Part shown: positions 1 through 29,797 of the stretch, piece after piece
Layout: each line of letters starts with the position of its first letter
Numbering within the stretch: the stretch's first letter is position 1
Origin: a virus
Lineage: Duplodnaviria > Heunggongvirae > Uroviricota > Caudoviricetes
Strand: one strand, 5' to 3'
Virus record (IMG/VR): IMGVR_UViG_2671180378_000015
Length of the DNA: 29,797 bases
Made by a program: the position numbers and the translations under genes
The notes under the pieces: model-generated
Told to the model about the DNA's origin: nothing
The model's database searches: none
Seen by the model: only the letters and a program-made list of their open reading frames with translations

Positions 1-1
1 C

Positions 2-118
2 ATCTCAGTAATACGGGAATACAATGAGATTGTCTACAATCGACAGCGTCGTCACTCTCGTCTGGGGAATATCTCCCCGGCAGGCTACAGGGAAAAATAT
101 CATCAGATGGCTGCTTAA
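2..118 (+). mobile_element. C-terminal end of a transposase/integrase-core (rve-like) ORF, truncated by window start
   Basis: Frame 2 reads ...EIVYNRQRRHSRLGNISPAGYREKYHQMAA then stop at 116-118; the YN-x-R-x-HS-x-LG-x-SP motif is typical of the C-terminus of IS3-family/retroviral-integrase-like DDE enzymes. Confidence 0.4.
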
Positions 119-352
119 AAAAAGAACAAAGGGTAGTGTCCGCTGTTGCCAGTACACCGCAATAGTTGCAATTCATAATTGATCATGGGTTGTCAGTTAA
201 ACTCGTGGCGATTTAAATAGACTAATTGGGAGTGCGTCCATTACTTATATCTTGTAATGTTAACTATCAGAAATGATACAAAGATAATATGTCTTTAAAG
301 AAAAGGCTGATGGCGAAAAGTGGCCCGATGAGGGCCACAATACGGCTGTCAC

Positions 353-685
353 TTAGACGTAAATATCAATGGTGCCAGCGGTATTTGTATCGTCTTTTTT
401 CTCTTCTTTTTTATCAGGCTGAACTGTCGCGTCTTTATTCTTTTTCTCTGCCTGCTGCCTTAACAACTGCTCCAGTTGAGCCCTGAGGCTTTCAATTTGC
501 TTCTGTACCAATGCAGCCATTTCTTTTTTCTGCTGTGTCGTCATCCCCTCTTCCGATGAGATTTTCCCAAGCTTTTCAGTCAGCACCTGAATTTGTCTTG
601 TGATTTTGGCTATTTCTGATGTTCCTTCCGGGGCGGAGTTGTTTGAAATAACGGTTGAGGTATTTCCCTGAATTGTGACAGACAT
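353..685 (-). CDS. flxA: FlxA, FliA-regulated prophage protein (110 aa)
   Basis: ORF track 110 aa MSVTIQGNTSTVISNN...; recognised as Qin flxA; preceded by a sigma28-type promoter. Confidence 0.85.
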   Translation of the reverse strand: MSVTIQGNTSTVISNNSAPEGTSEIAKITRQIQVLTEKLGKISSEEGMTTQQKKEMAALVQKQIESLRAQLEQLLRQQAEKKNKDATVQPDKKEEKKDDTNTAGTIDIYV

Positions 686-708
686 AGATTTCTCCTTTTA
701 AAAAAGCA

Positions 709-735
709 CTATCGGCATGCACAAAAAAATCTTTA
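709..735 (-). promoter_or_regulatory. sigma28 (FliA) class-3 flagellar promoter for flxA
   Basis: Minus strand reads TAAAGATT-N11-GCCGATAG, near-perfect match to sigma28 consensus TAAAGTTT-N11-GCCGATAA, about 25 nt upstream of flxA start; RBS AGGAG (rc of 686-690) before ATG. Confidence 0.6.
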
Positions 736-887
736 ATCGTATTTCTTGTGTCATTAATTGTTTGATGTTCAGATTGTTTTCCTCGCGGGCTGGCGCGCCT
801 CAGAAAGTAAAGCTTGTTGACAGGGGTAAACGTTCGGCAATAATTTTCTGCCGCATGCGGGTGTTGCATAAAACGTGCTACGTTCCT

Positions 888-1193
888 TTATCGACAGGTC
901 AGGTCACCGCTCACCCGCCGACGAGAAAGCAACACTGACATGCTAAAGCAAAAAATAGATGAATAAGTTGAGTTGTGCATATGTAGCCTGACCGTCACAA
1001 AGTATATGGTGTCTGTACCAGTAAGATGATGGCCGGACTCTTTAAAAACGAGCTGACCTGCACAATACAGGATGGACTTAGCAATGGCTGCTCCTGGCAC
1101 AAAGCGGACAGTGATCACCGTTCTTACGACTACTTTCTGACTTCCTTCGTGACTTGCCCTAAGCATGTTGTAGTGCGATACTTGTAATGACAT
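888..1193 (-). CDS. ydfV: YdfV-like small prophage protein (101 aa)
   Basis: ORF track 101 aa; position between flxA and relB matches Qin ydfV. Confidence 0.55.
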   Translation of the reverse strand: MSLQVSHYNMLRASHEGSQKVVVRTVITVRFVPGAAIAKSILYCAGQLVFKESGHHLTGTDTIYFVTVRLHMHNSTYSSIFCFSMSVLLSRRRVSGDLTCR

Positions 1194-1206
1194 TTGTAAT
1201 TACAAG
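1181..1206 (+). promoter_or_regulatory. relBE operator (relO) inverted repeat in promoter region
   Basis: cttgtaat gacatttgt aattacaag palindrome (CTTGTAAT / ATTACAAG arms) 12 nt upstream of relB start. Confidence 0.6.
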
Positions 1207-1217
1207 AGGTGTAAGAC

Positions 1218-1457
1218 ATGGGTAGCATTAACCTGCGTATTGACGATGAACTTAAAGCGCGTTCTTACGCCGCGCTTGAAAAAATGGGTGTAACTCCTTC
1301 TGAAGCGCTTCGTCTCATGCTCGAGTATATCGCTGACAATGAACGCTTGCCGTTCAAACAGACACTCCTGAGTGATGAAGATGCTGAACTTGTGGAGATA
1401 GTGAAAGAACGGCTTCGTAATCCTAAGCCAGTACGTGTGACGCTGGATGAACTCTGA
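1218..1457 (+). CDS. relB: RelB antitoxin (79 aa)
   Basis: ORF track MGSINLRIDDELKARSYAALEKMGVTPSEALRLMLEYIADNERLPF...; ATGA overlap with relE. Confidence 0.9.
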   Translation: MGSINLRIDDELKARSYAALEKMGVTPSEALRLMLEYIADNERLPFKQTLLSDEDAELVEIVKERLRNPKPVRVTLDEL

Positions 1458-1744
1458 TGGCGTATTTTCTGGATTTTGACGAGCGGGCACTAAAGGAATG
1501 GCGAAAGCTGGGCTCGACGGTACGTGAACAGTTGAAAAAGAAGCTGGTTGAAGTACTTGAGTCACCCCGGATTGAAGCAAACAAGCTCCGTGGTATGCCT
1601 GATTGTTACAAGATTAAGCTCCGGTCTTCAGGCTATCGCCTTGTATACCAGGTTATAGACGAGAAAGTTGTCGTTTTCGTGATTTCTGTTGGGAAAAGAG
1701 AACGCTCGGAAGTATATAGCGAGGCGGTCAAACGCATTCTCTGA
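1457..1744 (+). CDS. relE: RelE mRNA-interferase toxin (95 aa)
   Basis: ORF track MAYFLDFDERALKEWRKLGSTVREQLKKKL...; start overlaps relB stop. Confidence 0.9.
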   Translation: MAYFLDFDERALKEWRKLGSTVREQLKKKLVEVLESPRIEANKLRGMPDCYKIKLRSSGYRLVYQVIDEKVVVFVISVGKRERSEVYSEAVKRIL

Positions 1745-1815
1745 ACCAAAGCATGACATCTCTGTTTCGCACCGAAGGTGACACTTCTGCTTTGCGTTGA
1801 CAGGAGAAGCAGGCT

Positions 1816-1971
1816 ATGAAGCAGCAAAAGGCGATGTTAATCGCCCTGATCGTCATCTGTTTAACCGTCATAGTGACGGCACTGGTAACGAGGAAAGACC
1901 TCTGCGAGGTACGAATCCGAACCGGCCAGACGGAGGTCGCTGTCTTCACAGCTTACGAACCTGAGGAGTAA
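1816..1971 (+). CDS. hokD: HokD (RelF) Hok-family membrane toxin, 51 aa; not in ORF track (below size cutoff)
   Basis: Hand translation from ATG 1816: MKQQKAMLIALIVICLTVIVTALVTRKDLCEVRIRTGQTEVAVFTAYEPEE, stop TAA 1969-1971; hydrophobic N-terminal TM segment typical of Hok family; RBS caGGAGaagcaggct ATG. Confidence 0.8.
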   Translation: MKQQKAMLIALIVICLTVIVTALVTRKDLCEVRIRTGQTEVAVFTAYEPEE

Positions 1972-2040
1972 GAGACCCGGCGGGGGAGAAATCCCTCGCC
2001 ACCTCTGATGTGGCAGGCATCCTCAACGCACCCGCACTTA

Positions 2041-2066
2041 ACCCGCTTCGGCGGGTTTTTGTTTTT
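2041..2066 (+). terminator. Rho-independent terminator after relBE-hokD
   Basis: acccgc ttcg gcgggt stem-loop followed by T-rich tract (tttttgttttt). Confidence 0.6.
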
Positions 2067-2187
2067 ATTTTCAACGCGTTTGAAGTTCTGGACGGTGCCG
2101 GAATAGAATCAAAAATACTTAAGTAGCGCGCAGGGATAAGAGGGATGGTCCCTTAAAGGGGAGAGCTAATTATCCGGAAGGATTCTG

Positions 2188-2439
2188 ATGATGAACATCG
2201 AAGAACTGCGTAAAATTTTTTGTGAAGATGGCCTCTATGCTGTGTGCGTTGAAAATGGAAATCTTGTTAGTCATTACCGCATTATGTGTTTGCGAAAGAA
2301 TGGGGCTGCGTTAATTAATTTTGTGGATGCTCGGGTCACGGACGGATTTATCTTGCGCGAAGGTGAGTTTGTCACTTCATTACAGGCATTGAAAGAGATC
2401 GGAATAAAAGCTGGCTTTTCTGCTTTTTCAGGAGAATAA
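2188..2439 (+). CDS. rem: Rem-like small prophage protein (83 aa), unknown function
   Basis: ORF track MMNIEELRKIFCEDGLYAVCVENG...; position between hokD and ydfU as in Qin. Confidence 0.65.
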   Translation: MMNIEELRKIFCEDGLYAVCVENGNLVSHYRIMCLRKNGAALINFVDARVTDGFILREGEFVTSLQALKEIGIKAGFSAFSGE

Positions 2440-2505
2440 ACTCATCTACAATCTTGCGCGGGGCTGAACTCCCGCTGAGTAACACCGTGCCACCGGAGAA
2501 AACCG

Positions 2506-2784
2506 ATGGCACGCAACGCAAAATATTACAATTCTGATAATTCGCCCGTTCTTGCCTGCACGCACGGGCGGTATTCTCACGCATTCAAGTCTGAATGGTT
2601 CCAGCACCCTCCATGCACTGCAGAACAGGCCGAATGGCTGATTCATTCTTACCGCAGGCGCGGGTTCGAGGTTAAGAAAGCTCTCAGTCTCGACTATCGG
2701 CACTGGATAATCTCTGTCAGGCTGCCTTATTCCGAACGCCCACCACGTGCGTCCCGCACTTTCCAGCAACGGATCTGGAGGTAA
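2506..2784 (+). CDS. Hypothetical protein (92 aa), translationally coupled to ydfU
   Basis: ATG 2506 preceded by GGAGaaaacc; its stop TAA 2782-2784 lies 1 nt before the GTG start of ydfU and its last codons contain the ydfU RBS (GGAGG 2777-2781). Confidence 0.5.
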   Translation: MARNAKYYNSDNSPVLACTHGRYSHAFKSEWFQHPPCTAEQAEWLIHSYRRRGFEVKKALSLDYRHWIISVRLPYSERPPRASRTFQQRIWR

Positions 2785-2785
2785 C

Positions 2786-3835
2786 GTGCGGGTATTACTT
2801 AGACCTGTTCTGGTGCCTGAGCTTGGGCTGGTGGTCCTTAAGCCGGGCCGTGAATCCATACAGATATTTCATAATCCTCGAGTGCTGGTGGAACCGGAAC
2901 CAAAAAGCATGCGTAATCTGCCATCCGGAGTCGTTCCTGCCGTTCGCCAGCCGCTGGCGGAAGACAAAACATTGCTGCCGTTTTTTAGTAACGAACGGGT
3001 GATTCGTGCTGCTGGCGGCGTTGGCGCATTGTCCGACTGGCTATTACGTCATGTTACATCCTGCCAGTGGCCTAATGGCGATTACCATCACACTGAAACA
3101 GTCATTCACCGTTATGGTACCGGCGCAATGGTGTTGTGCTGGCACTGCGACAACCAACTGCGTGACCAGACATCGGAATCACTGGAGCTGCTTGCTCAAC
3201 AAAATCTGACAGCATGGGTGATTGACGTCATCCGTCACGCAATAAGCGGTACGCAGGAGCGGGAATTATCTTTGGCTGAATTATCCTGGTGGGCGGTCTG
3301 CAATCAGGTGGTGGATGCACTACCTGAGGCTGTATCGCGTCGTTCGCTGGGATTACCAGCGGAAAAAATCTGCTCGGTGTACCGCGAAAGCGACATCGTA
3401 CCGGGAGAGCAGACCGCCACCAGCATATTGAAACAACGCACAAAAAATCTTGCACCGTTGCCTTACGCCCACCAGCAACAAAAATCACCACAGGAAAAGA
3501 CGGTGGTAAGCATCACCGTTGATCCAGAGTCTCCGGAATCTTTCATGAAGCTGCCTAAACGTCGCCGCTGGGTTAAGGAGAAATACACACGTTGGGTTAA
3601 GACACAGCCGTGTGCTTGCTGCGGTATGCCAGCCGACGATCCGCATCATCTGATTGGTCACGGGCAGGGCGGAATGGGAACAAAAGCACATGATCTCTTT
3701 GTGTTGCCTTTGTGCAGAAAGCATCACAACGAGCTGCATACGGATACAGTGGCATTTGAAGATAAGTATGGCTCCCAACTGGAGCTGATATTTCGTTTTA
3801 TCGATCGCGCGCTGGCAATTGGCGTACTGGCGTAA
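2786..3835 (+). CDS. ydfU: YdfU, DUF968-type protein with C-terminal Cys/His-rich HNH-like motif (349 aa from GTG)
   Basis: Open frame 2747-3835; preferred start GTG 2786 with GGAGG 5 nt upstream; C-terminus CACCGMPADDPHHLIGHGQGG...LPLCRKHHNELH resembles an HNH/His-Me finger. Confidence 0.7.
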   Translation: MRVLLRPVLVPELGLVVLKPGRESIQIFHNPRVLVEPEPKSMRNLPSGVVPAVRQPLAEDKTLLPFFSNERVIRAAGGVGALSDWLLRHVTSCQWPNGDYHHTETVIHRYGTGAMVLCWHCDNQLRDQTSESLELLAQQNLTAWVIDVIRHAISGTQERELSLAELSWWAVCNQVVDALPEAVSRRSLGLPAEKICSVYRESDIVPGEQTATSILKQRTKNLAPLPYAHQQQKSPQEKTVVSITVDPESPESFMKLPKRRRWVKEKYTRWVKTQPCACCGMPADDPHHLIGHGQGGMGTKAHDLFVLPLCRKHHNELHTDTVAFEDKYGSQLELIFRFIDRALAIGVLA

Positions 3836-3848
3836 GTGGAGAACGAGC

Positions 3849-4601
3849 ATGAACCTTGAAGCCTTACCAAAATATTACTCCCCAAAATCTCCAAAATTGA
3901 GCGATGACGCTCCAGCGACAGGCACCGGTTGTTTAACAATTACGGATGTAATGGCAGCGCAGGGGATGGTGCAGTCGAAAGCACCACTTGGGTTGGCCTT
4001 ATTTCTGGCAAAAGTTGGTGTTCAGGACCCTCAGTTTGCGATTGAAGGCCTGCTAAATTACGCGATGGCACTGGATAACCCGACATTGAACAAATTGAGT
4101 GAAGAAATCCGGTTACAGATTATTCCTTACCTCGTGAATTTTGCCTTTGCTGATTACTCCAGGTCTGCGGCAAGTAAGGCTCGCTGTGAGCATTGTTCAG
4201 GTACGGGATTTTATAATGTATTGCGCGAAGTGGTGAAACACTACCGACGCGGGGAATCTGTAATCAAGGAAGAATGGGTGAAGGAACTATGTCAGCATTG
4301 CCATGGTAAGGGTGAAGTCAGCACAGCGTGCAGAGGGTGTAAGGGTAAAGGGATTGTTCTGGATGAAAAAAGAACCCGGTTTCATGGCGTACCGGTATAT
4401 AAGATTTGTGGGCGTTGTAATGGAAACCGGTTTAGTCGTTTACCGACCACGCTGGCACGACGTCATGTCCAGAAGCTGGTACCAGACCTGACCGATTATC
4501 AGTGGTATAAGGGGTATGCGGACGTCATTGGTAAACTGGTAACAAAGTGCTGGCAGGAAGAAGCATACGCGGAAGCGCAATTGAGGAAGGTGACGAGATA
4601 A
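3849..4601 (+). CDS. quuQ: Late-gene antiterminator Q (phage-82/21-type, Cys-rich zinc-binding) (250 aa)
   Basis: ORF track; start taken at MNLEALPKYY (ATG 3849); CxxC...CxxC clusters (CEHCSGTG, CQHCHGKG, CRGCKGKG, CGRC); position immediately upstream of a promoter-terminator pair. Confidence 0.85.
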   Translation: MNLEALPKYYSPKSPKLSDDAPATGTGCLTITDVMAAQGMVQSKAPLGLALFLAKVGVQDPQFAIEGLLNYAMALDNPTLNKLSEEIRLQIIPYLVNFAFADYSRSAASKARCEHCSGTGFYNVLREVVKHYRRGESVIKEEWVKELCQHCHGKGEVSTACRGCKGKGIVLDEKRTRFHGVPVYKICGRCNGNRFSRLPTTLARRHVQKLVPDLTDYQWYKGYADVIGKLVTKCWQEEAYAEAQLRKVTR

Positions 4602-4632
4602 ATGATTTTTGCTGAAGATGGCGACATGATGT

Positions 4633-4661
4633 TTGCATTTTTCAAAAAATATGGATAAAAT
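4633..4661 (+). promoter_or_regulatory. Candidate late promoter pR' (Q-modified)
   Basis: TTGCAT (4633-4638) - 17 nt - TAAAAT (4656-4661), about 30 nt downstream of Q stop, followed within 60 nt by a terminator, as expected for a Q-utilisation unit. Confidence 0.45.
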
Positions 4662-4706
4662 TTTTTCAACGATGGGCTTTGTATACCCGACGTTAAGAAA
4701 AAGTAG

Positions 4707-4735
4707 AAAACCCGCTGATGAGCGGGTTTTGTGCT
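4707..4735 (+). terminator. Candidate tR' terminator downstream of late promoter
   Basis: aaaacccgct gatg agcgggtttt stem-loop plus U-tract. Confidence 0.6.
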
Positions 4736-5022
4736 TTAAATGGGGCAATGGTAATGTTGAATCTCATCCCGGGACTCATGTCTGTTAACTTATTATTTAG
4801 CTGGTGACTTGGTTATTTGCCTGATGTTTAAAATGTTTTCTTCCAGTACAATGTCCCTAAACACAATGAGTCTGCTTATTATATTATTAGCAGAGCTATT
4901 ACGGCCAAAGTACAGCATAAGCTTTTAAAGCCAATCAACCAGTCATCAAGACAGACGGGGTTATTCATAAAAACTCTCCATGTGTGATCCGATGGGGCCT
5001 GAAATTAAAGCTTTAATATAGC

Positions 5023-5235
5023 TCATGAAAGGTAAACATTGGCAGCTGAAGGGCCACGCAGACCATTTATCCGGCAAAATTCCACGCGTAATCCGGTGGT
5101 AATTTCTTCTGCATCGCGGAGATTGAGCGCTGAAACATGAAGCTGGACATCGATACGACCATCGGATGGGGTGATAAGACCCTTGCCGCTTTTGCCGTCA
5201 AAGGTTTTGACAATTCCTGTCATTTTACGGGACAA
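5023..5235 (-). CDS. cspF: CspF cold-shock-domain protein paralog (70 aa)
   Basis: ORF track [40 protein letters not shown]...; CSD fold signature. Confidence 0.85.
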
Positions 5236-5339
5236 AAAAATTCCTTAATACTGATAACTTGGCGCACTATACACACGTTCCTGAAGAAAGCTATAGTTTT
5301 TTGATGGGGTTGAAGATGGCTGGATGTCTAAAATAAACA

Positions 5340-5368
5340 TTGCTTCATATGTTCAACTATGCGTTAAT
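5340..5368 (+). promoter_or_regulatory. Candidate cspB promoter with long (about 165 nt) 5' UTR
   Basis: TTGCTT - 17 nt - GTTAAT; the same architecture and an identical ATGCGTTAATG core recur upstream of cspI. Confidence 0.4.
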
Positions 5369-5535
5369 GATTGCGTCGGTTTGAAGAACAGACGATATAC
5401 GAAGTAGTTTACTAAAGCAGTTCTCATTTCAGGTGTTATTCACTTATTCCTTCTTTGAGTCTCTCCAATTAAGTACGAAGTCGTTTCTGTTATGCAAACC
5501 ATTTATGCCGAAAGGCTCAAGTTAAGGAATGTAGA

Positions 5536-5751
5536 ATGTCAAATAAAATGACTGGTTTAGTAAAATGGTTTAACGCTGATAAAGGTTTCGGCTTTATTTC
5601 TCCTGTTGATGGTAGTAAAGATGTGTTTGTGCATTTTTCTGCGATTCAGAATGATAATTATCGAACCTTATTTGAAGGTCAAAAGGTTACCTTCTCTATA
5701 GAGAGAGGTGCTAAAGGTCCTGCAGCAGCAAATGTCATCATTACTGATTAA
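5536..5751 (+). CDS. cspB: CspB cold-shock protein (71 aa)
   Basis: ORF track [38 protein letters not shown]...; RNP1-like KGFGFI motif. Confidence 0.9.
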
Positions 5752-6032
5752 AATTCATCGCTCGTCTGTATACGATAACGAAGAAGGCTGATGCCTGAGT
5801 AGAGATACGGACAGAGTAGTGAATATTGGATCTCTTTAATAAAAAGTAAGGAGGTCCAATACATGAAACAATGGCTAGCATATTTGGCAAAATCTTAATC
5901 AGGAAAAGTATGCTAACCATTGTGGTGAAGTGCAGGTTTGCTGCATGAATAGTTTCACAGCAGAAGCTAACTGCTGGCATCGCAAAACAAAGTGCGTAAG
6001 TGGATGACTCCCACAAAAAGCACCACAATCTC

Positions 6033-6056
6033 AAACCCGCTCAGGCGGGTTTTTTA
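6033..6056 (+). terminator. Rho-independent terminator downstream of cspB (possibly bidirectional)
   Basis: aacccgc tcag gcgggtt followed by tttttt. Confidence 0.6.
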
Positions 6057-6114
6057 TTATCTGCTTTAAATATATTATTAAAATATAAAAAATACTTGTT
6101 ACTAATAAAATCAA

Positions 6115-6285
6115 TCAGGCTACAGCTTTAAGATTTGTCTGGAATACTTTGTTGCAATGAGGGCAGATCAAAAGGGCACCTTTTTGTACTCTTGAAAAAC
6201 TGTGTTCTGACTCTTGGGTGCAGTTTGGGCAGGAACATTTAACGAGATAATTACGGCGTGATTTTGAGTCTTTACGTTCTGACAT
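6115..6285 (-). CDS. Small Cys-rich (putative zinc-ribbon) protein, 56 aa; not in ORF track
   Basis: Hand translation of minus strand: MSERKDSKSRRNYLVKCSCPNCTQESEHSFSRVQKGALLICPHCNKVFQTNLKAVA; RBS AGGAAAAgcct before ATG; two Cys clusters CxCxxC ... CxxC. Confidence 0.45.
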   Translation of the reverse strand: MSERKDSKSRRNYLVKCSCPNCTQESEHSFSRVQKGALLICPHCNKVFQTNLKAVA

Positions 6286-6504
6286 AGGCTTTTCCTGTAT
6301 AATGGCCGTATACAGTACACTAAATATGAAAACATTTCTCGTATTATTATTTTATATATGACTTTCTTTCAAAATAATTACTCACATTTTTAATGTGTAT
6401 GTTTCTTTAGCGCCGTTGAGAACAACGTGTGCTGTCAAAACTACCCCGTAGACTCCGATCTTTTTCAAACATATTGCACCATCCGTGTACATCGGGGTGA
6501 GGAT

Positions 6505-6720
6505 ATGAAATCAATGGATAAGTTAACAACAGGTGTTGCCTATGGCACATCGGCGGGTAATGCTGGTTTCTGGGCATTACAGTTACTCGATAAAGTAACT
6601 CCGTCACAGTGGGCTGCAATCGGTGTGCTGGGTAGCCTGGTTTTTGGCCTGCTGACGTATCTGACAAATCTTTATTTCAAGATTAAAGAAGACAGGCGTA
6701 AGGCTGCGAGAGGAGAGTAA
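6505..6720 (+). CDS. essQ: Phage-21-type class II holin (pinholin) with dual-start MKSM motif (71 aa)
   Basis: [71 protein letters not shown]; two TM segments, charged C-terminus; RBS GGGGTGAGGA before ATG 6505. Confidence 0.85.
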
Positions 6721-6724
6721 TCCA

Positions 6725-7032
6725 ATGACTCAAGACTATGAACTGGTTGTGAAAGGAGTCCGTAATTTTGAGAATAAAGTTACGGTAACTGTAGCCTTAC
6801 AGGACAAGGAACGCTTTGACGGTGAAATTTTTGACCTGGATGTCGCCATGGACCGTGTTGAAGGAGCTGCGCTGGAGTTTTATGAGGCAGCAGCCAGAAG
6901 GAGCGTCCGGCAAGTCTTCCTGGAAGTAGCAGAAAAATTGTCAGAAAAAGTTGAGTCTTATCTGCAGCATCAGTACTCCTTTAAGATTGAAAATCCTGCC
7001 AATAAGCACGAGCGTCCTCATCATAAATATAT

Positions 7033-7036
<4 letters not shown>
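6725..7036 (+). CDS. ydfR: YdfR-like protein (DUF1327), 103 aa
   Basis: ORF track MTQDYELVVKGVRNFENKVTV...; position between holin and endolysin as in Qin. Confidence 0.7.
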
Positions 7037-8060
<1,024 letters not shown>

Positions 8061-8242
8061 GGTAATATTAAATCGGAACATTTACATCGCGGAATGTAAA
8101 ATTTAAATAAAAAGGACTCTTCCATGAGCCAAAATTCCTGAAATCTTAAGGGTAAGATAAAAGGTCTTAATCAGAATGACACGTTTTATTAATAAATAAA
8201 GCTATTCTTTCATTGCTGTGTTTTTCTTTACAAAAGTAATCC

Positions 8243-8271
8243 TTGCTATGGGTGGTTAATCATGCGTTAAT
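8243..8271 (+). promoter_or_regulatory. Candidate cspI promoter with long (about 150 nt) 5' UTR
   Basis: TTGCTA - 17 nt - GTTAAT, containing the same ATGCGTTAATG core as the cspB upstream region. Confidence 0.4.
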
Positions 8272-8422
8272 GGTGTTCTGGTTTGTTACAAATTTATCTG
8301 AAGCAGTCATTGTTATAATTTTATTATTTGTACCTCTTGAGATTTCCTTGTTGGTTTTTCTCTCTGATATTTTTTTTCGGACCATTCTGCCCAAGGGCTA
8401 ATTTCTTCAAAAGGTAATAATT

Positions 8423-8635
8423 ATGTCTAACAAAATGACTGGTTTAGTGAAATGGTTTAACCCTGAAAAAGGTTTTGGTTTCATCACGCCGAAAGATGGC
8501 AGCAAAGATGTGTTTGTCCATTTCTCAGCAATTCAGAGCAACGATTTCAAAACATTAACTGAGAATCAGGAAGTTGAATTTGGTATTGAGAACGGACCTA
8601 AAGGTCCTGCCGCTGTTCATGTAGTGGCGCTTTGA
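8423..8635 (+). CDS. cspI: CspI cold-shock protein (70 aa)
   Basis: ORF track [45 protein letters not shown]... Confidence 0.9.
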
Positions 8636-8834
8636 GGTAGACAATATTACAAACCATATTCACTTTAGATGCCCGTGTTGTCATGGTTCCCAGTATAGAA
8701 CATCATCTTTTGATGTTTCTGACATGAATCCTTTCGGGGCAAAATGTATCTTTTGTAAATCAATGATGATTACATTTGATAATATTTCACAATACTTAAA
8801 TGCCAGCCGTCTGTCGTTGGATTTAAAAAAGTGA
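8625..8834 (+). other. Open frame encoding a second Cys-rich zinc-ribbon-like peptide lacking a canonical start (possible non-canonical start or decayed paralog)
   Basis: Frame reads ...HFRCPCCHGSQYRTSSFDVSDMNPFGAKCIFCKSMMITFDNISQYLNASRLSLDLKK stop 8832-8834; first ATG (8724) lies after the first Cys cluster; strong terminator immediately downstream. Confidence 0.3.
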
Positions 8835-8840
8835 AAATGA

Positions 8841-8864
8841 AGGCTCCTTCGGGAGCTTTTTTGC
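8841..8864 (+). terminator. Rho-independent terminator
   Basis: aggctcc ttcg ggagct followed by tttttt. Confidence 0.65.
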
Positions 8865-8906
8865 TTGGTATCTATTCGATGGATACTCACATACTACGGT
8901 AACATC

Positions 8907-9137
8907 ATGAAAAAAATCATAGTTTTTTTTAACTCTGAACCAGCAGTGGTAGTGCCAGCGATGACTGGAGTTAACACCATCATGCGTGAATATCCAAATG
9001 GCGAAAAAACACACCTTACTGTAATGGCCGCAGGGTTTCCATCTCTGACCGGAGATCATAAAGTCATTTATGTAGCCGCGGATCGACATGTTACTTCAGA
9101 AGAAATTCTGGAAGCAGCAATAAGGCTCTTGAGTTGA
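8907..9137 (+). CDS. Hypothetical small prophage protein (76 aa)
   Basis: ORF track frame 8865-9137; likely start MKKIIVFFNSEPAVVVP at ATG 8907; no recognisable domain. Confidence 0.4.
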   Translation: MKKIIVFFNSEPAVVVPAMTGVNTIMREYPNGEKTHLTVMAAGFPSLTGDHKVIYVAADRHVTSEEILEAAIRLLS

Positions 9138-9305
9138 TTTGATGCTATTGTATTGATAATTCAGGAAAATTCTCTTTGTCTGTTTGTGTAAAATTTAGAC
9201 TATCGTATGTTGATTATTGCGATGTTTCATCTTATCTTTTACACGTTTGCACCATATAATCGACTTACTGTGTAACTGGAAAGTCATAACAGACTAAAAG
9301 AGGAA

Positions 9306-9482
9306 ATGATGAATATTGAAAACTTAAAAACAAAAGCAGAAGCAGATATTTCTGAATATATAACAAAAAAAATTATTGAACTTAAGAAAAAGACCGGGAA
9401 AGAAGTTACCAGTATTCAGTTTACCGCACGGGAAAAAATGACGGGTCTTGAAAGCTATGATGTCAAGATTAATTTAATCTGA
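9306..9482 (+). CDS. gnsB: GnsA/GnsB-family small protein (58 aa); not in ORF track
   Basis: Hand translation MMNIENLKTKAEADISEYITKKIIELKKKTGKEVTSIQFTAREKMTGLESYDVKINLI; RBS AAGAGGAA before ATG; upstream TATAAT box. Confidence 0.7.
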   Translation: MMNIENLKTKAEADISEYITKKIIELKKKTGKEVTSIQFTAREKMTGLESYDVKINLI

Positions 9483-9633
9483 TGTATTCAATAATAAAAT
9501 TTATCCATAAACCTCGTTTTTTCGGGGTTTTGTTATATTTGAATGGTTCCGAATATCTAAATCACAATTGTTGATGGTTTTTATTAAACCAATGCAGTCC
9601 GGCTCAGGAGTGAGAGAAGCCGGACGTTATGGT

Positions 9634-10044
9634 TTAGCGTGGTAAGATCTGTGTAGTTTTCTGGATGCTTTCAGTAAATAGTAATGAGTTATCAAAGGCA
9701 TAGTAATATCTTTGGTGTTCCTGGATATTTGTAACCCATCGGAAAACTCCTGCTTTAGCAAGATTTTCCCTGTATTGTTGAAATGTGATTTCTTTTGATT
9801 TCAACTTATTATAGGAGGTCTCTATAAGATGTTTGTTTCTGGAGAATTTAACATTTACAACCTTTTTGAGTCCTTTTACTAACACTATGTTGTCGTTTTC
9901 TAACACAATGTGAATATTATCTGTGGCTAAATAGTAAATATAAAGTGAGACATTGTGACGTTTTAGCTCAGAATAAAATAATTCACAGTTTAAATCTTTA
10001 CGCACTTGATCGAATATTTCTTTAAAAATGGCAGCCTGAGCCAT
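9634..10044 (-). CDS. ydfO: YdfO/YbcV-family protein (DUF1398), 136 aa
   Basis: ORF track; start taken at [19 protein letters not shown] (ATG at 10044) with GGAAGG RBS. Confidence 0.7.
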
Positions 10045-10344
10045 TGGTAAACCTTCCATGTGATACGATGGCGCGTAGTTAGCATTATCGTGTTTATTGT
10101 TTCAATCTGGTCTGACCTCTTTGTGTTTTGTTGATGATTTATGTCAAATATTAAGCCTGTTTTTAATGAATAGTGTTGATTGCGTAACAAAATTGAGCCT
10201 TGCTGGCATCCAGGAGGGATATGCAACCGACAGATGTATGTAAGGTCGATGTACTCAAACTTTCATACTTTTCCTCTTTTATGCAGTAAGATTTGAAGTA
10301 ATATTTTAACCGCTAGATGACGAGCAAACGCATGGAGCGACAAA

Positions 10345-10551
10345 ATGAATAAAGAACAATCTGCTGATGAAGTCTCGTTGGATCTGATTCGTGTAAAAAA
10401 TATGCTTAATAGCACCATTTCTATGAGTTACCCGGATGTTGTAATTGCATGTATAGAACATCAGGTGTCTCTGGAAGCATTCAGGGCAATTGAGGCAGCG
10501 TTGGTGAAGCACGATAAGAATTCGAAGGATTATTCCCTGGTGGTTGACTGA
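10345..10551 (+). CDS. Hypothetical small protein (68 aa)
   Basis: ORF track [21 protein letters not shown]...; GGAG 7 nt upstream of ATG. Confidence 0.45.
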
Positions 10552-10571
10552 GCACCATAACTGCTAATCAT

Positions 10572-10739
10572 TCAAACTATTTCACCTGTGACAGAGTCAA
10601 TATCGCATTCTGTCACTGTCAGGCTAATACAGAGCTGCAATTCAACTACTGCAATGTCCTCGTAATTAGGTGAATTTACAATATCGTCCTGTTCGGATGC
10701 CGGTTGCATTGCTGAAGATGAGGCATTTATGGTTCGCAT
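10572..10739 (-). CDS. Hypothetical small acidic protein (55 aa); not in ORF track
   Basis: Hand translation of minus strand MRTINASSSAMQPASEQDDIVNSPNYEDIAVVELQLCISLTVTECDIDSVTGEIV; GAGGGG RBS 6 nt before ATG. Confidence 0.25.
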   Translation of the reverse strand: MRTINASSSAMQPASEQDDIVNSPNYEDIAVVELQLCISLTVTECDIDSVTGEIV

Positions 10740-10876
10740 ATTTTCCCCTCATGCTCGTCAGTCCTGTGCGTAGGAAGAAACAGGACACTCACACTAATTT
10801 GTGTGGGCATGCTGTGATGTCCTTCTGAATTATTCCTATGCCATTATGTAAAGCGCTGTATCAGATGCTCATCACG

Positions 10877-10900
10877 GCTGTCAGGCTGTCAGGCTGTCGG
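10877..10900 (+). repeat. Tandem octamer repeat gctgtcag / gctgtcag / gctgtcgg
   Basis: Three consecutive 8-mers read directly from the sequence, about 30 nt upstream of the putative cosN. Confidence 0.7.
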
Positions 10901-10912
10901 GTCCTCCCGGTG

Positions 10913-10944
10913 GGGGCCCCTGCCACGGGGCGGGAGCGTCGCGG
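10913..10944 (+). other. Putative cos site (cosN core with 12-nt cohesive-end sequence)
   Basis: ACG GGGCGGGAGCGT CGCGG resembles remembered lambda cosN ACG GGGCGGCGACCT CGCGGG; preceded by GGGGCCCC palindrome; lies about 185 nt upstream of the small terminase gene, as in lambda. Confidence 0.45.
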
Positions 10945-11123
10945 AAAAAGGCTAGTTTTTGCATTTCCATGGCGGCGGCAGCATGTTTGGTAATTTATTG
11001 ATAATTAAAAGTTATTTCTCTTTTCACCTGTACAATATTTCTTTCTCCCTGTCATTAGACCAGTTTGCAATTAATTGAAATATATAAATAAACATGATTT
11101 TCACCTGCCAGATGGAGTTGCTT

Positions 11124-11651
11124 ATGTCAAATGTGAGCGGGATCGGTGATGCTTATTACTGGAGTGTTTTTAAAATCGCTGAGGCCTTTGGGCTTCACCG
11201 GGACACAGTAAAAAAACGGCTCCTCGCGGCTAACACTCCTGTGGCTGCGACTGTCAGGGGGAACCCCGTTTACGCCCTGCAGCATGTCGGGCCAGCCCTG
11301 TTTAGTGTGAAGCATGAGGCAGCAGACTCTGTTCATGATCCATCCCGTATGGAGCCGAAAGAGAGAAAGGACTGGTACCAATCTGAAAATGAAAGGATCA
11401 AGCTGGAAAAGGAGCAGCGAAAACTCATCCCCGTTGATGAAGTAGTCATCGTCTATTCGTCCATGAGAAAGGCTGTCGTCCAGGTTCTGGAGACAATTCC
11501 GGATGTTCTTGAACGCGATTGCGCCCTGACTCCTCAGGCCGTCGGCGTTGTACAGCAGGCCATTGATGACCTGCGATACACTCTTCAGGAAAAATCCTAC
11601 GAGGCTTGTGCTGCTGAATTAATTCCTGATGAGGAAGGAGAGAGTCTCTAG
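11124..11651 (+). CDS. Terminase small subunit (Nu1-like, winged-HTH DNA-binding N-terminus)
   Basis: ATG 11124 with GGAG RBS; N-terminal HTH-like IAEAFGLHRDTVKKRLLAANTPV similar to lambda Nu1; immediately upstream of large terminase. Confidence 0.7.
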   Translation: MSNVSGIGDAYYWSVFKIAEAFGLHRDTVKKRLLAANTPVAATVRGNPVYALQHVGPALFSVKHEAADSVHDPSRMEPKERKDWYQSENERIKLEKEQRKLIPVDEVVIVYSSMRKAVVQVLETIPDVLERDCALTPQAVGVVQQAIDDLRYTLQEKSYEACAAELIPDEEGESL

Positions 11652-11659
11652 GAGGAATA

Positions 11660-13759
11660 ATGGGTTTTTCATCAGCCCGAAATTTGGGAAGGGACATATC
11701 GGCAGGATTTTCCCCACCACGTCGCATGCCGATTTCGGAGGCTGTTAAAAAATTCATGCGTGTTCCCAAGGGGGCTGGTAACTCGGTGCCATGGGATCCT
11801 GAACTGACACCCTACATCATTGAGCCCATGAACTGCCTGGCATCGCGTGAATACGATGCGGTGATTTTTGTTGGTCCTGCGCGAACAGGGAAGACCATTG
11901 GTCTGATCGATGGATGGATTGTCTATACCATCGTTTGCGATCCTTCGGACATGCTCGTTGTGCAGATGACCGAAGATAAGGCCCGCGAGCATTCTAAAAA
12001 GCGCCTCGACAGAACGTTCAGAAGCAGTGCGGCGGTAAAGAAAAGAATGAGTCCACGTCGTAACGACAATAATGTCCATGATAAGACGTTCAGGGATGGC
12101 TCGTTCCTTAAAATTGGTTGGCCCTCGGTCAACATTATGTCGTCGTCGGATTACCGGTTTGTCGCCTTAACCGATTACGACCGTTTTCCGGAGAATATCG
12201 ACAGCGAGGGTGATGGTTTCTCCCTGGCCTCAAAACGTACCACCACATTTATGTCCGCTGGGATGACTCTGGTGGAGAGCTCGCCGGGACGTGACATCTG
12301 CGACAGCAAATGGCGACGTAAGTCGCCTCATGAAGCGCCACCGACGACTGGTATTCTTTCCCTTTACAATCGTGGTGACCGCCGCCGCTGGTACTGGTCA
12401 TGTCCGCACTGCGGTGAATATTTTCAGCCAGCCATGGATGCCATGACCGGCTACCGTAATGAACCGGATCCCTTTAAAGCCAGTGAGGCGGCGTATCTAC
12501 TTTGCCCGCACTGCAGCGGCATTATCACTGCGGAGAAAAAGCGTGAGCTCAATAGTGCAGGAGTCTGGTTGCGTGAAGGTCAGGTCATTGATCGTAACGG
12601 CAACGTTTCCGGTGAACCGCGCCGCTCCCGTATCGCCAGTTTCTGGATGGAAGGGCCAGCTGCTGCGTATCAGACCTGGGCGCAACTGGTTTACAAATTA
12701 CTGACTGCAGAACAGGAGTATGAAGCGACAGGAAGCGAAGAAACACTCAGGGCGGTTATCAACACCGACTGGGGATTGCCTTATCTTCCTCGTGCCAGCA
12801 TGGAGCAACGAAAAAGTGAACTGCTTGAGCAGCGGGCAGAGCCAGTTCCTTCCCGCAGTGTGCCGGATGGCGTTAATTTCCTTGTGGCGACAGTGGATGT
12901 GCAGGCGGGACGTCATCGCCGTTTTGTGGTTCAGGTAACGGGCTATGGCAGTCGTGGCGAACGCTGGATTATTGATCGTTACAACATCACGCAGTCATTG
13001 CGCAGTGACTGCGACGGGGAGAGCCAGCGAATTGATCCGGCCAGCTATCCGGAAGACTGGGATGTCCTGCTGACGGATGTTTTTCATAAAAGCTGGCCGC
13101 TGGCCTCCGATCCTTCTCAACAAATGCGACTGATGGCAATGGCGGTGGACTCCGGCGGTGAAGACGGGGTCACTGATAATGCCTATAAATTCTGGCGTCG
13201 TTGCCGTCGTGATGGCCTTGGTAAACGTATTTACCTGTTTAAGGGTGACAGCATCCGGCGCGCAAAACTGATCAGCCGTACATTCCCTGATAACACCGGA
13301 CGAACGGGCCGCCGGGCGCAGGCCGCAGGTGATGTGCCGCTCTGGCTTCTTCAGACGGATGCCCTGAAAGACCGGGTGAATAACGCGTTATGGCGTGACT
13401 CGCCAGGTCCAGGCTATGTGCATTTCCCTGACTGGCTGGGGAGCTGGTTTTACGACGAACTGACGTATGAAGAGCGGAGCAGTGACGGGAAATGGAGTAA
13501 GCCGGGTCGCGGTGCCAACGAAGCTTTTGACCTGATGGTGTATGCCGAGGCTCTGGTCATTCTGCATGGATACGAAAAGATCCGCTGGCCGGATGCACCG
13601 GAGTGGGCGAGCCGGGAGACCTGGCTGGAGTGTGTCCAGGACAGTACCGAACCGTCATCCTCACCGGAACCGGTATCCACGCCTGTTAAAAAACAAAAAC
13701 GGAAGAAAACAGTAACTGACGATGTTAACCCCTGGCTGACTTCCGGAGGATGGTTATGA
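11660..13759 (+). CDS. Terminase large subunit (lambda gpA-like), 699 aa
   Basis: ORF track 699 aa; size and position; RBS AGGAGGAATA before ATG. Confidence 0.85.
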   Translation: MGFSSARNLGRDISAGFSPPRRMPISEAVKKFMRVPKGAGNSVPWDPELTPYIIEPMNCLASREYDAVIFVGPARTGKTIGLIDGWIVYTIVCDPSDMLVVQMTEDKAREHSKKRLDRTFRSSAAVKKRMSPRRNDNNVHDKTFRDGSFLKIGWPSVNIMSSSDYRFVALTDYDRFPENIDSEGDGFSLASKRTTTFMSAGMTLVESSPGRDICDSKWRRKSPHEAPPTTGILSLYNRGDRRRWYWSCPHCGEYFQPAMDAMTGYRNEPDPFKASEAAYLLCPHCSGIITAEKKRELNSAGVWLREGQVIDRNGNVSGEPRRSRIASFWMEGPAAAYQTWAQLVYKLLTAEQEYEATGSEETLRAVINTDWGLPYLPRASMEQRKSELLEQRAEPVPSRSVPDGVNFLVATVDVQAGRHRRFVVQVTGYGSRGERWIIDRYNITQSLRSDCDGESQRIDPASYPEDWDVLLTDVFHKSWPLASDPSQQMRLMAMAVDSGGEDGVTDNAYKFWRRCRRDGLGKRIYLFKGDSIRRAKLISRTFPDNTGRTGRRAQAAGDVPLWLLQTDALKDRVNNALWRDSPGPGYVHFPDWLGSWFYDELTYEERSSDGKWSKPGRGANEAFDLMVYAEALVILHGYEKIRWPDAPEWASRETWLECVQDSTEPSSSPEPVSTPVKKQKRKKTVTDDVNPWLTSGGWL

Positions 13760-13968
13760 ACCAGAATGATATCGAAGCCATGATTCAGCGTTATACGGAA
13801 GCTGAAATGGCGGTGCTGGACGGAAAATCCGTCACCTTTAATGGTCAGCAGATGACCATGGAAAACTTATCTGAGATCCGGCAGGGACGGCAGGAGTGGG
13901 AGCGCCGCCTTGCGGCTCTGATTACACGACGACGGGGGCATCCCGGGTACCGGCTGGCGAGGTTCTGA
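13756..13968 (+). CDS. Head-tail joining protein (gpW-like), about 70 aa
   Basis: Small ORF between terminase and portal; start overlaps terminase stop and its stop overlaps the portal start (TGATG); RRRG motif near C-terminus as in lambda W. Confidence 0.55.
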   Translation: MNQNDIEAMIQRYTEAEMAVLDGKSVTFNGQQMTMENLSEIRQGRQEWERRLAALITRRRGHPGYRLARF

Positions 13969-15476
13969 TGGCAATTCTTGATGATGTGATTGGCGTTTTT
14001 TCACCAGGATGGAAAGCGGCAAGGCTGCGTTCCCGTGCGGTGATCCAGGCTTATGAGGCCGTAAAAACGACGCGGACACACAAAGCCCGACGGGAGAACC
14101 GAACTGCCGACCAGTTAAGCCAGTACGGGGCCGTGTCGTTACGTGAGCAGGCCCGTTACCTTGATAACAACCACGATCTGGTTATTGGTGTATTTGACAA
14201 GCTGGAAGAACGGGTGGTGGGGAAAAACGGGATTATTGTCGAGCCACATCCGGTATTACGCAATGGGGCCATTGCCCGTGACCTGGCTGCGGAGATTCGC
14301 ACCCGATGGAGTGAATGGTCTGTCAGCCCGGAAGTCACCGGGCAGTTTACCCGTCCGATGCTGGAACGTCTGATGCTTCGTACCTGGCTGCGCGATGGTG
14401 AGGTGTTTGCCCAGATGGTTTCCGGGCGCATAAACAGCCTGGCGCCTTCTGCCGGTGTTCATTTCTGGCTGGAGGCGCTCGAGCCGGACTTTATTCCCAT
14501 GACTAGTGATGAGAGCAACAGGCTGAATCAGGGCGTGTTTGTTGATGACTGGGGGCGTCCCGAAAAATATCTGGTGTATAAAAGCCGTCCCGTATCCGGA
14601 CGGCAGATGGAAACCAAAGAAGTGGATGCAGAGCGAATGCTGCATCTTAAATTTGTTCGCCGTCTGCACCAGATGCGCGGGACGTCTTTGTTGTCCGGTG
14701 TGCTGATCCGCCTCAGTGCCCTGAAAGAATATGAAGATTCTGAGCTGACTGCAGCAAGGATCGCCGCTGCTCTGGGGATGTACATCAGGAAAGGCGACGG
14801 GCAGAGCTATGAACCGGATGGTAATGGCAGAAAGGAGAATGAACGTGAGCTTACCATTCAGCCGGGCATTATTTACGACGATCTGAAACCCGGCGAAGAA
14901 ATCGGAATGGTGAAGTCGGATCGCCCCAATCCTAACCTTGAAACTTTTCGTAATGGTCAGTTGCGTGCCGTGGCGGCGGGCAGTCGTCTGAGTTTTTCCA
15001 GTACAGCGCGCAACTATAACGGCACTTACAGCGCCCAGCGTCAGGAGCTGGTTGAATCCACTGATGGCTACCTGATCCTGCAGGACTGGTTTATTGGTGC
15101 CGTCACCCGCCCGATGTATCGTGCATGGCTGAAACAGGCTGTGGCATCCGGTGTTATCAGGCTACCCCGCGATCTTGACCGTTCTTCACTGTATACCGCG
15201 GTGTATTCCGGACCAGTGATGCCGTGGATTGACCCTGTTAAGGAGGCTGAGGCCTGGAAAATCCAGATTCGTGGTGGAGCGGCGACAGAATCAGACTGGG
15301 TACGTGCTGGTGGTCGTAATCCGGATGATGTCAAACGTCGGCGCAAGGCCGAAATTGATGAAAACCGCAAGCTGGATCTGGTATTTGATACCGATCCGGC
15401 CAGTGATAAAGGAGGCAGTAGTGCCGCAACGAAACGACAGGAGCCGCAGCACACCGACGACCAGTCCGAAGAATAA
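13968..15476 (+). CDS. Portal protein (lambda gpB-like), about 502 aa
   Basis: ORF track frame 13896-15476; start taken at ATG 13968 (MAILDDVIGVFSPGW) overlapping W stop; size and position. Confidence 0.8.
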   Translation: MAILDDVIGVFSPGWKAARLRSRAVIQAYEAVKTTRTHKARRENRTADQLSQYGAVSLREQARYLDNNHDLVIGVFDKLEERVVGKNGIIVEPHPVLRNGAIARDLAAEIRTRWSEWSVSPEVTGQFTRPMLERLMLRTWLRDGEVFAQMVSGRINSLAPSAGVHFWLEALEPDFIPMTSDESNRLNQGVFVDDWGRPEKYLVYKSRPVSGRQMETKEVDAERMLHLKFVRRLHQMRGTSLLSGVLIRLSALKEYEDSELTAARIAAALGMYIRKGDGQSYEPDGNGRKENERELTIQPGIIYDDLKPGEEIGMVKSDRPNPNLETFRNGQLRAVAAGSRLSFSSTARNYNGTYSAQRQELVESTDGYLILQDWFIGAVTRPMYRAWLKQAVASGVIRLPRDLDRSSLYTAVYSGPVMPWIDPVKEAEAWKIQIRGGAATESDWVRAGGRNPDDVKRRRKAEIDENRKLDLVFDTDPASDKGGSSAATKRQEPQHTDDQSEE

Positions 15477-15489
15477 TTCCTGGTTCAGG

Positions 15490-17448
15490 ATGCAGGCTGG
15501 TCACCAGAGTGACGCGGATATTTATATTTATGACGAGATTGGTTTCTGGGGTGTTACAGCGAAGCAGTTTATCAGTGATCTGAATGCACTGGGCGATATC
15601 ACCCACATTAATCTCCATATTAATTCACCGGGTGGCGATGTCTTTGAAGGCATCGCCATTTTTAATGCGCTGAAAACACATGGTGCGTCCATTACCGTTT
15701 ATGTCGACGGTGTGGCGGCGTCAATGGCGTCGGTCATTGCGATGGTAGGAAACCCGGTCATTATGCCGGAAAACTCCTTCATGATGATTCATAAACCATT
15801 TGGCTTTACGGGCGGTGATGCGGAGGACATGCGCACCTATGCCGACCTGCTCGATAAAGTTGAGGCGGTTCTGTTACCCGCTTATGCACAGAAAACCGGG
15901 AAAACCACCGATGAAATTGCTGCCATGCTGGCGGATGAGACCTGGATGTCCGGTGCCGAATGTCTGGCACAGGGATTTGCTGATCAGGTGACACCAGCCG
16001 TTAAGGCAATGGCATGTATTCAGTCAAAACGTACAGAGGAATTTAAAAAGATGCCGGAATCCATTCGAAATATGATTACTCCGCCACGCAACAGTGCTCC
16101 ACGCGTACAGGATGATGGACCTGCAGCCTCCCGGACGCCAGTGCAGGCAGCAGCACCCGTGGTGGATGAAAACAGCATCCGTGCGCAGGTCCTGGCAGAG
16201 CAAAAAGCGCGTGTAAACGGTATTAATGATCTGTTTGCCATGTTTGGCGGGCGTTATCAGTCGTTGCAGGCTCAGTGTCTTGCCGATCCTGAATGTTCGC
16301 TGGAGCAGGCCCGCGAAAAGCTGTTGAACGAGATGGGGCGCGAGTCCACGCCATCCAATAAAAATACCCCGGCTCATATTTATGCCGGTAACGGTAATTT
16401 TGTGGGGGACGGGATCCGCCAGGCGCTGATGGCGCGCGCCGGGTTTGAAAAAACTGAACGTGATAATGTCTACAACGGGATGACCCTGCGTGAATATGCC
16501 CGTATGTCACTGACTGAACGTGGTATTGGTGTTTCCAGTTATAACCCGATGCAGATGGTCGGTGCGGCGTTCACACACAGTACGTCTGACTTCGGTAATA
16601 TTCTGCTGGATGTTGCGAACAAAGCCATTCTGCAGGGCTGGGAAGATGCCCCTGAAACCTATGAACAGTGGACGCGGAAAGGTCAGTTGTCTGATTTTAA
16701 AATTGCCCATCGTGTGGGTATGGGGGGCTTCAGTGCTCTGCGTCAGGTGCGTGAAGGGGCAGAATATAAATACGTCACCACCGGAGATAAACAGGCCACT
16801 ATTGCACTGGCGACCTATGGCGAGCTGTTCAGTATCACCCGTCAGGCCATTATCAATGATGATCTGAATATGCTGACCGATGTCCCGATGAAGCTGGGCC
16901 GTGCGGCGAAATCCACTATTGCCGATCTGGTTTATGCCATTCTGACGTCTAACCCGAAAATCTCCACAGATAATGTAAGTCTGTTCGATAAAGCGAAACA
17001 TGCAAACGTACTGGAGAGCGCGGCAATGGACGTGGCATCGCTGGATAAAGCCCGCCAGTTGATGCGCGTTCAGAAAGAGGGTGAGCGTCATCTGAATATT
17101 CGTCCTGCGTTCGTACTGGTACCGACGGCGATGGAGTCTGTTGCTAACCAGGTCATTCGCTCCTCAAGTGTCAAGGGGGCTGACATTAACGCCGGTATTA
17201 TTAACCCGGTGAAAGATTTTGCGACCGTTATTGCAGAGCCTCGTCTTGATGATAACAGCCAGACCACCTTCTACCTGGCTGCGTCCAAAGGCTCCGATAC
17301 GATTGAAGTGGCTTATCTCAACGGTGTGGATACGCCATATATTGATCAGATGGAGGGCTTCAGTGTGGATGGCGTGACAACGAAAGTGCGTATTGACGCT
17401 GGTGTTGCGCCAGTTGATCACCGCGGCCTGGTGAAATGTACGGCGTAA
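15490..17448 (+). CDS. Prohead protease (ClpP/S14-like) fused to scaffold-like linker and major capsid protein (about 652 aa)
   Basis: N-terminal ClpP-like motifs (INSPGGDVFEGIAIFNAL, VAASMASVIA with catalytic-type Ser); C-terminal 330 aa resembles major capsid proteins; start ATG 15490 just after portal stop. Confidence 0.75.
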   Translation: MQAGHQSDADIYIYDEIGFWGVTAKQFISDLNALGDITHINLHINSPGGDVFEGIAIFNALKTHGASITVYVDGVAASMASVIAMVGNPVIMPENSFMMIHKPFGFTGGDAEDMRTYADLLDKVEAVLLPAYAQKTGKTTDEIAAMLADETWMSGAECLAQGFADQVTPAVKAMACIQSKRTEEFKKMPESIRNMITPPRNSAPRVQDDGPAASRTPVQAAAPVVDENSIRAQVLAEQKARVNGINDLFAMFGGRYQSLQAQCLADPECSLEQAREKLLNEMGRESTPSNKNTPAHIYAGNGNFVGDGIRQALMARAGFEKTERDNVYNGMTLREYARMSLTERGIGVSSYNPMQMVGAAFTHSTSDFGNILLDVANKAILQGWEDAPETYEQWTRKGQLSDFKIAHRVGMGGFSALRQVREGAEYKYVTTGDKQATIALATYGELFSITRQAIINDDLNMLTDVPMKLGRAAKSTIADLVYAILTSNPKISTDNVSLFDKAKHANVLESAAMDVASLDKARQLMRVQKEGERHLNIRPAFVLVPTAMESVANQVIRSSSVKGADINAGIINPVKDFATVIAEPRLDDNSQTTFYLAASKGSDTIEVAYLNGVDTPYIDQMEGFSVDGVTTKVRIDAGVAPVDHRGLVKCTA

Positions 17449-17472
17449 ACGTCGCAGACAACAACTCTGATG

Positions 17473-17520
17473 GCCCGTAAGGGCTTTTTTTGTACCTGAA
17501 ATCAGCCCCTGAACGGGGCT
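17473..17520 (+). promoter_or_regulatory. Two consecutive stem-loops after the capsid gene (attenuator or mRNA-stabilising structure)
   Basis: gccc gtaa gggc plus T7 tract (17473-17491) and agcccc tgaac ggggct (17504-17520). Confidence 0.45.
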
Positions 17521-17534
17521 GTGCGGAGACAGTT

Positions 17535-17858
17535 ATGGCAAAGAATTTTGTAGAAGAAGGAAAAACGGTGGCGATTGTTGCCAGTGCAGCCATCAGCAGC
17601 GGAGATCTGGTGCAGGTGGGGGATGTTTTTGCGGTGGCGCTGACCGATATTCCACAGGGAGAAACAGGCGACGGCATAACCGAAGGTGTGTTTATGCTGC
17701 CTAAGCTGAAAACGGATGACATGAAAACGGGTAAGAAGGTTTATCTGAAGTCAGGAAAAGTTCAGCTGACTAACAGCGGCTCTGAGCCGCTGGTCGGGGT
17801 TGTCTGGGCAGATGCCGGAACCAGTGCAGAAGAAGTGCCGGTAAAACTCAATGTCTGA
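17535..17858 (+). CDS. Small head protein, possibly decoration/cement (DUF2190-like), 107 aa
   Basis: ATG 17535 with GGAG RBS; Gly/Val-rich small protein directly after capsid gene. Confidence 0.45.
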   Translation: MAKNFVEEGKTVAIVASAAISSGDLVQVGDVFAVALTDIPQGETGDGITEGVFMLPKLKTDDMKTGKKVYLKSGKVQLTNSGSEPLVGVVWADAGTSAEEVPVKLNV

Positions 17859-18126
17859 TCCCTTTTCCCGGCTGGCAGCGCGTATGGATGCGATCACGGT
17901 CAGAAAGATGGGAAAGACAGCCTCGATTAATGATGTCGATATGATTGTGATCCCGGGAGAAACACTGGCAGAGCTGAATGCTCTGTCCGGACCTGCGGTC
18001 TCTCTGGTGGTGTTTTCTTCGGGATACCGCCCACGGCGCGGGGATCGCGTTGTTTATGACGGACAACAATGGACGGTCACACGGCATGAACGTTTTAACG
18101 GTAAGCCAATGATCTTTATTGAGTAA
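17851..18126 (+). CDS. Putative head completion / head-tail adaptor protein (91 aa)
   Basis: ORF track; position between capsid module and tail gene Z. Confidence 0.4.
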   Translation: MSDPFSRLAARMDAITVRKMGKTASINDVDMIVIPGETLAELNALSGPAVSLVVFSSGYRPRRGDRVVYDGQQWTVTRHERFNGKPMIFIE

Positions 18127-18137
18127 AGAGGTGTGGG

Positions 18138-18716
18138 ATGAAGGGGCTTGAGAATGCCATCCGCAATCTGAACAGCCTTGATACCCGTATGGTGCCACAG
18201 GCCAGCGCATGGGCGATAAACCGTGTGGCACAGAAAGCGGTCTCGGTTGCCACCCGGCAGGTTGCCGGGAATACCGTTGCGGGAGATAACCAGGTGAAAG
18301 GGATCCCCCTGAAACTGGTACGTCAGCGTGTCCGGGTGTTTAAAGCCAGTCCGTCAGGAAAAATGACGGTCAGGATCCGCGTTAACCGGGGCAATCTGCC
18401 CGCCATTAAGCTGGGGACAGCCCGGGTCAGACTGGCCCGGCGTGGTGGAAAACTGCAGTACCGTGGCAGTGTGCTGAAGGTGGGTAAATATCTTTTCCGG
18501 GATGCGTTTATTCAGCAACTGGCGAATGGTCGCTGGCATGTGATGCGACGTATTGATGGCAAAAATCGTTACCCCATTGATGTGGTGAAAATCCCGCTGT
18601 CCGGATCGCTGACACAGGCATTTGAAGATGCCCGCGACCACATCATTGCTGCGGAAATGCCGAAACAGCTGGGGTATGCACTAAAACAACAACTGAGGTT
18701 ATGGCTGACCCGATGA
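18138..18716 (+). CDS. Tail completion protein (lambda gpZ-like), 192 aa
   Basis: 192 aa, same length and position as lambda Z; RBS AGAGGTGTGGG before ATG. Confidence 0.55.
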   Translation: MKGLENAIRNLNSLDTRMVPQASAWAINRVAQKAVSVATRQVAGNTVAGDNQVKGIPLKLVRQRVRVFKASPSGKMTVRIRVNRGNLPAIKLGTARVRLARRGGKLQYRGSVLKVGKYLFRDAFIQQLANGRWHVMRRIDGKNRYPIDVVKIPLSGSLTQAFEDARDHIIAAEMPKQLGYALKQQLRLWLTR

Positions 18717-19114
18717 ACCGACATACACAAATCCGCCAGGCCGTACTGGCACGCCTTCGGGAACAGTGTGGAGACAGCGCCACGTTTTTTGACGGGCTTC
18801 CGGCATTTATTGATGCGCAGGAACTGCCTGCCGTGGCGGTGTGGCTGAGTGATGCTCAGTACACCGGAAAAATGACGGATGAAGATGACTGGCAGGCTGT
18901 TCTGCATATTGCCGTCTTCATCCGGGCACAGGCACCGGATTCAGAGCTGGATATGTGGATGGAGAGCACCATTTTCCCTGCCCTGAATGATATACCGGCA
19001 CTTTCCGGACTCATCGACACCCTGATCCCACTCGGTTTTAACTATCAACGTGATAATGAGATGGCCACCTGGGCGATGGCGGAAATCACGTACCAGATCA
19101 CGTACACGAATTAA
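18713..19114 (+). CDS. Tail terminator protein (lambda gpU-like), 133 aa
   Basis: ATFFDGLPAFIDAQELPAVAVWLSDAQYTG...DSELDMWMES...IPALSGLI...ITYQITY closely matches remembered lambda gpU; ATGA overlap with Z. Confidence 0.8.
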   Translation: MNRHTQIRQAVLARLREQCGDSATFFDGLPAFIDAQELPAVAVWLSDAQYTGKMTDEDDWQAVLHIAVFIRAQAPDSELDMWMESTIFPALNDIPALSGLIDTLIPLGFNYQRDNEMATWAMAEITYQITYTN

Positions 19115-19124
19115 GGAGGTGGTA

Positions 19125-19868
19125 ATGACCACACCAAATCCACTGGCAAAGACGAAAGGTGCGGGGACGACGTTCTGGATGTATACCGGCAACGGCGATG
19201 CGTTTGCGAACCCTTTGTCGGACACTGACTGGCTGCGTCTTGCGATGGTGAAGGATCTGCAACCTGGCGAAATGACCGCTGATGCAGAAGATGACACTTA
19301 TCTCGATGATGAAGATGCAGACTGGAAAACGACAACCCAGGGGCAGAAATCCGTTGGTGATACTTCGGCGACGCTGGCCTGGCGTCCGGGTGACAGCGGG
19401 CAGAAAAAACTGGTTCAGTTGTTCGACTCCGGTGAAGTCTGCGCGTTTCGTATCAAATATCCCAACGGCACTGTTGATGTTTTCCGTGGCTGGCTGAGCT
19501 CACTGGGTAAAACCATTGCCTCAAAAGACGTGATGACCCGCACTGTGAAAATCAGCGGTGTGGGGCGTCCGTATCTGGCAGAGGAAGGCACTGAAACCGT
19601 GAGCGTTACCGGGCTGACAGTATCACCGGCGTCTGCCAGTGTAAAAGTGGGAGCAACCACCACGCTGACCTTTACAGTAAAACCTGACGGAGCCAGTGAC
19701 AAAGCGATCAGTGTGCATTCGTCAGATCCACAGACTGCCACGGTTACCCTGAACGGACTTGTGGCCACGGTAAAAGGCGTGAAGCAGGGCAGTGTCAGCA
19801 TTGTGGGCATGACCGCTGACGGGAATTTTGTGGCTGTGACTGCGGTGACTGTCAGCGCAGCAGGTTAA
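19125..19868 (+). CDS. Major tail tube protein (lambda gpV-like) with C-terminal Ig-like domain, 247 aa
   Basis: KGAGTTFWMYTGNGDAFANPLSDTDW...YLDDEDADW...PNGTVDVFRGW matches lambda gpV; RBS AAGGAGGTGG before ATG. Confidence 0.85.
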   Translation: MTTPNPLAKTKGAGTTFWMYTGNGDAFANPLSDTDWLRLAMVKDLQPGEMTADAEDDTYLDDEDADWKTTTQGQKSVGDTSATLAWRPGDSGQKKLVQLFDSGEVCAFRIKYPNGTVDVFRGWLSSLGKTIASKDVMTRTVKISGVGRPYLAEEGTETVSVTGLTVSPASASVKVGATTTLTFTVKPDGASDKAISVHSSDPQTATVTLNGLVATVKGVKQGSVSIVGMTADGNFVAVTAVTVSAAG

Positions 19869-19888
19869 CAGGACGATACTCATCATTT

Positions 19889-19912
19889 GCCCCGGTTATT
19901 CGGGGCTTTTTT
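19889..19912 (+). terminator. Stem-loop with U-tract after major tail gene (partial terminator)
   Basis: gccccg gttatt cggggc followed by tttttt. Confidence 0.55.
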
Positions 19913-19925
19913 GCAGGTGGAGAAC

Positions 19926-20315
19926 ATGATGTTTCTGAAACAGGACACGTTTAATTATGAAAAACAGTCCGTGGTGCTCAGTGAGCTGTCCGGGCTGCAG
20001 AGAATTGAATATCTGACGTTTGTTCAGCAGCGAACGGCAAAGTTTGATGCCGGGGAGGGAGAACTGCCGGAGGCTGAACGACAGATTGCTTTTCTGCGGA
20101 TGGGGATGGATATCAATGCCTGGCTGGTTTCCCGCTCACTGTGGAATGCGGATCAGTCTAAGGATGTAGAGACGCTTTGCGCATCCGTTATTACAACATG
20201 GTCGTATGATGCCCTGGGTGCGGGGGCGGAGATGGTTCTGTCGCTGAGCGGTATGGGGGCCATTGATAATGCCGTGGATGATGAGCATGAGGCGCTGACG
20301 CCGGAAAAGTCCTGA
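19926..20315 (+). CDS. Tail assembly chaperone G (lambda gpG-like)
   Basis: MMFLKQDTFNYEKQSVVLSELSGLQRIEYL resembles lambda gpG N-terminus; RBS GGTGGAG before ATG. Confidence 0.75.
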   Translation: MMFLKQDTFNYEKQSVVLSELSGLQRIEYLTFVQQRTAKFDAGEGELPEAERQIAFLRMGMDINAWLVSRSLWNADQSKDVETLCASVITTWSYDALGAGAEMVLSLSGMGAIDNAVDDEHEALTPEKS

Positions 20316-20653
20316 CGCGGGAAATGCAGTTTGTCATGCGGCTTGCCCGGGAGTTCCGGCGGGCAGACTGGCGGCGGATGCTGTCGGAAATGTCGGCCAC
20401 TGAGCTTGGTGAGTGGGGCGATTATTTCCGGATGCAGAGCTTCAGTGATGTGTGGATGGATGCGCAGTTTGCCTCGCTGAAGGCATTGATCGTGAGAATG
20501 GTGTCCGGCAGCAGTGATGCTGCGGTGGCTGATTTCAGCCTTTTACCGGAAGAGAACGGGATACCGGAGCGAACGGACGAAGAACTGATGCATCTTGGGG
20601 AAGGTATTTCCGGAGGTGTGCGTTATGGACCAGATAGCCAACCTGGTCATTGA
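20291..20653 (+). CDS. T segment of the G-T tail assembly chaperone, expressed by -1 programmed frameshift from G
   Basis: -1 frame open from 20291, overlapping the last 8 codons of G; candidate slip site G GAA AAG at 20303-20309. Confidence 0.6.
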   Translation, partial: GADAGKVLTREMQFVMRLAREFRRADWRRMLSEMSATELGEWGDYFRMQSFSDVWMDAQFASLKALIVRMVSGSSDAAVADFSLLPEENGIPERTDEELMHLGEGISGGVRYGPDSQPGH

Positions 20654-23600
20654 TTTGGGGATTGATGCGGCAGAGTTTAAAAATGAAATTCCCCGTATCA
20701 AAAACCTTCTGAATGGTGCAGCCAGCGATGCAGAACGGTCTTCTGCCCGTATGCAGCGTTTTATGGAGCGTCAGACTCAGGCCGCCCGGCAGACAACGCA
20801 GGCAGCTTCTTCGGCTGCAACAGCCGCATCCGTCCATGCGCAGACGGTGGAGAAGAACGCACAGGCTCATGAACGCATGGCCCGCGAGGTGGAGAAAACC
20901 CGCCAGCGCATGGAGGCACTGAGCCAGAAAATGCGCGAGGAACAGGCGCAGGCCATGGCTCTGGCGGAGGCTCAGGATAAAGCGGCTGCTGCGTTTTATC
21001 GTCAGATTGACAGTGTGAAACAGGCCAGTGCGGGGCTGCAGGAATTACAGCGTATTCAGCAGCAGATCCGACAGGCCAGAAACAGTGGCGGGATTGGTCA
21101 GCAGGATTATCTGGCGCTGATTTCTGAGGTTACTGCGAAAACCCGTGTTCTTACACAGGCTGAGGAAGAGGCTACCCGACAGAAAGTGGCGTTTATCCGT
21201 CAGCTTAAAGAGCAGGCAACCCGCCTGAATCTTTCATCTTCTGAGTTGCTTCGTGCTAAGGCAGCCCAGCTGGGGGTAAGCAGTGCTGCAGAAGTGTATA
21301 TCCGCAAAATGGAGCAGGCAGGAAAAGCCACGCATTCGCTGGGTCTGAAAAGTGCAGCAGCCCGCCAGGAGATAGGCGTTCTGATAGGTGAACTGGCCCG
21401 CGGCAATTTAGGGGCGCTGAGGGGATCCGGGATAACGCTGGCTAACCGTGCCGGATGGATAGACACACTGATGTCACCGAAAGGCATGATGCTTGGCGGG
21501 GTTATTGGCGGTATTGCCGCGGCCGTCTATGGTCTGGGTAAAGCCTGGTATGACGGTCAGAAGGAGGGGGAAGAATTTAACCGCCAGTTGTCGCTGACGG
21601 GGCATTATGCCGGAGTCACTGCCGGGCAGCTGTGGACGCTCAGTCGTGCTATTTCCGGGAATGGTATCACGCAACATGCTGCAGCCGGTGCGCTGGCTCA
21701 GGTGGTGGGGAGTGGTGCATTTCGTGGAAACGATATCGGTATGGTGGCGAGAGTTGCCGCACAGATGGAGCGATCGGTTGGCCAGTCGGTCAGCGATACC
21801 ATAAATCAGTTTAAGCGGCTGAAGGATGATCCTGTAAATGCCGCGAAGGCTCTGGACAATGAGCTGCATTTTCTTACTGCCACTCAGCTTGAGCAGATAC
21901 GCGTCCTTGGGGAGCAGGGGCGGTCCAGTGATGCTGCACGGATAGCCATGTCTGCACTGGCAGAGGAAACCGGTCGGCGTACTGCGGATATTGATAATAA
22001 CCTCAATGCGCTTGGCAGTACGCTGAAGTATCTGTCTGATTTGTGGAGTCGTTTCTGGGATGCGGCCATGAATATTGGTCGTGAAGACTCGCTGGATGAA
22101 CAGATTGCCGCTTTACAGGAGAAAGTGTCGCGGGCGAAAAGACTCCCCTGGACGGCATCATCTTCTCAGGTTGAATACGATCAGCAGCGTCTTAACGATC
22201 TTCAGGAGAAAAAACGCCAGAAGGATTTGCAGGATGCAAAAGAGCAGGCAGAGCGGAATTATCAGGAGCAACAGAAACGCCGTAATGCTGAAAATGCTGC
22301 ACTGAACCGGATGAATGAAACGGAAGCAGCACGACATCAGCGTGAAATTGCGCGTATTAATGCCATGCAGTACGCCGATCAGGCTGTCAGGGATGCGGCG
22401 ATACAACGTGAAAATGAACGTTACGAGAAAGCCCTGGCATCCGGTAAGAAAAAAACACGCGAAACCCGTAATGATGAGGCCACCCGGTTATTGCTGCAGT
22501 ACAGTCAGCAACAGGCACAGGTGGAAGGACAGATTGCTGCTGCCAGACAGTCAGCAGGCATTGCCACGGAAAGGATGACAGAAGCGCATAAACAGCTTCT
22601 GGCTCTGCAGCAGCGCATCAGCGACCTGGACGGGAAAAAACTGACGGCAGATGAAAAGAGTGTGCTGGCCCGTAAAGATGAACTGATTCAGGCACTGACG
22701 CTGCTGGATGTAAAACAGCAGGAGCTTCAGAAACAGACGGCACTCAACGAGCTGAAGAAAAAAACAATTCAGCTGACCAGTCAACTGGCTGAAGAAGAGC
22801 GCGCTCAGCGTCAGCAACATGACCTGGATATCGCCACGGTGGGTATGGGTGATCAGCAGCGACAGCGATATCAGGTACAACTGAGTCTTCGCCAGAAATA
22901 CCAGCAACAGCTGGAGCAGTTGAGGCGGGATAGTGAGCAGAAAGGGACATATAACACGGATGACTACAGAAAGGCCGAGCAGGCGCTGACGGAGAGCCTG
23001 AACCGACAACTGAATGAGAATCGCCGTTACTGGCAACAGCTTGAAGTTGTGCAGGGTAACTGGAAAAACGGAGTCCTGCGTGCATTTCAGGATTTTACCG
23101 TGGATGCAGATAATACGGCAGAAACAGCAGAACAGGTGTTCTCGTCAGCCTTCAGCAACATGGGAAATGGCCTGGCAACTTTTGTCACTACCGGCAAACT
23201 CAATTTCAAATCCTTCACCTCTTCTGTGCTGTCAGATATGGCGAAAATCCTGGCGCAGGCAACCATGATGAAATCGATAAAAGGGATTGGCAGTGTACTG
23301 GGATTTGATCTCAGCAGCCTTTCCCTGAATGCCAATGGGGGGATTTATCAGTCTGCTGATTTGAGTCGTTACAGTGGCACGGTGGTTAACCGTCCGACGT
23401 TTTTTGCTTTTGCAAAAGGCGCGGGTGTGATGGGGGAAGCGGGACCTGAAGCCATTCTGCCATTGCGTCGTGGTGCTGACGGTAAGCTGGGGGTTGTGGC
23501 GGATATTGGGGGGTCAGGTATGGCGATGTTTTCCCCGCAGTACAACATCGAGATCAATAACGATGGCACGAACGGGCAGATAGGTCCGGCTGCCCTGAAG

Positions 23601-23690
23601 GCGGTTTATGACCTCGGGAAAAAAGCGGCAGCGGACTTTATGCAACAGCAGGCCCGTGATGGTGGTCGGTTAAGTGGAGCATATCGGTAA
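20625..23690 (+). CDS. Tail tape measure protein (lambda gpH-like), about 1021 aa
   Basis: Long Ala/Gln-rich coiled-coil protein; C-terminus NNDGTNGQIGPAALKAVYD matches lambda H; start ATG 20625 with GGAGG RBS. Confidence 0.85.
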   Translation: MDQIANLVIDLGIDAAEFKNEIPRIKNLLNGAASDAERSSARMQRFMERQTQAARQTTQAASSAATAASVHAQTVEKNAQAHERMAREVEKTRQRMEALSQKMREEQAQAMALAEAQDKAAAAFYRQIDSVKQASAGLQELQRIQQQIRQARNSGGIGQQDYLALISEVTAKTRVLTQAEEEATRQKVAFIRQLKEQATRLNLSSSELLRAKAAQLGVSSAAEVYIRKMEQAGKATHSLGLKSAAARQEIGVLIGELARGNLGALRGSGITLANRAGWIDTLMSPKGMMLGGVIGGIAAAVYGLGKAWYDGQKEGEEFNRQLSLTGHYAGVTAGQLWTLSRAISGNGITQHAAAGALAQVVGSGAFRGNDIGMVARVAAQMERSVGQSVSDTINQFKRLKDDPVNAAKALDNELHFLTATQLEQIRVLGEQGRSSDAARIAMSALAEETGRRTADIDNNLNALGSTLKYLSDLWSRFWDAAMNIGREDSLDEQIAALQEKVSRAKRLPWTASSSQVEYDQQRLNDLQEKKRQKDLQDAKEQAERNYQEQQKRRNAENAALNRMNETEAARHQREIARINAMQYADQAVRDAAIQRENERYEKALASGKKKTRETRNDEATRLLLQYSQQQAQVEGQIAAARQSAGIATERMTEAHKQLLALQQRISDLDGKKLTADEKSVLARKDELIQALTLLDVKQQELQKQTALNELKKKTIQLTSQLAEEERAQRQQHDLDIATVGMGDQQRQRYQVQLSLRQKYQQQLEQLRRDSEQKGTYNTDDYRKAEQALTESLNRQLNENRRYWQQLEVVQGNWKNGVLRAFQDFTVDADNTAETAEQVFSSAFSNMGNGLATFVTTGKLNFKSFTSSVLSDMAKILAQATMMKSIKGIGSVLGFDLSSLSLNANGGIYQSADLSRYSGTVVNRPTFFAFAKGAGVMGEAGPEAILPLRRGADGKLGVVADIGGSGMAMFSPQYNIEINNDGTNGQIGPAALKAVYDLGKKAAADFMQQQARDGGRLSGAYR

Positions 23691-24019
23691 TGGAGACGTT
23701 TCACTGGAAAGTGCGCCCGGATATGAATGTGGTATCAGAGCCGAAAGTGGTGACAGTGAAGCTGGGCGATGGTTATGAACAGCGTCGTGCGGCGGGACTG
23801 AATAACCAGTTGTCGACTTACAGCGTGACGATACGTGTTCGTAAATGTGACCACCCATCTTTAAAAGCCTTTCTGGAACGGCACGGTGGCGTCCGTGCAT
23901 TTCAGTGGACGCCACCTTATGACTGGAAACCGATCAGGGTGGTTTGTCGTAAATGGTCGGCAAGCGTGGGGGCGCTGTGGGTAACCATAACGGCAGATTT
24001 TGAACAGGTCGTGGCATAG
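23690..24019 (+). CDS. Minor tail protein M (lambda gpM-like), 109 aa
   Basis: 109 aa as lambda M; TAATG overlap with tape measure stop. Confidence 0.8.
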   Translation: METFHWKVRPDMNVVSEPKVVTVKLGDGYEQRRAAGLNNQLSTYSVTIRVRKCDHPSLKAFLERHGGVRAFQWTPPYDWKPIRVVCRKWSASVGALWVTITADFEQVVA

Positions 24020-24028
24020 GAGGCTCTG

Positions 24029-24727
24029 ATGCAGGATATTCCACAGGAAACACATCATGAGACGACACGCCTCACTCAGTCAGCCCAGGTGGTGCTCTGG
24101 GAAATCGATCTGACAGAGGTCGGTGGTGAACGTTATTTTTTCTGTAATGAGCAGAACGAAAAAGGTGAGCCGGTTATCTGGCAGGGGCGGCAGTATCAGG
24201 TATACCCCATTCAGGGGACGGGATTTGAACTGAACGGCAAGGGCAGTGCTGCCCGTCCGACACTGACGGTTTCTAACCTGTACGGTATGGTCACCGGGAT
24301 GGCGGAAGATCTGCAGAGTCTGGTCGGCGGAACGGTGGTCCGGCGTAAGGTTTACGCCCGTTTTCTGGATGCGGTGAACTTCGTCAACGGAAACAGTGAC
24401 GCCGATCCGGAGCAGGAGGTGATCAGCCGCTGGCGCATTGAGCAGTGCAGCGAACTGAGCGCGGTGAGTGCCTCTTTTGTACTGTCCACGCCGACGGAAA
24501 CGGACGGCGCTGTTTTTCCGGGACGTATCATGCTGGCCAACACCTGCACCTGGACCTATCGCGGTGATGAGTGCGGTTATCACGGTCCGGCAGTCGCGGA
24601 TGAATATGACCAGCCGACGTCCGATATCACGAAGGATAAATGCAGCAAATGCCTGAGCGGCTGTAAGTTTCGCAATAACGTCGGCAACTTTGGCGGCTTC
24701 CTTTCCATTAACAAACTTTCGCAGTAA
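24029..24727 (+). CDS. Minor tail protein L (lambda gpL-like), 232 aa
   Basis: 232 aa as lambda L; C-terminal Cys cluster (CTWTYRGDECGY...CSKCLSGC). Confidence 0.8.
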   Translation: MQDIPQETHHETTRLTQSAQVVLWEIDLTEVGGERYFFCNEQNEKGEPVIWQGRQYQVYPIQGTGFELNGKGSAARPTLTVSNLYGMVTGMAEDLQSLVGGTVVRRKVYARFLDAVNFVNGNSDADPEQEVISRWRIEQCSELSAVSASFVLSTPTETDGAVFPGRIMLANTCTWTYRGDECGYHGPAVADEYDQPTSDITKDKCSKCLSGCKFRNNVGNFGGFLSINKLSQ

Positions 24728-24731
24728 TCCC

Positions 24732-25475
24732 ATGACAGAGACAGAATCAGCGATTCTGGCGCACGCCCGGCGATGTGCGCCAGCGGAGTCGTGCGGCTTC
24801 GTGGTGAGAGCGCCGGAGGGGGAAAGATATTTTCCCTGCGTGAATATTTCCGGTGAGCCGGAGGATTATTTCCGGATGGCTCCGGAGGACTGGCTGCAGG
24901 CAGAGATGCAGGGTGAGATTGTGGCACTGGTCCACAGTCATCCCGGTGGTCTGCCCTGGCTGAGTGAGGCTGACCGGCGGCTGCAGGTGCAGAGTGATTT
25001 GCCGTGGTGGCTGGTCTGCCGGGGGGCGATTCACAAGTTCCGCTGTGTGCCGCATCTCACCGGGCGGCGCTTTGAGCACGGGGTGACGGACTGTTACACG
25101 CTGTTCCGGGATGCTTATCATCTGGCGGGGATTGAGATGCCGGATTTTCATCGCGGGGATGACTGGTGGCGTAACGGTCAGAATCTCTATCTGGATAATC
25201 TGGAGGCCACAGGGCTGTATCAGGTGGCGTTGTCATCAGCACAACCGGGCGATGTGCTGCTGTGCTGTTTTGGTTCATCGGTGCCGAATCATGCCGCCAT
25301 TTACTGCGGCGACGGTGAGCTGCTGCACCATATTCCTGAACAACTGAGTAAACGAGAGAGGTATACCGACAAATGGCAGCGACGCACACACTCCCTCTGG
25401 CGTCACCGGGCATGGCACGCATCTGCCTTTACGGGGATTTACAACGATTTGGCCGCCGCATCGACCTTCGAGTGA
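24732..25475 (+). CDS. Tail assembly protein K (lambda gpK-like; JAB/MPN plus NlpC/P60-type domains)
   Basis: HSHP motif (IVALVHSHPGG) typical of JAB/MPN metalloenzymes; position after L. Confidence 0.75.
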   Translation: MTETESAILAHARRCAPAESCGFVVRAPEGERYFPCVNISGEPEDYFRMAPEDWLQAEMQGEIVALVHSHPGGLPWLSEADRRLQVQSDLPWWLVCRGAIHKFRCVPHLTGRRFEHGVTDCYTLFRDAYHLAGIEMPDFHRGDDWWRNGQNLYLDNLEATGLYQVALSSAQPGDVLLCCFGSSVPNHAAIYCGDGELLHHIPEQLSKRERYTDKWQRRTHSLWRHRAWHASAFTGIYNDLAAASTFE

Positions 25476-26020
25476 AAACGGGGTCTGAAGCCATCCGGGC
25501 GCTGGCCATGCAGATCCCGGCGTTTCGTCAGAAACTGAGCGACGGCTGGTACCAGGTACGCATTGCCGGGCGTGATGCAGGTGAAACCGAATTGTCTGCC
25601 CGTCTTAATGAGCCGCTGGCAAATGGTGCCGTGATCCACATCGTGCCGCGTCTGGCGGGAGCTAAAAGTGGCGGTGTGTTTCAGGTGGTGCTGGGGGCGG
25701 CGCTGATTGCGGTGGCATGGTGGAACCCTGTGGGCTGGCTGGGTGCCGCGGCTGTATCGGGCATGTATGCGGCAGGGGCCAGTATGATCCTGGGCGGAGT
25801 GGCGCAGATGCTGGCACCGAAAGCCAGGACGCCCACGGCAGCAAGTACAGATAACGGCAAACAGAACACCTATTTCTCCTCACTGGATAACATGGTTGCC
25901 CAGGGCAATGTTCTGCCCGTTCTGTACGGTGAAATGCGCGTGGGGTCGCGGGTGGTCTCTCAGGAGATCAGCACGGCAGACGAAGGGGATGGTGGTCAGG
26001 TTGTAGTGATTGGTCGCTGA
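25373..26020 (+). CDS. Tail assembly protein I (lambda gpI-like), 215 aa
   Basis: MAATHTLPLASPGMARICLYGDLQRFGRRIDLRVKTG... and C-terminus NGKQNTYFSSLDNMVAQGNVLPVLYGEMRVGSRVVSQEISTADEGDGGQVVVIGR match remembered lambda gpI. Confidence 0.8.
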   Translation: MAATHTLPLASPGMARICLYGDLQRFGRRIDLRVKTGSEAIRALAMQIPAFRQKLSDGWYQVRIAGRDAGETELSARLNEPLANGAVIHIVPRLAGAKSGGVFQVVLGAALIAVAWWNPVGWLGAAAVSGMYAAGASMILGGVAQMLAPKARTPTAASTDNGKQNTYFSSLDNMVAQGNVLPVLYGEMRVGSRVVSQEISTADEGDGGQVVVIGR

Positions 26021-26080
26021 TGAAAAACGTTTTATGTGAAACCGCCTCCGGGCGGTTTTGTCGTTTATGGAGCGTTAGGA

Positions 26081-29000
26081 ATGGGTAAAGGCAGCAGTAA
26101 GGGGCATACTCCGCGCGAAGCGAAGGACAACCTGAAGTCCACGCAGTTGCTGAGTGTGATCGATGCCATCAGCGAAGGGCCGATTGAAGGTCCGGTGGAT
26201 GGATTAAAAAGCGTGCTGCTGAACAGTACGCCAGTGCTGGACACTGAGGGGAATACCAACATCTCCGGCGTCACGGTGGTGTTCCGGGCCGGTGAGCAGG
26301 AGCAGACACCGCCGGAGGGATTTGAATCCTCCGGATCCGAGACGGTGCTGGGGACGGAAGTGAAATACGACACGCCGATCACCCGGACCATCACGTCGGC
26401 AAACATCGACCGTCTGCGCTTTACCTTCGGTGTGCAGGCACTGGTGGAAACCACCTCAAAGGGGGACAGGAATCCATCGGAAGTCCGCCTGCTGGTTCAG
26501 ATACAACGTAACGGTGGCTGGGTGACGGAAAAAGACATCACCATTAAAGGCAAAACCACCTCGCAGTACTTGGCCTCTGTGGTGGTGGATAACCTGCCGC
26601 CGCGCCCGTTCAGTATCCGGATGCGCAGGATGACGCCGGACAGCACCACAGACCAGCTGCAGAACAAAACGCTCTGGTCGTCATACACCGAAATCATCGA
26701 TGTGAAACAGTGCTACCCGAACACGGCACTGGTCGGCGTACAGGTGGATTCGGAGCAGTTCGGCAGCCAGCAGGTGAGCCGTAATTATCATCTGCGCGGG
26801 CGTATTCTGCAGGTGCCGTCGAATTATAACCCGCAGACGCGACAATACAGCGGTATCTGGGACGGAACGTTAAAACCGGCATACAGCAACAACATGGCCT
26901 GGTGTCTGTGGGATATGCTTACCCATCCGCGCTACGGCATGGGGAAACGTCTTGGTGCGGCGGATGTGGATAAATGGGCGCTGTATGTCATCGGCCAGAA
27001 TTGCGACCAGTCAGTGCCGGACGGCTTTGGCGGCACGGAGCCGCGCATCACCTGTAATGCGTACCTGACCACACAGCGCAAGGCGTGGGACGTTCTCAGT
27101 GATTTCTGCTCGGCGATGCGCTGTATGCCGGTATGGAACGGGCAGACGCTGACGTTCGTGCAGAACCGACCGTCGGATAAGGCGTGGACCTATAACCGCA
27201 GTAATGTGGTGATGCCGGATGATGGCGCGCCGTTCCGCTACAGCTTCAGCGCCCTGAAAGACCGCCATAATGCCGTTGAGGTGAACTGGATTGACCCGAA
27301 CAACGGCTGGGAGACGGCGACAGAGCTTGTTGAAGATACGCAGGCCATTGCCCGTTACGGTCGTAATGTTACGAAGATGGATGCCTTTGGCTGTACCAGC
27401 CGGGGGCAGGCACACCGCGCCGGGCTGTGGCTGATTAAAACGGAGCTGCTGGAGACGCAGACCGTGGATTTCAGCGTCGGCGCAGAAGGGCTTCGCCATG
27501 TACCGGGCGATGTTATTGAAATCTGCGATGATGACTATGCCGGTATCAGCACCGGTGGTCGTGTGCTGGCGGTGAACAGCCAGACCCGGACGCTGACGCT
27601 CGACCGTGAAATCACGCTGCCATCCTCCGGTACCACGCTGATAAGCCTGGTTGACGGAAGTGGCAATCCGGTCAGCGTGGAGGTTCAGTCCGTCACCGAC
27701 GGCGTGAAGGTAAAAGTGAGCCGTGTTCCTGAGGGTGTTGCTGAATACAGCGTATGGGGGCTGAAGCTGCCGACGCTGCGCCAGCGCCTGTTCCGCTGCG
27801 TGAGTATCCGTGAGAACGACGACGGCACGTATGCCATCACCGCCGTGCAGCATGTGCCGGAAAAAGAGGCCATCGTGGATAACGGGGCGCACTTTGACGG
27901 CGAACAGAGTGGCACGGTGAATGGTGTCACGCCGCCAGCGGTGCAGCACCTGACCGCAGAAGTCACTGCAGACAGCGGGGAATATCAGGTGCTGGCGCGA
28001 TGGGACACACCGAAGGTGGTGAAGGGCGTGAGCTTCCTGCTCCGTCTGACCGTAACAGCGGACGACGGCAGTGAGCGGCTGGTCAGCACGGCCCGGACGA
28101 CGGAAACCACATACCGCTTCACGCAACTGGCGCTGGGGAACTACAGGCTGACAGTCCGGGCGGTAAATGCGTGGGGGCAGCAGGGCGATGCGGCGTCGGT
28201 ATCGTTCCGGATTGCCGCACCGGCAGCACCGTCGAGGATTGAGCTGACGCCGGGCTATTTTCAGATAACCGCCACGCCGCATCTTGCCATTTATGACCCG
28301 ACGGTACAGTTTGAGTTCTGGTTCTCGGAAAAGCGGATTACCGATATCAGGCAGGTTGAAACCACAGCCCGCTATCTTGGCACGGCGCTGTACTGGATAG
28401 CCGCCAGTATCAATATCAAACCGGGCCATGATTATTACTTTTATATCCGCAGTGTGAACACTGTTGGCAAATCGGCATTTGTGGAGGCTGTCGGTCGGGC
28501 GAGCGATGATGCGGAAGGTTACCTGGATTTTTTCAAAGGCCAGATAACCGAATCCCATCTCGGCAAGGAGCTGCTGGAAAAAGTCGAGCTGACGGAGGAT
28601 AACGCCAGCAAACTGGAGGAGTTTTCGAAAGAGTGGAAAGACGCCAACGATAAATGGAATGCCATGTGGGGCGTCAAAATTGAGCAGACCAAAGACGGCA
28701 AACATTATGTCGCGGGTATTGGCCTCAGCATGGAGGACACGGAGGAAGGCAAGCTGAGCCAGTTTCTGGTTGCCGCTAACCGTATCGCGTTTATTGACCC
28801 GGCAAACGGGAATGAAACGCCGATGTTTGTGGCGCAGGGCAACCAGATATTCATGAACGACGTGTTCCTGAAGCGCCTGACGGCCCCCACCATTACCAGC
28901 GGTGGCAGTCCTCCGGTATTTTCCCTGACATCAGACGGAAAGCTGACCGCTAAAAATGCGGATATCAGTGGCAGTGTGAATGCGAACTCAGGAACGCTCA

Positions 29001-29494
29001 ACAATGTCACGATTAACCAGAACTGTACGATTAAGGGCATGCTGGAGGCGACCCAGGTCAGAGGGGATTTCGTTAAAGCTGTATCAAAAGCCTTCCCGAA
29101 AAAAGTCGGTACGTGGGGTAACACGGAAACACCAAACGGTACGGTTACAGTCACCATCAGCGATGATCATAACTTTGACCGCCAGATTATTATTCCGCCC
29201 ATTATTTTTAACGGTATAGCGTATGACGATCCGGGGAGCGGAAATAACCCAGGAGGCACGCGATACACGGGTTATGGTTTTGAAGTTCGCAAAAACGGCG
29301 TATTAATCGCATCCAGAGAAACTAAAGGGGCCATTCCCGGTAGTTACAGTGCAGTTATTGATATGCCTAGTGGTGGTGGTAGCGTCACTCTGGAGTTTAA
29401 GATTTTCCAGAAAGGCAATCAGGGGGCAGGCAATATCACCGATTGTACGGTGATTGTGACCAAAAAAGCTGCTTCCGGCATCAGTATTCGTTGA
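26081..29494 (+). CDS. Central tail fibre / host specificity protein J (lambda gpJ-like), about 1137 aa
   Basis: Start [21 protein letters not shown] as lambda J; length and position; fibronectin-like repeats in the middle. Confidence 0.9.
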
Positions 29495-29516
29495 AATATT
29501 TATAACCCCAATAAAG

Positions 29517-29540
29517 GGCGTCAGGAATGACGCCTTTTTT
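29517..29540 (+). terminator. Rho-independent terminator after J
   Basis: ggcgtca ggaa tgacgcc followed by tttttt. Confidence 0.65.
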
Positions 29541-29564
29541 ATTGCAGAAAAGCGAGAGGTAATT

Positions 29565-29797
29565 ATGCGTAAAGTTTGTGCAGCCATTTTGTCCGCAGCC
29601 ATCTGTCTGGCCGTATCCGGTGCGCCTGCATGGGCGTCTGAGCAGCAGGCCACGCAGAGCGCGGGGTATCTTCATGTCTCGACGAACGTTCCTGGCAGCG
29701 ATGAACTGAACGGGATTAACGTGAAATACCGTTATGAGTTTACGGACACACTGGGGATGGTGACGTCGTTCAGCTATGCAGGAGACAAGAATCGCCA
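29565..29797 (+). CDS. lom: Lom-like outer-membrane protein (Ail/Lom family), 5' part only (runs off window end)
   Basis: MRKVCAAILSAAICLAVSGAPAWASEQQATQSAGYLHVSTNVPGSDELNGINVKYRYEFTDTLGMVTSFSY: signal peptide plus beta-barrel start matching lambda Lom. Confidence 0.8.
   Translation, partial: MRKVCAAILSAAICLAVSGAPAWASEQQATQSAGYLHVSTNVPGSDELNGINVKYRYEFTDTLGMVTSFSYAGDKNR

Follow-up and report, generated by a model that had tools for sequence, protein, structure and literature searches.

The classical assignment of the phage 434 receptor is OmpC, whereas the receptor of phage lambda is LamB. Both PMC11101478 and PMC3509688, the latter citing Fuerst and Bingham 1978, name OmpC as the receptor of phage 434 and state that it is also bound by lambda when the 434 J protein is present; the 434–OmpC assignment as used here rests on these secondary citations. 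J sequences of this host-range type are available for phage 434 and lambda h434 (OL657226, OL657227, and OM418627; Feiss et al. 2022, PMC9119081). Structures have been solved for lambda gpJ (P03749; PDB 8iyk, 8xck, and 8xcj), the receptor-binding domain (RBD) being closed in 8xck and LamB-bound in 8xcj, and for A8 gpJ, whose J tip occurs naturally in an E. coli prophage and has been built into engineered lambda vectors; A8 gpJ is closed in 9wca and OmpC-bound in 9wcb. Residues 960–1132 of J have been described as a "specificity region" that circulates independently and has its indel hot spots at 1012, 1048–1049, 1077–1078, and 1107 (Maddamsetti et al. 2018, PMC6646904). Fusion of the natural A8 and 1A2 tips to lambda J at residue 964 retargets particles to OmpC in an OmpC variant-specific manner, the 1A2 tip supporting delivery via the OmpC of EDL933 and not via that of MG1655 (PMC11338833). 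Further OmpC-using lambdoid J tips are represented by 1A2 gpJ, which is an O157-like J tip, and by evolved phage 21 J, whose native receptor is LamB and which gained OmpC use via point mutation.

Here we describe the J protein encoded in a 29,797-nt stretch of E. coli prophage DNA (the whole of which is referred to as the window). Comparison with the systems above reveals that this J is a mosaic, in which a lambda-type body is joined at about residues 953–973 to a 434-type receptor-binding module, and its receptor is most likely OmpC; we assign this combined reading a probability of roughly 85%.

Architecture of J and the boundary within it

The features of the locus, all on the plus strand, are the following.

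26081–29494, plus strand: J (tip attachment/central tail fiber protein), 1137 aa plus stop; ATG at 26081, stop at 29492–29494.
26081–28999, plus strand: lambda-like J body, residues 1–973, 950/973 identical to lambda J; its parts are hub domains, FNIII domains, an alpha-helical shaft, and the central straight fiber (domain names from PMC11101478).
28937–28999, plus strand: conserved junction, residues 953–973; the last long lambda-identical stretch, 21 residues.
29021–29491, plus strand: 434 (h434)-type RBD, residues 981–1137; 153/157 identical to 434 J, 36.8% identical to lambda.
29517–29543, plus strand: hairpin GGCGTCA-GGAA-TGACGCC followed by TTTTTTATT, between J and lom.
29565–29797, plus strand: lom (Ail/Lom outer-membrane protein), 5′ portion, truncated where the window ends; synteny context for J.

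Although the program-made open reading frame opens at a GTG at 26036, 15 codons 5′ of ATG 26081, the latter (MGKGSSKG...) is the start used by lambda, 434, and RefSeq J proteins. From this start, the protein shows no differences over 1137 residues from WP_000515505.1, annotated as "phage attachment tail tip protein J" in an E. coli O26 prophage. Six Pfam families, Phage-tail_3, FNIII-A_GpJ, Ig_J, Ig_J_second, Phage_Tail_Tip, and Ig_GpJ_C, all score above their cut-offs and follow one another in the lambda order, as is the case for a lambda-like gpJ. The gene is also positioned at the end of the tail block, 3′ of L, K (a C40 peptidase), and I and 5′ of lom and the side tail fiber, as judged from the order of reading frames in the window and from the PGAP annotation of the near-identical O26 locus. 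In phage 434, lom likewise lies 3′ of J and at equal spacing. The hairpin at 29517–29543 was called by the scan on the minus strand only, where its tail is CTTTATTGGG, and the T-run on the plus strand was read by eye; together, hairpin and T-run look like an intrinsic terminator. The phage 434 record has a terminator annotated between J and lom, to which the hairpin is likened by annotation rather than by alignment.

Alignment of the protein with lambda J (NC_001416, 15505–18903) separates two very different regions. Residues 1–973 are identical to lambda at 950 of 973 positions (97.6%) and gap-free, in agreement with the sequence-only reading of this DNA, which had held that about the first 980 residues follow lambda. 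In contrast, residues 974–1137 are identical in only 64 of 170 alignment columns (37.6%), 17 of which are gaps (Fisher exact p = 2e-80 for body versus C terminus). The same reading had placed a divergence from lambda in the last 150 or so residues; the divergent part comprises 157–164 residues, and the motif at which it was said to start, NCTIKG..., lies at residue 981 (nucleotide 29021). At the DNA level, identity to lambda in steps of 100 nt is 90–100% over the J body, being given as 94–99% up to 28980, then 68% at 28981–29080 and 41–50% beyond, so that the drop spans only about 100 nt. The indels relative to lambda consist of +2 residues at 1011/1012, +6 at about 1043–1049, +1 at 1078/1079, and +2/−6 around 1099–1114, and these coincide with the published hot spots or sit a few residues away. 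With 37.6% identity and 17 gap columns (37% by tblastn), the specificity region (960–1132) is not of the LamB-binding lambda type, and that assignment was rejected. The RBD (29021–29494) also differs in composition, with a GC content of 47.5%, lower than in the remainder of J (57.4%) and in the lambda RBD (54.9%), which suggests a lower-GC source for the 434-type module. Columns I22–N35 of our alignment A1, which cover the junction common to lambda, 434, and other RBD types, are invariant, and residues 953–973 are likely the crossover zone for module exchange.

The J proteins of 434 (OL657226) and lambda h434 imm21 (OM418627) were aligned with the window J in the same way. Like the window protein, the 434/h434 J is 1137 aa long and has the same architecture and C-terminal module. 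Over residues 974–1137, the window J is identical to 434 J at 160 of 164 positions (97.6%) with no indels and to lambda h434 J at 159 of 164 (97.0%), again gap-free, and the RBD DNA is 98.2–98.4% identical to that of 434 and lambda h434. Because the region aligns without gaps with that of these two phages and is almost the same in sequence, the J C terminus is the classical and already known h434 host-range module. "Lambda h434 imm21" is also the top whole-gene J match in the phage collection, at 97.2%. Only four RBD substitutions separate the window from 434 (N1019D, I1108V, Q1110H, and G1115R, window residue first), whereas lambda h434 carries W at 1115 and, in addition, D1050N. Since 434 J and window J show 113 nucleotide differences over the whole gene, the window J body belongs to a lineage other than that of 434. 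That lambda h434 exists means that the 434-type module works on a lambda body.

Laboratory 434-derived stocks differ among themselves within the RBD, residue 1115 being R or W and residue 1050 D or N. Because variation among G, R, and W at 1115 is found in wild E. coli prophage proteins as well (clusters P0008 and P0014), this residue appears to be a natural polymorphic hot spot.

Occurrence of the receptor-binding module

Among 243 phage records, identity to the window RBD reaches 90% or more in 74 (99% or more in 20 of these) and stays below 60% in 169, with lambda among the latter at 37%. Because not a single record lies between 60% and 90%, the RBD types appear to be discrete. Identity is 100% in at least three phages, ASU11, Stx2_EH2201, and mEp460_ev081. 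In complete E. coli genomes, the 475-nt region is found in 2092 of 5426 (coverage of at least 80%), with 620 records matching at 99% or more, and the exact amino acid sequence is present in NCBI clusters P0001 and P0012, which have hundreds of members. The window RBD is therefore among the commonest J alleles in E. coli and the arrangement is one already catalogued, which corrects the sequence-only reading in one respect, as the divergence had been presented there as unusual.

Several database reading frames (P0005, P0006, P0016, and P0017) have the RBD fused to unrelated N termini, for example to about 85 residues from the start of tail protein L, and have the appearance of prophage remnants in which an internal deletion spared the J tip.

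The distribution of identities also bears on how the C terminus arose. The domain is homologous to that of lambda, as indicated by its Pfam family and fold, and diversifying selection is documented for the region (PMC6646904), which would be in keeping with a C terminus that diverged in place from a lambda-type ancestor by point mutation, with no exchange of modules. Such a history would not readily produce a boundary of about 100 nt at which flanking DNA that is 94–99% identical to lambda gives way to RBD DNA that is 41–50% identical and contains several indels, nor a GC shift of 10 points. In addition, the same RBD is found at 95–100% identity on differing J bodies and in differing genomes, including 434, Stx phages, mEp460, and cdtI, and intermediates of 60%–90% identity are absent. 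The abrupt boundary, the change in GC content, and a bimodal distribution of identities led us to reject in-place divergence, which we regard as extremely improbable. The data instead support the acquisition of a 434-type module by a lambda-type J.

The positions at which the window differs from 434 fall among those that are recurrently polymorphic within the 434 type, namely 1004, 1008/1009, 1019, 1049, 1099, 1108, 1110, and 1115. These sites were placed by means of the published indel hot spots, the text of the lambda gpJ structure paper giving no residue ranges for loops L1–L4; by this measure, 1049 and 1108–1115 are located in hot-spot loops, and 1108, 1110, and 1115 adjoin the lambda 1107 hot spot. 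Every residue that the window has at these sites is common in the cluster representatives, and in most cases it is the majority state.

Prophage context

Window positions 161–29653 differ from the prophage of E. coli O26 RM10386 (NZ_CP028126.1) by a single base, at 14787. The early and lysis genes of the O26 prophage bear the names of Qin cryptic-prophage genes (flxA, ydfV, relBE, hokD, rem, ydfU, ydfT, cspB/F/I, rrrQ, and rzpQ), and these are followed by a complete lambda-like set of head and tail genes. To our knowledge, the Qin prophage of K-12 is without such a structural gene set.

At its left edge (positions 1–166), the window matches the terminal part of an IS600-like element (IS3 family), with 94.6% identity to the IS600 copy at the O26 locus, so that an insertion sequence abuts the prophage. 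At the other end, positions 29654–29797, which lie inside lom, show 16 differences in 126 nt from the O26 prophage and then become unalignable, which resembles a recombination breakpoint within the gene. The Lom residues encoded here (…SFSYAGDKNR) resemble Lom of phage 434.

This context raises the question of whether J functions in adsorption at present. Should the prophage be defective, J would have no current adsorption role and would serve only as sequence with which incoming lambdoid phages can recombine, which is compatible with the identity of the module described above. The window begins in the IS600-like end, the O26 locus carries insertion sequences on both sides and inside the side-tail-fiber region, the early genes bear the names of a cryptic prophage, and many database reading frames that end in this RBD are truncated or fused. 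However, J is intact and full length, it follows a complete lambda-like series of head and tail genes, and the identical RBD is carried by phages that have been isolated and form plaques, ASU11 and mEp460_ev081 among them. We give a defective prophage appreciable weight, though clearly less than an even chance, and consider below the J tip as a receptor-binding module of the 434 type.

Fold and receptor of the J tip

The C-terminal region scores well above the gathering threshold of PF12421 (Ig_GpJ_C; residues 1001–1136, 88.3 bits versus a cut-off of 26.2). A search of PDB sequences with the last 197 residues returned A8 gpJ (9wca, E = 7e-53) as the best match, followed by lambda gpJ (8xcj and 8iyk, E about 1e-44). 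We also obtained an AlphaFold2 model, made from a 15-sequence alignment and representing a monomer of a trimeric domain. Its mean pLDDT is 74.9, with most RBD blocks at 76–95 and low confidence for the N-terminal 55 residues; a poor model of the preceding fiber segment is to be expected, since the monomer is taken from an intertwined trimer. Foldseek comparison of the model retrieved 8xck, 8xcj, 9wca, and 9wcb, that is, the closed and receptor-bound states of both the lambda and A8 RBDs, at E = 3e-15 to 1e-13, and all other matches were at about 1e-3 or weaker. The window tip thus combines an Ig_GpJ_C profile match with the predicted Ig-like fold of the solved gpJ RBDs, and the model indicates that these are the same domain with different loops.

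Lambda J shares with the window protein the domain order, the C-terminal Pfam family, and the Ig-like fold along with a 97.6% identical body, but it binds LamB, and the two RBDs agree at only about 37% of positions, indels occurring close to lambda residues 1012, 1043–1049, 1078, and 1099–1114. A8 gpJ resembles the window J in that its Ig_GpJ_C tip has been swapped onto a lambda-type body, and it binds OmpC. Its RBD is nonetheless of another type, being about 42% identical over residues 981–1137 (P0065) and terminating in ...KKSTAGISIS, unlike the end of the window protein. The 1A2 tip differs as well; its DNA in the published supplement, read by eye, terminates in ...VVMKKATAGITIS, and its nearest relative, P0075, is about 38% identical to the window RBD. 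The window module is hence neither of the engineered OmpC tips of PMC11338833, as A8 is too distant and 1A2 has a different C terminus. Because A8 and 1A2 represent other sequence types and yet also target OmpC, several RBD types converge on this porin.

A receptor other than LamB is expected for the window J because the receptor-binding module at its C terminus is not that of lambda. The sequence-only reading had likewise suggested that a different outer-membrane receptor might be used, and alignment with J proteins of known receptor supports this, as identity over the C-terminal region is 97.6% to the OmpC-type 434 J and 37.6% to the LamB-type lambda J. By homology and from the literature on 434, the receptor is most likely OmpC instead of LamB. 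A literature search covering PhiR/ECOR13 phages, mEp460, and "h434" together with OmpC found no receptor data for phages with the exact RBD, and a receptor-prediction preprint (10.64898/2026.04.02.716166), which deals with Drexlerviridae-type GpJ and sets lambda aside, was uninformative here.

By analogy to the lambda and A8 gpJ structures, J would trimerize and its three C-terminal Ig-like domains would form the tip of the central fiber. The distal loops would then enter the extracellular mouth of a trimeric porin, which for the 434 type would be OmpC and not LamB. Binding would spread the tip, with the central straight fiber, which is about 98% identical to that of lambda, twisting as a result, and the helical shaft would flip so that the tail tip opens for DNA ejection. 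Since the parts preceding the RBD are all about 98% lambda-like, a departure from lambda is expected solely in recognition.

The residues that distinguish the window within the 434 type could in principle shift its specificity, such that N1019, G1099, I1108, Q1110, and G1115 restrict the tip to certain OmpC variants of wild E. coli or allow use of another porin, for example OmpF. The differences from 434 do lie at recurrently polymorphic positions, those at 1049 and 1108–1115 in hot-spot loops; natural OmpC-binding gpJ tips can be variant-specific, as shown by 1A2 on EDL933 and MG1655 OmpC; and the porin use of lambda and phage 21 is changed by one to four RBD substitutions. On the other hand, the module is 97.6% identical to that of 434 without indels, its residue states are common and mostly the majority ones, and the laboratory 434 stocks vary at 1115 (R/W) and 1050 (D/N) while the h434 phenotype is, by name, kept. 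We therefore consider a shifted specificity improbable and favor a tip that uses OmpC as 434 does. A related and still doubtful idea, to which we give only slightly more credence, is that these same five residues tune the tip to certain OmpC variants of wild or STEC E. coli. Changes by the 1107 hot spot alter receptor use in lambda (PMC6646904). If such tuning were true, the alleles of the 434-type family would form a natural series that parallels the diversity of OmpC.

The presence of a 434-type J tip at this locus is a standard instance of lambdoid mosaicism and in itself nothing new for phage biology. It adds one further documented case of J-tip module exchange, a principle that has already been exploited to retarget lambda-based DNA delivery to OmpC. 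For the prophage, it makes the host range predictable, which would be OmpC-dependent and LamB-independent.
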